A DNA stretch of 64,000 bases from an uncultured Armatimonadetes bacterium (lineage in GTDB: Bacteria > Armatimonadota > UBA5829 > DTJY01): assembly GCA_963717145.1 (NCBI GenBank), contig OY970325.1, forward strand, positions 2,272,001 through 2,336,000, in the 5' to 3' direction. The notes under the pieces were generated by a model. That model was not told the DNA's origin and did not search any database. It saw only the letters and a program-made list of their open reading frames with translations. The position numbers and the translations under genes are program-made. Each line of letters begins with the position of its first letter. Position 1 is the stretch's first letter. Positions 1-64,000 of the stretch are shown here, one piece after another.

Positions 1-10
1 CCGGCTACTA

Positions 11-3000
11 CTACATAGGATCTGTGGTGTAGCCGGGATTGACTGTCAATACAGCGTCAGGTCCGCCCGCTATCTTGGCACTATCGATATAGACAATCCG
101 GTCTGTGCCGGGTGAGTTGGCAACGACTTTCACGAAGACGGTTATCTGAGACGCCTGTGCCTGCGCATAGGCAACCTGCTGAGTCCACTGGTCGACGGTT
201 CCCTCGACTGAAGATGACCAGATCACGCTGGCGCTCATCGGATCGAAGCCACCGGTCGGGTCTATCCCGACCTGAGTACCCTCGCCGGCCGGCCAAGCTC
301 CCAGCCGCTTCGTCCACGCGGAGAAGGAATATCGCTCGCCGGGGACAACCGCCACCGGCTGGTAGACTCCGCTGAAGAACAAGCCTGGGTTCGGTCCGAT
401 CGGAGCGATCTTCTGGGACGCACTGTCGGAGAGTCCGGGCGTGCCAAGTGAGAAATACGCAGAGCCGCTGACGGTGAACGGGAACCAGTTCTCGCCGGCG
501 GAGCCGAGGCAATTGGGAGCATCTGCCGTTGAGGTAAACGAGCCCAGGAATGACGCGTTAAGGATCTGTGCATTGGAAGGCCCCGCGACTTTGACTCTGA
601 TCCACTGGGCTTCCCACGGCCGCATCACAGCGGTGCTGATGGGCGCGGTCGTGTAGGTCTGTCTGACCGCATCGTAGCTGTAGATATAGTTGGCAACCCA
701 TCCCTGTTCGACGGCTTCCTGAGCGGTGAGCCGAAGGCCACCGAAATCGAATATGGCGCTCTGCCACGGAGTGGGCGATACATACGGGCACCCCACCATG
801 TTCCACCCGAAGTAGAGTCCTATGGCATAAGGAGCGCTTCCCACCTCAGAGGCGAAAGACGGATCGAGACCGGGCACTGACAGGCCATTGCTGCGAACCT
901 TGAGCCAATAGCCGAGACCCGCCGGGGGTGTCGCCACGGCGAGGTCACTCGGATGCACGAGCACGTTGCCGATCACGCTCGCCGGCTGGAATGTCGCTTC
1001 GTTATCCATGCGACCGCCGGCGGAGTATGCTGCATAGCTGGCGGTATCGCTGTCGGCGTATGCATAGCGCCAGAGCTGAGCCGACGATCCGATCACAGTT
1101 TCCGGACTGATGCTGCTATCGAGTATGTACGGCACTGAGAACATATGCCATCCCGCGTTCAGTGCATTCGCTCGAACGACGAAGTTGGTGGTGTCCGTTC
1201 CGGTCGGGATGATAGGAGGAGGCGTTACGAACTCATAGTCGCTGACGGCCGTCACGACAAGCGAATGTGAACCTGTGGCGACCGGATAGTCGAAGAGCAA
1301 GTATGTCTTGCCGGCAGCGGCGTCGAGTGTGTAGTAGAACTTGTCCCAATCCGATATAGCCCCGCCTGAGCCGCCTATGATGAGCTGTCCGTCGATGCGT
1401 ACTTCGATAGTCTGCTTATTCGCATGTCGGAAGTCGATCCGGAATCTGGGCCGGGAATTCGTGACGATGCTCGATTTGGCCGGCGTCTGGATCTTTACCT
1501 CAATCGACGCCTTTTCCAGGGCTTTGCGGAGGTTCACCATGCCCCGGCCATAGGTGTCGTTCGGTCGGCCGAAACCGATCGGAGTGGCTGTGCTATAGAG
1601 AATATCCTTGATATCGCCGGACGGGACACCATGCGAGAAAAGCAGTGCCACGGCACCTGTTACAACCGGCGCTGAGAACGAGGTGCCGCTCTGGAACTCG
1701 GCGATGTAGTTGCCATACGCGTCCGGGAACGTATTGCTGATAGCCTGGATACCGATCCCTGACGAGAGAGAGCCCGGAGGACCGATGGGAGGAGGCTGAG
1801 GACCACCGCCCGGGTCGCCGCTCGGCGGTTCGCTTGCGGCCAGCGCCCTGCTCCAGGCAGTGCTGACTATGTCCTCACCGGGTGCGACGAGGTCCAGCGC
1901 GCGACCACGCTGAGAAAACGTGCTCACGATGTCGTGGGAATCCGTGCAGCCAACCGATATGACGTCCTCCATTGCTGCCGGATAGCCCACCGGATAGGCG
2001 CCTTGTTCCCAACTATTCCCGGAAGCCGCCACGATAATGATCCCGGACTCCACTACGCGCCGTATCTGCGTCACCAAGAAGGGCGACCAGGGGGACTGAC
2101 CACCGAGGCTCATGTTGACGACGTTCACCCGCAGCGGCTCTCCTGTCTTGGAGGAAACCTCGGTGTCCCTGTATCGGATCACATATTCGAGAGCCTCGTG
2201 CAGGGCATCCTCATAGAAGAGAGCATCAAGGTCGCTGGCCGCTTTGACGGGCAGTATGCGCACGCCCTCCCAGCAGATGCCCGCTATTCCTATATTGTTG
2301 TCAGTCTCCGCAGCTATGATACCGGCGCACATCGTTCCGTGCATCCAACCGCCCAAGCCGACATCGGTCTCGGGGGGAGAAGGATCCATATCCCACTGAG
2401 CGGTGTCCGGTGGAATCAAGCCGTTGGGACCGATGACGTTCGCAGGGCTCAGGATCAGCCTGTTCACCAGATCGGGATGCGGCGTGCGAACCAGCAAGGG
2501 GCCATCCGAGACCGAGCGCGTCCGGATGCCGGTATCGATGACGGCTACTATGACGTCGCTGCTTCCCTTCTGCAGTTCCCATGCTTCAGGGGCATGTATA
2601 TGCTGTTTCGTGGCATCGAGGGGATCCGGCTGAAGCGGCCACTGTCCGTGCAGAAGACCCTCCAGGTCGTAGGAGGCGGGATAGTGCTCATCGTTCGGCG
2701 TTGGGGAGAGCAGAGGCCAATACACGTGATTCGGCCGGACATCCGATACGACTGGGTACTTCTTCAGTATTCCCGCCTTGCCATCCATGAATGTCTTCGC
2801 CGGCGCCCGGATCCCGGCAGGTCGAGAACGTAGGTGTTCGTGCCGCTGAGCCGGCGCGCCGCACGGCTGCCGTATGCAGCGTTGAGGGCTGCGAGATCGA
2901 CTTCCGTATGACCCGCTTTCAGGGTGATGAGTACCTGATTGGCTGCATAACTCGGTTGGCTCGCGGACGGATATGGCCGCCGCACGAACGTATCCGCACC

Positions 3001-3090
3001 CCAGGAATTAGCTGCAAGCAGGCACACTGCAACTGCCAGCACCACTACAACTCGTCCGTGACTCATGAACTCCTTCAGCTTTCTGATCAT
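11..3090 (-). CDS. Secreted S8 (subtilisin-like) serine peptidase with C-terminal Ig/CBM-like domains; frameshift near 2790
   Basis: Triad motifs VAVIDTG, HGTMCAG and SGTSFSAP in ORF 11..2788. Signal peptide and prodomain-like segment lie in the overlapping ORF 2764..3102 in another frame. Confidence 0.85.
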
Positions 3091-3125
3091 TGTGTTCCCC
3101 ACTTTCCTTGCACCAGCTTACAGGA

Positions 3126-5012
3126 TCAGAGATTCGGGGGTCCTGGAGGCCCACCGCCGGTATCCGGAGGGGGGTTGTTGCCGCCACCCGGATTCGTTCC
3201 CGGAGGAGCATCTACGGTGAACTCGCCCCATGCGTCGCTGTAGATGAACCTGGTGTTCTTCGGTCCGCTGGCAGCGGCGGAAGCCTTGTTGCCGTCCTTT
3301 ATCGCAGGCACCGGACCTGGGCTGTCGCCCATCTTCTTCGCGCCAACTCTCCAATACAGAGTCTGGCCGGCCTGTACGCCCGCGAACTCCGCAGCGTTGG
3401 CGAGCTCGTTGGTCACCGCAAGCTGGAACGGACCCGCGATCTTTCGGATGTCCGGGCTGCACCAGGTCTTGCTGCGCTCGAAACCTACCGAGGTGGACAC
3501 CTCTAGCCTGTACGTATCAGCACCTACAGATGCACCCCACTCGAACAATATGTTGGTGAGAGGCAGATCCGTCGCCTGATCGGGCGAGATGCACGTCGGT
3601 CGCGTGACGTATGTCGCCATCCCGGCAAACACAGGAGTGGTCTCCCAGTAGGTGAAGGTTGCCGTGGCCGGGCTCAGCCGTCGGTAAAGGGCCGAGACCC
3701 AGAACTTATGAGTCCTCCCTACGGTGATTCCATTCGAAGTTGGTATGGTCAGGGCCTGCAATGCATGATCCGAGTCCGGGAAGGAGTAGCTGAGATCCGC
3801 GGTATCTGATGTGTCTATGCTCTGTGAGTGGTCGAAACTCCCGACCGCATTCGAGAGCGGAGGAGCGAAGTCTCGCCCGACGGCCAGCACAGGGCCGACA
3901 TTGCTGTAGTTGTCCATCCAGACGTGGTATTCAATTACGTTGTCAAATCCGATATTGGGCGGGGTATTCCACTCTACCATGACGCCCCCATCATCCTCGG
4001 GAGGGTTCACGTCCGGGGATGCGCCGGCCATCGCGACGGCTCCAGGCACTGACTCGCTCTTGCTCCCTCCCTGGCCGGAGAGTGCGAAAATGCCCACGAG
4101 AATCGCAAGTCCCCACGCCAGACTGCTTCCCTTGACTATGCTCTTCCTCGGTGACTTCTTGGGCGGAGAAACGCGATTCGAATCGCCGTAGTCCGCCATT
4201 TTGTAAACGGCGCGGACTCGGTCTTCCGGCTTCACGCCTCGGGGAGCTCTTACGATGGACGCGCTGGCATCATTCGCGGATGCTTTCGTTACACGGATCT
4301 TGCCGACGACCTCCTGCTTACCGCCATCTATGTAGCGCAGGACGATCATCTCCAGACCTGCCTCGAGGCCTTCCTGGGATCCCTTGTTGAGGAGGACTTC
4401 GGTCGTGCCGACGCAGTTGAGAACCGTGGCTTCGGGGATGATGTAGGAGACCATCGTCTCGACGGCATTTCGAGCGGCGTCCTGGATTGCCTGGACGACC
4501 ATCTTGTCTTCATCAGCCGTGTAGCCGATGTGCGGCTGGCTGACTCCGCTCGCGAAGGCCCCATTCACCAGTTCGCCGGATGCAACATCGAGCATCTTGA
4601 CGGCGACGCGAGCCTCGGCGGTCTTCTTGTCTTTGTCTATCTTGACGGACAGGAGTTCTCCGCTTACGACTGATGAGACTTCCGACTCCTGGCCAAGTCG
4701 GATCATCGCCGCCTGGTTCATATTCGAGTCGTAATCGAGCTGCTTCATCTTCGCTTCCAGCGAATCGCTCGGAATCACACCGAACTTGCCGGAGCGAATC
4801 AGCTCCAGAACAACGGCGTCCGTGGCCATTCTGCCGAACATCTGCCCGGCCATCTTGCTGGAATTGTGGAAGTCGATCACGGCGACCTGTGAGATGCCCT
4901 GGGCTCTCACCGACGGCGTGATTATCGCTGTAGTGCATAGTGTCAGCACGACAGAGAAGATACATAGAAGGCTGATCGGCCAACGTGTTGCATAACTTCT
5001 GAAGGGTCTCAC
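3126..5012 (-). CDS. Exported protein with CsgG-like N-terminal domain, FlgT-C-like domain, internal hydrophobic helix and FN3-like C-terminus
   Basis: Signal peptide; VAVIDF...LIRSGKFGVI; VLLNKGSQEGLEAG...VGKIRV; Pro/Gly tail; RBS AGGAGG before the GTG start. Confidence 0.6.
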   Translation of the reverse strand: MRPFRSYATRWPISLLCIFSVVLTLCTTAIITPSVRAQGISQVAVIDFHNSSKMAGQMFGRMATDAVVLELIRSGKFGVIPSDSLEAKMKQLDYDSNMNQAAMIRLGQESEVSSVVSGELLSVKIDKDKKTAEARVAVKMLDVASGELVNGAFASGVSQPHIGYTADEDKMVVQAIQDAARNAVETMVSYIIPEATVLNCVGTTEVLLNKGSQEGLEAGLEMIVLRYIDGGKQEVVGKIRVTKASANDASASIVRAPRGVKPEDRVRAVYKMADYGDSNRVSPPKKSPRKSIVKGSSLAWGLAILVGIFALSGQGGSKSESVPGAVAMAGASPDVNPPEDDGGVMVEWNTPPNIGFDNVIEYHVWMDNYSNVGPVLAVGRDFAPPLSNAVGSFDHSQSIDTSDTADLSYSFPDSDHALQALTIPTSNGITVGRTHKFWVSALYRRLSPATATFTYWETTPVFAGMATYVTRPTCISPDQATDLPLTNILFEWGASVGADTYRLEVSTSVGFERSKTWCSPDIRKIAGPFQLAVTNELANAAEFAGVQAGQTLYWRVGAKKMGDSPGPVPAIKDGNKASAAASGPKNTRFIYSDAWGEFTVDAPPGTNPGGGNNPPPDTGGGPPGPPNL

Positions 5013-5350
5013 AGGAATATGTCCTCCTAGACGAATTGGCCCGGCCCACTTGCCGGTGCTATCTCAACGGGATTCCATTCTCATCGGTGACGAAACAGGA
5101 ATTGCCTGAGGGGTCAGGGCGACACGGACCGATTCAAAATGCGGATTCCAAGCGGGGTACTGATTCGTATCCGTTATAAGTGCTTTCGTGCCGCCGGTCT
5201 TTCCGGCTGATCGATCTCTGGAATGCGACATATGAATAACCATGACGTACTGCCCGCGCAGCAGAGTCACGCTTTCAACCCCTATTAGCTGTGGGCAATA
5301 CCCACAAGTCAGCCCCGGATCCACGAGCGATTGGGGCGCTAACAGGCCCA

Positions 5351-5379
5351 AGTATAGCACAGCTAACATCGCAGTGCAA
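5351..5379 (-). promoter_or_regulatory. sigma70-type promoter for the 5012 gene
   Basis: TTGCAC-17 bp-TATACT with extended TG on the minus strand. Confidence 0.5.
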
Positions 5380-6052
5380 GTGATTCTTGGATGTCCGACC
5401 AGAGTCTCTCTACCCGCCTTTTTGTTGTGCGCAATGTCCCCTCGGTGCTGATAACCCAGTCGGCGTGCTTTGCCTTTTCCTCCATCGGTAACTGCGCTCT
5501 CATGCGCAGAAGTGCATCGCGCCAACTTATGTTGTACCGTCTTTGTAGACGGTCTATCTGAGCGTCTTGTTCCGCCGAGGCCAGCAAAACTTTATCGACC
5601 AGGCTCGTGGCGCCCACCTCGATAAGCAGTGGAATCTCGACGACCAGTACGCCTGAGCCCTCGCGGCGGAAGACATCGATCTGCCGGGAGATCTCCGCCA
5701 TGACGCGAGGATGAACGATCTCCTCCAGCCGGTTGCGCTTCGAGGCATCCCGAAAGACGACTTCCCCGAGCTTTCCGCGGTCTATTTCCCCGTCCACCAG
5801 GATGTCCGGGCCGAAATCCTCTACGACCAGGCGAGAGACATCCGACCCCGGTCTGAGCAATTCGTGCACGATCTCGTCGGCGCTGACACGCTCTGCGCCA
5901 AGATCCTCGAACATGCGGGCAACCGTGGTCTTGCCGGTTGCCACACCGCCCGTGATCCCCACGACAAATGGTTTGGGGCAATAAGAAGAGCCAGTCCGCT
6001 CAGGCTGCTGCCCGCGGACTGGCTCTTGATTCTCGTTGTGATTCACGTTCAT
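5363..6052 (-). CDS. coaE: Dephospho-CoA kinase
   Basis: VVGITGGVATGKTTV P-loop, IDRGKLGEVVF, LEEIVHP, EIPLLIE; adjacent to rpsA. Confidence 0.93.
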   Translation of the reverse strand: MNVNHNENQEPVRGQQPERTGSSYCPKPFVVGITGGVATGKTTVARMFEDLGAERVSADEIVHELLRPGSDVSRLVVEDFGPDILVDGEIDRGKLGEVVFRDASKRNRLEEIVHPRVMAEISRQIDVFRREGSGVLVVEIPLLIEVGATSLVDKVLLASAEQDAQIDRLQRRYNISWRDALLRMRAQLPMEEKAKHADWVISTEGTLRTTKRRVERLWSDIQESLALRC

Positions 6053-6110
6053 GGCATTCGCCGTGCCCAGGTTGCGATCGTCTGCGGGGCCGAGGGCAGA
6101 GCCATGGCCT

Positions 6111-7960
6111 CTACTCGGCCTCGACTTCCTCGGCCTTGGCTTCGGGCTCGACCTCCTCGGCTTCGGCGACGGGAGCTTCCACTTCCTCCGCCTCGGCGAC
6201 CGGAGCTTCCGCTTCAGCGGTTTCCTCGATCGCGGGAGCCTCGACCTCCGCTGTCTCATCGACGGCGGGAGTCTCCGGTTCGAGCATGTCCTCCGCGAGG
6301 TCATCATCAGCGTCGGAATCCGACTCGACCGGCGCACGCGGCGCTCTCTTGCGGGCGGGCTTCTCAGCCTTCTGAGCCTCACGATCGGCCATGCCGGCCT
6401 GCAGTTCCATCAACTGCGAGCCGACCAGGTCGCCGAGAGTCATGCGTCCGCCGCCCTCAGATGAGGATTGCCTCGATGGCTGCCGGTAGCTATTATCGTA
6501 CTCCTCGCGTTCCTTATCTTCCCTGATCTGGCGGATGCTCAGCGTCATTCTGCGCTCTTCAGGCTTGATATCCACAATCTTGGCCTGAAGCGTCTCGCCT
6601 ATGGAGACGACATCCTCCGGACGGTTTACCCGGCGGCGACTCAACTCGGAGTTCGGTATGATCGCCTCGATGCCACCCTCGAGTGCTACGAATGCGCCGA
6701 ATGGGACGAGCCTCGAGATCGTGACTTCGATTGTCTCGCCGACATTATACTTGGACGACAGGTGCGCCCAAGGATCCGGCAGGATTTGCCGCATGCCGAG
6801 AGATACCCTGCCCTGCTCCAAGTTCAGCTTGAGGACGACGACCTGTATCTTCTGGCCGACTTTGACGACTTCGGCCGGATTGCTGATCCTCGTCCAGGAC
6901 ATCTCACTGATGTGGAGCAGGCCGTCGATGCCGCCGAGATCCACAAATGCGCCGTAGTCCGTGATTCTCCGGACGACGCCATCACGTACCTGGCCCTCGG
7001 CGAGCGAGGCGACGGTGGTTACGCGCTTCTTCTCGCGCTCTTCCTCGGTCGCAAGCCGGTGCGACAAGACGACCTTCCGACGCTCGCGGTCAACCTCGAT
7101 GACCTTCAGCGGCAAAGACTGTCCGATGTACTTCTCGAGGTTCTTCACTTTTCCGCTGCCGACATGCGATGCCGGTACAAAACCTCGGATGCCGAGATCT
7201 ACCACCAGGCCACCCTTGACGCGATCCGTCACCATGGCCATGATGACCTTCTTCTCTTCCATGGTGGCTTGCACGCGCTCCCAGGCCTTCTCGAAATCGG
7301 CGCGCTTCTTCGAGAGTATCAGATTGCCGTCCTGGTTTTCCGTCTCCATTACGTAGACGCTGATCTTCTCGCCTACCGAGACGACATCTTCTGCCGACTG
7401 ATAGGGGCCGGTGGACAACTCGTGGGGGCGTATGATCCCTTCCGACTTGGTGCCGACATCTACGAGCACGCCTTCCTTATCTATATGAACGACTACTCCC
7501 GGAACCACATCGCCTTCCGTCAGTTCACGGAAGGTGCCGGAGTAGTCCATTTCCGATTCTCCTCGGGGCTTTTGAATTGGCGGCTTAGGTTTTGTCGCCG
7601 GCACGACTTCTGCCGGAGCTTCGACTGCCGGAGCCTCGGCCTCTATGGGAGGCTCGGCGACCGCCTCAGGCTCGGCGCCAAGGTGGTGGCTTCCATTTCA
7701 TTCTCCACCGCCTCGACCGCCTCCATCTCGGGTACGGTCTCCTCAGCCTCGGCCGATTCCATCTCGACCTCAACAGCGGTCTCCTCGGATGCGATCACCT
7801 CCGGCTCGGCCGATTCCGCCTCGACTTCGGCGGCGATAGCTACCGGAGCGGTCTCTACCGTCTCGATTGCCTCAGTTGGCTCTGTGGAAGTCGTGTCTTC
7901 CTGTTCTGTTGCTGACTCGATTTTTGTGGCTTCGAGTTCCATCTCGTCGGACATTGTCAT
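6111..7960 (-). CDS. rpsA: 30S ribosomal protein S1 (4 S1 domains, acidic tails); frameshift near 7685
   Basis: S1 repeats (VDVGTKSEG, GFVPASH, DYGAFVDLGGIDGLLHISE, PFGAFV). Acidic N-terminal part with RBS GAGAGGAG starts at 7960 in another frame. Confidence 0.9.
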
Positions 7961-8144
7961 ATCTCCTCTCTTTATCAGGCGTGGAATCGGTAACCGCCTG
8001 ACTCTCGGGCAGCACTGCTTGCCCGGTCCTGGATTTCGGGACATCCGCACGGCGCATGTCCTCTGGCTGCAACCCGCTTGTGGCAAGGTCGCCAACTTGC
8101 ACGGTCTCGAATGACCGGTATGGCGTCATATGGCGCCGGAGCAC

Positions 8145-8174
8145 ATTATAGCACAACACCCTTGATTGTGCCAA
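8145..8174 (-). promoter_or_regulatory. sigma70-type promoter of rpsA
   Basis: TTGGCA-18 bp-TATAAT with extended TG. Confidence 0.6.
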
Positions 8175-8196
8175 TACTCCGAAAACGCCCCGCTGT

Positions 8197-8484
8197 TCAG
8201 TGTGAATCTTCCCCCTTGCGCGCCCGACAGCCGAAGTACAGTTCTATACCCCTTCCCGTGATCATCGACCCCGTGAGGGCCATGATGAAGAGCAGACCGA
8301 CTCGCGCGAGCATGAGCAGGGCCACGCTGCCGAGACCGCCGAGAGAGAGCGTGAGCGTAGACGTGCCCCAGATACGCTCCGCCGGGCCCATGAAGAGCCA
8401 CAAGGATGTCGCAAATACGAACAGGAGGATCAGGATGCCAAGCGCGAATACGATCAACCCCAAGGTACGGGTACTTCGATCCAT
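8197..8484 (-). CDS. Small two-TM membrane protein
   Basis: 95 aa with two hydrophobic helices; RBS GGAAGGAA. Confidence 0.65.
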   Translation of the reverse strand: MDRSTRTLGLIVFALGILILLFVFATSLWLFMGPAERIWGTSTLTLSLGGLGSVALLMLARVGLLFIMALTGSMITGRGIELYFGCRARKGEDSH

Positions 8485-8511
8485 CTATGGTACTTCCTTC
8501 CGGTTTTCCTC

Positions 8512-8541
8512 AGCATATCACGGACATCGCCGCTTTCGCAA
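8512..8541 (-). promoter_or_regulatory. sigma70-type promoter (MITE copy 1 target)
   Basis: TTGCGA-18 bp-TATGCT with extended TG, upstream of the 8484 gene. Confidence 0.6.
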
Positions 8542-8557
8542 TCATGCAGGAACCTCC

Positions 8558-8732
8558 GGGTGCATTTCTGCAGAGTGAGTCAGCCTCTCGTTATGCCACC
8601 AGAGTGGCTACTCGAGGAGAACGGTTGGGTAGCTTGCCAAGCTTCCCAAGCCCAAACCCGTCTAGTCGCGAGTAGGTTTCTCTGGAAACCATATCGAGAG
8701 ACGGTCGCCACCCACTCAACTCGAATGCACCC
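8558..8732. mobile_element. MITE copy 1 (175 bp, long imperfect TIRs, 9-bp TSD GGAACCTCC)
   Basis: Ends GGGTGCATT...AATGCACCC; direct repeats at 8549-8557 and 8733-8741; near-identical copy at 46244. Confidence 0.9.
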
Positions 8733-8794
8733 GGAACCTCCGGCCGAAATCAGCGTCCTATGGTATGTCGCGATGCATCCGAGAAAGAAAGGGT

Positions 8795-9341
8795 ATGAAC
8801 GTAACAATGAAGCGAACAAAGCTCGTGGTACTGGGCCTGACATCCGTCGTCGCACTTGCGGTGGCGATCACCGGTCTCCAGGCCAATCTCAGTAAGGGAG
8901 ACAAAGCTTCCGACTTCAAGCTCTCGAAGTTGGACGGAAAAGAAGTAAAGCTCAGCGACCTCCAGAAGGATCCGAAGAGGAAGGATGCCAAGCGGGTGGT
9001 CGTGCTCGATTTCTGGGCAACGTGGTGTCCCCCATGCAGGGAAGAGACCCCGCATCTTCAGAGGCTTCATAAGAAGTATGGCGAGAAGGGGCTCATCATC
9101 ATCGGAGTGTCCCAGGACTCCGATGGCGCCAAGTCAGTGAAGCCTTTTGCAGATAAGAACAAGCTGACTTACCTGCAACTGGTCGATCCGAAGCATGAGG
9201 TCGCCCGCAAATACAGGGTCGGGACCGATTCCGACGACTTACGTCATCGATCGCAAGGGCGTGATTCGAAGCGTGCAGCTCGGATTTGCCCCAGGCATGG
9301 AAAAGAACCTGGAGGAAGAGATCAAGGCTCTGCTTAAGTAA
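8795..9341 (+). CDS. TlpA/ResA-family thiol-disulfide oxidoreductase; frameshift near 9222
   Basis: DFWATWCPPCREE. The alternative frame gives IPTTYVIDRKGVIR...LLK-stop. Confidence 0.88.
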
Positions 9342-9365
9342 GCATCAGACGAGGTATCGGGAGAA

Positions 9366-10085
9366 GTGCTTATGACTGTATCGTTTGCCATGGCGTTTAT
9401 CGGTGGGTTTCTCTCCTTCATATCGCCATGCGTGCTGCCACTGGTGCCGGCGTACATATCCTACATGTCGGGGGTATCCGTTGAAGAGCTGGCAACCAGC
9501 ACACGCAGAGAATCCGCCTACCGGGCAGGTTTTCGGTCGGTGTTCTTCGTGATGGGCTTCTCACTGGTGTTCATTGTCATGGGAGCCTCTGCAACTTCGC
9601 TGAGCCAGGCACTGGCAACCTATCGTCCGATACTCATGCGAGTCGCCGGCGCAGTGATAGTAATATTCGGCCTGCACATGCTCGGCGTGTTCAGGATCAG
9701 GGCTCTCTATGCCGAAAAACGGTTCCACGTGCGACTGAAGAGTGTGGGATACCTCGGCGCCTTTCTTCTGGGGCTTGTGTTCGCCCTCGGTTGGACACCC
9801 TGTGTGGGGCTCTACCTGGGACCCATTCTCGGGTTGGCGGCAAACACTGATACGCTTGCCAAAGGGATCGCTCTGCTGGCCGTCTACTCTCTCGGACTCG
9901 GAGTGCCGTTCGTCCTTACCGGCTTCATGACCAGCCGGGCAATCGGTGCTATGAACCGCATCAAGCCTCACTTCAGGAAGATCGAGATCGCGAGTGGCGT
10001 GCTGCTGATCGTTGTCGGCGTCCTCGTATTCATCGGCAGACTTCAGGAGCTATCGGGTTACATTCCAAGCTTCCTGCCCTCGTAG
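9366..10085 (+). CDS. ccdA: Cytochrome c biogenesis protein CcdA
   Basis: FLSFISPCVLPLVPAY and GWTPCVG motifs; six TM helices. Confidence 0.9.
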   Translation: MLMTVSFAMAFIGGFLSFISPCVLPLVPAYISYMSGVSVEELATSTRRESAYRAGFRSVFFVMGFSLVFIVMGASATSLSQALATYRPILMRVAGAVIVIFGLHMLGVFRIRALYAEKRFHVRLKSVGYLGAFLLGLVFALGWTPCVGLYLGPILGLAANTDTLAKGIALLAVYSLGLGVPFVLTGFMTSRAIGAMNRIKPHFRKIEIASGVLLIVVGVLVFIGRLQELSGYIPSFLPS

Positions 10086-10193
10086 CACACGCCGGAGACA
10101 ATGAAAAGAGGTAGGGGACGAATCCCCTACCTCTTTCCGCACAATCCGTTCAGACTGATTGCACAACTGACTCGGTACTCAGCCCGAGTGGGA

Positions 10194-10628
10194 CTACTTG
10201 GGTTTTGCCAGCATCTTGCCGAGCTTCGCGAGATCGGCCTTGCTGATATCGCCCTTGGCCCCGCACAGATCCGGGATCGCCTCGTGCAAGGGCTTCCTGA
10301 GCACCTGCTTCGAGACCTCGTTCAGCAGAGCCGCGCCCATCTGTTCGCGAGACATATTCGCGGTGTAGATGAACGGGTCAGTCTTCTTGTCCCCGGTCCG
10401 CTTCTGAGTCAGAATGCCCTTTCGAGCAAGCTTCGCCATCGTCAGCATGATCGTGGAGTATGAGAGCTCCCGACGAGGATACATGATCTTGAAGACCTGC
10501 GTCGTACTGACCGGCGGATCCAGGTCCCAAATGATGTCCAGAATCTGAGCTTCCAACTCCCCTAGAGACTGGCCATCTAGACTTCTCCGAATACCCACGT
10601 AATCTCTAGCGCCGTCCTTGGAATCCAT
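10194..10628 (-). CDS. BlaI/MecI/CopY family transcriptional repressor
   Basis: LGELEAQILDIIW...LSYSTIMLTMAKLARKGIL winged helix. Confidence 0.85.
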   Translation of the reverse strand: MDSKDGARDYVGIRRSLDGQSLGELEAQILDIIWDLDPPVSTTQVFKIMYPRRELSYSTIMLTMAKLARKGILTQKRTGDKKTDPFIYTANMSREQMGAALLNEVSKQVLRKPLHEAIPDLCGAKGDISKADLAKLGKMLAKPK

Positions 10629-10795
10629 GTTACATTGCCCCCTTTCAGCCAAACTACTATAGATGCCCCCAAGCCCTGCGGCTAGCGGGCAGTCACATAC
10701 TACAATAGCTCTTGCGAGCTTGTCAATGGTTTTCTCACAATCGGCTAGAAGATTTCACACACATTTCAATTTTTCAACCCCGCGTCTTCAAATCC

Positions 10796-11950
10796 TTACC
10801 AGTTATAACATGAATCGGCTCTTATCCAGGACTCTGAATCCGAAGATCTGACCGCCGCGTCCAAAACCTCCTGAACCTTCAGTCCATCATAGATGCTGGG
10901 GGACGACTGCCGATCGTTGGCGACATTGTCCACGAAGTCGTGGATGCTGGCGATATGATAGCGCATCCAGCCGACGGTGAGCTTCGGGCCGGGAAGAGCC
11001 GCCGGTTTGGGGTACTGATGGGCGCACTCGATCCGCTTGAATCCCCTGTCGCCACCGTATGCCCCGCCCTGCAGAGTGGCGTCATAGAAGTCGAGCCAGT
11101 TGGGATCCATCGAATTGAAGCGAAACGCGCCCTTTTCGCCATGCGCCTCGAACCGGATCTCGTCCATGGCGCCGGTGGATAGCCGGGATGCCTCCACTGT
11201 GCCGACGGCGCCTGATTCGAGCCGAGCCTGCATCCAGAAGACGTCATCGACCTCGACGGGCGCACGCTCGGACGCTCCGGCGCTGACGGGGCGCTCCTTA
11301 ACAAAGGTTTCCATCGTGGAGAAGACCGACTCGAAGTCGCCGAGCAGGTAGCGAACCAGGTCGATCACGTGCGAGCCCAGGTCGAATGCCGCTCCTCCGC
11401 CTCCCCTGGCCTTGTCGAGCCGCCAGGACATCGGCCGGTCGGGATCGATATAGCTGGAATGCAAGTAGGCGACGCGGAACTGGAATATTCGGCCGAGCGC
11501 TCCCGATTCCATAAGCTGTTTGGCGCGCAGAATGGCGGGGATGAACCGGTAGTTGAAGGTCATCTGATGGATCGTGGGCGCATCCTTCGCGACCTCCCAT
11601 ATCTCGCGCGCTTCCCTGAGGTTGAGACAGAGCGGCTTGTCGCAGTAGACGTGCTTGCCGGCCTTCAGGGCATCGATCACCTGGTCGTGGTGCAGGTGGT
11701 TCGGCGTGCAGATATCGATGAGGTGAATGTCGTCCCTCGCCAGGAGGTCGTGGTAGTCGCGGGTGGCGAACTCGTAGCCGGCCTGGTCGATCGCCTTGCG
11801 GCCGCTCTCCTCGGAGGCAGTGGCTACTCCGACGAGCCTGATCTTCGCGGGGGGTGGATCGTAGATCATGGGCAGGCTCTGGTACGAGTAGGTGTGTACC
11901 TTGCCCATGAAGCCGTAGCCGATCATTCCAACGCCGAGTTCACCGTTCAC
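10796..11950 (-). CDS. Gfo/Idh/MocA family oxidoreductase
   Basis: GMIGYGFMG, ICTPNHLH, HVYCDKP, DLGSHVID. Confidence 0.92.
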   Translation of the reverse strand: MNGELGVGMIGYGFMGKVHTYSYQSLPMIYDPPPAKIRLVGVATASEESGRKAIDQAGYEFATRDYHDLLARDDIHLIDICTPNHLHHDQVIDALKAGKHVYCDKPLCLNLREAREIWEVAKDAPTIHQMTFNYRFIPAILRAKQLMESGALGRIFQFRVAYLHSSYIDPDRPMSWRLDKARGGGGAAFDLGSHVIDLVRYLLGDFESVFSTMETFVKERPVSAGASERAPVEVDDVFWMQARLESGAVGTVEASRLSTGAMDEIRFEAHGEKGAFRFNSMDPNWLDFYDATLQGGAYGGDRGFKRIECAHQYPKPAALPGPKLTVGWMRYHIASIHDFVDNVANDRQSSPSIYDGLKVQEVLDAAVRSSDSESWIRADSCYNW

Positions 11951-11960
11951 TGTTCACCGT

Positions 11961-12392
11961 TCACTTGAACTTCACCGGGATGCGCACGAGGTCGATCACC
12001 GAGCCGTCCTTCGCCGAGTGGGTAAACACCTCGACGAATCCCTTATCGACGCCGACCGGCTTCGTGAAGCTCATCTTGGCGTCGAATGTCCCGAATGCCG
12101 GCGCGCCCTCGGAGGTCATGAAAAACGTCTTTCCCAGTTCTTTGTCGTCTTCCGATACGACCCGTGCGTTCATCGCCGCCTCGAAGACCCGTGCGCGGCC
12201 TTTGAGGGTGACCGGACTCGTGATCTCCGTGTCGGGCCGGGGCTCCGTGACTATGACGTTGCCGGACTTCGACGTCGACTCGATTGGCTTCGACTCGATC
12301 GTCGTCGTCTCCTCTTTCTTCGGGCAGCCGGTGAGAAGTACGAGGCACAGCACGGCGGCGACCACTGCGAGGTAGCAGGTTCTTGTTCTCAT
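11961..12392 (-). CDS. Lipoprotein with Gmad2 immunoglobulin-like domain
   Basis: Lipobox LLTGC; ITSPVTLKGRARVFEA...SAKDGS motif. Confidence 0.75.
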   Translation of the reverse strand: MRTRTCYLAVVAAVLCLVLLTGCPKKEETTTIESKPIESTSKSGNVIVTEPRPDTEITSPVTLKGRARVFEAAMNARVVSEDDKELGKTFFMTSEGAPAFGTFDAKMSFTKPVGVDKGFVEVFTHSAKDGSVIDLVRIPVKFK

Positions 12393-12432
12393 CTCAGGAC
12401 ACCTCCAACAGCGTTGTACCGCCACACACTTG

Positions 12433-12519
12433 CCAGGAAACCTCCGTAGGGGCGATCCTTCAACGGTCGCCCGTCCGGCGGGCGACCGTTGAAGGATCGC
12501 CCCTACGGAGGTTTCCTGG
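12433..12519. repeat. GTAG-type REP doublet (inverted pair)
   Basis: GTAGGGGCGATCCTTCAACGGTCGCCC plus its reverse complement, with extended arms. Confidence 0.9.
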
Positions 12520-12520
12520 G

Positions 12521-15500
12521 TCACACGTCGCTCAGCTTGACCGAGACCAGCTTCGAGACACCCGGTTCCTGCATCGTCACGCCATAAAGTATGTCCGCCG
12601 CTTCCATGGTCGCCTTGTTGTGCGTGATGACGATCATCTGCGAGCGCTCGGCGAACTCCTTGATCACATCAGCAAATCGTTCGACATTCGCCTCGTCCAA
12701 AGGCGCATCCACCTCATCGAGCAGGCAGAATGGGCTCGGACGGATCGCCAGCAGCGCGAACATCAATGCGGAGGCGGTCAGCGCCCTCTCGCCGCCGGAG
12801 AGGAGATCGAGGTTCTGCTTCTTCTTGTTCGGAAGCTGCACGGTGACATCGATGCCGGACTCCAGGACGTCATTGGGATCGGTCAGAGTCAGCTCGGTCG
12901 TGCCGCCACCGAACATCCGCTGGAACATGACGTTGAAGGCATCCCCGACCTTGTCGAAGGTCTCCATAAAGATGCCGCGCGTGCTCTCATCGATCTCACG
13001 AATGGCGTCGGCGAGCTTCTGCTTGGCATCGAGCAAGTCCTGACGCTGTACGCTCAGAAACTCGAAGCGCTCCGTAAGCCGGGCATACTCCTGCACCGCG
13101 CCGGTATTGACTTCACCCATCGACTTGATCTCACGGCGGAGTCTCATCACCTCGGTCGCCGATCCGTGTGTGACCTCAGGCGGCTGGCGATGGAGCGCAT
13201 CGTCGGCGGTGATATCGTATTCGTCGAGCAGGCGCGCGGTGGCTTGAGCAATCTGGACATCCAGCCGTGCCTCGCGCAGTTCCGCCGCGTGGATCTTCTG
13301 CACCAGTCCCTCGCGGTTTCGGGCGATCTCCTTCACTCGCTGGCCGACGTCCATGCTGGAGTCGAGCACGGCCTTCTTGGTCTTCCGCCACTGATCCGCC
13401 AACGTGCCGGTCTCGTCGCAGCAGTTGTGCATCTGCTCCAGGGACGATTCGAGTTCGACTCGCTCCTTCTCCGTCGATTCCATCTCCTGCTCGACGTTCC
13501 CGATGCGCTCTCGCTTGCGGTAGATCTCCTGGGTCAGATCCTTGATCGAGTCGTCGGACGTATCGAGCGTCTGCTCGATGGAGAGCCGCTTCTGAGTGAG
13601 AGTCGCCTGGACGACGTTGATCCGGCTGATCTCGGCGTTGGCAGCGTCGTATTGCTCCTCCAGCCGTCGGATCTCCTGCTGCTCGCTCGCCATGACATCA
13701 TCGAGGCTGACGTTCTCTTTGTCGGCGGACTCGACCGCGGACCTGAGTTGCGCCTCGGTCTCGCGGGTCTTGCATAGGTTGTTCTCGATGTCGTCGCGTT
13801 CGATGGTGATGGTCTCGAACTCCCCGGTGAGCCGTTTCGACTCGCGGTCGGCGAAGTCGAGTCGGCGCTCGGCCTCCAGAAGCCGCATCTTGAGGCGGGT
13901 GTCCTCTTCATCGAGAGCGGCATGCTTCACATCGAGGGTCTCGCACGCCTTGCGCAGGGATTCGAGGCTCTTCGCGAGGTCGGCGGCTTTGCTCTGGTGA
14001 TCCTTGACCTGGGATTCGAGGCGACCGATCTCCTGCTTTCGGCCGAGGAGGTGGACTCCCTTCCCGGGCGCGGCGCCTCCGGTCATCGCGCCACTCGGTG
14101 AGACGACTTCGCCGTCGAGCGTCACGATCTTCCCCCACCCGATCGCCGCTTTCGACGCCGTGAGGGCCGAGTCGATATCCTTCGCTACGAGGACCTTCGC
14201 CAGGAGGGCGTCGATCGCCGGGCGGTACTTCGAGTCGAACTTGACGAGTTCGTTGCCGAGCCCGAGGACGCCGTTCTTCCCGACCAACTCCTTCAGGTGC
14301 GGGGAGACGCTGTGGCGCATGAGGTTGAGCGGCAGGAAGGTCGCGCGCCCGGCCCTGTTTCGCTTCAGGAACTCGATGCCGGCCTTGGCCTCGCGCTCGG
14401 AATCGGTGATGATGTCCTGGAGGCTGCCCCCGAGCGCGACCTCGAACGCGGTCTCGTAGCCCGAGGGGACCTCGATCACATCGGCGACGACGGCGTAGTG
14501 CCCCTTGATCTCGCCCGACTTCGCGGCGGCCATCGCCGACCGGACACCCTGGAAATATCCCTCGCGCGCTTCCTCCATCTCGTGGAGCGTGCGCAGCCGG
14601 GACTGCTTCTCGACAAGCGTGCGGTTGATCTGGGCGAACTCATCAGTAAACTCGGCGAGTTCCCTGCGCTTCAACTCGGTCTCCGCGCGGATCGATGTTA
14701 TCTCGGCGGCAGTCGTCTCGGCTTTCCCGCGAGTCTCCTCCTGGTCGGCGGCGATCTTCTCGCGCTCGGAGGTCGCTTGAGAGAGCGCGGTCTCAGCCTC
14801 CTTGACCTCCCCTACGCGCTTGGAGAGGAGAAGTTGCAGGTTTTCGATCCGGCCGGCGCTGTTGACAAGCTCGTTCCGCTGGGCGGCGAGCTGCTTGGCC
14901 AGCTCGATGTAATCCGTCTTGTGGTCGTCGATCGCCTTCGAGGCTTCGTCGATCTTGCGCTGGAGGCCCTCAAGCTCAACGGTCTTCGCCGCGAGTTGTT
15001 CTGTGAGACTCGCCTCCTGCCCGATGACATCGAGGTCCTCCGCCGAGAGGTTGACCTTCTGCTCCTCGGCCTGGATGATGCGCGCCCCGAGCTGCTCGAT
15101 CTCCTGGTTGAGCAACCCGTGAGCATTCACGGCGGCGGTGTGCCGCTGTTTCGCGAGCGCGAGTTGGCTCTCGGTCCGTTCGAGGCGGGTTAGCGACTCC
15201 TGGTGCATCGCCTGGTAGCGCTCCACCTGGGCGTCGGCGTTGGCGAGATCGACCGCGAGGGCCGACTTCTCCTCCTCCAGGGCCGCGAGGAGCGCGTCCG
15301 CGTCGGTGACTTCCTTGTCGTTCTCGGCGTTCTCGTAACGCGCGTGCTCGATCTCGGCCGAGAAACGCTGGAGGTCGTTCACCAGGATGCCGATCTCGAT
15401 CTCGCTCAATCTGGAGGTCAGCTCGAGGTAACGCGCGGCGACCTCGGCCTGCTCCCTCATCGGCTCGATCTCGGTCTCGATCTCGTTGACGATGTCGTTC

Positions 15501-16072
15501 ACGCGGTTGAGGTTCTGCTCGGTGGATTCGAGCTTGCGGACTGCCTCCCGCTTGCGGACCCGGTACTTCTTGATCCCGGCGGCCTCGTCGAAGAGCGCGC
15601 GGCGGTCCTCCGGGTTGGCGGAGAGCATCGCGTCGATCTCGCCCTGGCTGACGATCGAGTACGCGCCCCGACCTACGCCGGTGTCGAGGAACAGCTCATA
15701 GATATCCTTCAGGCGGCAGGCGGTCTTGTTGATGAAGAACTCGCTCTCGCCGCTTCGGAACGCGCGCCGGGTGACGGTGACTTCGGCGAAATTGATGGGG
15801 AGCTTGCCGCTGGTGTTGTCGACTGTGAGGGAGACCTCGGCCATCCCGACCGCGCGGCGCTTGTCGGTGCCGTTGAAGATGACGTCCTGGGCCTTCTCGC
15901 CGCGGATGTTGCGGACGTTCTGCTCGCCGAGTACCCAGAGGAGGGCGTCGGAGATGTTGCTCTTGCCGCTCCCGTTCGGACCGACAACGGCGATGACGCC
16001 GGGCGAGAAGCTTACTTCGGTGCGCTCTGCGAAGCTCTTGAAACCCTGAATTTCCAGCTTTTTGAGGATCAT
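12521..16072 (-). CDS. smc: Chromosome segregation protein SMC
   Basis: GFKSFA, GPNGSGKSN, coiled coils, hinge GRATFLPL, LSGGE, LDEVDAPLD. Confidence 0.98.
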   Translation of the reverse strand: MILKKLEIQGFKSFAERTEVSFSPGVIAVVGPNGSGKSNISDALLWVLGEQNVRNIRGEKAQDVIFNGTDKRRAVGMAEVSLTVDNTSGKLPINFAEVTVTRRAFRSGESEFFINKTACRLKDIYELFLDTGVGRGAYSIVSQGEIDAMLSANPEDRRALFDEAAGIKKYRVRKREAVRKLESTEQNLNRVNDIVNEIETEIEPMREQAEVAARYLELTSRLSEIEIGILVNDLQRFSAEIEHARYENAENDKEVTDADALLAALEEEKSALAVDLANADAQVERYQAMHQESLTRLERTESQLALAKQRHTAAVNAHGLLNQEIEQLGARIIQAEEQKVNLSAEDLDVIGQEASLTEQLAAKTVELEGLQRKIDEASKAIDDHKTDYIELAKQLAAQRNELVNSAGRIENLQLLLSKRVGEVKEAETALSQATSEREKIAADQEETRGKAETTAAEITSIRAETELKRRELAEFTDEFAQINRTLVEKQSRLRTLHEMEEAREGYFQGVRSAMAAAKSGEIKGHYAVVADVIEVPSGYETAFEVALGGSLQDIITDSEREAKAGIEFLKRNRAGRATFLPLNLMRHSVSPHLKELVGKNGVLGLGNELVKFDSKYRPAIDALLAKVLVAKDIDSALTASKAAIGWGKIVTLDGEVVSPSGAMTGGAAPGKGVHLLGRKQEIGRLESQVKDHQSKAADLAKSLESLRKACETLDVKHAALDEEDTRLKMRLLEAERRLDFADRESKRLTGEFETITIERDDIENNLCKTRETEAQLRSAVESADKENVSLDDVMASEQQEIRRLEEQYDAANAEISRINVVQATLTQKRLSIEQTLDTSDDSIKDLTQEIYRKRERIGNVEQEMESTEKERVELESSLEQMHNCCDETGTLADQWRKTKKAVLDSSMDVGQRVKEIARNREGLVQKIHAAELREARLDVQIAQATARLLDEYDITADDALHRQPPEVTHGSATEVMRLRREIKSMGEVNTGAVQEYARLTERFEFLSVQRQDLLDAKQKLADAIREIDESTRGIFMETFDKVGDAFNVMFQRMFGGGTTELTLTDPNDVLESGIDVTVQLPNKKKQNLDLLSGGERALTASALMFALLAIRPSPFCLLDEVDAPLDEANVERFADVIKEFAERSQMIVITHNKATMEAADILYGVTMQEPGVSKLVSVKLSDV

Positions 16073-16267
16073 ATCGGGAATTCGCCGGTGTGAAATAAGG
16101 GATAGGGAAAGGCGCAGGTCGCCCGCTCAAACGTTACCACACGCCGGGAGCCAGTGTCAATCCTAGTTAGGGAGGAGTTTCCAGAGGTACCCTGTTGTAC
16201 GGCCGAATGAAGAAGCATGCCCAAGACTGCTCAATGGGCGAGCAACATGGTCTGTGCTCGATCGCAC

Positions 16268-17485
16268 TTAACCGTGCATGGAGAGCTGACGCTTGACCCA
16301 CTCTGCCTTCTTACCGAAGGCCTCGTGCCCTTTTATGATCTGGCAATGGGCGACCATCGCGCGGGACTCAGGCGCGGGCTCGGAGATCTTCATGATCCTG
16401 GCACGGACGTCATCGTCATCGAGAGGAAGCCCATTGAGACGAAGGAGCTTCAGGATTCTGCCGCGAGCTACGTTGTCTTCTGTAGCAATCGTGAAGGCAA
16501 TACCACCACGGCTCAGATCCAACACGTCAGTTTCTCGCCCCCTTCTAGATGACAATCTCTCGGCTCGTTGAAAATCGACAGTCACAGATTGATCGCCAGG
16601 GATGACGTAGCGCGGTTCCCGTCTCGGCGGGTGCAGCGTGACACTGCCGACTGAACAGACCAACAACTTCTCTCCAAAAAGTACTGGGACAACGTCCGTC
16701 ACGTCCGCCGTCAGATAGACCGGTATTCCCTTGCGCGAAGCCCATGCTAAGCACAGATGCTCTTGACCCCCGGCAACACAAGGATGGTAGCCCGGTGGTG
16801 GGTGGCCGTGGGAGACGATTGATCGCATGGCCCGTACCGAGTCCTCGTGTTCGTCTGCAGTTCTGCCCTTCAACTCACTAAGCTCCGAAGCGTCCCTTTC
16901 GAGAGCTTCCACAAGTCTGCTTCTGAGTTTCGGGTCCTCCTTGAGCTTCCGAGCCAAGGAACAAGGTTGCCCGTCACCGTAGTAACAAGGTTGGTTTCCA
17001 GTGTGATTGCCCGGCACTCGCTCCAATATCACAAGTTGGTCCACAAGCCTCTTAATGTACGCAAAAATGCTGTTGACGGCATCATCCAAAGCCGCATTGA
17101 CATTAGCGCTGCTAACTCTTGGATTACGCGCCTCAATCAGCCTGCGCACGCGTCTACTGATAGCATTATATAGCCTATTGTCATCCTCAGACACAGACAG
17201 AGAGCCCTCTCGGGATCTGGTCCTGATCCCGTCGAATCTCGACTGTAGCACATCGTGTTTGGTGTTCAGATACTGATGCAAAGCAATCTTCGCACAACTC
17301 AATGGGAATAGCTGCATGCTCGACAACTCTGACTGCCCGTTTCCTACGCCGAATCCCTCTCTCACTTGGGACCTGTCAGCCAGAGGAGCCAGCCCGCCGA
17401 GAAGTCCCGCAAAATCCACGACATAACCAACCGCCTCTTGCGCCGACTGTAAGTCTTCCTCCCGCTCCATCTTATCCTCCTGCAT
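16268..17485 (-). CDS. Hypothetical protein with C-terminal PilZ domain
   Basis: RREPR (RxxxR) and DLSRGG (DxSxGG) c-di-GMP-binding motifs. Confidence 0.7.
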   Translation of the reverse strand: MQEDKMEREEDLQSAQEAVGYVVDFAGLLGGLAPLADRSQVREGFGVGNGQSELSSMQLFPLSCAKIALHQYLNTKHDVLQSRFDGIRTRSREGSLSVSEDDNRLYNAISRRVRRLIEARNPRVSSANVNAALDDAVNSIFAYIKRLVDQLVILERVPGNHTGNQPCYYGDGQPCSLARKLKEDPKLRSRLVEALERDASELSELKGRTADEHEDSVRAMRSIVSHGHPPPGYHPCVAGGQEHLCLAWASRKGIPVYLTADVTDVVPVLFGEKLLVCSVGSVTLHPPRREPRYVIPGDQSVTVDFQRAERLSSRRGRETDVLDLSRGGIAFTIATEDNVARGRILKLLRLNGLPLDDDDVRARIMKISEPAPESRAMVAHCQIIKGHEAFGKKAEWVKRQLSMHG

Positions 17486-17505
17486 CGTCCACCACGAGTC
17501 GGGTA

Positions 17506-19176
17506 CTAGATGTCTGATATGTTCTGGTAGAGCGCCTTAAACGCCTGATTCACCGCAGTCTGGTCAACAAGGTCCGGCCACCGGTTGAACACCTCCGCAG
17601 TCTTAGCCAACGCAGTCCCGATCCCTTGGATACGGTCCTCCGGAAGTCCGGGGCCGGACAGAACCTGGTCGATGGTGCATGCTGCCAAACCACAGCGACC
17701 AGCTAGTTGCGCTGCGGCCTCGGCTAGGCTCTTCTCGTGGGCTGACGGTCGGCTGAGAAACTGACACATGCGCTGTATTATGGACCTCAAGTGCTGGCGT
17801 CGCGCTTCCTCGTTATGTCCCAGTTCTATGGCCTTACCCGCAGCCCAAATGGTATCTCTGAGATCGTTGGTATAGGCTGGAATACAGACTTGTCGAATAG
17901 CTTCAGTAGCTAGGTTCACGCTTTTCTCTAGTGTTTCCGCTGCCTTGCAGAGAAAACGATCTCGTGTTTCCATACGTTCAGGCTCATCGTCTGACCCATC
18001 ACAGGAAACATCATAGACTCCTGCGCTATCGCTGCTTCCGACTATCACACGGCAGTACCTGCTCGCCTGTCTTCCCATGGCCCTGCTCTCATCCCATCGT
18101 GAGTTAAGCTCGATGAGGTCACTGGAGAGTATCGCCCTCACTCGTCCGCTTCCCGACGCTACCATACCAGAGGCTGTGAGAGCGCTAATCTGCCGTTGCA
18201 GTCCCCCGCCGTCAAAACTTACGGCTGCGCGACTGACTGCAGAACCGAATCTCTTGCTGTACCAGCCGACGGGCGAAACAGAGCCTGCATCCCGACTTCC
18301 ATTTCGACCGAAGGCGAGTACCCCCACGTTCATCCAGACTCCGGCCTCCTCAGGCATGGCGATACGCTGCCAGTGTAACCACTGGCGTGCCACCAGATCG
18401 TACATTGAGCGGTCTGGGTCAGCATGTCTAACGAGGAGACGGTGCAACTGCTCAATCTGACTAGCAAGCTTCACCTCGTCCAAGCCCCGAAATCGCCCTA
18501 GTTGTGTCCTGAGTAGTTCGCAGATGGCTCCTGCCACGTCTAGCGTAAGAAGAGGGACATCGCCCAACAAGGAGAACCACCGCTTGAAGTCCATTCGGAG
18601 ACTGCTGCCAAGAGCCATTACATGAAGGAAGTCAATATGAGGCGGCGCGAACTGCCCCCCAACGAAAGTACCAATTGCATGCCCGTGTTTGTCGTAAAGA
18701 GGCAGTTGATAGTCTATAAGCCCCGCGTGGCACGTATATACGGCAGAGCCCGCATCGCGAACCATTGAAGCATGCCACGTATCGCAATCCCAGCAGCTAT
18801 CCGCACCCACGTCGTTCCAGCGCACACACTTGCAGAATGGGCTCAAATCCTCCCACTCACTTGCATGGAACTCTCTCGGAGCGTGACAACCAATGAACCC
18901 GCACGCTCCGCCACCGAGTGTTCTTGGCATCTCCTCGAAAGCGCTCAATACATTTCGGCGAGTCTTTCTCGGCAGCACGCTTTCAAAAAGTGAACTTTCA
19001 GCAATGAGTCCCTGCGGCCGTGCCGCGCAGCCACGGGCCGGCCTTGGGTGACCTCCATCCTCTTGTATCTTACCGATCTCCTCCTTGCTGTGCGCGATCA
19101 CCTCGCCTAACCCGCCTCTCTCCACTCGCATCGCTCTAACCCCCTCAGGTGATAGGTGTTCCGCCATAGGAGACAA
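17506..19176 (-). CDS. PocR sensor-domain protein, unknown C-terminus
   Basis: FCKCVR...C...YTCHAGLIDYQLPL...IGTFVGGQF; start codon uncertain. Confidence 0.72.
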   Translation of the reverse strand: MSPMAEHLSPEGVRAMRVERGGLGEVIAHSKEEIGKIQEDGGHPRPARGCAARPQGLIAESSLFESVLPRKTRRNVLSAFEEMPRTLGGGACGFIGCHAPREFHASEWEDLSPFCKCVRWNDVGADSCWDCDTWHASMVRDAGSAVYTCHAGLIDYQLPLYDKHGHAIGTFVGGQFAPPHIDFLHVMALGSSLRMDFKRWFSLLGDVPLLTLDVAGAICELLRTQLGRFRGLDEVKLASQIEQLHRLLVRHADPDRSMYDLVARQWLHWQRIAMPEEAGVWMNVGVLAFGRNGSRDAGSVSPVGWYSKRFGSAVSRAAVSFDGGGLQRQISALTASGMVASGSGRVRAILSSDLIELNSRWDESRAMGRQASRYCRVIVGSSDSAGVYDVSCDGSDDEPERMETRDRFLCKAAETLEKSVNLATEAIRQVCIPAYTNDLRDTIWAAGKAIELGHNEEARRQHLRSIIQRMCQFLSRPSAHEKSLAEAAAQLAGRCGLAACTIDQVLSGPGLPEDRIQGIGTALAKTAEVFNRWPDLVDQTAVNQAFKALYQNISDI

Positions 19177-19262
19177 CTCATGATTGGGCTGTTATCTGCG
19201 TTAGCCCCGAGATATACTGCCAGATTTGTTCAACGTATCCTTGGGCTGGCAATGGCAGCGCT

Positions 19263-19291
19263 AGTGTAACACGCCGCCTTGCGGACGTCAA
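19263..19291 (-). promoter_or_regulatory. sigma70-type promoter of the PocR gene
   Basis: TTGACG-17 bp-TACACT. Confidence 0.55.
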
Positions 19292-19601
19292 GTATCAGAT
19301 TGCCTGGCATCGAATTGTCTTGTTAGCTGCCCTGCAACCTACCATCTTGCACCAAGACCCCTAGTCTCCGACTGATACCCGGAATGGGGCAAAGGACGAA
19401 TGTGCATCCCTATGAGCTTGCACACCCTGTATATTACCCCAAGACCGCGATTTCCATCAAGTGCGTGTGAACTCGGTAGAGGCACGGTGTCTGCAATGTG
19501 GTCTCCGCTCTGCGCCGTTCCAGTCGCCGATGGTCCTTTCGGAGCGAGGAGAATGTTTTCAGCAGGGGCATGAGGCTGCGCGGGGCGTCAGATACACGCT
19601 C

Positions 19602-21413
19602 CTACTCCAGGCGGGTGAAGCGGTCGGAGAGGGCGTCGTCCTGGGCGAGCTTCTCGGCATAGTCGAGGTGCTTTTGGGCCTCGGCGTTTGCGGGGTCGAT
19701 GCCGAGCACCTTGCGGAACTGAGCAATCGCCTGAGGATACCTCCCCACCTCGTAGAACGCCAGACCCTCGGCGAGCGCCTCATCACACCGCGCTCGTGAC
19801 AACTTCTCCCGGACGGCGTCGGAGGGAGCGCGGTCGTATGCCTGCTCCAGGAGTCGGACGGCCTCCGACGCGTGACCCGATGTGAGCGCGCCATCGGCCT
19901 CGCGGAGGAGACGGTCGGTCACCTCATCCTCGAGCCGCCCGAGAAGCTCCCGGGCCTCGGCGTTCGTCGCATCGAGCCTGAGCAGGACGCTCAGGATGCC
20001 GAGCGCATCCTCGACCTCCGCGTCACGGGCGCATCGGAGCATCCCCTGAACGGCCTTCTTCCGCGCGCCGACGACCTCCCCGGCGAGATCGGGCGCATAG
20101 ACGCAGTTCCCCCAGGCGGTCTCGATCCGACGGGCGGCTTCGGCGCGGTCATTCCTCGCCAGCGACTCGTCCGCCAGACTGAGAGATTCCCGCACGAGGG
20201 AATGCGCCGTCTCGGCGAGCTTCCCGGCGGCGTCGGCGTTCCTGGGATCGAGTTCGAGGGTCCGGACGAGGGCCGGGACCGCGTCGTCGAGATCGCCCCG
20301 CTCGGCCATCGCGAGCGCATTCGCGTAGAGATCGGAGGCCCGCTGGGCGTCGGCCATGCGGCTCGAACGGCCCTGAATCTCGAACACGAGGAGGCTGCCG
20401 TCCCTGCACGACACGGCCACATAACGGCCGTCATCAGAGCAGGCTACCGATGTGACCGCCGAGGGAGCGGTGAACTCGGCGAGCGGCCGGCCGTCGTCGG
20501 ACAGGCATTCGACGGCGTGCATGTCTCCGTCGCCCGGAGGCTGTAGGGGCGTGCCTTGTGCCGCCCGGTCTACGGACCCGTCAGGAACATGGTCGTCACC
20601 TCCGGGCGGCACAAGGCACGCCCCTACAGCGTTGGCTGGGGCACAGGGCGGCACGAGGCACGCCCCTACAGCGTTCCGGGCGGCCACGACGAGCCTGCCA
20701 TCCAGAGTGGCGGTGCAGGCGGTGACGGGGCCATCTCCGCCGGCTTCCCACTTCTTCTCGGCCTCCTCGATCGCCATCAGCGTGCCGGACCTCGTGCCGA
20801 CGATCACTGGCCCGCTGGATGATGGAATGCAGACGGTCGATATCGGTTCGCCGGCGTCGAACTCCCAGATCACTTGACGGTCCGAGGAGAGGAGGACGAC
20901 CACTCCCTCCTCCGATCCCGCGGCAACACACGAGCCGTCGGGCGAAATCTGCGCGCAGGTCAGCGTCAGTTGGAGGTCCTTCGTGCGGACGCCCGTGCCG
21001 TCCGTCGAGGCGAGGGTGACTCCATACGCCGACTGCAGCAGGTCCGAGGAGGCCACGGCAAAGGACTCACCATCCGCTGTGATCGAGGCGGCGAGGTACG
21101 AATCCCGGCGGTCGGTGAGCAGCCGTGTCTTCTGCCCGCCTCGGAAGACGTAGAGCACGTCATCCGTGGCCGCGATGAAGGTGTCGCCGGACGCGGAGAT
21201 GTCCCAGGCGGCGAGCTTCTCCACCGAAAAGTCGCTGATCTCGCCCCAGTCGCCCGTGTGCGACATCATGCCCAGATGGTAGAGGCGCGATTGGTCCTTG
21301 TCCGGGGTGGCGAGCATGACCGACCCGTCCGCGGACACAGAGAACCGCGTCACGGGCAGGTGTCCCCGGATTCTTCGCTCCAGTATGAGACTCGATGGTT
21401 GCGGGTCGTTCAT
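19602..21413 (-). CDS. WD40/PQQ-like beta-propeller plus TPR protein
   Basis: Repeats ISPDGSCVAAGS and CSDDGRYVAVS; C-terminal TPRs. The upstream ORF extension is REP DNA. Confidence 0.8.
   Translation of the reverse strand: MNDPQPSSLILERRIRGHLPVTRFSVSADGSVMLATPDKDQSRLYHLGMMSHTGDWGEISDFSVEKLAAWDISASGDTFIAATDDVLYVFRGGQKTRLLTDRRDSYLAASITADGESFAVASSDLLQSAYGVTLASTDGTGVRTKDLQLTLTCAQISPDGSCVAAGSEEGVVVLLSSDRQVIWEFDAGEPISTVCIPSSSGPVIVGTRSGTLMAIEEAEKKWEAGGDGPVTACTATLDGRLVVAARNAVGACLVPPCAPANAVGACLVPPGGDDHVPDGSVDRAAQGTPLQPPGDGDMHAVECLSDDGRPLAEFTAPSAVTSVACSDDGRYVAVSCRDGSLLVFEIQGRSSRMADAQRASDLYANALAMAERGDLDDAVPALVRTLELDPRNADAAGKLAETAHSLVRESLSLADESLARNDRAEAARRIETAWGNCVYAPDLAGEVVGARKKAVQGMLRCARDAEVEDALGILSVLLRLDATNAEARELLGRLEDEVTDRLLREADGALTSGHASEAVRLLEQAYDRAPSDAVREKLSRARCDEALAEGLAFYEVGRYPQAIAQFRKVLGIDPANAEAQKHLDYAEKLAQDDALSDRFTRLE
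20543..20669. repeat. Three GTAG REP units in frame within a CDS
   Basis: GTAGGGGCGTGCCTYGTGCCGCCC at 20543 (+), 20604-20627 (-) and 20646-20669 (-). Confidence 0.85.
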
Positions 21414-21425
21414 TGGCGAGATGCC

Positions 21426-21538
21426 GTAGGGGCGATCCTTCCACGGTCGCCCGGATATGATGGGCCATGCCTCACGCCGGGCGACCGTGGAAGGATCGCC
21501 CCTACGGATCACGGGAGGCCGTTGAAGGTCTCCCCTAC
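21426..21538. repeat. GTAG REP cluster (3 units)
   Basis: GTAGGGGCGATCCTTCCACGGTCGCCC pair plus GTAGGGGAGACCTTCAACGGCCTCCC on the minus strand. Confidence 0.9.
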
Positions 21539-22422
21539 AGCTTCACCGTCTTGCCGGACTGGGACGACTTCTCGGCGGCGTCGAGCATCGCCATGATCTC
21601 GAGGGCATCCTCCATCGAAGCAGCGGGCGGTCCGCCGCGGAAGAACTCGACAACGTGCTCCAACTCCGCGGTATAGAGCCGCTTCGTATCCGCTGCGAAC
21701 GGAAACACCTTCTTCTTATCGCGCACGAGTCCACCGTAGCTGTAGACGCCAGTCGTCAGCTCCACGACTCCGCGCCGGGCGTCCGGGTAATCGACGACCG
21801 CGACCACGCCGGCATCATCCTTCCGCGCGAAGACCGACTTCGCGCCGATACCCATCGCGCGCTCGAGCATCTCGAAGGCGTGGACTCCGTACCAGACGAT
21901 CGAACTGCCCGCGGGGGCGACTCCGACCGGGCCGTACATGCTCGCGTACATGGCCTCCGGGACCTCTTCAGCCGCCTGATCGAGGTTCGGGATATACCTG
22001 AGCGACGACGACGAGAACACGCGGATGTTCTTCTCCTTCGCCATGTCGTATATCGTCCGGGCGTTCTCGATGTTGTCGGCGAGCGGCTTATCGAGGAAGA
22101 TCGGCATCCCGAGGCCGGCGACCTTTTTGAAGTACTCGAGGTGATAGGCGCCGTCGTTGATCTCCAGCATGATCGCGTGACAGCCGTCGATCGCCTCATC
22201 GAAGTCCTCGGTGACCTTGATTCCCCACGCTTCGAGTTGTGCCTGCCGCTTGTCGAGGCCCTCCTTGTCCTGGAACGGGGTTTCGAAGCGGAGGCACGTG
22301 ATCGCCTCCATCCCCTGGACCTTCTGGTCCTCGGCGCAGTCTGGCGCCTGCATTCTCCGCGCGAACTCGACCGTGTGACTGGTGTCGAGTCCGATGAGCG
22401 CTACTTTGATCTCCTCGGGCAT
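21535..22422 (-). CDS. Gfo/Idh/MocA family oxidoreductase
   Basis: ALIGLDTSH, IFLDKPLA, FSSSSLRY, WYGVHAFE. Confidence 0.88.
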   Translation of the reverse strand: MPEEIKVALIGLDTSHTVEFARRMQAPDCAEDQKVQGMEAITCLRFETPFQDKEGLDKRQAQLEAWGIKVTEDFDEAIDGCHAIMLEINDGAYHLEYFKKVAGLGMPIFLDKPLADNIENARTIYDMAKEKNIRVFSSSSLRYIPNLDQAAEEVPEAMYASMYGPVGVAPAGSSIVWYGVHAFEMLERAMGIGAKSVFARKDDAGVVAVVDYPDARRGVVELTTGVYSYGGLVRDKKKVFPFAADTKRLYTAELEHVVEFFRGGPPAASMEDALEIMAMLDAAEKSSQSGKTVKL

Positions 22423-22440
22423 TGTTTCCTCCTGTTCAAG

Positions 22441-22536
22441 TGGCCGTAGGGGCGATCCTTCTACGGTCGCCCGAAACCACGCTACGTGGGCGATTCGTGA
22501 CGCCGGGCGACCGTAGAAGGATCGCCCCTACGGCCA
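22441..22536. repeat. GTAG REP doublet
   Basis: GTAGGGGCGATCCTTCTACGGTCGCCC inverted pair. Confidence 0.9.
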
Positions 22537-22553
22537 GCCCTCGCACCTCCCCA

Positions 22554-23510
22554 CTACTGCCATGCAAACTTGAGCACGCGGTGATTCCACGTGTCCGCGA
22601 TATAAACCGAATCGTCCGGGCCGATCGCGATCCCGGTGGGGCATCTGAACGGGCCGACGGCGGTCCGATGTGTATCATAGCAGATCAGGCTCGATCCGTT
22701 CGAGTTGAGCACCTGCAGCCGGTCGTTCTCCATCTCGACCACGTACACGCGGCCCTCGGAGTCGAGCGCGAGGTCCTGCGGTTCGCCGAACTGCCCTGGA
22801 CCTTCTCCCTGAGACCCATACCTGCCCACCTCGAGGCCGTTCGGATCGAGCTTGACCACGCAGTGGCAGAACGTGTCCGCGACATAGCAGCCCCCGTTGC
22901 GATCGACATCGACGCCCTGGGGACGATGGAGCTGCCGGTCGCGATTGCTGCTGATCGTAAACACATGCGCGCCGGTCGGGCTGAACTTCTGGACGCGGCC
23001 GTTCCCCGTATCGGCGACGTACATGAAGCCGTCCCTGTCGATCGCCATGCCCATCGGCGAGTTCATCTCTCCGCGGCGGTCCCCTCTCCTCCCGAAGACC
23101 ATCTCGAGCCGCCCATCGAACGAAAGCTTCTGGACGCGGTTGTTCCCCTGCTCGAGGACGTAGACGGAGAAGTACTGATCGACCGCGATGTCCTGCGGGT
23201 TGAGGAATCGGCCGGCCTCCGATCCCTTGCGTCCGATGGCGACGACCGTTCCGTTGCTCATGAACTTCTGAATGCGGTGATTGTAGGCATCGCAGACGTA
23301 GAGGCTGCCGTCCTTATCGACTGTCAGACCTGCGGGCGCGTTGAACTCCCCCACCCCCGTGCCCTTCCTGCCGATGACCTGGACGACGACCAGCGACTGG
23401 ACCGTAGTCGCGGTGGTGATAGACGCGCCGATGCTCTCAGGCTCTGTGAAACGCATCGGAGACTGATCGGCATCGAGTTCGAGAAAGTCGAAACGGTTGT
23501 TTGATTCCAT
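22554..23510 (-). CDS. NHL-repeat beta-propeller protein
   Basis: Six repeats of F..P.G/DIA.D..G..YVAD..N.R.QKF. Confidence 0.92.
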   Translation of the reverse strand: MESNNRFDFLELDADQSPMRFTEPESIGASITTATTVQSLVVVQVIGRKGTGVGEFNAPAGLTVDKDGSLYVCDAYNHRIQKFMSNGTVVAIGRKGSEAGRFLNPQDIAVDQYFSVYVLEQGNNRVQKLSFDGRLEMVFGRRGDRRGEMNSPMGMAIDRDGFMYVADTGNGRVQKFSPTGAHVFTISSNRDRQLHRPQGVDVDRNGGCYVADTFCHCVVKLDPNGLEVGRYGSQGEGPGQFGEPQDLALDSEGRVYVVEMENDRLQVLNSNGSSLICYDTHRTAVGPFRCPTGIAIGPDDSVYIADTWNHRVLKFAWQ

Positions 23511-23521
23511 GCTTGGTCCCG

Positions 23522-23625
23522 GAGTGCGCCTTATGGAGTGCGGAAGCGGAGTCTGCGGAGCTTCCGCTTTGGCTCAAAAGCGGAAGCTCCGCAGACTCCG
23601 CTTCCGCACTCCATAAGGCGCACTC
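23522..23625. repeat. Perfect 49-bp-arm palindrome (TGGAGTGCGG type)
   Basis: Arms 23522-23570 and 23577-23625 are reverse complements. Confidence 0.9.
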
Positions 23626-25139
23626 TACACTTCCTCCACCGGGAGGCTGCTCGCCATCCTCGTACGGTGCGAGGCCCAGTCGCGCAGTTCGTCGATCTTC
23701 TCCTTCATCGTCGTCGAGAGCGGGACCGACTGCTCGGCGCACGTGAGGATATCGTCCATCTCCAGATCGTGTCCCTCGCCGAACGCGTCGTAGAGGCCCG
23801 ACACGACCGCCGCCTCGATCTCCGCGCCACTGAACCCCGTGGTCTTCGCGGCAAGCGCGTCGAGATCGTACTTCGCCGGGTCCCTCTTGCGCTTCCTGAG
23901 ATGAATCTCGAAGATGTCCCTGCGCTCCTGCTCGGACGGCAGGTCGACGAAGAATATCTCGTCGAACCGGCCCTTGCGCATCAATTCCGGCGGGAGTTGG
24001 GAGATGTCATTTGCCGTCGCCACGACGAATACCGGCGCGGTCTTCTCCTGCAGCCAGGTCACGAACGAGGCGAAAACCCTCGATGTCGTGCCCGCGTCGC
24101 TGAACGGCGAACTCTGAGTGCCGGCGAACCCTTTCTCAAGCTCATCGATCCACAGGATGCAGGGCGCGACCGACTCCGCGATCGCGATCGCCTTCCGGAC
24201 GTTCTCCTCCGACGAGCCGACGATCCCGCTGAAGATCTTGCCGACATCGAGCCGGAGCAAAGGTAGCCTCCAGAGCGATGCCACCGCCTTGCAGCATAGC
24301 GACTTCCCGCAGCCCTGGATGCCGAGGAGCATGATCCCCTTCGGCTGAGGGAGTCCGAACTCGCGGGCCTTCTCACTGAACGCAAGGGATCGTGTCTCGA
24401 GCCAGTGCTTCAGGCTGTCCATCCCGCCAACATCCGCGAATGCCTCGCTCGTCCGATAGTACTCCAGCATCCCGGACTTTCGGACGATCTGCTCCTTCTC
24501 AGAGGTGATCGTGTCAACATCGAAGCACCGCTTCTCGACGAGCGACTTCGCGAAGACGTTCTCGGCCTCGTTGGCGGTGAGTCCCTGCGCGGCGTGGAGA
24601 ATCTGCTCACGTTGATGCGGCTCGCAGGCGACCGCGATCTGGGCGTTCCCTTTGACCGACTGGATAATCCCTTCGAGCAACGCATCCAACTCCTCCAGGT
24701 CGGGGAGCGGGTAATCGACTACGGTGATTTCCTTCTCCAACTCGGACGGGAGCTTGAGCACCGGAGAGAGGATGATGAGCGTCTTGTAGCTGACCTTGAG
24801 CGCCTGGATGAGGTCCCTCAGGCGGCGGGTCGTGGCGCTATCACTAATATAGGAATGGAAATCCTTGAGGACGAAGATCGCCTGGTCGCGAGAGTCCATG
24901 ACGTAATCGAGCGCCGCGAGCGGATCGCGGGTCGAGTCGTCGCGCATCGAGGAGTTGGAGCCCATGCCCTGGGTGATGCTCCAGGCGTACATCCGCTTCC
25001 CACGATTGCCGGCGACCTCCCGGAGCGCCTCTTCAACGCGCTTCTCCTCCCAGGAGACTATGTAGATGATCGGGTAGCGCGCCCGGATCAGGGTCTCGAT
25101 CTCGGTGTCGATCGGCTTCTGCTTCGATCCTTTGGGCAA
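23625..25139 (-). CDS. AAA ATPase, Ycf46-like (SpoVK/Ycf46/Vps4 class)
   Basis: GIQGCGKS Walker [10 protein letters not shown] Walker [21 protein letters not shown]; degenerate N-terminal AAA-like domain. Confidence 0.92.
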
Positions 25140-25329
25140 GACAGGATACCTCCAGGCAAGTCGCCGCGGCCATTCTGAGTGGACTGCCGGGGGGTATTAT
25201 AGCGGACGGCAACCCCAATACGCAACACGCAGCACGTAAGATGCCCGATGCCGGCAAGGAATATTGACGACCTGCCATTGACAGAAACCGCCCGCTGTGC
25301 TATCACTATCCTTGAGAGGTGACATAGTC

Positions 25330-26298
25330 ATGCCCGGCAACCACCCTTCGCTAAGCTCGCTCCAACAGCAGACGGAAGACCTGATAGTCTCCCGAAAGCC
25401 TCTGCCCAGCAACGCGGCCGCTCTTGCCGATCGCTGTTCCCTACTGCGTCGCCACCTGACGGAGGCACTCGGATACATGCCTCCACACGGCGGACCGCTG
25501 TTCGTGCAAGAGGAGTCTCAGGTTCCCCTGGGAAACGACCTTGTGCATGAGTCCGTCCTGCTCGACCTGGAAACCGGTGGGACTCTCCGCTTACACGTGA
25601 TCCGCCCGACAGGAGCCGTCGGACCCGTGCCGGGAGCGATCCTGTTGCACGGATGGGACCTAGACAAGACGGGACTCGATTCAGCAGCCGCCGAGATCGC
25701 GCGCGCGGGACACGTCGTTCTCGTGCCCGGCAACCAGTGTGTCTCGAAAGGCGTCGAGGAATGCTCTGATGGCTGTTCATACGTCATTCCGGGGATGACC
25801 TATATGGGCCTGACGACGTATGAGAACTTGCGGTCTCTGGATTACCTCTGCTCACGCGATGATGTCGATGCCGAGAGGGTGGCCTGCATAGGAATCTGCT
25901 GGAGTGGAGTTCAGTGCTATCTGCTGGCAGCTCTCGATGAGCGAGTGAAGGCGGCGAGCGCCATCTGTGGCATCGCTCCTCAGGGCACACTGCCGACCGA
26001 TTACGTATTTCATCAGGGCCACATGTGCATCGGCACATTCCTTCCCGGGTTCCTGACCGAGGCGGGAATTCAGGACCTGATAGCACTCATCGCCCCGAAG
26101 CCGTTGCTGGTGCAGAACAACGTCAGCGATGCGTCGTATCCCATGCTGAACTACCGCAGATCGAAGGCCGAGACGAAAAGGGTCTACCGCACGATGGGAT
26201 ATCCGGAGAGATTCGACGCCCACGTCGAGTCGTCGACGCGCAACCTCACCCCCGAGTTCATCGCACGCACGACGGAGTGGCTGAAGGCATATCTGTAG
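25330..26298 (+). CDS. alpha/beta hydrolase (dienelactone hydrolase / acetylxylan esterase-like)
   Basis: LLHG, LDYLCSRDDVDAERVACIGICWSG, LIAPKPLL. Confidence 0.78.
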   Translation: MPGNHPSLSSLQQQTEDLIVSRKPLPSNAAALADRCSLLRRHLTEALGYMPPHGGPLFVQEESQVPLGNDLVHESVLLDLETGGTLRLHVIRPTGAVGPVPGAILLHGWDLDKTGLDSAAAEIARAGHVVLVPGNQCVSKGVEECSDGCSYVIPGMTYMGLTTYENLRSLDYLCSRDDVDAERVACIGICWSGVQCYLLAALDERVKAASAICGIAPQGTLPTDYVFHQGHMCIGTFLPGFLTEAGIQDLIALIAPKPLLVQNNVSDASYPMLNYRRSKAETKRVYRTMGYPERFDAHVESSTRNLTPEFIARTTEWLKAYL

Positions 26299-26303
26299 GA
26301 GGA

Positions 26304-27386
26304 ATGGCCTTGTCTGTTCGAGCGCTCTTGCTTGTAATCTTGTTGTTGGCGGTCGCGGTTTCCCCGGTCTTGAGCCAGGGGGAGGATGTCAGCAATTCCT
26401 CCGCCGAAGATACGACGAGCGGACACGTGATCCAGAATGTCCCCTCGCTCAAGTGGGCGGATGGTATGTGCACGTTTGTAGGCTCGCTGAACCTGTGCCT
26501 GAACTACCTCGGCGAGAAGGTAACATATCAGCACCTCATGGGCGTCTCCGGAGCAGCATTTGCCACCCGCTTCCACCGCGACTGGTCCGCATCCTCGACC
26601 GACGCCGCACTGAACGACGATCACCCGAAGGCTGCGCTTCAGGCGGTCGGATACTCCTATACATGGGCCACTACCGGCGATCCCCAGGTCATTATGGACT
26701 CGATCGATCGGGGCGCGCCGGTGATCGGGATGAATCTGGCGGGGAACAACGACTGGGGAGTCATCGCCGGGTATGGACGCATGGGGGAAGTATGGCTCGG
26801 CCGCACATTCTATGACCAGTCGTCCGACTACTATAGGACCGGCAAGTTGCCATGGAGCGCGCTGATCCTCGGGCAGAAAGGCGCCGTGCCGCCGATAGCT
26901 CAGAGCGCGCACAACTCGATCAAGCTGGCGGTCGAGTTCGCCAAGGGAGAGCGCAAACTCAAGGACCCAAAGTATGCCGTCGGGTTCGACGCATACGTCG
27001 CATGGATCGAGGCGCTCCAATCCAAGAAGTGTCAGGAGCTTGCCGGCAAGGAACTCGAACAAACGGCCTCCACCAACGCATTGATGTTCAATTCCCTGAT
27101 CGATGCCCGGCATGCCGGTGCGGCCTATCTCACGTCGGCGGCGAGGGTGCTCAACGGCGATGCGAAGACTCACTGCGAGGAGGCGGCGGCCCTCTACCAG
27201 GAGGAGATCGATGCCCTGAGGACCGCGAAGGACTACGTGAAGTACCCGCAGAACATCACGTCCGGGCCGAAGTGGTCCGCCGATATGCGGGCGTACCAGA
27301 TCGAGGCGCTCAAGCAGGCGCTCGAAAAGGACAAGGCCGCGGTCGCGGCGCTCGAAAAGATATTGGACGAGAAGAAGGAGAACTGA
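26304..27386 (+). CDS. Secreted protein with papain-like (C39/BtrH-like) N-terminal region
   Basis: Signal peptide; VP...CTFVGSL...Y..LMGVSGAAF; SIDRGAPVI; GVIAGY; RBS AGGAGG. Confidence 0.55.
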   Translation: MALSVRALLLVILLLAVAVSPVLSQGEDVSNSSAEDTTSGHVIQNVPSLKWADGMCTFVGSLNLCLNYLGEKVTYQHLMGVSGAAFATRFHRDWSASSTDAALNDDHPKAALQAVGYSYTWATTGDPQVIMDSIDRGAPVIGMNLAGNNDWGVIAGYGRMGEVWLGRTFYDQSSDYYRTGKLPWSALILGQKGAVPPIAQSAHNSIKLAVEFAKGERKLKDPKYAVGFDAYVAWIEALQSKKCQELAGKELEQTASTNALMFNSLIDARHAGAAYLTSAARVLNGDAKTHCEEAAALYQEEIDALRTAKDYVKYPQNITSGPKWSADMRAYQIEALKQALEKDKAAVAALEKILDEKKEN

Positions 27387-27397
27387 ACGGACCAACC

Positions 27398-30300
27398 ATG
27401 CAATACGACATAGCCTTCCACTGGCGCTTCCTCCCAACCGCCGTGTGCCTGCTGGTCATGCTGGGATTCCAGTTGGCCGCACACGGCGATTCGTTTGCCG
27501 CCACCAAGCACAGCCGGTCACTGACCACCGACGCGGAACTGGGACAGATCCGTCGGAACATCGAGCAGTACCCTAAGGCGAAAGAGATCGCCGACAAGGT
27601 CATCAAGGCCGCTGACGAGTGGGTCGCCCGCTCCGATCAGTACATCTGGGACTTCATCCCGACACCTGATGTACCACGCGCCTTCAACTCCTCCTTCGAA
27701 GGCTGCCCCGTCCACGGAATGGAGTACTTCAAGCACGGCAACTACTCATGGATCATGGACCCGTTCGGCAATCCGTGGAAGATCAAGTGCCCCGTCGGCG
27801 GCGAGGAATACCCCTCGAACGACTTCACGGCCTACTACAAGACGAAGGATAAGTCGCTCCTCACCGGCGACTACCCCGACGACGGTTGGGGATGGCGCAA
27901 GGAGGAGCCGAGAAGAAGCACTGGTTCGTCGCCTACTACTGCCACTGGCTCTGGTCGAACTATATCTTTCCGGCTGTGACCAACCTCTCGCTCGCGTACC
28001 AATACACCGGCGACGAGAAGTACGCCCGGAAGGCGATCGTCATGCTCGACCGAATCGCCGCGATGTACCCCGAGATGGACCACAATAAGCAATCGAGGTA
28101 CGCGCAGGAGTTCAACGCGGGGTATCCGGGCAAGATCATCAACATGATCTGGGAGACCGGGCACATCCGCGACCTCACCAGCGCCTACGACAACATATTC
28201 GACGCCATCGCGAAGGACGGCGACTGGGCCGGCGAGGACTCCCCGCTGCAGGGCAAGTCCTATGCCGACATCCGGGCAAACATCGAGACCAACCTGCTCC
28301 GGGAAGGCGTCCGGTGCATCTACAACGGCCAGATCCGCGGCAACTACGGCATGCACCAGAACTCGCTCCTGCAACTGGCGATCGTGCTCCAGGACGAGGA
28401 GGTCACCAGGCGCGCGGTGGACTACGTCATGAACAATGCCGAGGGGATTGCCGGCGTCGAGGGGTTCAACTACGCGCTCGACAACTTCATCTTCCGCGAG
28501 GGCGTCTCCTTCGAGGTCGCGCCGGGATACTGCCTCGGATGGTCGGCGCACCTCTCGATGATCGCCGAACTCCTCGAACGACTCGGAGTCGATATCTACT
28601 CGCAGCCGAAGTTCAAGCGCATGTACACCGCCTACTTCGACATCCAGGTCCTCGGGATGCACACTCCGGCGATGGGCGACTCCGGCGGTCTCGGGGTCGG
28701 CGCGGTGAACCCATCGACGTACATGGCGCGGCTCGGCCTCGACGGCTTCGGCGATCCGATCTTCGCCAGGTTCCTGCTCGATCGGGGCTTCTACGGCGAG
28801 AAGTCGTTCACCAACAGCGGCGACCTTCGATTCGCCCCACTGAATGAGAGCGATCTCAGAAGTCGGGCCTCAGGCGCGAAGAGATCGCTGCCGGGCACGC
28901 GGAACCTCGGAAGCTACGGGCTCGGTATCCTCGAGCACGGCAAGGGAACCGACGGCGTCGGACTCGCATTGTACTACGGCCCGGCGGAGGCGGGACACGC
29001 GCACTACGACCGGCTTGCCTTCGAGCTGATCGGCTACGGCAAGAAGCTGATCCCCGACTTCGGCTACCCGCAGTTCGCGGCCGAGGACAAGGACACCGGC
29101 TGCTGGGAGCGGAACACGATCAGCCACTGCACGGTGACGGTGGACGGGACGAAGCAGCAGACGAAGCGCAGGGGCGTGCTCAACCTCTTCGCCGAGTCGC
29201 CCGACGTGCAGGTGATCGACGTCTCCGCGCCGGATGCCTATGCGAGCGCCCGGGAATATCGGCGGATGATGATGCTCGTCGGCGGCGAGTCGGAGTCGCC
29301 CTACGTCGTCGACTTCTTCCGCGTCGAGGGCGGCAAGAGCCACGACTACAGCCTTCACGGGTTCGACGGCAAGTTCTCCACCAGCGGCATCGCGCTCTCG
29401 GAGGCGCAGACGAAGGGGACGCTCGCCGGCGAGGATGTCCCCTACAGCTACCTCTACGACGACCCGGAACTCGAGCAGCCGGGGAAGAGTCGATCGTTCC
29501 ACAGCTACACCGGGACCAGCTACTCCTACCTCTACAACGTCCAGCGCGCCGTGCCCTCCGGCACCTGGGTCGCGACGTGGGCCGGTGATAGCTCGGGGAT
29601 ACACGCGATCTTCCCACGGCAGGATGTCGGGGAAGCGGTGATCGCCGACGGTAAGCCTCCGAGGCGGCCGGGCAACCCCGAGAGCCTCAAGTTCGTGCTA
29701 CTGCGCAACTCGGGCGATGACATCTCGAGCAGCTTCGTCTCGGTCATGCAGCCGTTCAAGGTGAAGGATGGCAAGGGCGACGAGCCTCTGAGCGTCAAGA
29801 CACTCAGGGCGGACGGCGGCGCGCTCCTCGAGATCAAGGGCGCTCAGGGCACGGACTACGTATGGGCGGGCGGCGACTCGACGAGCGAGATCGAGGCGGC
29901 GGGCATCGGCATCCGCGGGCGATGCGCGGTCATCCGCCTGGACGCGAAGGGTGCCCTCAAGTCGGTCTTCCTCGGCGATGGGACCAGCGTCCGGCAGGGG
30001 ATGCTTTCCGTCGAGGCCGGGCCGGGGTTCGAGGGAACGGTCGAGGCGCTCGACATCGAGCGCAATGAGATCACCGTCGGACCGGGCGGCTCTCCGTCAC
30101 TCGCGGGCCGGACCGCGATCCTCAGGCCGGGCCCGAGCGCCTGCAACTACCTGATCGAGGATGCAAGGGCGAAGGATGGGAAGCTCGTCCTCTCGCTGGG
30201 CGCGGATGTCCCGCGTATCGGCAAGGTCCAGGTGACCGGCCTCGACGACAACGGGAAGTTCGTCACGACCAACAGCCTCCTTTACCTGGCGGGCGGCGGC

Positions 30301-30585
30301 TACTACAAGCATGCCTGGCTCGCGAACGAGGGCCTCACTGCCTGGCGCAGGCTCGTCGATGTGGAGAAGAGCGCCGTGCGTCTCTCTGGCATGTCGGACC
30401 TCAAGGCGGAGTTCACCGACACCGATGGCGACGGGAGGATCACCGCATATTTGTACGACGTCGGCCCGGGCGAGAAGATCACCGTTCCGCCGGTCACCTG
30501 GATCGGCCGCGACTCCGCCGGCGAGTGGGCGATCCAGGCCGATTCCGCCGTTCAGGTGACTCTCCCCGACGGAACGAAACTGTGA
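27398..30585 (+). CDS. Heparinase II/III-like polysaccharide lyase; frameshift near 27900
   Basis: Signal peptide; GHAHYDRL, PDFGYP, NTISHCTVTVD. The N-terminus lies in ORF 26852..27979. Confidence 0.8.
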
Positions 30586-30596
30586 AGATGGCACCT

Positions 30597-30711
30597 ACCG
30601 TCAGTCCTGAGTTCGCCGGTGAATGACGGCGTGTAACGAAGGACGGCCTTGCTGCACCGAGCCGTCCTTCGTTACACGCCGTCATTCACCGGCGAACTCA
30701 GGACTGACGGT
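30597..30711. repeat. Perfect 51-bp-arm palindrome
   Basis: ACCGTCAGTCCTGAGT...GAAGGACGGC with a 13-nt loop; single diverged arm at 33198-33248. Confidence 0.9.
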
Positions 30712-30760
30712 GGTTTCTCACCGAAACAGATGCATGGACGACATCATACGAGGTAACCAT

Positions 30761-33121
30761 ATGCGCGTGACACTGCTTTTCTCTGCCATACTGCTCGGAC
30801 TCGCAGTCCAGTCCCTGGGCGCGACGATCCCTCATCCACGGCTCTTCTTCACGTCCGCCGACCTCCCGAGGATCCAGGAGTTCGGCTTCACCGCGGAGGA
30901 GATGCTGACCGAGACGCAAGTGACGGTCAAGTACTTCGGCGGGAAGGAGATCTCGTTCCCTGTCCCTCCACAGCAGCCGGGGAAGATCGAGGAGCCGCCG
31001 GGGTTCGACTACGAGAAGTTCGGCCACTACCCCTACTGGACGATGATGGCACGGACCGTCCAGCGCCGGATGCAGCCCCTCGCGCTGGCGTATGCCTCCA
31101 CCGGCAAGCCGGAGTACGCACGCCGGGCGGTGGACTATGCCCTCGCGCTGGCCGCGTGGCGCGAGTGGACCGACCTCGACTACGGCGAGAAGACGTGCCT
31201 CGACACCTGCCATCTGACGTTCGGAGTCGCAACGGTATACGACATGTGCTACGACTTCATGACCGAGGGCCAGCGGAAGACGATCCGCGAGGGTATGATC
31301 AGTCTCGGCCTCGAGCCGCTGCTCAGGGACATGGAGCCGACGAGCGAGCACAACATGCAGATGCTCCGCGCGTCGGCGCTCGGCGCGGGCGCCCTCGTGC
31401 TGCTCGGCGAGACCGACAGGGCGGAGACATACCTCGACTCCGCCAAGTCGTACTTCAAGTGGTTCCTCGACAGCCGCGCGGTCTCACAGAACATCGAAGG
31501 CATCGGATACCTCTCCTACGGCCTGGACAACTGCGTCACGTTCGCGGACCAACTTCATCGCGCCACGGGGGACGCCTCCCTCGTGAGCCATCCCTACCTC
31601 GACCAGGCGGTCAGGATGGCGATCTACTTCCAGGACCCCAAGGGCACGGGCCAGGTCAACTTTAGTGACTGCGGGATCGCCAACTACCTCACCATGCCCG
31701 CGAAGGTCCTGAACCGGTCGCTCGATCACGGTCCGGCGGGCTGGTATCTCCAGAAGTCGAAGCTGAAGTTCGACGAGGGATGGTCCGGTGCGATCTACGG
31801 AGGGCCGCTCGGCAAGGTCGAGTCGCCCGAGCACTGGCCGACCAGCGCCGTCTTCCGCCCGATCGACTGGGTCGCCCTTCGATCCGGCTGGAAGGAGAAC
31901 GACACGCTCCTCGCCTTCGTGAGCGGCAACTCGAAGATGGGCCACAACCACCGCGATCAGAACTCGATCATCCTCAACCACGCGGGAGAATGGCTGATCA
32001 CCGACGCCGGCTACAAGAGCTATGAGGGCGGCGCGAAGTCGTTCTACAGCACGAACACCGTCGGCCACAACAGCCTGCTCGTCGACGGCGAGGGGCAGGA
32101 CAAGCTCGGCGGTGGGAAGGTGACCTCCTTCTTCACGTCCGAGGTCTTCGACTACACCGTCGGCGACGCATCCGGCTCATACGATCCCGCCAGGCTCTCG
32201 AAGTTCGTCCGCCGGATTGCATACGTCAAGCCCGACTACTTCTTCATCCTCGACGAAGTCGCTTCCGAGGGGACGCCTCGCGACTTCGAGATCCTCCTTC
32301 ACACGGACACAAAGGGGAAGTACCTCTCCAATGACAGCGAAGTGAAGCCCGGCGACCTCCGCCTCAGTGATATCAAGATCGCCAAGGAGAACGCCTCCGT
32401 GGGCATCAAGCCTATGCTCCCGAGGGACAGGCAGATCAAGCTCACCGAGTACGAGGGCGCCGAGTCCTACGGCCCGTATCTCTCCATCTCGACCCGCGAC
32501 AAGACGCCCGCGGCGCAGTTCCTGACGCTGCTCTACCCGCTTACCATCGGGCAGAAGGTAGGCGGGTGTTGGGCGGTTGATGAGGGCGACGGCGCGATTG
32601 CAGTCGAGAGAAGCTGCATCGATCATGCAGACACGGTTGGCTTTCGGACCGGAGTTGGGAAGGCGAGGGCATTGTGGACTGACTTTATCGGTGACAGCTT
32701 CATGGTGCGCACAAAGGGGACTCTCGGGGCAGTTGGCTTTGCGCTGGCTAACGGCAGACTGCTCTACATGGACAGAGCGGCCTGGGCCGCATTCTATTAC
32801 GACCGGAAGTCCGAAACTACCGGCGAGAAACCGGAGGCGAGCATCCCCGACTACAGCCACCGGACGAGGCCCGCCGTTCCCAGCCAGACGCTGTTCACGT
32901 CCACCGTGGATGCGAGCATCGCCGTTTCGTATGGGGAACAGATCACCGCCGATGTCTCGATGAAGGAACGTGGAGATATCCGCTTCAGAGTCGCGGGGAA
33001 GCCAAAGAAGGTCACAGTGGATGGCAAGACCACGAGGGTCCGGTATGAGGAGGACGCCGAACTCCTCCTGCTGAACCTCCGCGCCGGGGAGCACAAGTTG
33101 CTGGTCGAGCCCAGCAACTGA
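30761..33121 (+). CDS. Heparinase II/III-like (DUF4962-type) polysaccharide lyase
   Basis: HPRLFF, LRSGW, GHNHRDQNS, DAGY, GHNSLLVDGEGQ. Confidence 0.85.
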   Translation: MRVTLLFSAILLGLAVQSLGATIPHPRLFFTSADLPRIQEFGFTAEEMLTETQVTVKYFGGKEISFPVPPQQPGKIEEPPGFDYEKFGHYPYWTMMARTVQRRMQPLALAYASTGKPEYARRAVDYALALAAWREWTDLDYGEKTCLDTCHLTFGVATVYDMCYDFMTEGQRKTIREGMISLGLEPLLRDMEPTSEHNMQMLRASALGAGALVLLGETDRAETYLDSAKSYFKWFLDSRAVSQNIEGIGYLSYGLDNCVTFADQLHRATGDASLVSHPYLDQAVRMAIYFQDPKGTGQVNFSDCGIANYLTMPAKVLNRSLDHGPAGWYLQKSKLKFDEGWSGAIYGGPLGKVESPEHWPTSAVFRPIDWVALRSGWKENDTLLAFVSGNSKMGHNHRDQNSIILNHAGEWLITDAGYKSYEGGAKSFYSTNTVGHNSLLVDGEGQDKLGGGKVTSFFTSEVFDYTVGDASGSYDPARLSKFVRRIAYVKPDYFFILDEVASEGTPRDFEILLHTDTKGKYLSNDSEVKPGDLRLSDIKIAKENASVGIKPMLPRDRQIKLTEYEGAESYGPYLSISTRDKTPAAQFLTLLYPLTIGQKVGGCWAVDEGDGAIAVERSCIDHADTVGFRTGVGKARALWTDFIGDSFMVRTKGTLGAVGFALANGRLLYMDRAAWAAFYYDRKSETTGEKPEASIPDYSHRTRPAVPSQTLFTSTVDASIAVSYGEQITADVSMKERGDIRFRVAGKPKKVTVDGKTTRVRYEEDAELLLLNLRAGEHKLLVEPSN

Positions 33122-33197
33122 TCCCTTCCGCCAACGACCACCGCTCTGCTCCGGGTTTTCTCCGTGTCCTCCGTGCCTCCGTGGTTCTATCGACATG

Positions 33198-33248
33198 GCC
33201 GCCCTTCGTTACATGCCGTCATTCACCGGCATACTCAGGGCTGACGGT
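33198..33248. repeat. Solo arm of the 30597 palindrome family
   Basis: GCCGCCCTTCGTTACATGCCGTCATTCACCGGCATACTCAGGGCTGACGGT matches 30661-30711. Confidence 0.85.
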
Positions 33249-33250
33249 TG

Positions 33251-34537
33251 CTAGAGGCGGGAGATAGAGCCGGAGAGGATCGGGAGCGACGTCCCGCCCT
33301 TGCGGATCACCATGACCGAGGCGTCGGGACCCTTGATGCCGAACGCGAGGTCGAGCGCCTCCTGGGGGCTCGATGCGTGCAGGAATCCGAGGCGCTCCTT
33401 ATGCTCCCGGGGGATCCCCGGCGAGACGAGGATGCCCGTCCCCTCATCCCGGATCACCCGCCCCACCCTCACGAGATGCGCCGCCACGATCTTGTCGCGG
33501 ATGACCCCGCTTTCGACGAGAGCAATCGTCTCGTGAGAGGGCCGATACCCCTCCTGGCGGATCAAGGGGTGGGCCTGCGAGACACCTTCCGGACAGGGGC
33601 TCACCAGGATCGCGACCCCATCCTTCTTGACCGCCAGCTCACCCGCGTAGAGCGCCTTCGCCGCCTGCCAAAGCTCGATGTCCATCGGGTACGAGTCGAT
33701 CAGCAGGATGTCCGCCGGCTCGGGGAATTCGAAGCCGTAGACCTGACGCGACAGGCGCGCGCCCGCTCGATGAGCCGCCACGGGATCGCCGACGAAGAGG
33801 TCGATCAGCCGCCCATCCGCGTCACAGACCGCGTTGGCGATCATGGAGAGCCCCACCCGCGCCGCGACCTGCTCGATTCCCAGCCTGATCGGATTGTCAG
33901 CGACTCCGAGGATCTCGCGACCGGTGTAAAGCGCGCTCCGCCAGTGAGTCTCGGCGGTCGTCTCCGCGCCGCAGATCCCCGGCTGGATGATCTTCCCGCC
34001 GCCGCTGAAGCCGGCGATCCGGTGCGGGACGATCTGCCCGATCCCGAAGATGAAGTCGGCGTCGTTCGCAAGGCTGTTGACCCGGATCGGTATGCCCGAC
34101 TCGGTCACCCCCAGGTCGATGAGCTGATCGTCGTTCCGCCATTCGTGGTTGACGATGCGGTATCGCCCCAGGATCTCCTCCCCGAACTTGAACGCCATCT
34201 CGCGGTCGGTCATCGGCCGATGCGTGCCGAGCGCGACCAGGATTGTGACGTGGGCATGAGAGATTCCGGCGGACTCCAACTCAGGAAGCAGGATCTCCAG
34301 GATGCCCCTCACCGGCGTCTTCCGGGTGTAGTCGTCGGTGATGACGAGCGCGTTGCGAGCGCCCGACGCGGCCTCGCGAACGGATGGGCAGCCGATCGGA
34401 CCGGCGAACGCCCGGCGGATGATCTCCCCCTCCGACGCCGGCGGCTCCACGACCGGCGGCTCGAAGACGCCGATCAGGTTCGCATCCGGCACATCGACCG
34501 GCGGTATGTCCTCGTAGTACGGGAATTCGACTCTCAT
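33251..34537 (-). CDS. LarA-family nickel-pincer racemase/epimerase
   Basis: DYTRKTP, ALGTHR, PHRIAGFSGGGK, QAAKAL. Confidence 0.88.
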   Translation of the reverse strand: MRVEFPYYEDIPPVDVPDANLIGVFEPPVVEPPASEGEIIRRAFAGPIGCPSVREAASGARNALVITDDYTRKTPVRGILEILLPELESAGISHAHVTILVALGTHRPMTDREMAFKFGEEILGRYRIVNHEWRNDDQLIDLGVTESGIPIRVNSLANDADFIFGIGQIVPHRIAGFSGGGKIIQPGICGAETTAETHWRSALYTGREILGVADNPIRLGIEQVAARVGLSMIANAVCDADGRLIDLFVGDPVAAHRAGARLSRQVYGFEFPEPADILLIDSYPMDIELWQAAKALYAGELAVKKDGVAILVSPCPEGVSQAHPLIRQEGYRPSHETIALVESGVIRDKIVAAHLVRVGRVIRDEGTGILVSPGIPREHKERLGFLHASSPQEALDLAFGIKGPDASVMVIRKGGTSLPILSGSISRL

Positions 34538-34560
34538 GACCTCGACATCCGCCCTGGAAT

Positions 34561-34749
34561 GTGCGTCACTTTCCTTGGAAAGTAGCGTATCTCCCACGGT
34601 TGGTAGCGTACCATCCTCGGTTAGCGCGTTACCTTCCACGGTTAGCGCGCTACTTCCCTGGGTCAGTGCGTTACTTCCCTGGGTCAGTGCGTTACTTCCC
34701 TGGGTCAGTGCGCTACTTCCCGAGGGAAGTAGCGTATCTCCCGAGGGTA
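34561..34749. repeat. Degenerate 21-bp tandem repeat, 9 units
   Basis: Consensus approximately GTGCGTTACTTCCCTGGGTCA. Confidence 0.9.
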
Positions 34750-34760
34750 ACGACGCCGCG

Positions 34761-35735
34761 CTAGATCCGGATGACCTCGATCTTCGACGGATCGTTCGTC
34801 CCGACCCCGCGCTTGGCGGCGGACACGAGCGTCTTCTCGGCCTTGTGCGCCACCGACTGCATGCCGACTTCCTTGCGCCGCGCCTCGATGATCTCGTATG
34901 CCTGCAGGTCGACCGCCACCGGATCGGTGCCCACCATCAGCGAGTGGAACTCCCACTGCGCCGAGGGATTCCTTCTCGGACCACCGTCGGCCTGGGGCTT
35001 GAGCAGATCGGCGACGATCAGCCGCGTCTTGTCCTTGATCTGCGGGATTGCGTTCAAATCGGCAAGATACGGATCGCAGTTATTGCCGTGATGGTCGCCG
35101 GGATTGTGGAACGAGCCGTAGTGGTTCTTGAGGGCGCACGAGATGCCCGCGCCTCCGTGATCCTTGACCAGCGGCATGTTGATCAGCGCGGTGATTCGGT
35201 CGAACACCTTCGAGACCTTGCCGTGGAAGGAGCCGCTCTCCACATCCTTGCCCCAGTCGCCATCGTCCGAGTGATAGATGACGCCCGGCCCGGTCTTGTT
35301 CGGCGTGAAGCCGCACTGGGTCAGGTCCTTTGCGGCGCGGTCCCAGACGATGATGTTCTCCGGCTTGACGCCCGCGGAGGCGAGTCCGGCGATCACGGCG
35401 TTCACGAACTCCGGCCTGGTCGAGACCGAGGGACCGAAGAGGCCGTTTATCTTGATGCCGACGACATCGTCGGGCTTGAAGAGCGACTTCCATGCGCCCG
35501 CGCCGCTCTTCGAGGTCAGCTTGGCCATCGCCTTGCCGAGCACCTGCTCGATCTCCTTCTGGTCGACGGCGTCGCCCTTGAGCATCGAAGTGCTCCGGGC
35601 GATCACGACCCTCGTCTTCGCCGGCGCGTCCCTGGCGACGCCCTCCGCGGCCTCCAGCAATCCCGGCAGGCCGGCGATCAGCGTGCCGCCGATCGCGGCC
35701 TGCTTCAGGAACTCTCTCCGTGTTGTCTTCGTCAT
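34761..35735 (-). CDS. DUF362 protein with Tat signal peptide
   Basis: TRREFLK; VGIKIN; INMPLVKDH...ALKNHYG; DPVAVD. Confidence 0.85.
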   Translation of the reverse strand: MTKTTRREFLKQAAIGGTLIAGLPGLLEAAEGVARDAPAKTRVVIARSTSMLKGDAVDQKEIEQVLGKAMAKLTSKSGAGAWKSLFKPDDVVGIKINGLFGPSVSTRPEFVNAVIAGLASAGVKPENIIVWDRAAKDLTQCGFTPNKTGPGVIYHSDDGDWGKDVESGSFHGKVSKVFDRITALINMPLVKDHGGAGISCALKNHYGSFHNPGDHHGNNCDPYLADLNAIPQIKDKTRLIVADLLKPQADGGPRRNPSAQWEFHSLMVGTDPVAVDLQAYEIIEARRKEVGMQSVAHKAEKTLVSAAKRGVGTNDPSKIEVIRI

Positions 35736-35802
35736 TCGGTGTTACTCCTTACTTTCCAGGGGTAGGGGTTACACTCCCATACTCCCATACTCCCATACTC
35801 TG

Positions 35803-36798
35803 CTACCATACCTCGTCCTTGGGCTCGCGGTTCATCAGATCGGCGAGCGCGGCCCGGGGAGGCTTGCCTTCGAAGAGGACGCAGTGCATCTGCTCGGTGA
35901 TCGGCATCGGTGTGTCCATCTCCCGAGCGAGTCGATGCGCGGCTCGTGTGGTGGGGACGCCCTCCGCGACCTGCCCGATCTCGGCGAGCACATCGTCGAG
36001 ATTGCCCCCGAGTCCGAGTCCGATGCCGACGCGATGATTGCGGCTGAGCGGACTCGCGCAGGTGACTATGAGGTCGCCGATTCCCGCAAGGCCCATGAAG
36101 GTTGCCTGCTGCGCGCCCATCCTGACGCCAAGTCGGGTGATCTCCGCGAGACCTCTCGTGAGAAGCGCGGCCTTCGTATTGTCCCCGAAGCCCATTCCGT
36201 CGCAGATGCCCGCCGCGATGGCGATGATGTTCTTGAGCGCGCCGGCGAGTTCGACGCCGAATATGTCGGAATTCGTGTAGACCCTGAGCGAGGGAGACAT
36301 GAGCAGGTTCTGCGCAAGTCGAGCGACATCTTCATCGACGGAAGCGACTACGGTGGCTGTCGGGACGCCTTTCGCGATCTCAGCGGCGATGTTCGGGCCC
36401 GACAGCGCGACGATCGGATTCCTTCCGCCGAGCACCGAATCGAGCAAGCGGGACATCGTGACGCACGACTCACCGATGAGGCCCTTCGTCGCGCTGATGA
36501 TCGGTACGCCGCCCCTGACCGATTCCCTCAAGAGCGAGGCGACTTCGACAGCGCCTTCCGAGCGGACTACGAAGACGACCATCTCAGCGCCACGAACCGC
36601 GTCGGGCACGGAGGTTGTTATGCGGATCGAGTCGGGGAGCGTGTATCCGGGAAGAAACGCGTTCTCCCGTGTCCGTATCATCTCCTCGGCCTGCTTCGAG
36701 TCATAGACCCAGAGGCCGACCTCGCTGCCCTTATCGGCGAGCATCAGGGAGAGCGCCGTGCCCCAGTTTCCCGCCCCAAGTACCGCGATCCTGCTCAT
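35803..36798 (-). CDS. gpsA: NAD(P)H-dependent glycerol-3-phosphate dehydrogenase
   Basis: GAGNWGTAL, LSGPNIA, GALKNIIA, GIGDLIVTC.SRN. Confidence 0.96.
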   Translation of the reverse strand: MSRIAVLGAGNWGTALSLMLADKGSEVGLWVYDSKQAEEMIRTRENAFLPGYTLPDSIRITTSVPDAVRGAEMVVFVVRSEGAVEVASLLRESVRGGVPIISATKGLIGESCVTMSRLLDSVLGGRNPIVALSGPNIAAEIAKGVPTATVVASVDEDVARLAQNLLMSPSLRVYTNSDIFGVELAGALKNIIAIAAGICDGMGFGDNTKAALLTRGLAEITRLGVRMGAQQATFMGLAGIGDLIVTCASPLSRNHRVGIGLGLGGNLDDVLAEIGQVAEGVPTTRAAHRLAREMDTPMPITEQMHCVLFEGKPPRAALADLMNREPKDEVW

Positions 36799-36835
36799 TC
36801 ATTACTCCGGTGTGGAATCGACAAGCGTCCTACGC

Positions 36836-36899
36836 GTAGTGGCCGTGCCTCAGTGCCGGCCTCGAATGTTGCTGGCCGGCACTGAGGCACGGCCACTGC
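36836..36899. repeat. GTAGTGGCC-type REP doublet
   Basis: Inverted pair; second copy at 42642-42706. Confidence 0.85.
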
Positions 36900-37043
36900 A
36901 TTACAGTACGAGAAGTGTGCTGCCCGATTATAGCACCGGGCGAACCACCTCGCAAGCATAAGTATTCGGCTGTGCTGCATCGGCGGAAATGGGAGCGAAA
37001 TGCCGAATTCGAACGTATATATACTTGGGTGTCGCGGCGTTCC

Positions 37044-37073
37044 TTGACACGGCGACGCCGCCGGACCTATAAT
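37044..37073 (+). promoter_or_regulatory. Consensus sigma70 promoter of PBP1A
   Basis: TTGACA-18 bp-TATAAT. Confidence 0.75.
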
Positions 37074-37098
37074 CGGCACGAGTGGAGGGGTTTTATTC

Positions 37099-39376
37099 AT
37101 GCGCGGGCGGGAACGAAGACGCACCCGGCGGCCTTTTCGAAGGCGGCTCCGGGTTTTCCTCATGTATATGGAGATCCTGGCGCTCGTGCTGCTTGGCGTA
37201 ATGCTTCTGAGCGTCGCCTGGGCGTTCTACAGCCTCTCGAAGAACCTCCCTTCCGGCCTCGACGTCGCAAAGTATTCCCCTACAGAGGCAACCAAGATCA
37301 TCTCGAGCTGACGGGGTCGTCCTCGCGAACGTCTACGAGGAGAACCGCGAGGTCGTGCCGATAACCGACATCCCCGCCGATCTCCAGCATGCGACGGTGG
37401 CAATCGAGGACAGCCGTTTCTACAATCATGTGGGCATCGACTTGCGCGGCATCGGTCGCGCGGTCGTACAGAACCTGCGAACCGGCCGCGTATCCCAGGG
37501 CGGGAGCACACTCACGCAGCAACTGGCCAGGAACGTCTATCTCACCCGTGAGAAAAAGCTCTCCAGGAAGCTGCAGGAGATCATCCTCGCCCTCAAGATC
37601 GAACGCAACTTCTCGAAAGAGCAGATCCTCGAGCTGTATCTGAACCAGGTCTTCTACGGCAGCGGCGCATACGGCGTTCAGACCGCCTCCAATATCTACT
37701 TCGGCAAGAACGTCAAGGACCTGACACTCGCGGAGTGCGCCCTGATCGCCGGCCTTCCGCAGAAACCGTCAGTGTATAGCCCTCACGAGAACCTTGATGA
37801 GGCGGTTGATCGGCGTGACGTAGTCCTGAGGCGCATGGAGGAACTCGGCTACATCACGGACAAGCAGTGCGAGTCGGCCCTGCAAGAGAAGGTACAACTC
37901 GCTGAGTTGAAGGCGAGAGGAATCGCCAAGTACAAGGCTCCGTCGTTCGTCACCTACGTCATCAAGGAGGTCACGAAGGTCCTCGGGCCGGATCAGGTCT
38001 ACCGAGGCGGTTTGAGGATCTACACAACCCTCAACTATGAGATGCAGGAGACGGCAGAGCGGGCTCTCAGAGAGGGCGTGGCGAGATCGAAGTATGGGAA
38101 CGTCAGCCAGGGAGCCCTGATATCGATCGATCCGCAGACGGGCTTCATCAAGGCGATGGTCGGCGGTGTCAATCCGGACTTTACGAAGGATCAGTTCAAC
38201 CGGGCGGTACAGGCCAAGAGACAACCGGGTTCCTCTTTCAAGGCTTTCGTCTATACCGCCGCAATCGACAACGGATACGATCCGTACTACCGCGTCTCGA
38301 ACTCGCGAATCACGTTCAACTCAGCCGGCTCGAAGCCGTGGACTCCCAAGAACTACAATGGGCGCTACGGCGGCACTTACTCTCTCACGCAGGCGGTCGC
38401 ACAGTCCATCAACATTGTCGCGGTCCGAGTGGCAGACAAGATCGGCATCGACGAGGTGATCAAGTATGCGCATCTGTGCGGCATCCAGTCTGACCTGCCG
38501 AGAAATCTCTCGCTGGCGCTCGGATCAGCGGTCGTCAGCCCGCTCGAGATCACCTCGGCCTACGGGGTATTCGCCGCACGAGGGATGAGAGCCGAACCGG
38601 TGGCGATCCTGAAGATCACCGACCGTGACGGCAGCGTTATCAAGGAGAACTCCTCCCAGCCGGTTCAGGTGCTCAGCCAGCAGACCGCGGACACGATGAG
38701 CGAGATGTTCCGCGCGGTAGTCACCTCGGGCACCGGGCGCAGAGTCCGCTACACCATCCCAAACGCTCACGGCAAGACCGGGACGACGAACGACGACAGG
38801 GACGCATGGTGGGTGGGTTATACGCCGGAACTGGTGACCGGAGTCTGGATCGGCAACGACAACTACGCCCCGATGAGAAACATCTGGGGCAGCACCGGCT
38901 GTCTGCCGATCTGGGAAGAGTTCATGAAGAAGGGCATCGAGGTCTATAAGCGAGAGCATGCTCCGAAAGGCGAGACGGCCTCAACCGCATCCCCGTCCGA
39001 GGACCGGAGCGACCGAGATCGGCGAAAGAATGACACTGAGCAGGATTCAGGGTCGCAGGCAATGATCACAATCTGCGCACAGAGCGGAGAACTCGCGTCG
39101 CCCAACTGCACGACAACGTATCAGGTCAAGCGAAGCGCGGCGACGGCTCAACTCGGTAGCTGCTCGATCCATGCACGGCGCCATGAGGAAACTCCGCCGG
39201 TTCCGCACGTAAACACGCCCGCTCCGACGGACAACCGGGACGAGTATGTGGCCCTGCCGATCTGTTCGGATTCCGGTCGGATAGCAACCATCTACTGTCC
39301 CGAGTGGAGAACGCATCGGTTCAAAGCGGGTGAAGCTCCCTCCCAGATCTGCACCACTCACCGGCCGAGGGAGTAG
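37099..39376 (+). CDS. Class A penicillin-binding protein (PBP1A family); frameshift near 37308
   Basis: EDSRFYNH, GGSTLTQQLARN, SSFK, SIN, KTG. The TM anchor lies in ORF 37099..37311. Confidence 0.92.
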
Positions 39377-39470
39377 GGGCGATCCTTCCACGGTCGCCCG
39401 TCCGTCGTCCGTAGGGGCGATCCTTCCACGGTCGCCCGGGGGACGGGAGGCCGTTGAAGGCCTCCCCTAC
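39373..39470. repeat. GTAG REP cluster between convergent genes
   Basis: Three units; the terminal GTAGs coincide with both stop codons. Confidence 0.9.
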
Positions 39471-40258
39471 CGCAAGAGGCTCAGCAGGATGATCCCGAGG
39501 CCAAAGACGACACGGTATCCCACGAAAAGATCCGTGCTCCGCTCCCGCAAGTATGACATCAGGAAGCCGATACACAGGTAGCCCACGACCGCTGATGTCG
39601 CAATCCCAGCGATGAACGGCAGCATTTCGCCCCCAAGAGCACTTCGCAGCGCGTCCGGCAGCTCATGCACCGCCGCGCCCAGGATGATCGGCGCTCCCAG
39701 CAGGAACGAGAACCGCGCGGCCGCATCCCTCTGCAGACCGCATGCCAGACCCGCAGTAATCGTTATCCCTGAGCGCGAAACACCGGGCACGATCGCCAGG
39801 GCCTGCGCGACCCCGATGATCAACCAGTCGGCAAGAGTAACCGACTCGGCCACACGGCGCTTTGCACCGAGCCTGTCAGCGACAAAGAGCAGTATGCCGA
39901 GGCTGATCGTCACTATCCCCACGAGCAGGAAGCTCGATCGCACCTGGTCCTCGATAGTGTGCTCGAGGAAATACCCGGCGACCGCCGCGGGTATGCTGGC
40001 GATGATGATCGGCCATAGGAGCATGCGCTTCTTGTTCGACCGCGTGAATGCTCCACTCAGCAGCCCGTACCAGTCGCGCCAGAAATACGCGAGTAGCGCA
40101 AACAGCGTGCCGAGGTGGAGAGCGACGTCGAAGGTCAGGCCGAACGGCTTCCACTTGAACAACCAGGGAATCACTATGAGGTGTGCGGAACTGCTGATGG
40201 GGATGAACTCGGTCAATCCTTGGATGGCGCCGAGGATGATTGCTTGTATTGTGTCCAC
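39467..40258 (-). CDS. uppP: Undecaprenyl-diphosphatase
   Basis: QGLTEFIPISSSAHL, PGVSRSGIT, AARFSFLL. Confidence 0.96.
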   Translation of the reverse strand: MDTIQAIILGAIQGLTEFIPISSSAHLIVIPWLFKWKPFGLTFDVALHLGTLFALLAYFWRDWYGLLSGAFTRSNKKRMLLWPIIIASIPAAVAGYFLEHTIEDQVRSSFLLVGIVTISLGILLFVADRLGAKRRVAESVTLADWLIIGVAQALAIVPGVSRSGITITAGLACGLQRDAAARFSFLLGAPIILGAAVHELPDALRSALGGEMLPFIAGIATSAVVGYLCIGFLMSYLRERSTDLFVGYRVVFGLGIILLSLLR

Positions 40259-40291
40259 TGAGTTCCTTGCTGTTCCTTCAACTCCCAAATC

Positions 40292-40361
40292 CTACTCGTA
40301 CTCCTAATCGTAATCGTACTCGAAAGGCCGCCGAGTACGATTAGGATTAGGAGTACGAGTA
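40292..40361. repeat. Hexamer tandem repeats in inverted arrangement
   Basis: (TACTCG/TAATCG)n ... (CGAGTA/GGATTA)n. Confidence 0.75.
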
Positions 40362-40368
40362 GGATTCG

Positions 40369-41466
40369 CTAACCGGCGTTGTTGAGACCCCACACCCGCA
40401 GTTCTTTCGGCTTGATGATGTAGTAGCGGATGAGGGTGCGGATGATCGCCGCGACCGGGGCGGCGAGGAACATGCCCAGGAGTCCGAAGAACTCCGCGCC
40501 GATCAACAGCACAATGATCACGAGCGCCGGATGCAGTTCCATGCGATGGCCGATCAGCTTGGGCATGATGAACTTGCTCTCGACGAAGTGCAGAGCCGCG
40601 AAGAATATGAGCATGTACAGACCGAGCATCGGCGACTGTATCGTGGCCAGCAAGACGATGACGATGCCTGCGACAATCGGTCCGACGATGGGAACGGCAC
40701 GGGTGATGCCGGACAGGATGCTGAGCAGGGCCACGTATGGCATCCGGACGATGCTCAGAACCGCCGCGACCACAAGGGCAGCGATTACGCAGAGTATGAT
40801 CTGACCGATCACGTAACTGCGCATCACGCAGTTCACCTCATGCAGGATCGCGAGGGCCTCGCGCCGCACTCGTCTCGGGGCAAGAGCGACGAACTCGCGC
40901 TTGAGCGACCGGCTGTCGAGCGTGAAATAGAACGCCAGGACCGGGATGAGCAGCACTTCCACGACATGGCTCAACCAGTTGACGGTCTTCTCGAAGACGG
41001 ACTCCGAGAACCCGATCACCCGATCCTGAAGCTTGCTCAGGTTGTCAGTGCTGAGCAGTTTCTGCAGGTCCGGTGAGAGCGTGCCATACCAGGTCTGCAT
41101 ACCGGACATCATCTCATCCAACTGAGCGAGGTAGCTGCCGAAGTTGTTCCTTAGGCCGGTCATCTCGATGCCGACCCGACCGAAGAACGCGAGCATGAAG
41201 CTCACACCGAGACTGATCAGCAGGATGAACACGAGGACGGTCACGGCAACACGCTGGGTCCGACGCCTCATGCCACGCACGCGATACAGGCACAGGAGAT
41301 CGACCAGCGGTAGGATGGCGTAGGTCAGCACCGCCGCGAGCAGCACTGCCACTATGACGGCTCTTACCCGATAGAGGAAGTATGCGATGCCGACCAGGAG
41401 CACGAGACGCAGCCCGACTCCCCATATCAGTTCGAAGATCGTCTCGACTCGCGATTTCGGTTCCAT
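40369..41466 (-). CDS. AI-2E family transporter
   Basis: YVIGQI, VPIVGP, ELHP...GLLGMFLAAP. Confidence 0.9.
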   Translation of the reverse strand: MEPKSRVETIFELIWGVGLRLVLLVGIAYFLYRVRAVIVAVLLAAVLTYAILPLVDLLCLYRVRGMRRRTQRVAVTVLVFILLISLGVSFMLAFFGRVGIEMTGLRNNFGSYLAQLDEMMSGMQTWYGTLSPDLQKLLSTDNLSKLQDRVIGFSESVFEKTVNWLSHVVEVLLIPVLAFYFTLDSRSLKREFVALAPRRVRREALAILHEVNCVMRSYVIGQIILCVIAALVVAAVLSIVRMPYVALLSILSGITRAVPIVGPIVAGIVIVLLATIQSPMLGLYMLIFFAALHFVESKFIMPKLIGHRMELHPALVIIVLLIGAEFFGLLGMFLAAPVAAIIRTLIRYYIIKPKELRVWGLNNAG

Positions 41467-41473
41467 CGATGCC

Positions 41474-42598
41474 TCAATCCAGACCGAAGAACTTGAAAAG
41501 CGCCTCACGTATGCGGACCGAGGCGGTTCCGTCGCCGTATGGGTTCACGGCTTTGGCCATAGTATTGTAGCCGCCTGTATCTCTCAGCAGCTTCGCGGTT
41601 GCCTGGAATATCTGCTCAGTCTCGGTACCGATCAGGCTCGCGGTACCGGCTTCGACGCCCTCAGGGCGTTCCGTCGTGTTCCTCATGACCAGGACCGGCT
41701 TTCCGAGCGAGGGAGCTTCCTCCTGAACGCCGCCTGAATCAGTCAGGACGAGGTGCGCCCGCTTGAGCAGATGCACGAACGGCACGTAGTCCGGCGGCTC
41801 GATCAGGTGTATCCTGTCGACGCCCTCCAGCGCAGGGTAGACAGTCTCCCGCACGATCGGATTCTTATGGACCGCGAATACGACCTCAGTGTCCGGGAAC
41901 TCGGCGACGATCTGCTTGATAGCCTGACAGATGCGGGCCATCGGCTCTCCCCAGTTCTCTCGCCGGTGAGCAGTGACCAAGATCATGCGCTGGCCGTTCG
42001 TCCCGACGGTCGAGAGGAACGGATCATCGAAGGTCCACGGACGCTCGGCGACCGAGAGCAGGGCGTCGATGACCGTGTTACCCGTGACGTGGATACGATT
42101 CGACGGCACGCCTTCCGCCATCAGATTCTGGCGCGCGGCGGGCGTCGGCGCGAAATGCAGGTCGGCGAGCACAGTCGTCAGGCGACGGTTCATCTCCTCC
42201 GGGAACGGGTCGTACTTGTTGTCGGTGCGCAGCCCGGCCTCCACATGGCCGATCGCGACCTTGTTGTAGAATGCCGCCAGGGCCGCCACAAAGGTGGTGG
42301 TCGTATCGCCCTGAGCCAGGATGATGTCCGGCTGCTCCTTCAGAATGATGCCTTCGAGCCCCTGGAGTCCCCTCGTCGTGATCTCGGCCAGGGTCTGCTT
42401 CGGCCGCATGATGTCGAGGTCGTAGTCCGGCTTGATGTGAAATACATCGAGCACCTGATGGAGCATCTCCCGGTGCTGCCCGGTCACGGTCACGACGAGA
42501 TTCACCTCATCGGGGAACTTCTTGAGTTCGAGTACCACCGGCGCCATCTTGACGGCATCCGGACGAGTGCCGCATATTGCCATTACTCTTATCGGCAT
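41474..42598 (-). CDS. wecB: UDP-N-acetylglucosamine 2-epimerase (non-hydrolysing)
   Basis: GTRPDAVKMAP, HVEAGLR, PFPEEMNR, TDSGGVQEEAP. Confidence 0.96.
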   Translation of the reverse strand: MPIRVMAICGTRPDAVKMAPVVLELKKFPDEVNLVVTVTGQHREMLHQVLDVFHIKPDYDLDIMRPKQTLAEITTRGLQGLEGIILKEQPDIILAQGDTTTTFVAALAAFYNKVAIGHVEAGLRTDNKYDPFPEEMNRRLTTVLADLHFAPTPAARQNLMAEGVPSNRIHVTGNTVIDALLSVAERPWTFDDPFLSTVGTNGQRMILVTAHRRENWGEPMARICQAIKQIVAEFPDTEVVFAVHKNPIVRETVYPALEGVDRIHLIEPPDYVPFVHLLKRAHLVLTDSGGVQEEAPSLGKPVLVMRNTTERPEGVEAGTASLIGTETEQIFQATAKLLRDTGGYNTMAKAVNPYGDGTASVRIREALFKFFGLD

Positions 42599-42641
42599 GT
42601 TGACCTCTGTTCTCTTCTCTCCCTCGAAGATGCTCACCCAT

Positions 42642-42706
42642 GTAGTGGCCGTGCCTCTGTGCCGGCCGTGCTACGTGGGAGGCCGGCACAGAGGCACGGC
42701 CACTAC
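42642..42706. repeat. GTAGTGGCC-type REP doublet
   Basis: Inverted pair GTAGTGGCCGTGCCTCTGTGCCGGCC. Confidence 0.85.
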
Positions 42707-42710
42707 GCGA

Positions 42711-43673
42711 CTACCTGGTCAGGAAATACACCGTTGTCGCCGTGATGCCGAGCACCAGGCATATCCCATAGATCAGCAGGACCGCCTGTTTGTGACTGAA
42801 CCCGCGCTGCATCAGACGGTAGTGGAGATGGCTGTGATCCGCCCTGTGCAGCGGACGTCGCCCGCGCCATCTCTTCCATACGACGAAGATCGCGTCGAAG
42901 ATCGGCACGCCGAAGACCAGAATGGGGAGCGCCATCGCGGCCGCGACGGCCACTTTGAACGCGCCCAGAATCGAAAGCGCCGCCAGTGTGAAACCTATGA
43001 ACTGGCTGCCCGTCGTGCCCATGAAAATCTTGGCCGGGTTGAAATTGAACCGCAGGAAGCCGATGCACGCGCCGCTGAGAGCCGCTGACATGAGCGCAAC
43101 CCCGGGCTGAGCGGAGTTGTATGCGATGAAAGCCAGGCATCCCGCCGCGATGGCGCCTATCCCCGCTGCGAGGCCGTCGAGGCCGTCCATCAGGTCGATG
43201 GTCTTGGTGAGCCCGAAGACCCAGATGATCGTGACCGGCGCGGCGAGCCACGAAAGGCCGATCACCCCTTCGCGGAAGGGATTGGTGACGATCTCGATCT
43301 TGACCCCGAACCCCATGAGCACGATCGCCGCCGCCAGAATCGCCCCGGCCTGGAGAGCCGCGGACATCTCCTTCAGGTCGTCGATCATTCCAATCGTAGC
43401 TACGATGGCGCCGGCGACAAGAATACCGAACATCCGCGTGTCAAGCTTGAGGTCCGGAACCCATTTGCTCCCGAGTTTCGAGACGAGGACTACCGCAACG
43501 ACAAAGCCGACGTAGATGGCCAGCCCACCCCACAGCGGGACCGGACGGCCGTGAATGCGCCGACCGCCGGGCTGAGCGAGGACGTTGAGGTGCGTCGCCA
43601 GTCTGCGTACCCGTGGGGTCAGCAGAAATGACAGTGCAAGCGCCACCAGGAATGCAAGGACTTGAAAGTTCAT
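42711..43673 (-). CDS. WecA/TagO-family undecaprenyl-phosphate GlcNAc-1-phosphate transferase
   Basis: [30 protein letters not shown]. Confidence 0.92.
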
Positions 43674-44176
43674 CTACTCGATACTTCGACCGGTTCCGAC
43701 GCGGATTCGGTGTCCTCCTCGGGAACTCGCATCAGTTCGATACCGGCTTCGCGCAGAAGCTCCATCGAAAAATCGTCGGGATAGTCACCGGTATAGACGA
43801 CTCTCGTGATGCCGGCGTTGATGATCATCCGAGCGCAGACGCTGCAGGGCTGGCGCGTGCTGTAGATCGTCGCTCCTTTGGTTGAGACGCCGTGTTGTGC
43901 GGCCTGGATGACTGCGTTCATCTCGGAATGCAGCGCTCGGCACATCTCATGGCGGGTACCGGATGGGATACCGAGTTCGTCCCTGAGACAGCTCGTCTCG
44001 AGGCAGTGCGCCAAGCCGGACGGGGCGCCGTTGTACCCGGTCGTCAAAATGCGGCGGTCGCGCACGATGACGGCGCCGATCTGACGCCGCACACACGTCG
44101 ACCGCTTCGCGACCACGTGAGCGATCTCGAGGAAATACTCGTCCCAGTCGGGACGCCGGCGTATGTTGTTAGTCAT
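43670..44176 (-). CDS. dCMP deaminase family protein
   Basis: [30 protein letters not shown]. Confidence 0.92.
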
Positions 44177-44193
44177 ATGTGTTCTCGCTATCC

Positions 44194-44288
44194 GTAGGGG
44201 AGGCCTTCAACGGCCTCCCGGCGGGCGGGCATAGAAGCACCGCCCCTACAGCGTCGTTGCGGGCGACCGTGGAAAGGATCGCCCCTAC
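44194..44288. repeat. GTAG REP cluster (3 variants)
   Basis: GTAGGGGAGGCC.., GTAGGGGCGGTGC.. and GTAGGGGCGATCC.. units. Confidence 0.85.
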
Positions 44289-45559
44289 CCATAAAGTGGA
44301 AACTCGACGCAGAGGTCGTTGACCGTAGCCTTGACCTCTTCGCGCACCCTCAGATCGTCTATGTTGGTTAGCACGCGATGGATCAGGTCGCCGATCACCC
44401 GCATCTCGGGCTCGCACATCCCGCGAGTCGTGAGCGCGGGCGTCCCGATCCTGATTCCGCTGCCGATGTAAGGCTTCTCGGGATCGAACGGGATCGTGTT
44501 CCGGTTGGTCGTGATCCCCGCTTCGTCGAGCGCCGTCTGTGCCTGGCGACCATTGATCCCGAGCGGGACGAGGTTCACCAGCATCAGATGGTTGTCCGTT
44601 CCGCCCGCGACAAGCTTGATCCCCTTCTCCATCAGTCGATCGGCCAATGCAGCCGCGTTCAGCCGGATTTGCCGCTGATACGACTTGAACTCAGGGGTCA
44701 TCGCTTCCCTGAGGCAAACCGCTTTCGCCGCGACTATATGGCAGAGCGGGCCGCCCTGCATGCCCGGGAACACAGCTTTGTCGAGCATATCGGCATACGG
44801 CGACATGCAGAGGACCATGCCTCCCCTCGGGCCGCGGAGCGTCTTGTGCGTGGTCGTCGAAACAAACTGCGCATAAGGCACCGGCGAGGGATGCTCTCCC
44901 GCCGCAACGAGGCCCGCGATGTGCGCCATATCCACCACCAGATACGCACCGACCTCGTCGGCTATCTCACGCATTCCTGGGAAATCTATGATCCGCGGAT
45001 ACACAGTTGCGCCGCCGACGATCAGCTTCGGCTTGTGCTCGCGGGCCAGCCGGGCCATCTCGTCGTAGTCGATCAACTCTGTTTCGCGATTGACACCGTA
45101 TGGGATGACGTTATACAGCTTGCCCGAGAAGTTCACCGACCGCCCGTGGGTCAGGTGGCCGCCATGATTGAGATTCATCGCCATGAACGTGTCGCCGCAT
45201 TCCATCGCAGCGAAGTACACGGCCATGTTCGCCTGCGAGCCGGAATGGGGCTGGACGTTGGCATGGTCCGCGCCGAAGAGCTTCTTCGCGCGATCGATGG
45301 CGAGGTTCTCGGCGATGTCCACGTATTCGCAGCCGCCGTAATATCGCTTGCCCGGGTAGCCCTCAGCATACTTGTTCGTCATGATGCTGCCCTGGGCCTC
45401 GAGCACGGCACGGCTCACGAAGTTCTCCGAGGCAATCATCTCGAGCTTGCCGTTCTCACGCGCCTTCTCGAGTTCGATCGCCTGGGCGATCTCAGGGTCC
45501 ACCTCGGCCAGGCTTGCCGTAAACGAAGGATTCCTAACCTTCAACTCCAACGTCGCCAA
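44285..45559 (-). CDS. glyA: Serine hydroxymethyltransferase
   Basis: [40 protein letters not shown] start after AGGGAGG. Confidence 0.97.
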
Positions 45560-45582
45560 TATCAGCGTCCTCCCTGAAAAAC

Positions 45583-45743
45583 GGCGGTTCGGGCGGATTT
45601 GTAATCCAGCCCGCATTGGCAATCTGGGGATCTGTGATCCCGCAACGCCCCGGATGGCATCAGAGATGCCGGTTTGCCACGGGGTGCTGGATCACAAATC
45701 CGCACCAACCGCCATGGGCCGGCAGCCAATGCTTCGCCCCTAC
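45583..45743. repeat. Imperfect palindrome (GCGGATTTGT type) plus a solo GTAG unit
   Basis: GGCGGTT..GCGGATTTGTAATCCAGC / GCTGGATCACAAATCCGC..AACCGCC; GTAGGGGCGAAGCATT on the minus strand. Confidence 0.7.
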
Positions 45744-46190
45744 GGGGTATACTTCTTCTCAATGTCGTGCATCTTGCGGATGCGCCTGGCATGGCGCTCC
45801 TCGTTCGGGAACTCGGTGGAGAGCCACGCATCGACGATATCGAGCGCGGGCCGCGCCGATCGTCCGCTCGCCCAGCACGAGGATGTTCGCATCGTTGTGC
45901 AGCCGGGACATCCGCGCGCAGTATGTGTCGCCACACAGGGCGGCACGGATCCCGGGGACTTTGTTCGCCGTGATGCTCATACCGATGCCGGAGCCGCAGA
46001 CCAGTATACCGCGGTCGAACTCACCGTTCGCCACGGCTTCAGCCACCTTGGCACCGATGTCCGGGTAGTCGACGGGTTCCGCTTCCTTCGTGCCGAAATC
46101 CACGACATCCGCCTGCTTATCGGCTAGGTGACGGACTATCTCATCCTTCAGCCGGAATCCGGCGTGATCCGATCCGATTGCGATTCTCAT
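45740..46190 (-). CDS. rpiB: Ribose-5-phosphate isomerase B; frameshift near 45855
   Basis: [28 protein letters not shown]-terminus ..ERHARRIRK lies in another frame. Confidence 0.93.
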
Positions 46191-46197
46191 ACACGGG

Positions 46198-46227
46198 ATT
46201 ATACTACGCGCCGAATGAGGTTGTAAA
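46198..46227 (-). promoter_or_regulatory. sigma70-type promoter of the rpiB-glyA operon (MITE copy 2 target)
   Basis: TTTACA-18 bp-TATAAT. Confidence 0.7.
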
Positions 46228-46243
46228 GCGAGGAAGCTGCCCG

Positions 46244-46420
46244 CGGTGCATTTCCGCAGAGTGGGTGCAGCCTCTCGTTATGCCACCAGAGTGGCTATTC
46301 GAGGAGAACGGTTGGGTGGCTTGCCAAGCTTCCCAAGCACCAAACCCATCTAGTCTCGAGTAGGTTTCTCTGGAAACCATAACGAGAGACGGTCGCCACC
46401 CACTCAACTCGAATGCACCC
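46244..46420. mobile_element. MITE copy 2 (177 bp, 9-bp TSD AGCTGCCCG)
   Basis: Direct repeats at 46235-46243 and 46421-46429; same element as 8558-8732. Confidence 0.9.
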
Positions 46421-46452
46421 AGCTGCCCGTAAGAGTTCACGATTAGGGTTAG

Positions 46453-46528
46453 CGGCTGTCATTCTGAGCGTAGTGAAGAATCTGGCCGTGCGCAGACAGA
46501 TTCTTCACTACGCTCAGAATGACAGCCG
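46453..46528. repeat. Perfect 32-bp-arm palindrome (GTCATTCTGAGCG type)
   Basis: Arms 46453-46484 and 46497-46528. Confidence 0.88.
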
Positions 46529-46677
46529 GTGGGTTGCACTATCAACGATCGTGAACTCTTTCAGCTGCCGGCACGCCATTCTCAGCCGGCAGGAGTTGTC
46601 GTCCGTCGTGCACAATGTATACGTGTCGGCTGTGGTCGGCATCCTTGAGGCAACCTGATTTGGGAGGGAGACACCCT

Positions 46678-47856
46678 ATGCTATTCCGAAGTGCTCTGAT
46701 TCTGGCAGTGATAAGCGCCGTCGGGACGTTGACCGCTCAGGCGGCGGAAGAGAGGAGACCTGCAAACGTGAAGAAGGTGACAGACCTGATCATCTACCAA
46801 GACGACATGTACTACTCGGCTTTTCCATCGCTCGTGGCGCGCAAGGACGGCGAGATCCTGTGCGCGTTTCGCCGCGCGCCGAACCGCCAACTACTCTGGG
46901 GTGCGCCCGGCTACACCCACACCGATGCCAACAGCTATCTGGTGCTCGTGCGTTCGAAGGACGGCGGCAAGACGTGGACGCAGGAGCCGGAGCTGATCTT
47001 CGCTCACCCGCTCGGCGGCTCGCAGGATCCGTGCATGGTGCAGCTCAAGGACGGCTCCATCGTGTGCACGAGCTACGGATGGGCGCTGATCCCCCCTGAG
47101 AAAGCTTTGCCGGATACTCTCTCGCACGTCGGACAGTACGCTTTCCTGGGCGGCTACATCCTGCGCTCCGACGACGGCGCAAAGACCTGGAAGGGCCCGT
47201 TCATCCCACCGCACGTGGAGGTCGATGGCACCGTGGACGCCCTCGGGAAGCCGGTCGCGGCATACAATCGTGGGGCGATGATGCAGGGCAGGGACGGAAA
47301 GCTCTACTGGGCCGTCTGCTGCAACAAAGGCCCTGTGATACGCAACTCGACGGTGCAGCTTCTGACATCATCGGACAAGGGCGAGACCTGGCAGTATGCG
47401 TCCCCCATCGCCGAGGACGAGAAGGCGTCCTTCAACGAAACCTCGCTGATCGAGACGAAGAAGGGCGACATCGTGGCGTTCATGCGGACGGCGAACTTCG
47501 ACGACCACCTGGCCGTTTCGCGATCGACCGACGGCGGGAAGAGCTTCAAGTGGGAGGACGGCAAGATCGTCGGCCACCCGTATTACGCCATGAAGCTCAA
47601 AGATGGCCGCGTCTTCCTGGTCTACGGATATCGCCATCAGCCATTCGGAATCCGCGCCAGGCTGCTGAACGCCGATTGCACCGACATCGCCGACGCGCCC
47701 GAGATCGTCATCCGCGACGACGGTGGGAGTGGGGACCTCGGCTATCCCTGGGCTGCGCTCCTCCCGGACGGCAACATCCTTGTGGCGTACTACTTCAACC
47801 AGAAGGACGGACCGAGGTACATCGCGGGGAGCATTCTGGAAATGGTTGATGGTTGA
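46678..47856 (+). CDS. Secreted BNR/Asp-box sialidase-family glycosidase
   Basis: Four S.D.G.TW-like Asp boxes; AFP, NET and DLGYP motifs. Confidence 0.85.
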   Translation: MLFRSALILAVISAVGTLTAQAAEERRPANVKKVTDLIIYQDDMYYSAFPSLVARKDGEILCAFRRAPNRQLLWGAPGYTHTDANSYLVLVRSKDGGKTWTQEPELIFAHPLGGSQDPCMVQLKDGSIVCTSYGWALIPPEKALPDTLSHVGQYAFLGGYILRSDDGAKTWKGPFIPPHVEVDGTVDALGKPVAAYNRGAMMQGRDGKLYWAVCCNKGPVIRNSTVQLLTSSDKGETWQYASPIAEDEKASFNETSLIETKKGDIVAFMRTANFDDHLAVSRSTDGGKSFKWEDGKIVGHPYYAMKLKDGRVFLVYGYRHQPFGIRARLLNADCTDIADAPEIVIRDDGGSGDLGYPWAALLPDGNILVAYYFNQKDGPRYIAGSILEMVDG

Positions 47857-47916
47857 TGGGGAATGGCTGATGGGATCCCGCTCCGACATTAACCATTAAC
47901 CATCAGCCATTCCCCA

Positions 47917-49736
47917 TCATTCCCCGGGATCCGGCATCTTCGCGGAGAGGGCCTCGACGAATGCGGGATGCGGGGTGTCGCCATTCTGCTCGGCGAGGCG
48001 AATCTCTGCCCAGGCAGCGGCATACGATCCCTTGTAGAACAGCGCAACCGCCAGGTTGTTGTGGAGGTTCGGGAACTCGGGCTGGATGATGAGCGCCTCG
48101 TGGAACACTAAGACCGCATCATCCAGCCGGCCCATATCGATCAACGCGATGCCCATGTTGTTCCGCGCATCCATGTAGTCGTGTTTGTACTCGATCGCCT
48201 TCCCATATTGCTCGACGGCCTCGCCGGTCCTCTTGAGCTTCCCGAGCGCGACGCCGTAATCGTAGTACGCATCCGCCCAGGTCGGGCTCAGCTCTATGGC
48301 CTTCCGATAGTGAGGCAGCGCCTCCTCGAACCTGCCCTGATCCACCAGCGCAATCCCGGTGTTGAGCTGCCCTTCCGGGTAGTCCGGGTTCAGCCGCAAA
48401 GCCTTCTGGTAGTACGGCATCGCCTCGTCGGTCCTGCCCCCACGGTCGAGGAGATTCGCGAGGTTGTTATACGCCAGCCAGGACGAAGGGTTCTTGGCGA
48501 TCACGTCTCGCCACAACTGCTCGGGCCCTGGTACGCATGCGCCTGAGTCCAGGTCAGCGTGCCGAGGGTGACGAGGATCAGGCCGGGCAGGATGTATCGA
48601 ACCACCTGCTGCGCCTTCATCCGCTCCCCGAACTTCATCAGTCCGGCGGCAAGAAGAGCAATCGGGCCGATACTCGCCATGTACTGGTAGTGATCCGCCA
48701 CGAAAGAGTAGCGGAACGTGTAGAGCGAGAAGAACCCGAGCATCGGCACGAGCGAAGCGACGAAGAATGCTCCCGCCGCGATCGGTCCTCGGCCGACCGT
48801 CCGACGGAACCACCACAAGACGCCTGCGACTATGGCACAACCGGCGAGCCAGAGGTACTGGAGCGGTTGCAAGGGATCGATAATCCATCCAGGGTAGCTG
48901 AACGTCAGTCTCGCGGGCCAGACCAGCTTGCCGAGGTAGAACCAGAGCGCCCTGCCGGCGACCAGTAATCGCTCGGCGATTGTGAGATCGAACTCCGCGC
49001 CCATCGTACCCTGACGGTTCCGCTCCCACCAGATCGAGGTCAGTCCCATGCCGATCCCGAAGGCGACGAACGGTACCATCAGCGCGAACTCACGCATCCC
49101 GATCCGCTCGCGTCTGATCCATGACACGAGCAGCAGGGCGGCGGGGATCGTGCAGGCGGTCGTCTTGGCGAAGAGTGCCAGGGCGGAAAGCACGAGGGAC
49201 AGGCCGTAGTACTTCCACTCGGCCTTGTCGCGGAAGCGCATCCACGAGAGGACGGTCAGCAGGTAGAAAAGCGTCGAGAGGACGTTCTTCCGCTCGGTGA
49301 TCCATGCGACCGACTCGAGATGGACCGGATGCAGCGCGAAGATCGCCGCCGCGAGCCACGCGCCCTTGATCGACAGCCGCCTGAGCACCAGGTAGACGAG
49401 GAATGCGTTCGCCAGGTGCAGGAGGATGTTCACGACATGGTAGCCGGTCGTCTCGAGTCCCCACATGGCATACTCCATGCGGAACGTCGTATAGACCAGC
49501 GGGAAGTACTGCGACGGGGAATCGAGCGAGAACCAGATGCGGTGGAGGCCGTCCGGCGCGGTGAGAAGCTCGTTCTTCGAGACATAGTCGTCGTCATCCC
49601 AGACGAACGCGCCATGGATCGCCGGCCAGTACGCGAGGAACACCGCGATGACGAGCATGGCCGCGAGGATGTACACATTCCGCGCGGACTTCATCTTAGA
49701 GATGATGGGGTTCTTCTTCCGTGATGCTCTGCCCAT
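47917..49736 (-). CDS. GT-C-like multi-TM protein with C-terminal TPRs (TMTC-like); frameshift near 48520
   Basis: FVWDDDDY, FALHPVHLESVAWITERK, VADHYQY; then LWRDV...AYNNL TPRs in ORF 47917..49029. Confidence 0.8.
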
Positions 49737-49786
49737 TTCGGGCGTTCACCTCCAGATGAGTACAGGTCTCACCGTCACAGTCCAAG

Positions 49787-50773
49787 CTACCGACGCAGCC
49801 GATACTGATGTCCTTTGAGGACCAGTCGCTGTTCAGCTTTCGCCGCGTCCCAGACTCGGACGGTACCATCTTCGCTCCCGCTGGCCAGCAGTCTCCCATC
49901 CGGGCTAAACGCGAGGCAGCGGACAGCCTCCCCGTGACCGACCAGTGTGGAGAACTCCTTCCATTCGCCCACACGCCAGACTCGAATACTGCCCTCATGC
50001 GATCCTGCGGCCAAGAGTCTGCTGTCCGGGCTGAACGCAACCGGCACCCAGCTCGTGACATCCGAAGCCCCAAGTGTGCGCACCTTCGCCAAGGTCTGCA
50101 GATCCCAGATGCTGACTGTATCGCTCCAGCCACCAGTGGCTACCAACCGGCCGTCCCCGCTAATGGCTAGATTTCTCAGATCAATCTGTTCCGCTGCTGC
50201 ATTGCGGACATTCTTGCCGCTCTTGAGATCCCAGACTTCGAGGTTGCCATCCCAATCACCCGTGACCAGCAAGTTGTCGGCAGAACTCAGGCCGCCGCAG
50301 AGCGGGTCGGCGTCTATGCTGCGAACCACCTTACTGGACGAGGCATCCCAAACCTTGATACCTGAAAGCCCCAGCGTCACAAGATCATCGCTACTTGCGC
50401 CGAACAGAACCTCTTGCGCCGCGAGATCATCGCGCATAGTGCGGATGATCCGCCATGTTCCAGTATCCCACAATCGTATGCTACGATCGCCGTGCGTGCT
50501 GGCAAGCCGTTTGCCGTCCGCGCTGAAACAGACAGAGCCTACTGGCGCGTCGCCGAACTTAAGCTTTCTGGTCTGTTGACCTGTGCCTAGATTCCAGATA
50601 CGTACGGTGCCGTCCCACCCGGCGCTCGCGAGAACTCTGCCATCCGGCGAAAAAACCACTGAGTTCACATCGCGCATTGGTTGGGGCACCGGCGACAAGG
50701 CAAGTGCACAACGAATGGATGCCAACGTGCAGACCACTACAGCCACTAAGCCTATGCATTTCAATGGTATCAC
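49787..50773 (-). CDS. Secreted WD40-repeat protein
   Basis: FSPDGR.LAS...D.TVR.W repeats; signal peptide. Confidence 0.88.
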   Translation of the reverse strand: MIPLKCIGLVAVVVCTLASIRCALALSPVPQPMRDVNSVVFSPDGRVLASAGWDGTVRIWNLGTGQQTRKLKFGDAPVGSVCFSADGKRLASTHGDRSIRLWDTGTWRIIRTMRDDLAAQEVLFGASSDDLVTLGLSGIKVWDASSSKVVRSIDADPLCGGLSSADNLLVTGDWDGNLEVWDLKSGKNVRNAAAEQIDLRNLAISGDGRLVATGGWSDTVSIWDLQTLAKVRTLGASDVTSWVPVAFSPDSRLLAAGSHEGSIRVWRVGEWKEFSTLVGHGEAVRCLAFSPDGRLLASGSEDGTVRVWDAAKAEQRLVLKGHQYRLRR

Positions 50774-50837
50774 CTCGTCTTACTCTGACCCACGCAAGGG
50801 CGCAGACCTTCACAACCGTCAGACATGCAACAACTGC

Positions 50838-53483
50838 CTAGACCACTATGTTGACCAGCTTCCCCGGGATGACGATCACCTTCCGGATCGGCTTGCCCTC
50901 CAGGAACGACTGCACACGCTCGCTCTCCATCGCGATCCGTTCCAACTCCTTGGCATCGGTGCCCGCCGGGACTTGGAGGCGATCGCGGACCTTTCCGTTG
51001 ATCTGCAGTATCAGGGTGATCTCCTCCACCTGTGCGATCTCGGGCTCGAAGGACGGCCAGGTCTGCTCGTAGGTCGTGCCGGACTTTCCGAGCCGCTCCC
51101 ACAACTCATCGGCCAGGTGGGGAGTGATCGGGCCGAGCAGCAGGATGAGGCTCTCGATGGCCTCGGACAAGACAGAATGGTTGATGGCGGATGGTTGATG
51201 GTTGATGGCGGACTGGAGGTCGTGCATCGCGTTCAGCATCTCCATCAGGGCGCTGACGGCGGTGTTGAAGTGGAAGCGCTCGATGTCGGCGGTGACCTTC
51301 TCGATGGTCTGGTGAGTCTTCCGGCGCATGTCTCGTTCGGCGGCAGTGAGTTCAGCGCCCTTCAGAGCATCTCGCCAATCGGGATCGAACACGCCGACGT
51401 TGTCGGTCACGAGCCGCCAGACGCGGTTCAGGAATCTGAACGCGCCGTTCATCCCGTCCTCGCTCCACTGAACGGCATCCTCGAACGGAGCGACGAACAA
51501 CTCATAGACACGGAGCGAGTCGGCGCCGATACTTCTCGGCCATCGCGTCGGGCGTGACGACGTTGCGCTTCGACTTGCTCATCTTGACGAACTTCCAGAT
51601 GATCTTGGAAGGGTCGAGCGCCTCGGCCTCCTCGGGCGTCAGCGGGATCAGGTCGCGGTCTTCCTCGTCGATCTCCTCGATCTCTGCGCAGTCACCGGCC
51701 TCCATCGTGCGGTGAGGCGTGTCGGGCGAGCACCATCCCCTGGTTCATGAGCTTCGCGGAACGGCTCGACGAACGGCACATATCCCGCATCGTGGAGCAC
51801 CTTCGTCCAGAATCGCGCATAGAGCAGGTGCATGACCGCGTGCTCCGCGCCGCCGACATAGAGATCGACCGGCAGCCAGTACGCCGCCAGGTCCTTGTCG
51901 AACGCGGCCGTATCCAGGTGCGGGCTGACGTAGCGCAGGAAGTACCAGCTCGAGCACGCGAACCCGCCCATCGTGTCGGTCTCACGCTTCGCCGGACCGC
52001 CGCAGGTCGGGCATGTGACATTCACGAACTCCGGGATGTTGGCGAGCGGCGATTCCCCGCTGCCACTCGGCTCGTAGTTGCTCCACATCGGGCAGCACGA
52101 CCGGCAAGCTGGTCCTCGGGGACCGGCACTTCGCCGCACACGGGGCAGTGGATGATCGGGATCGGCGCGCCCCAGTAGCGCTGGCGGGAGATCAGCCAGT
52201 CGCGCAGTTTGTAGTTGACCGCCGCATTGCCCATGCCTTGCTCCTCGAGCCACTCGGTGACCTTCTTCTTGGCGACTGACCCCGGCGTGCCGGTGAACTC
52301 GCCCGAGTTGATCATGTCGCCGTATTCCGGATGGAACGTGAGCCCGCCCCAGTCCTCCGTCTCATCAGGGACGAAATCAGCGGGAGCGTTGGGATGCTTG
52401 ATCACGGGCACAATCGTGATGCCGAACTTACGCGCGAACGCGAAGTCGCGCTCGTCGTGACCCGGGAACGGCCATGATCGCGCCCGTGCCGTAGCCCATC
52501 ATCACGTAATCGGCGATCCAGATCGGGATCTTGCGCCGTTCACCGGGTTGACGGCATATGCGCCGATGAAGACGCCGGTCTTCTCCTTCTCGGTGGACTG
52601 CCGCTCGATCGCGCTCTCACGCTGGCGAGTCTGTGCAATACGCCTCGACCTCCGCCTTCTTGTCGGTGGACATCAGCTTCTCGACGAGCGGATGCTCCGG
52701 CGCGAGGACCATGAAGGTCGCGCCCCAGAGAGTGTCGGGCCGCGTCGTGTAGACGACGATGTCGTCGCCCTGCTCCGTGCGGAAGGTGACCTCCGCGCCT
52801 TCGCTGCGGCCGATCCAGTTCTTCTGCATCAGCTTGATCGACTCGGGCCAGTCGATGGTGTCGAGGTCGTCGATCAGGCGGTCGGCATAGGCGGTGATCT
52901 TGAAGAACCACTGCGGCAGGTCCTTCTTCTCGATGAACGTGTCGCACCGCCAGCACCGGCCGTCCTTGACCTCCTCGTTCGCCAGCACCGTCGCGCACTG
53001 AGGGCACCAGTTCGCCGGCGCGAGCGATCGGTACGCCAGGCCGCGCTTATAGAGGAGCAGGAATATCCACTGCGTCCACTTGTAGTAGTCGGGCGATGAG
53101 GAGTTGACCTCGCGCGACCAGTCGTAGCCGATGCCGATCAGGTCCATCTGGCGCTTGTAGGTCGCGATGTACTCGGGGACGGTCTTCTTCGGATGGCTCT
53201 TCCGCTTGATCGCTTCGTTCTCGGCGGGCAGGCCGAACGCGTCCCAGCCCATCGGGTGGAGGACGTTGAAGCCGTTCATCCTCCTGAACCGGCAGGCGAC
53301 GTCGGTGGGGATGTAGTTGCGGCAGTGCCCGACGCACAGTCCCGCGCCGCTGGGGTATGGGAAGAAGTCGAGGCCGTAGAACTTCGGCTTGTCGGCACGG
53401 TCCTCGGTCCGGAAGAGATCGGCCTCTTTCCACCGCTTCTGCCATTTCTTCTCGATCGCCTGAAAGTCGTATTTGTCAGCCAT
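50838..53483 (-). CDS. leuS: Leucine--tRNA ligase, split by several frameshifts
   Basis: [41 protein letters not shown] and QINGKVR distributed over several ORF fragments. Confidence 0.95.
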
Positions 53484-53623
53484 GTATCGCACCCTTTGTT
53501 CACCACGGAGAGCACGGAGGGCACGGCGGGCAGAGAATGGGAGAATGGGTGAAAGGACGAGTCCGGAATCCCCGGTTCTCCCACTCTCCCATTCCCCCAT
53601 TCTCCGCTTCCGTGCTCCGTGGT

Positions 53624-54445
53624 TCACTTCCCTCTCGACATCAAGACTACTGATAATATCAGAAACGCGACGAGAACGACTCCAACTATGATTGTGGAGA
53701 GAATCTCCCCGCCCTTGAGCTTTATGTGCTTCGTGTTCGCGCCGATCACCGCTATCGCGATCGGGACGAGGGCCGGGACCGCGCCGAGGGCCTCCACCCT
53801 GATCACCAGAAACATCGTCACGGTGAGCAGGACGTATCCGAGCCAGAACGCCCCGGCGACGTTCATCCGGAATCGGTACATCACCCCGAAGAATAGCGCG
53901 AGGAACACGAAGTCCCCCACCCCGATCATGCTCACGGGCATCGGCTGACCCATGGCCGGCACCTGCACCGCCGCCGCCGCGACCACCTCGGGTTTCCTGG
54001 CCAGCAGTATGGCGAGCGGTCCGAAGTTCACGCTCCAGAAATCGACAATCGCCGCGAAGATCGCCACCGGGAGCAGGATGTTCGGCTCGCGCACGATGAC
54101 ACTCAGCGTGTATCCCAGGCTCACAGCGAAGAACATCAACGCGATGTCCCGCATCGACGCGACGAGAACTGCGAGGATGAGCGGCATCCTGACTGCGCCG
54201 AGTACCATGAACCCGACGACCGCCGCCGCGAACACGGGTATCAGCCATCCGGTGACTCGGGGCCTGATCTGCAAGCCCGACGCGCCGCGTATGATCGCGA
54301 GTTGCAGCAGCATGAACACCGCGACCGACAGCAGGATCAGTAGCGCGGGATGCGCCGTCCGGATTGCCACGGTTTGAGCGGCGACGCGGAGAATCACGTA
54401 TGCCGCAACGACAGCAATCACTCCACGGGCGCTCTCCAACCGCAT
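53624..54445 (-). CDS. Presenilin/SPP-like GxGD intramembrane aspartyl protease (putative)
   Basis: Multi-TM; IVD135FWSV..GPL, GVGD178 and PAL motifs in canonical order. Confidence 0.7.
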   Translation of the reverse strand: MRLESARGVIAVVAAYVILRVAAQTVAIRTAHPALLILLSVAVFMLLQLAIIRGASGLQIRPRVTGWLIPVFAAAVVGFMVLGAVRMPLILAVLVASMRDIALMFFAVSLGYTLSVIVREPNILLPVAIFAAIVDFWSVNFGPLAILLARKPEVVAAAAVQVPAMGQPMPVSMIGVGDFVFLALFFGVMYRFRMNVAGAFWLGYVLLTVTMFLVIRVEALGAVPALVPIAIAVIGANTKHIKLKGGEILSTIIVGVVLVAFLILSVVLMSRGK

Positions 54446-54522
54446 GATCCGCTCCTTCCGGGCCGCCGATACTTTGACAAAGATTATACCACGATGTAGA
54501 ATATCCGGACAAGGACGAACGT

Positions 54523-54626
54523 GTAGGAGGGATTTGTCGGGAGGCCTTGTGCCCGATAATCCCGATTGTCGTGGCGGATCGGATCGGGATTATCGGGCAC
54601 AAGGCCTCCCGACAAATCCCTCCTGC
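54523..54626. repeat. GTAGGAGGG-type palindromic doublet
   Basis: GTAGGAGGGATTTGTCGGGAGGCCTTGTGCCCGATAATCCCGAT and its near-perfect reverse complement. Confidence 0.85.
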
Positions 54627-54683
54627 ATGTCTCGCCATGAGATACGTTCGCCTTGGATAGAGTGATTCTCCCGGAGGTACTCG

Positions 54684-55259
54684 ATGGACTCCCTGCGTAT
54701 ACTTATCGCCGATGACGAATCTATCATCCGACTCGACCTGAAGAAGACCCTGGAAAGCATGGGCCACAAGGTGGTCGCCGAAGCCAGCGACGGCCAGAAG
54801 GCGCTCGAACTCGCGCGCAGTACGCCGATCGACCTCGCGATCCTCGACATCAAGATGCCCGAGATGGACGGCCTCGATGTCGCCAAGGTGCTCACGGAGG
54901 AGAAGATCGCTCCCGTCCTTCTGCTCACGGCCTACAGTCAGCGTGACCTGATCGATCGCGCGAAGGAGGCGGGCGTCTTCGGCTACCTCGTGAAGCCGTT
55001 CAAGGAGGCCGACCTCGTCCCCGCCATCGAGATCGCAATCTCCCGATACCGCGAGATGCAGGAACTCGAGAAGGAACTCGGCGATGTCTCCGAGCAGCTC
55101 GAGACGCGCAAGATCGTCGACCGCGCGAAGGGCATCCTCATGGACAAGCGCGGCATGAGGGAGCACGAGGCGTTCCGCTGGATCCAGGTCCAGAGCATGA
55201 ACAACCGCAAGTCGATGCGCGAAGTCGCCGAAGCGGTGATTCTCACTCAAGATGTCTAG
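54684..55259 (+). CDS. Response regulator with ANTAR output domain (PdtaR/EutV-like)
   Basis: REC (IADDE, LDIKMP, VKP) plus RKIVDRAKGILM...EAFRWIQ..SM. Confidence 0.95.
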   Translation: MDSLRILIADDESIIRLDLKKTLESMGHKVVAEASDGQKALELARSTPIDLAILDIKMPEMDGLDVAKVLTEEKIAPVLLLTAYSQRDLIDRAKEAGVFGYLVKPFKEADLVPAIEIAISRYREMQELEKELGDVSEQLETRKIVDRAKGILMDKRGMREHEAFRWIQVQSMNNRKSMREVAEAVILTQDV

Positions 55260-55301
55260 CTGGGATGCTGGAGTACTGGAGTACTGGCGCGGGCCGGCAA
55301 G

Positions 55302-55505
55302 ATGATCAAGAATGATGAGCAGCTACAGCTAGCCAAACAAGCGGCTAGGAATCTGGAGACTATCCTTGAGGTAGCTCGAAGAACGCACCCTCCCAGGGAG
55401 TACAAGGCCATGTCGGAACCGATACTTCTGGAGCTTCAACAGCGGGAAAGCGAGATTTTGGAGTATCTCAGTTATCCCGAACAGCAGGAAACTGCTGCGG
55501 GATAG
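55302..55505 (+). CDS. Small hypothetical protein
   Basis: 67-aa helical ORF filling the regulator-kinase gap. Confidence 0.55.
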   Translation: MIKNDEQLQLAKQAARNLETILEVARRTHPPREYKAMSEPILLELQQRESEILEYLSYPEQQETAAG

Positions 55506-55508
55506 AGC

Positions 55509-57167
55509 ATGCAGATGGGTGAGGTCGAAGTAGATCAGGGCCAAGTTCACCGGCTGGAGGAAGCGCTGGCCGAGAAGGACATCGAGGTCGAGGCGCTCCG
55601 GAAGCTCGGGCAGGCGATCGGCTCGTCCTTCGACGTCCAGCACATGCTCGACGTCGTGGCTGAGATCGCCATCCAGGTCACGGGTACGGACACCTGCTAC
55701 ATCTATCTCCTCGACGACACCGCCGAGGAACTCGTGCTCCGGTCGGTCAAGGGCGACCCCACGAAGGACATCGTCGGCAAGTGGCGGCTGAAGGTCGGCG
55801 AGGGCATCACCGGTTGGGTCGCTCAGACCCGCCAGCACGTCGCGATCGGCAAGGAGGCATTCCGCGACGAACGGTACAAGGCGTTCGAGACCGAGGACCT
55901 CTTCCAGTCGATGCTGTCCGTTCCGCTCGTGGCGGAAGACCAGCTCATCGGCGTCATCAACATCCGCACCAAGCCGTCCCACGAGTACACCGAGGGCCAG
56001 CGCCGGCTGATGGACCACATCGCCGAGCAGGTGGCAAATGCGCTCCACTCCTCGCAGCTCTACCGCCAGATGCAGGAGCAGGTCTCCCACCTCTCGACGC
56101 TCTCCGAGGTCAGCCGCTCGATCACATCGGGCATGTACCTCGATGAGATCCTCAACCTGATCGTCGCCATGACCGCCGAATCGATGAACTTCAAGATCGT
56201 AACGGTCATGCTCGTCGATGAGGAGAAGCAGGAACTCGTCATCCGCGCGACCCAGAGCAGCAGCCGGGAGTACATCCACAAGCCGAACCTCAAGCTCGGT
56301 GAGAGCCTCGCGGGGAAGGCGATCTCCGAGGGACGGCCGATCACCGTCCTGGATGTGCGCGAGACCCCCGAATACCGCTATCCGGACATCGCGCGCCGCG
56401 AGGGGCTCTGCTCGTTCATCTGCGTGCCGTTGAGGTTCCGCGACAAGATCATCGGCGTGCTCAACTGCTACACTGACAAGCCGCACGTCTTCACGCCCGA
56501 GGAGATCAACGTCCTGTCGGCGCTGGGGAGCCATGCCGCAATCGCCATCGACAACGCCAAGCTGCTCGTCCGATCGGCCATCGTCCAGGAGATGCACCAT
56601 CGGGTGAAGAACAACCTGCAGACGATTGCGAGCCTCCTCCGCCTGCAGATGCACTACTCAAAGTTCGCGTCCGTCGAGCAGGTCCTCCAGGAGAGCATCA
56701 ACCGCATCCTGAGCATTGCCGCGGTACATGAGGTCCTCTCCCAGGAGCAGTTCGATGTCGTAAGCATCAGGACCGTGACGGAGAACATCCTGCAGGCGAC
56801 GTGTCAGAGCCTCCTCTCGCCCGGGAAGACCGTGGAGACCGCCGTTCTCGGCGCGGACATCGCTCTTCCGCCCTCGAAGGCAACTTCGGTCGCCCTCATC
56901 CTGAACGAGTTGATCCAGAATGCCGTGGAGCACGGGTTCAAGGAGATCGAGACGGGGAGCATCGAAGTGAGCATCGAGGAAGTCGACCGCGAGATCAAGC
57001 TGACGGTCACGAATGACGGCACGCCACTTCCCGAGGGCTTCGATCTGCACAAGAACCGCAACCTCGGCCTCCAGATCGTCGAGAACCTCGTCCGCGACGA
57101 TCTCCACGGCCGCTTCTCGCTCTCCAACAGCGACCGCATCCGCGCGACGGTCGTCTTCCCCAAGTAG
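55509..57167 (+). CDS. Soluble GAF-GAF HisKA_2 histidine kinase (PdtaS/EutW-like)
   Basis: Two GAF domains; EMHHRVKNNLQ; NELIQNAVEHG; LGLQIV. Confidence 0.93.
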   Translation: MQMGEVEVDQGQVHRLEEALAEKDIEVEALRKLGQAIGSSFDVQHMLDVVAEIAIQVTGTDTCYIYLLDDTAEELVLRSVKGDPTKDIVGKWRLKVGEGITGWVAQTRQHVAIGKEAFRDERYKAFETEDLFQSMLSVPLVAEDQLIGVINIRTKPSHEYTEGQRRLMDHIAEQVANALHSSQLYRQMQEQVSHLSTLSEVSRSITSGMYLDEILNLIVAMTAESMNFKIVTVMLVDEEKQELVIRATQSSSREYIHKPNLKLGESLAGKAISEGRPITVLDVRETPEYRYPDIARREGLCSFICVPLRFRDKIIGVLNCYTDKPHVFTPEEINVLSALGSHAAIAIDNAKLLVRSAIVQEMHHRVKNNLQTIASLLRLQMHYSKFASVEQVLQESINRILSIAAVHEVLSQEQFDVVSIRTVTENILQATCQSLLSPGKTVETAVLGADIALPPSKATSVALILNELIQNAVEHGFKEIETGSIEVSIEEVDREIKLTVTNDGTPLPEGFDLHKNRNLGLQIVENLVRDDLHGRFSLSNSDRIRATVVFPK

Positions 57168-57233
57168 GTTTCCCCTCGTCACGCCACGGGAATGTGGTCG
57201 ATGCAACTGCTGATTCCAGAGGGGGGACTCATC

Positions 57234-57623
57234 ATGGCGATTCAAGACGTGATCAAGTCGGTCAGCGACAACGTCGGCCACGTGGCGACTGTCAACACCG
57301 TGTTCGGCGAGGCGAGAGTGATGGACCACCGGGCGCTCATCCCCGTCGCGCTCGTCACAGGCGGATTCGGGGCGGGCGGCGGCGAAGGAAAGCGTCCGGC
57401 CCAGGAAGAGGGCAAGCGCCAGGAAGGCTCAGGAGGCGGGGGTGGCGGCGGATTCATCGTTCGCCCGCTCGCGGTCCTCGAAGTTTCGGAGAACCAGACC
57501 CGGTTGATCCCGATCCTCGACATGACGAAGATCATCCTGGCCGGGTTCGGAATCCTCGGGGCGGGGCTCTTCGTGCTCGGACGCTCGATGGGCAAGTCCG
57601 AGCGCAAGCATCACGGTCACTGA
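57234..57623 (+). CDS. GerW/YtfJ family protein
   Basis: TVFGE, LIPV, GFGAGGG, GGGGGG..RPLAVL. Confidence 0.85.
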   Translation: MAIQDVIKSVSDNVGHVATVNTVFGEARVMDHRALIPVALVTGGFGAGGGEGKRPAQEEGKRQEGSGGGGGGGFIVRPLAVLEVSENQTRLIPILDMTKIILAGFGILGAGLFVLGRSMGKSERKHHGH

Positions 57624-57637
57624 ATGGGCCTCATCGG

Positions 57638-60466
57638 TCACATAGGTCCCATAAGTCCCATAGGCCCTATCCGGTCCCCGAACGCCCGATACACGCGCAC
57701 GTCCGCGGACTGAGAGAGCGGCTTGCCGTCGAGACTGCGCGCGGTCATCATCGTCGGCTGATCGAGCTTCCGTCCGGCATGCTCCGTCGCGTAGAAGGCG
57801 ACGTATGTCGGGCTCTCGATGAGGAAGCCGTACTTCGGAAGGACCGCGTTCTTCGTCCGATAGGGCTGATCGCCGTAGTTGACGGTGACCATCACGTCCC
57901 CGAACCGCGTGCGCTCGACCGAGCGGTCCGGCGTGAGGAACTCGTGGCTCGTCATCGTGGTGAACGCAGTCAGTCGGGCGAGCGGTGAGAGCACCTCGTA
58001 CGTGTTCTTGATGAAGCGGTCGGTCTCATTGAGCGGCGACGACTCGAGGTCGGCGAAGGAGAAGCCCTCGACGTTCCCTGCCCCGGCCTGCTCGAAGTAG
58101 AGGTGCGCCCCGAACTGGTAGACCGGCATCTCGGCGTACAGGATGTGATCGAGGACGTACTCCGGTCGGGACGCGCTCGCCCGGTCGCCTTGATGCGTGT
58201 ACAGGTTGATGCAGTCGCCGTAGACCATCTCGAACAGCGGGATGACGATCTCGCGCTCGGGGCGCTGAGTCTTGTGGCTCAGGATTCCCTCGAAGTAGTC
58301 CGCGCACGGAACCGCCCACTCCTGGCCCTCCTCGCTGCCGAGGAGGCCGAACGTCTCGCGCGCGTAGTTGCTCAATGCCGTCTTCCAGCGCATGTCATCG
58401 GTCCGGCTGATCGGATGATCCTCTGAGAAGCACTCCTGCAAGCCCGCCGCGAAGGTCGTGTCGATGAAGTAGATCGTCGGGTCGAAGAGCCGCTTCACCT
58501 CGGGCAGGTTCTGATCCCTCTTCGCCAGTTCGAGCGCCTTCTTCGAGCACGTCACATACGCCTGACCGCCGGCCCAGACGCCGCCCATCGCCGGCGAGCC
58601 GTCCACGTGCTTCATGAGGAAGCTCTCGTCCCACGAGGGGGCGTCCTTGTACATGTCCTGGTAGTTGTCGTGCAGGCCGAAGAGGTAGTCCAATGCTTTG
58701 ACCCTCTTCCCGCAGTCGATCAGGCCGTCGTTCCCGCCGCATTCGGGAGCGGCGGGGAGGATGTCGGGGTGCTGGTTGTCGTACCCGCGATGGATCCATC
58801 CCGCGAGAACCATCATCGCCTTGTCGATGCCAACATCAGCCCTCAGATGCTCGGCGATCCGGGCGCATTCCTCGAAGGTGTAGCCGAAGTCGACGCGATC
58901 CTCGGTCGACTGATTCCACCTTGTGCCGGCGAGTCGTCGGGAGAGCACGAACGGCTTGAAGTCTGCCGCGCCGATGATCTTCTCCACCTGCGGCCTGGCC
59001 TCGATCTTGTCCTGCAGGGTCGAGAGGAAGCCCTTCTCCTTCGCGGCGTCGCGGTACGCGTGGGCGATCTCGGAGTATCCACCCTTGCCCAGCGGCCTCA
59101 GGACGAACGATCGCGCGGTTCGCTGCAGTTCCAGCGAGACGGAGACCATCCCGTGGCCGGGGACGTTCGGCATGTCGGGCCACGAGCGCTCGACCTCCAG
59201 GTCCGCGTACGGATCGTCCCACCAGACGAGCATCGCCGAGCCGTTCTTGACGACGCCCGCCATCGCCATGGAGTACGATCGGAAGTTGCTGTAGGCGGTA
59301 TAGCGGTTGAGAGTGGTAAGCCCTTCGCCCGCGGGGATCATCAGTCCGAGGCGGTACGGGACCGCGAGGTATCCGCCCTCGGTGTCGGTCGCCCAGAGCG
59401 ACTTGTCGAGCAGTCGGACCGCCTCCACCTTCCACTCGCCCAGTACGTCCGTAGGGGAGGCCTTCAACGGCCTCCCGTCCTCGGGCAACGGCCTCCCGTC
59501 CTGGGCGACCGTTGAAGGATCGCCCCTACCATCCACTGCGTAGCTGAACTTCAATCCCTTCCCATCCGGGAGCAACTCGATCCAGACCCCGATCGTCGCG
59601 CCCGGATCACCCTCACCCCAACCCTCTCCCTCAGAGGGCGAGGGAGCACCAGACCCCCTCGCCCTCTGAGGGAGAGGGTTGGGGTGAGGGTGGTCCGACG
59701 CCGGCCTGCAGACGACGTTGATCCGCCTGCCACCCGTCGCCAGCATCTCGACGACCGCCAGCCGCGCGACGACGGTCCGCTCCCCGTTCGAGAGGCGCAC
59801 TTCCCCGAGGCCCTCATGCGCCGGGTTCGAATGCCAGACCTCGTCGGAGCGCTTGTCCCTGAGCCTCCACGTGCCCTTGCTCCGTGATATCGCGAACCGG
59901 AGCGTCTCATCCTCGATCACGACCGAATCCGCGATCCCCGACCTGAGCGCCTCGGACCGGCGGCTGACTTCCTCGGCGGTCATCTTCGGGGGCACGGCTA
60001 CGAGGTCCGGAGCGCCCTTCGAGACCTCGATCTCCGCGGGGTACTGGTCGCAGAACCGGCCTCTATCGTTGTAGATCCCGATGTGCAGGAAGTACTTCCC
60101 TTCCGCGATGCCCTGAGGGAAGTCGAGCGAGTACGCGCCATCCACGATCTCCATCCCCGCCTCCCACGCGCTGGTCGGAATCGCGGGCATGTGGTCCGCC
60201 TGAAAAACGATGTGGCGGCAATCCTTGTCGGGATGCTCCAGGTGTACGAAGATGTAGCAGTCCCCCGGCGACGGAGCGTTCCCCTCGTTGCGGAACTTCA
60301 ACGTGAGCGCGACTTCCCCGCCCGGCCTCACTTCCTGTGCGCTCAGTTGCGCTTCGATGCATACCGGCTTGAACAACGGCGTCGTCTCCTCCCCATGCGC
60401 CCGATCCGGCATCGCGCCGATCAGGGCAAGGTATGTGGCAAGCAGGACCAGGTGCGATAGTCTCAT
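57638..60466 (-). CDS. Secreted DUF5696/GH129-like glycoside hydrolase
   Basis: GYDNQHPD, LHDNYQDMY.DAPSW, YFIDT, GSEEG, IPLFEMVY.DC. Confidence 0.65.
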   Translation of the reverse strand: MRLSHLVLLATYLALIGAMPDRAHGEETTPLFKPVCIEAQLSAQEVRPGGEVALTLKFRNEGNAPSPGDCYIFVHLEHPDKDCRHIVFQADHMPAIPTSAWEAGMEIVDGAYSLDFPQGIAEGKYFLHIGIYNDRGRFCDQYPAEIEVSKGAPDLVAVPPKMTAEEVSRRSEALRSGIADSVVIEDETLRFAISRSKGTWRLRDKRSDEVWHSNPAHEGLGEVRLSNGERTVVARLAVVEMLATGGRRINVVCRPASDHPHPNPLPQRARGSGAPSPSEGEGWGEGDPGATIGVWIELLPDGKGLKFSYAVDGRGDPSTVAQDGRPLPEDGRPLKASPTDVLGEWKVEAVRLLDKSLWATDTEGGYLAVPYRLGLMIPAGEGLTTLNRYTAYSNFRSYSMAMAGVVKNGSAMLVWWDDPYADLEVERSWPDMPNVPGHGMVSVSLELQRTARSFVLRPLGKGGYSEIAHAYRDAAKEKGFLSTLQDKIEARPQVEKIIGAADFKPFVLSRRLAGTRWNQSTEDRVDFGYTFEECARIAEHLRADVGIDKAMMVLAGWIHRGYDNQHPDILPAAPECGGNDGLIDCGKRVKALDYLFGLHDNYQDMYKDAPSWDESFLMKHVDGSPAMGGVWAGGQAYVTCSKKALELAKRDQNLPEVKRLFDPTIYFIDTTFAAGLQECFSEDHPISRTDDMRWKTALSNYARETFGLLGSEEGQEWAVPCADYFEGILSHKTQRPEREIVIPLFEMVYGDCINLYTHQGDRASASRPEYVLDHILYAEMPVYQFGAHLYFEQAGAGNVEGFSFADLESSPLNETDRFIKNTYEVLSPLARLTAFTTMTSHEFLTPDRSVERTRFGDVMVTVNYGDQPYRTKNAVLPKYGFLIESPTYVAFYATEHAGRKLDQPTMMTARSLDGKPLSQSADVRVYRAFGDRIGPMGLMGPM
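59451..59529. repeat. GTAG REP doublet in frame within a CDS
   Basis: Same units as the intergenic REPs. Confidence 0.88.
59609..59691. repeat. CCCTCACCCC-type palindrome in frame within a CDS
   Basis: ACCCTCACCCCAACCCTCTCCCTCAGAGGGCGAGGG and its reverse complement. Confidence 0.88.
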
Positions 60467-60548
60467 GTGATCTCCCTACCTGACTATTCGGCGGACCGCG
60501 CGCATCTCCCTGTAGTCAATCTGCCGGAGAAATGGTATACTTCGCACT

Positions 60549-62005
60549 ATGCCCGTCACCGAACCCGATGTGCCAGGAGCCGCGAGTTGATAGATCGACT
60601 GAGCAGCCTGCTTCAGCCGCATGGATATAGCGTCTACCCACGGTCATTCCGAACGACCGGCGGCGGCGACATCTTCGTCGCGCGCCGTGGGACCAGGAAG
60701 CTGATCGGACTCGCAAGACCCGATGCGCGCGTCCTGTTGGATGCGTGCGTCTTCGGGCCGGTCAAGCTCCCTACCAGCGAGATCATGAGCCTGCATACGC
60801 CGACGTGGGAGAACTACGAGGCGCTCCGACTCCTCATGCCGCTCGGCCCGACCCGATGCGACCGGGACGCGTCCATCGGCATGGGGGACCGGCTCGGAAT
60901 GGTGACCGCCGCGCACCTGAATGCGCTCGGCAAGTGTCCAGTCTTCCCGGTGATCGCCCAACAGTCGCCGAGGGAGTTGCGCAAGACCGGGCGCACGTTC
61001 AAAGGCGTGCTGCTCGATGCCGTCATGGGCGTGCTGGAGGTCGGGTTCACGGGGACGTGGGGCGCGGACGCCGATCACATCAAGGAAGAGGCGCAGCTCA
61101 TCGAGGCAGTCCGCGCGGGATACAGCATGTACACGCTGGACCTCAGCGGATGGACTGAGTCGCCTGATCAATCCCATCCTTCCCATCTGTCTCATCCGTC
61201 CCATCTGAGCCGCCGGATCGTGGAGAAGTGCTCAGGCCTGGAGGTCGCAGGTCACACGGTATCGGAGGAGGAACTCATCCGCTCGGCGACGATCTACCAG
61301 GCCGCGATGGAGAACGCCGTGCGCTTCCACGAAGGCATCAGAAGCTCGATCCCGAGCTTCGACCTCGAGATATCCATCGACGAGGGCTCGAAGCAGACCT
61401 CGCTCGAAGACCATCTCTTCGTCGCCGAATACCTCCACGCGCAGGGGATCGAGTTCACGAGCCTCGCGCCGAAGTTCCCGGGCAAGTTCCGCAAGGGGAT
61501 CGACTACATCGGCGAGGGGCCGGTGCTCACCGCCTCGATGGAGATGCACGCGGCGCTCGCCCGGATGATCGGCGGCTACAAGCTGAGCCTCCACTCCGGG
61601 AGCGACAAGATCAGCGTGTATTGCCCGTTTCAGGACATCACGGAGGGGCGCTTCCACGTCAAGACCTCGGGCACATCGTGGCTGGAGGCGATGACGTTCA
61701 TCTCGCAGACGGACAAGCCGCTCTTCCGCGAGATGTACCGCGTCGCGCTCGACAACCTCAGTGAGAGCGTGAAGGCCTACGACACGGAGATCAACATCAA
61801 CGACTTCCCACAGGAGCTTCCCCGCGACACATACATCTCCCGCGCCGATGCGAATATGCGCCAACTCTGGCACATATCATACGGCGTCCTGCTCGATCAC
61901 TTCGGCGACGCCATCCGCGCGGTCCTCGCCGAACATGAGGCCAAGCACTACGAGTCGGTCCGAAACAACATCGCCGGGCATCTGTACCTGCTCCGTCCGC
62001 TCTGA
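60549..62005 (+). CDS. uxaE: Tagaturonate/fructuronate epimerase (start uncertain, possible 5-prime frameshift)
   Basis: GMGDRLG, AQQSPRE..TGR, GADADH, EISIDE, KLSLHSGSDK, HVKTSGTSWLEA. Confidence 0.88.
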
Positions 62006-62043
62006 TCCCAGTCGGCCTGCGCCCACTGTGATGGGTGCGGGCG

Positions 62044-63045
62044 CTACTTCGCCGGGTTCCACATGACCGCGTGTTCGTTGCCATCCTTGTCACGCGCCGC
62101 CCCGACGATGACGCCCGCGTCATTGATGTCATTCGCCCAACTCCCACGGCCGCCGAGCGTTCCCAGATCGGTCGGGACGCCGTTCGAATCCCAGACGACG
62201 GGGTGGATCTCGTTGTCGTCAGAGACGCACTGCCCGGCGATTACTCCCTTGCTGTTGATGCAGTCGGCGGAGCCGCCGCGGAAGCCTTCGGGCAGGTCCA
62301 GAATGGTGAACTTGCCGCTCCGGAGCACAAAGGGACGTTTTCCGACGGCGGTCGCATGGACGCCAACAACGGCCCCGTCGTCGGAGATGTCCTCCACGGC
62401 ACTCGGATCCAGCATGCCCTTGATGGGCCGCATCTTTCCGTTCTCCCACCACGCATGGTAGTACTTCTCGCCGCTGATCTTCATCGTGCACGCAGCCTGC
62501 CCCTTGTCGTTCAGTGCAACCATGTGGATGCCCGCCGTATGCGACGGCATCGGCAGAGCCTTCATAGTGCCGTTGTGGCGATAGGAAGGCTTCCAGTATC
62601 CTTTGTCATTGATGCACCAGCCGGCGATATCGCCCTGGTCGTTGATTGCAGAAGGGCTGACTGCTGCATATCCGGGCAGACCCCCGATCTTCTTGAAGAC
62701 GCCATTCCGCAGGACATACGCCCCACTCTTCGTAATGGTCAGAATCTGTCCCGCGTCGTTGATATCTGTGACCTGCGTTTCGTCCGCGGAGACAGGCGAC
62801 TTGACCTGCGTCATCCGGCCGTTCTCCCACAGGAACGACCGGATGAGGGGCTCGTCCTTGCCCTTGACCTTCCGCGCGAACTCGCACTTCCCAACCACCT
62901 GGCCCTTGTTGTTGAGAGCGATGGCGGTGCTGTTCACGGCCCCGGGGAGGATGCCGAGGTCCATGATAACGTACTTCGTCTCGGCGGTGGCGAGGTTGGC
63001 GGTGAGAAGGGTGAGGACGGTGATCGAATAGACGAGACGGCGCAT
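62044..63045 (-). CDS. Secreted HAF-repeat protein
   Basis: DLGTLGG..S.A.DIND.G.IVG....HAV.W repeats. Confidence 0.85.
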   Translation of the reverse strand: MRRLVYSITVLTLLTANLATAETKYVIMDLGILPGAVNSTAIALNNKGQVVGKCEFARKVKGKDEPLIRSFLWENGRMTQVKSPVSADETQVTDINDAGQILTITKSGAYVLRNGVFKKIGGLPGYAAVSPSAINDQGDIAGWCINDKGYWKPSYRHNGTMKALPMPSHTAGIHMVALNDKGQAACTMKISGEKYYHAWWENGKMRPIKGMLDPSAVEDISDDGAVVGVHATAVGKRPFVLRSGKFTILDLPEGFRGGSADCINSKGVIAGQCVSDDNEIHPVVWDSNGVPTDLGTLGGRGSWANDINDAGVIVGAARDKDGNEHAVMWNPAK

Positions 63046-63078
63046 GGCAATGCCTCCGATGGTGTGATCGATCGGGCG

Positions 63079-64000
63079 CTACTTGACCGGCGTCCACATG
63101 ACCGCGTGGGAGGCGCCGGACTTGTCGAGCGACATCCCGATGAGCACTCCCGAGTTGTTGATGCCGGTCGCTCCGCTGTGCTTGCCGCCGAGCGTCGGGA
63201 GCGCGGTCGGGACCCCGGCCTTGTCCCACACGACCGCGCGCGTTCCATCCTCACCGGCCGCGCAGTAGCCGCCGATCACGCCACCGCTGTTTATGCAGGC
63301 GGGCAGTGGATCCTTGAGGCCCTTCGGCGCTATCAGGTACTTGGGCACGCCGTTCCGCATGACGCAGGGATGACTCTTGTCCGCAACAGAGCACCTCCCG
63401 ATGATCGTCCCGTCGTCCGAGATGGCATTCGGCTGCACACGGATCCGCGCCGGATCGTACTTCAGGTCCCTGAGCTTGCCGTTCTCCCACATCACCATGC
63501 GATCCGCCGCCGACCCGTCGATCGTCCCGAGGATGGCCGTGATCTGCCCCTTGTTGTTGAGGCTGCCGTAGTGCAGGAAGGGGAAGCGGGCGGGCTTCTC
63601 GAGGACCTTGGTGACGCCGTTGCGCCAGAGGAAGAGCACGGACTGCTCCGGCTGCCATTTCTCCTTGAAGCCGAAGCCAAGCACTTGGCCGAGGTTGTTG
63701 AGCTGGCCACCCACTTTGGAGTAGCCGGGGGGCGGCTCGATCTTCGTCGCCTTGCCTCCCTGGATGACGAACATGCCCTCCTCGCCGCATATCAGGACCT
63801 GGGACAAGTCGTTGATGTCAATGAAGATGTCGCCCTTCTTCACCGGCGACTCGATCTCCGAGATGCGCCCCTTGTCCCACAGGAACGGGCGCATCGGGGG
63901 ACGCCCCGCGCCCTCGAAGCCCTTCCTGCTCCCGCTCTGGCCGACGATCTGCCCCTTGCTGTTGATGGCGGCGGCCGTGCTATCCGTGTCGCCGGGCAGG
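63079..64000 (-). CDS. Secreted HAF-repeat protein, paralog (5-prime end outside window)
   Basis: Same repeat; ends HAVMWTPVK versus HAVMWNPAK. Confidence 0.8.
   Translation of the reverse strand, partial: LPGDTDSTAAAINSKGQIVGQSGSRKGFEGAGRPPMRPFLWDKGRISEIESPVKKGDIFIDINDLSQVLICGEEGMFVIQGGKATKIEPPPGYSKVGGQLNNLGQVLGFGFKEKWQPEQSVLFLWRNGVTKVLEKPARFPFLHYGSLNNKGQITAILGTIDGSAADRMVMWENGKLRDLKYDPARIRVQPNAISDDGTIIGRCSVADKSHPCVMRNGVPKYLIAPKGLKDPLPACINSGGVIGGYCAAGEDGTRAVVWDKAGVPTALPTLGGKHSGATGINNSGVLIGMSLDKSGASHAVMWTPVK

Follow-up and report, generated by a model that had tools for sequence, protein, structure and literature searches.

Introduction

Why does a short non-coding repeat end at the same distance from one predicted promoter after another, and by what enzyme could it have been placed there? 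This question is raised by a 175-bp element in the genome of an uncultured Armatimonadetes bacterium, found in a stretch of 64,000 nucleotides that is called the window here (genome positions 2272001-2336000). The genome is a single contig of 5.37 Mb with 60.6% G+C; coordinates are those of the window unless marked as genome positions. In bacteria, few mobile elements direct their transposition to promoters, and for the mechanism there is so far no more than a proposal, namely contact with the transcription initiation complex. An initial annotation of the window had read the element as a promoter-targeting, fold-back MITE, and we have followed this reading through the copies of the element, their junctions and their relatives.

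Two copies of the element in the window

Copy 1 lies on the minus strand at 8558..8732 (IRL to IRR, in the orientation of the insertion sequence described below), is 175 bp long, starts with GGGTGCATT and ends with AATGCACCC. Its strand is given by nhmmer (200 bits on the minus strand vs. 47 on the plus strand), and its IRR-type end is 8558: the IRR-type terminal repeat (8558..8584, minus strand) is the promoter-proximal end, and the IRL-type terminal repeat (8706..8732, minus strand) the promoter-distal end. A perfect 9-bp target-site duplication, GGAACCTCC, is read directly on the promoter side (8549..8557) and on the distal side (8733..8741). A -35-like hexamer TTGCGA (8536..8541, minus strand) and, after an 18-nt spacer, a -10-like hexamer TATGCT (8512..8517, minus strand; 4/6 consensus matches) form a predicted promoter that reads away from the element; the 16 bp between its -35 and the element end (8542-8557) consist of 8542-8548 and the duplication. 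Direct reading has thus borne out the earlier description of a 175-bp element with a perfect 9-bp duplication, 16 bp from an away-reading -35-like box. Because it scores 8/12 and the rule of the consensus scanner is 9/12, this predicted promoter was left uncalled by the scanner and is weak by itself. The setting is intergenic, with divergent genes on both sides: a 95-aa membrane-like ORF without a Pfam match on the IRR side (8484-8197), at which the TTGCGA/TATGCT reading is aimed, and an AhpC/TSA-redoxin gene on the IRL side. An exact 29-mer over the promoter-side junction, used as a probe related to an empty site, had 0 matches in metagenome contigs.

Copy 2, which is 95% identical to copy 1, occupies 46244..46420 on the minus strand (177 bp, IRR-type end at 46244). 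Its 9-bp duplication, AGCTGCCCG, differs from that of copy 1 and is read directly at 46235..46243 on the promoter side and at 46421..46429 on the distal side. The predicted promoter TTTACA-18 nt-TATAAT (46198..46227, minus strand) was called by the scanner with 11/12 matches; TTTACA (46227-46222) is 16 bp from the element end, and TATAAT is at 46203-46198. It faces an rpiB-type gene (46190-45759; PF02502, 172.6 bits), which is followed by a long ORF (45622-44285), and on the other side of the copy there are a perfect hairpin with 32-nt arms (46453-46528) and a gene for a BNR-repeat protein. The claim that the copy at 46244 has another duplication with the same spacing and orientation therefore stands (46244-46420). 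Copies 1 and 2 are the only MITE copies within the 64-kb window.

Other repeats were also seen in the window. Palindromic repeats of the form GTAGGGGCGATCCTTC...GGTCGCCCG, with a REP-type look, are located at 12433-12519, 21424-21507, 22441-22536, 39370-39470, and 59451-59531. Long hairpins, perfect or nearly so (arms 32-51 nt, loops 6-16 nt), are located at 30597-30711, 23522-23625, 54519-54630, 59603-59697, 40288-40366, and 46453-46528; the last of these is separated from MITE copy 2 by 33 bp, and the arm of one long hairpin recurs at 33194-33248. The segment 34561-34742 contains direct repeats of about 21 bp with partly palindromic units of the GTGCGTTACTTCCC type.

The MITE family and its partner insertion sequence

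When the MITE was compared with the whole genome by blastn, 51 HSPs were obtained, 23 of which are full-length copies, each at its own site; a profile built from the full-length copies added about nine partial or rearranged loci. The copies are 165-205 bp long and carry no transposase gene, and the ORFs that cross them are chance ones only. They form several subfamilies, with nearest-neighbour identities of 78-99% and an all-pair median of 87%. A perfect 9-mer duplication is present in 12 of the 22 distinct junction pairs, and five more pairs have one mismatch. At one locus (genome 4329477-4329929) the inner arm has grown to about six tandem units of 68 bp, and the IRR end is still 16 bp from a TTGACA.

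The initial annotation had proposed looking for an insertion sequence (IS) with the same GGGTGCATT ends and a Mutator-type transposase, and such an IS is present in 12 genome copies. The ISLre2 model NF033529, run over the genome, matched 12 places with about 100 bits each, the model NF033572 gave the same 12, and a GGGTGCATTCGCG terminus lies about 360 bp ahead of each ISLre2-model match. By megablast the unit was delimited as a 1433-bp IS with 12 copies, 11 of them at at least 99.8% identity and one at 91%. None of the 12 lies in the window, and no ISKra4-type transposase match was found there, in agreement with the earlier statement that the window holds no transposase. The IS ends are GGGTGCATTCGCGTTGAGTGGGTAGC... 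and ...GCTCTACCCACTCTGAGGAATTCCACCC; its IRs are about 26 bp long with the pattern GGGTG...CACCC and are unequal, being complementary at roughly 20 of 27 positions.

For the 431-aa transposase ORF, the ISKra4-family model NF033572 gives 274.5 bits (cut-off 205) and PF06782 gives 43.4 bits (cut-off 24.3). Membership in the ISLre2 family (p-MULT 3) was rejected, as NF033529 gives 98.9 bits with a cut-off of 200. The earlier placement in the ISLre2/TnGBS group accordingly holds for the insertion mechanism and the 9-bp repeats, but not for the family (ISKra4, 274.5 bits; ISLre2, 98.9 vs. 200). When the transposase was aligned with eight relatives (nine sequences), D199, D270, D291-x2-H294, and E383 were invariant; D199/D270/E383 together with D291-x2-H294 fit the DDE triad plus D(2)H signature of prokaryotic Mutator-like transposases, in which they would have the catalytic role. 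According to the accessible part of PMC3942029, the p-MULT signature is a DDE triad in which C/D-x2-H closely follows the second D and a long insert precedes E, in the ISKra4 group the IRs (18-39 bp) have a conserved terminal C and the direct repeats span 8-9 bp, and ISKra4-group entries in Table S1 show GGGTG...CACCC ends with 9-bp direct repeats. Judged from model scores and motifs, the partner IS is an ISKra4-group (p-MULT 4) element with a predicted Mutator-like DDE transposase.

Duplications of the IS are perfect 9-mers in 9 of 12 junction pairs. The three pairs without a matching repeat share flanks among themselves, which points to recombination between copies. The IS copies at genome 4910219 and 4946141 have an identical 50-nt flank, and those at 4915370 and 4946141 are without matching duplications (region 4910219-4947573).

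On a sister copy of the MITE (genome 4132899), the IRL-type end agrees with the IS IRL at 24 of 27 positions and the IRR-type end with the IS IRR at about 22 of 28. Since its promoter-far end matches IRL and its promoter-side end IRR, the MITE has kept two distinct IS ends. These matches to a 1433-bp ISKra4-type IS agree with the earlier view of a non-autonomous derivative of a Mutator-like DDE element with 9-bp duplications, and we consider it very probable that the 175-bp unit is a MITE of the 1433-bp ISKra4-group IS, with imperfect TIRs around a non-coding hairpin-rich core, moved in trans. The MITE IRs differ from the present IS IRs at several positions; because of these differences, and because the MITEs (median identity 87%) are older than the burst of the IS (99.9%), the present IS may not be the source of the enzyme.

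The fold-back structure also claimed for the element is real in terms of predicted folding: copy 1, folded as DNA, gives -38.1 kcal/mol vs. a shuffle mean of -22 (z = -5.6). Such a strong fold would also be expected if the unit were immobile and had a native regulatory role in a class of promoters, as a structured RNA or as DNA to which proteins bind, and the side hairpins do show compensatory changes between copies and genera, with the paired substitutions GTTTC/GAAAC, CGCTC/GAGCG, GCCAC/GTGGC, and GCCGC/GCGGC, and GUCUC/GAGAC changed to GUGUC/GACAC. However, copies are flanked by their own 9-bp duplications, the terminal repeats match an IS of the same genome, and the duplication does not include the promoter. 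Nor are the genes downstream related to each other (a small membrane ORF for copy 1, an rpiB-type gene for copy 2), and no credible Rfam match supports a structured RNA: the Rfam search at copy 1 gave none, and its one snoRNA match lies elsewhere (E = 0.34). We therefore regard an immobile regulatory module as scarcely credible, and the unit is treated below as an ISKra4-type MITE.

A fixed distance to complete predicted promoters

Junctions were oriented by IR type and one duplicated MITE flank was dropped, which left 34 distinct IRR flanks (22 MITE, 12 IS). A strict promoter was defined as a -35 and a -10 hexamer, each with at least 4/6 matches, that stand 16-19 nt apart, A2 and T6 being required in the -10. 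At 15-17 bp, such a promoter is found in 19/34 IRR flanks (MITE 14/22, IS 5/12), in 2/34 IRL flanks, and in 529 of 200,000 random positions (0.26%). The genome-wide tabulation of copies suggested by the initial annotation hence yields perfect 9-bp repeats in 12/22 MITE pairs and a strict promoter 15-17 bp from IRR in 14/22. TTG alone occurs at offsets 15-17 in 24/34 IRR flanks, 19 of them at exactly 16, in 4/34 IRL flanks, and at a random rate of 3.3% (binomial P = 2e-28). For the IS copies by themselves, TTG is 15-17 bp from IRR in 10/12 and exactly 16 bp in 9/12. Distances of strict promoters from IRR are 14 bp (1), 15 bp (1), 16 bp (15), and 17 bp (3), and the other 3-bp bins from 0 to 26 hold 0-1 each. 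MITE and IS have in common their ends, the 9-bp duplication, the 15-17-bp IRR offset, and the orientation bias.

The information content of the aligned flanks is near zero in columns 1-16, which comprise the 9-bp duplication and the next 7 bp, and peaks in columns 17-22 (TTGACA) and 41-46. This lack of signal over the first 16 columns supports the earlier proposal that promoter geometry rather than sequence is targeted. A properly spaced -10 accompanies 16 of 18 targeted TTGAC sites vs. 676 of 8289 TTGAC sites genome-wide (8.2%), and because of this difference we conclude that the targets are whole predicted promoters, not a DNA word. A test for gene starts, in which an ORF of at least 100 aa was sought downstream, was dropped as non-discriminating at 60.6% G+C (IRR 28/35, IRL 31/35, random 79%).

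The rule has exceptions: at 15-17 bp, a strict promoter is absent from 15 of the 34 IRR flanks and TTG from 10 of them. For the MITEs at genome 4304034 and 4317523 the predicted promoter is 16 bp from the IRL end instead, so that one orientation is strongly preferred but not invariable, and for the MITE copy at 4132899 the best promoter is at 8 bp. Other rule-breaking flanks, those of the IS at 1487608 and of the MITEs at 2240791 and 2676133 (one common flank), run into a second, rve-type IS described below. When this IS was removed in silico together with one of its two duplication copies, the 16-bp spacing was restored for both the ISKra4-type IS and the MITE; two apparent exceptions are thus explained, because the second IS landed between the element and its promoter. 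Next to the common flank of the MITEs at 2240791 and 2676133, between which the window is situated, are copies of the rve-type IS in inverted orientation; recombination or inversion between repeats is indicated by the flanks shared here and among the IS copies.

Replicates were sought beyond the 34 junctions. Seven further partial or rearranged MITE loci of the same genome have an IRR end; a TTG-headed -35-like box is at 16 bp in four, and the others have an extended -10 in register, a promoter at 10 bp, and no promoter, one locus each. In a relative belonging to another genus (G006), about 25 MITE-like matches of 70-82% identity were found (e.g., L010, L013, L017, L056, and L057). Six of these are full copies: a -35/-10 pair stands at 16-17 bp in three, including one with a perfect 9-bp repeat, and the others have a TGnTATAAT in register, a -35 at 6 bp, and no promoter, respectively. 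No ISKra4-family match was found in G006, a 99%-complete draft of 80 contigs; its MITEs may be orphaned, or the IS may be unassembled there. On one metagenome contig the IRR end is 17 bp from TTGACC. In a Desulfobulbus-labelled MAG, which belongs to another phylum, an IS with a 68%-identical transposase is followed by its 9-bp duplication GTTTGAAAC, 7 bp, TTGACA, 17 nt, and TATACT, which puts the -35 at 16 bp; in an Armatimonadetes-labelled MAG, an IS with a 66%-identical transposase has a -35 at 8 bp.

Could the relation to promoters have been made by purifying selection, which spared genes and promoters after near-random insertion? The surviving copies are all in places that the host can tolerate, as would be expected, and the complete promoters at 16/18 targeted TTGAC sites could also have been favoured by selection. 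Selection against other insertions could indeed sharpen the pattern, but a fixed 16-bp offset could not arise by selection alone: 15 of the 20 strict hits at single offsets 10-23 are at exactly 16 and the adjoining 3-bp bins hold 0-1, a single-base peak that is beyond selection. The consistent orientation of a gene-less element is likewise left unexplained by selection, and the IS copies, being 99.9% identical, have had too little time for purging. An origin of the pattern by selection after near-random insertion is for these reasons very improbable, and targeted insertion remains our reading.

In the proposed mechanism, the DDE transposase of the IS, or that of a close predecessor, would act in trans on the MITE, which has no transposase of its own. 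By analogy with the family, the N-terminal domain of the transposase would bind the IRs, and a staggered 9-bp cut would be made 8-16 bp upstream of the -35. The target would be seen as a promoter, probably one occupied by holoenzyme, with tethering to the bound polymerase, and not as a DNA word. Orientation may be set by unequal recognition of the two IRs; that the gene-less MITE keeps the orientation of the IS fits with the IRs alone carrying this information. Transposition would proceed by copy-out via a circular intermediate, as expected from the family (PMC3942029), and 6-10 bp would be expected between the ends in such a circle.

Insertion of this kind likely avoids coding sequence and leaves the promoter core intact. 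With coding sequence, -35, -10, and the first 16 bp upstream spared in this way, the cost for the host should be low. The earlier note had placed the element in the UP-element position, and this is retained for the distal part but not for the rest, the junction being about 16 bp upstream of the -35 hexamer; with the UP-element coordinates that we assume, only the distal UP part would be replaced by the insertion. For annotation, the 16-bp rule makes each copy a pointer to a likely promoter.

The hairpin core and a GIY-YIG gene

The centre of the MITE (about 115-130 nt) consists of two inverted hairpin arms and a spacer. The same core, lacking any IS-type ends, turns up in various intergenic regions, namely genome 3319624-3319741, genome 4323284-4323963, and four loci of G006 (L059-L062); one end-less copy is upstream of an ORF that was read by eye as a homoserine O-acetyltransferase-like start. 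At genome 4323284-4323963 the arms bracket a single 114-aa GIY-YIG gene (PF01541, 63 bits), and no further GIY-YIG gene of the same type was found in the source genome. The gene and its arms may constitute a repeat-plus-nuclease module. Its homologue in G006 (72% identical; L065:1138-2321) is also bracketed by arms, and the neighbours of that homologue map elsewhere in the source genome.

These observations bear on an alternative origin, in which the hairpin-doublet core is itself mobile or selected in a REPIN-like manner, perhaps served by the GIY-YIG protein, and gained ISKra4-type ends once, so that the MITE is a chimera. The end-less cores of both genomes (3319624-3319741, 4323284-4323963, and G006 L059-L062) have flanks that are unrelated to the IRs rather than decayed from them, and the bracketing of both the 114-aa GIY-YIG gene and its 72%-identical, non-syntenic G006 homologue also speaks for this origin. 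However, the end-less copies are only a handful, no transposition signature was found at them, the nhmmer matches around the G006 gene are weak (15-18 bits), and two other GIY-YIG homologues (L066 and L067) have no arms nearby. Rfam searches at the end-less core loci gave sub-threshold matches of microRNA type only, two of which overlap core or array DNA, and none reaches the gathering score. That the core is itself the mobile or selected unit is hence rather unlikely, though it is a serious alternative, and it does not conflict with mobilisation of the MITE by an ISKra4-type transposase. As a lead and not a result, the end-less copies suggest that the MITE arose when IS ends were put around an older hairpin repeat.

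A second IS that abuts predicted promoters

The rve-type IS that explains two of the exceptions above is 1362 bp long and is present in 22 near-identical copies, all outside the window (e.g., genome 1489057-1490418). In its 394-aa transposase, which is of the retroviral-integrase type, the rve core PF00665 scores 38 bits, the IS481 model gives 46 bits vs. a cut-off of 224, and the element is far under the cut-off of every curated IS-family model. A perfect 5-bp duplication is present in 17 of the 22 copies. At the transposase-proximal end, a strict promoter that reads away from the IS begins right after these 5 bp in 16/22 copies, with 0-1 at other offsets, and position 6 of the flanks is T in 21/22; at the other end there is no strict promoter at offset 5.

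Metagenomic homologues of this IS run into the thousands. Relatives of it were collected from 19 loci in other genomes of the phylum, together with a 62% paralogue in the source genome; 12 have a recognisable end, and nine have a flank of at least 40 nt. In these nine readable junctions, both hexamers are at offset 5 in five, the -10 is in register in two, and neither is present in two. A pattern search for MITE derivatives of this IS, with paired ends 60-700 bp apart, found 0, and literature searches found no report of promoter targeting by an IS of this type.

If homing of the rve-type IS is undescribed, it would be a convergent second origin of the trait and would speak for the initiation complex on the promoter, rather than a DNA word, as the target of both systems; in that case the rve-type IS at the -35 edge may outweigh the MITE finding. 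The joint picture, in which two unrelated transposase systems home to sigma-70-type promoters at their own offsets (16 bp, and abutting the -35), both have hit one and the same promoter in two independent cases, and the MITE is perhaps a chimera of IS ends and a REPIN-like core with a GIY-YIG link, is put forward tentatively, at somewhat less than even confidence.

Comparison with known systems

The core of the MITE resembles REPIN/RAYT systems, which were reportedly described by Bertels and Rainey in 2011, in its two inverted hairpin arms with a spacer and in the presence of end-less copies or single arms around a single-copy nuclease-type gene. The protein of REPIN/RAYT systems is the RAYT tyrosine transposase, whereas a GIY-YIG protein is present here, and the link is a lead only; a search for literature linking GIY-YIG with REP, REPIN, or RAYT found none among the matches listed.

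TnGBS/ISLre2 elements (p-MULT 3) are alike in inserting 15-17 bp upstream of the -35 with IRR by the promoter, in their 8-9-bp repeats, and in the proposed interaction with the initiation complex, with IR asymmetry setting the orientation. They are unlike the present IS, since its transposase fails the ISLre2 model, conjugation genes are absent, and the host is not a Firmicute.

That ISKra4-group ISs target promoters at a distance of 16 bp was published in 2014 (Guerillot et al., PMC3942029), and the targeting itself is therefore already known, being printed there for part of the ISKra4 group. In the accessible part of that paper, 13 ISKra4-group (p-MULT 4) ISs have promoter specificity in both orientations, and its authors relate this to IRs that are almost fully complementary (83-100%). 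The mechanism that they put forward is contact with the initiation complex, and they ascribe orientation to asymmetry of the IRs. The partner IS is like members of this group (e.g., ISKra2, ISKra4, ISAcce1, and ISCasp2) in family, GGGTG...CACCC ends, 9-bp repeats, and an offset of about 16 bp from -35 boxes of the sigma-A/sigma-70 type. In contrast to the near-perfect IRs and both orientations given for the ISKra4 group in PMC3942029, the IS here has unequal IRs and a strong bias, as in p-MULT 3. Armatimonadota, the phylum to which the present host is assigned and which also figures in the names of the nearest transposase relatives, is absent from the p-MULT 4 host phyla in the accessible part of PMC3942029, and MITEs have 0 occurrences in that part of its main text. 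Among the matches listed for ISKra4 literature there was no MITE paper. In the accessible parts of the two 2024 texts, the main text of a prokaryotic MITE review (PMC10969869) has 0 occurrences of ISKra4, ISLre2, IS256, and Mutator, and bioRxiv 10.1101/2024.01.18.576219 has 0 occurrences of ISKra4, ISLre2, and IS256.

The additions made here are an ISKra4-group IS whose IRs are unequal and whose orientation is strongly biased, a gene-less derivative with the same bias, and a host phylum outside the p-MULT 4 list of that paper. Because the gene-less derivative keeps the orientation bias, the information lies in the ends; an IS and a gene-less derivative with a common offset and orientation support the published idea of IR asymmetry, and the trait is extended to a little-studied phylum. 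The MITE is like bacterial MITEs generally, as far as these are covered by the accessible part of the review PMC10969869, in being short, non-coding, multicopy, and hairpin-forming, with the TIRs and the duplication length of a parent IS. Its target, however, is of another kind, being defined by the distance to a promoter instead of by a short DNA word.
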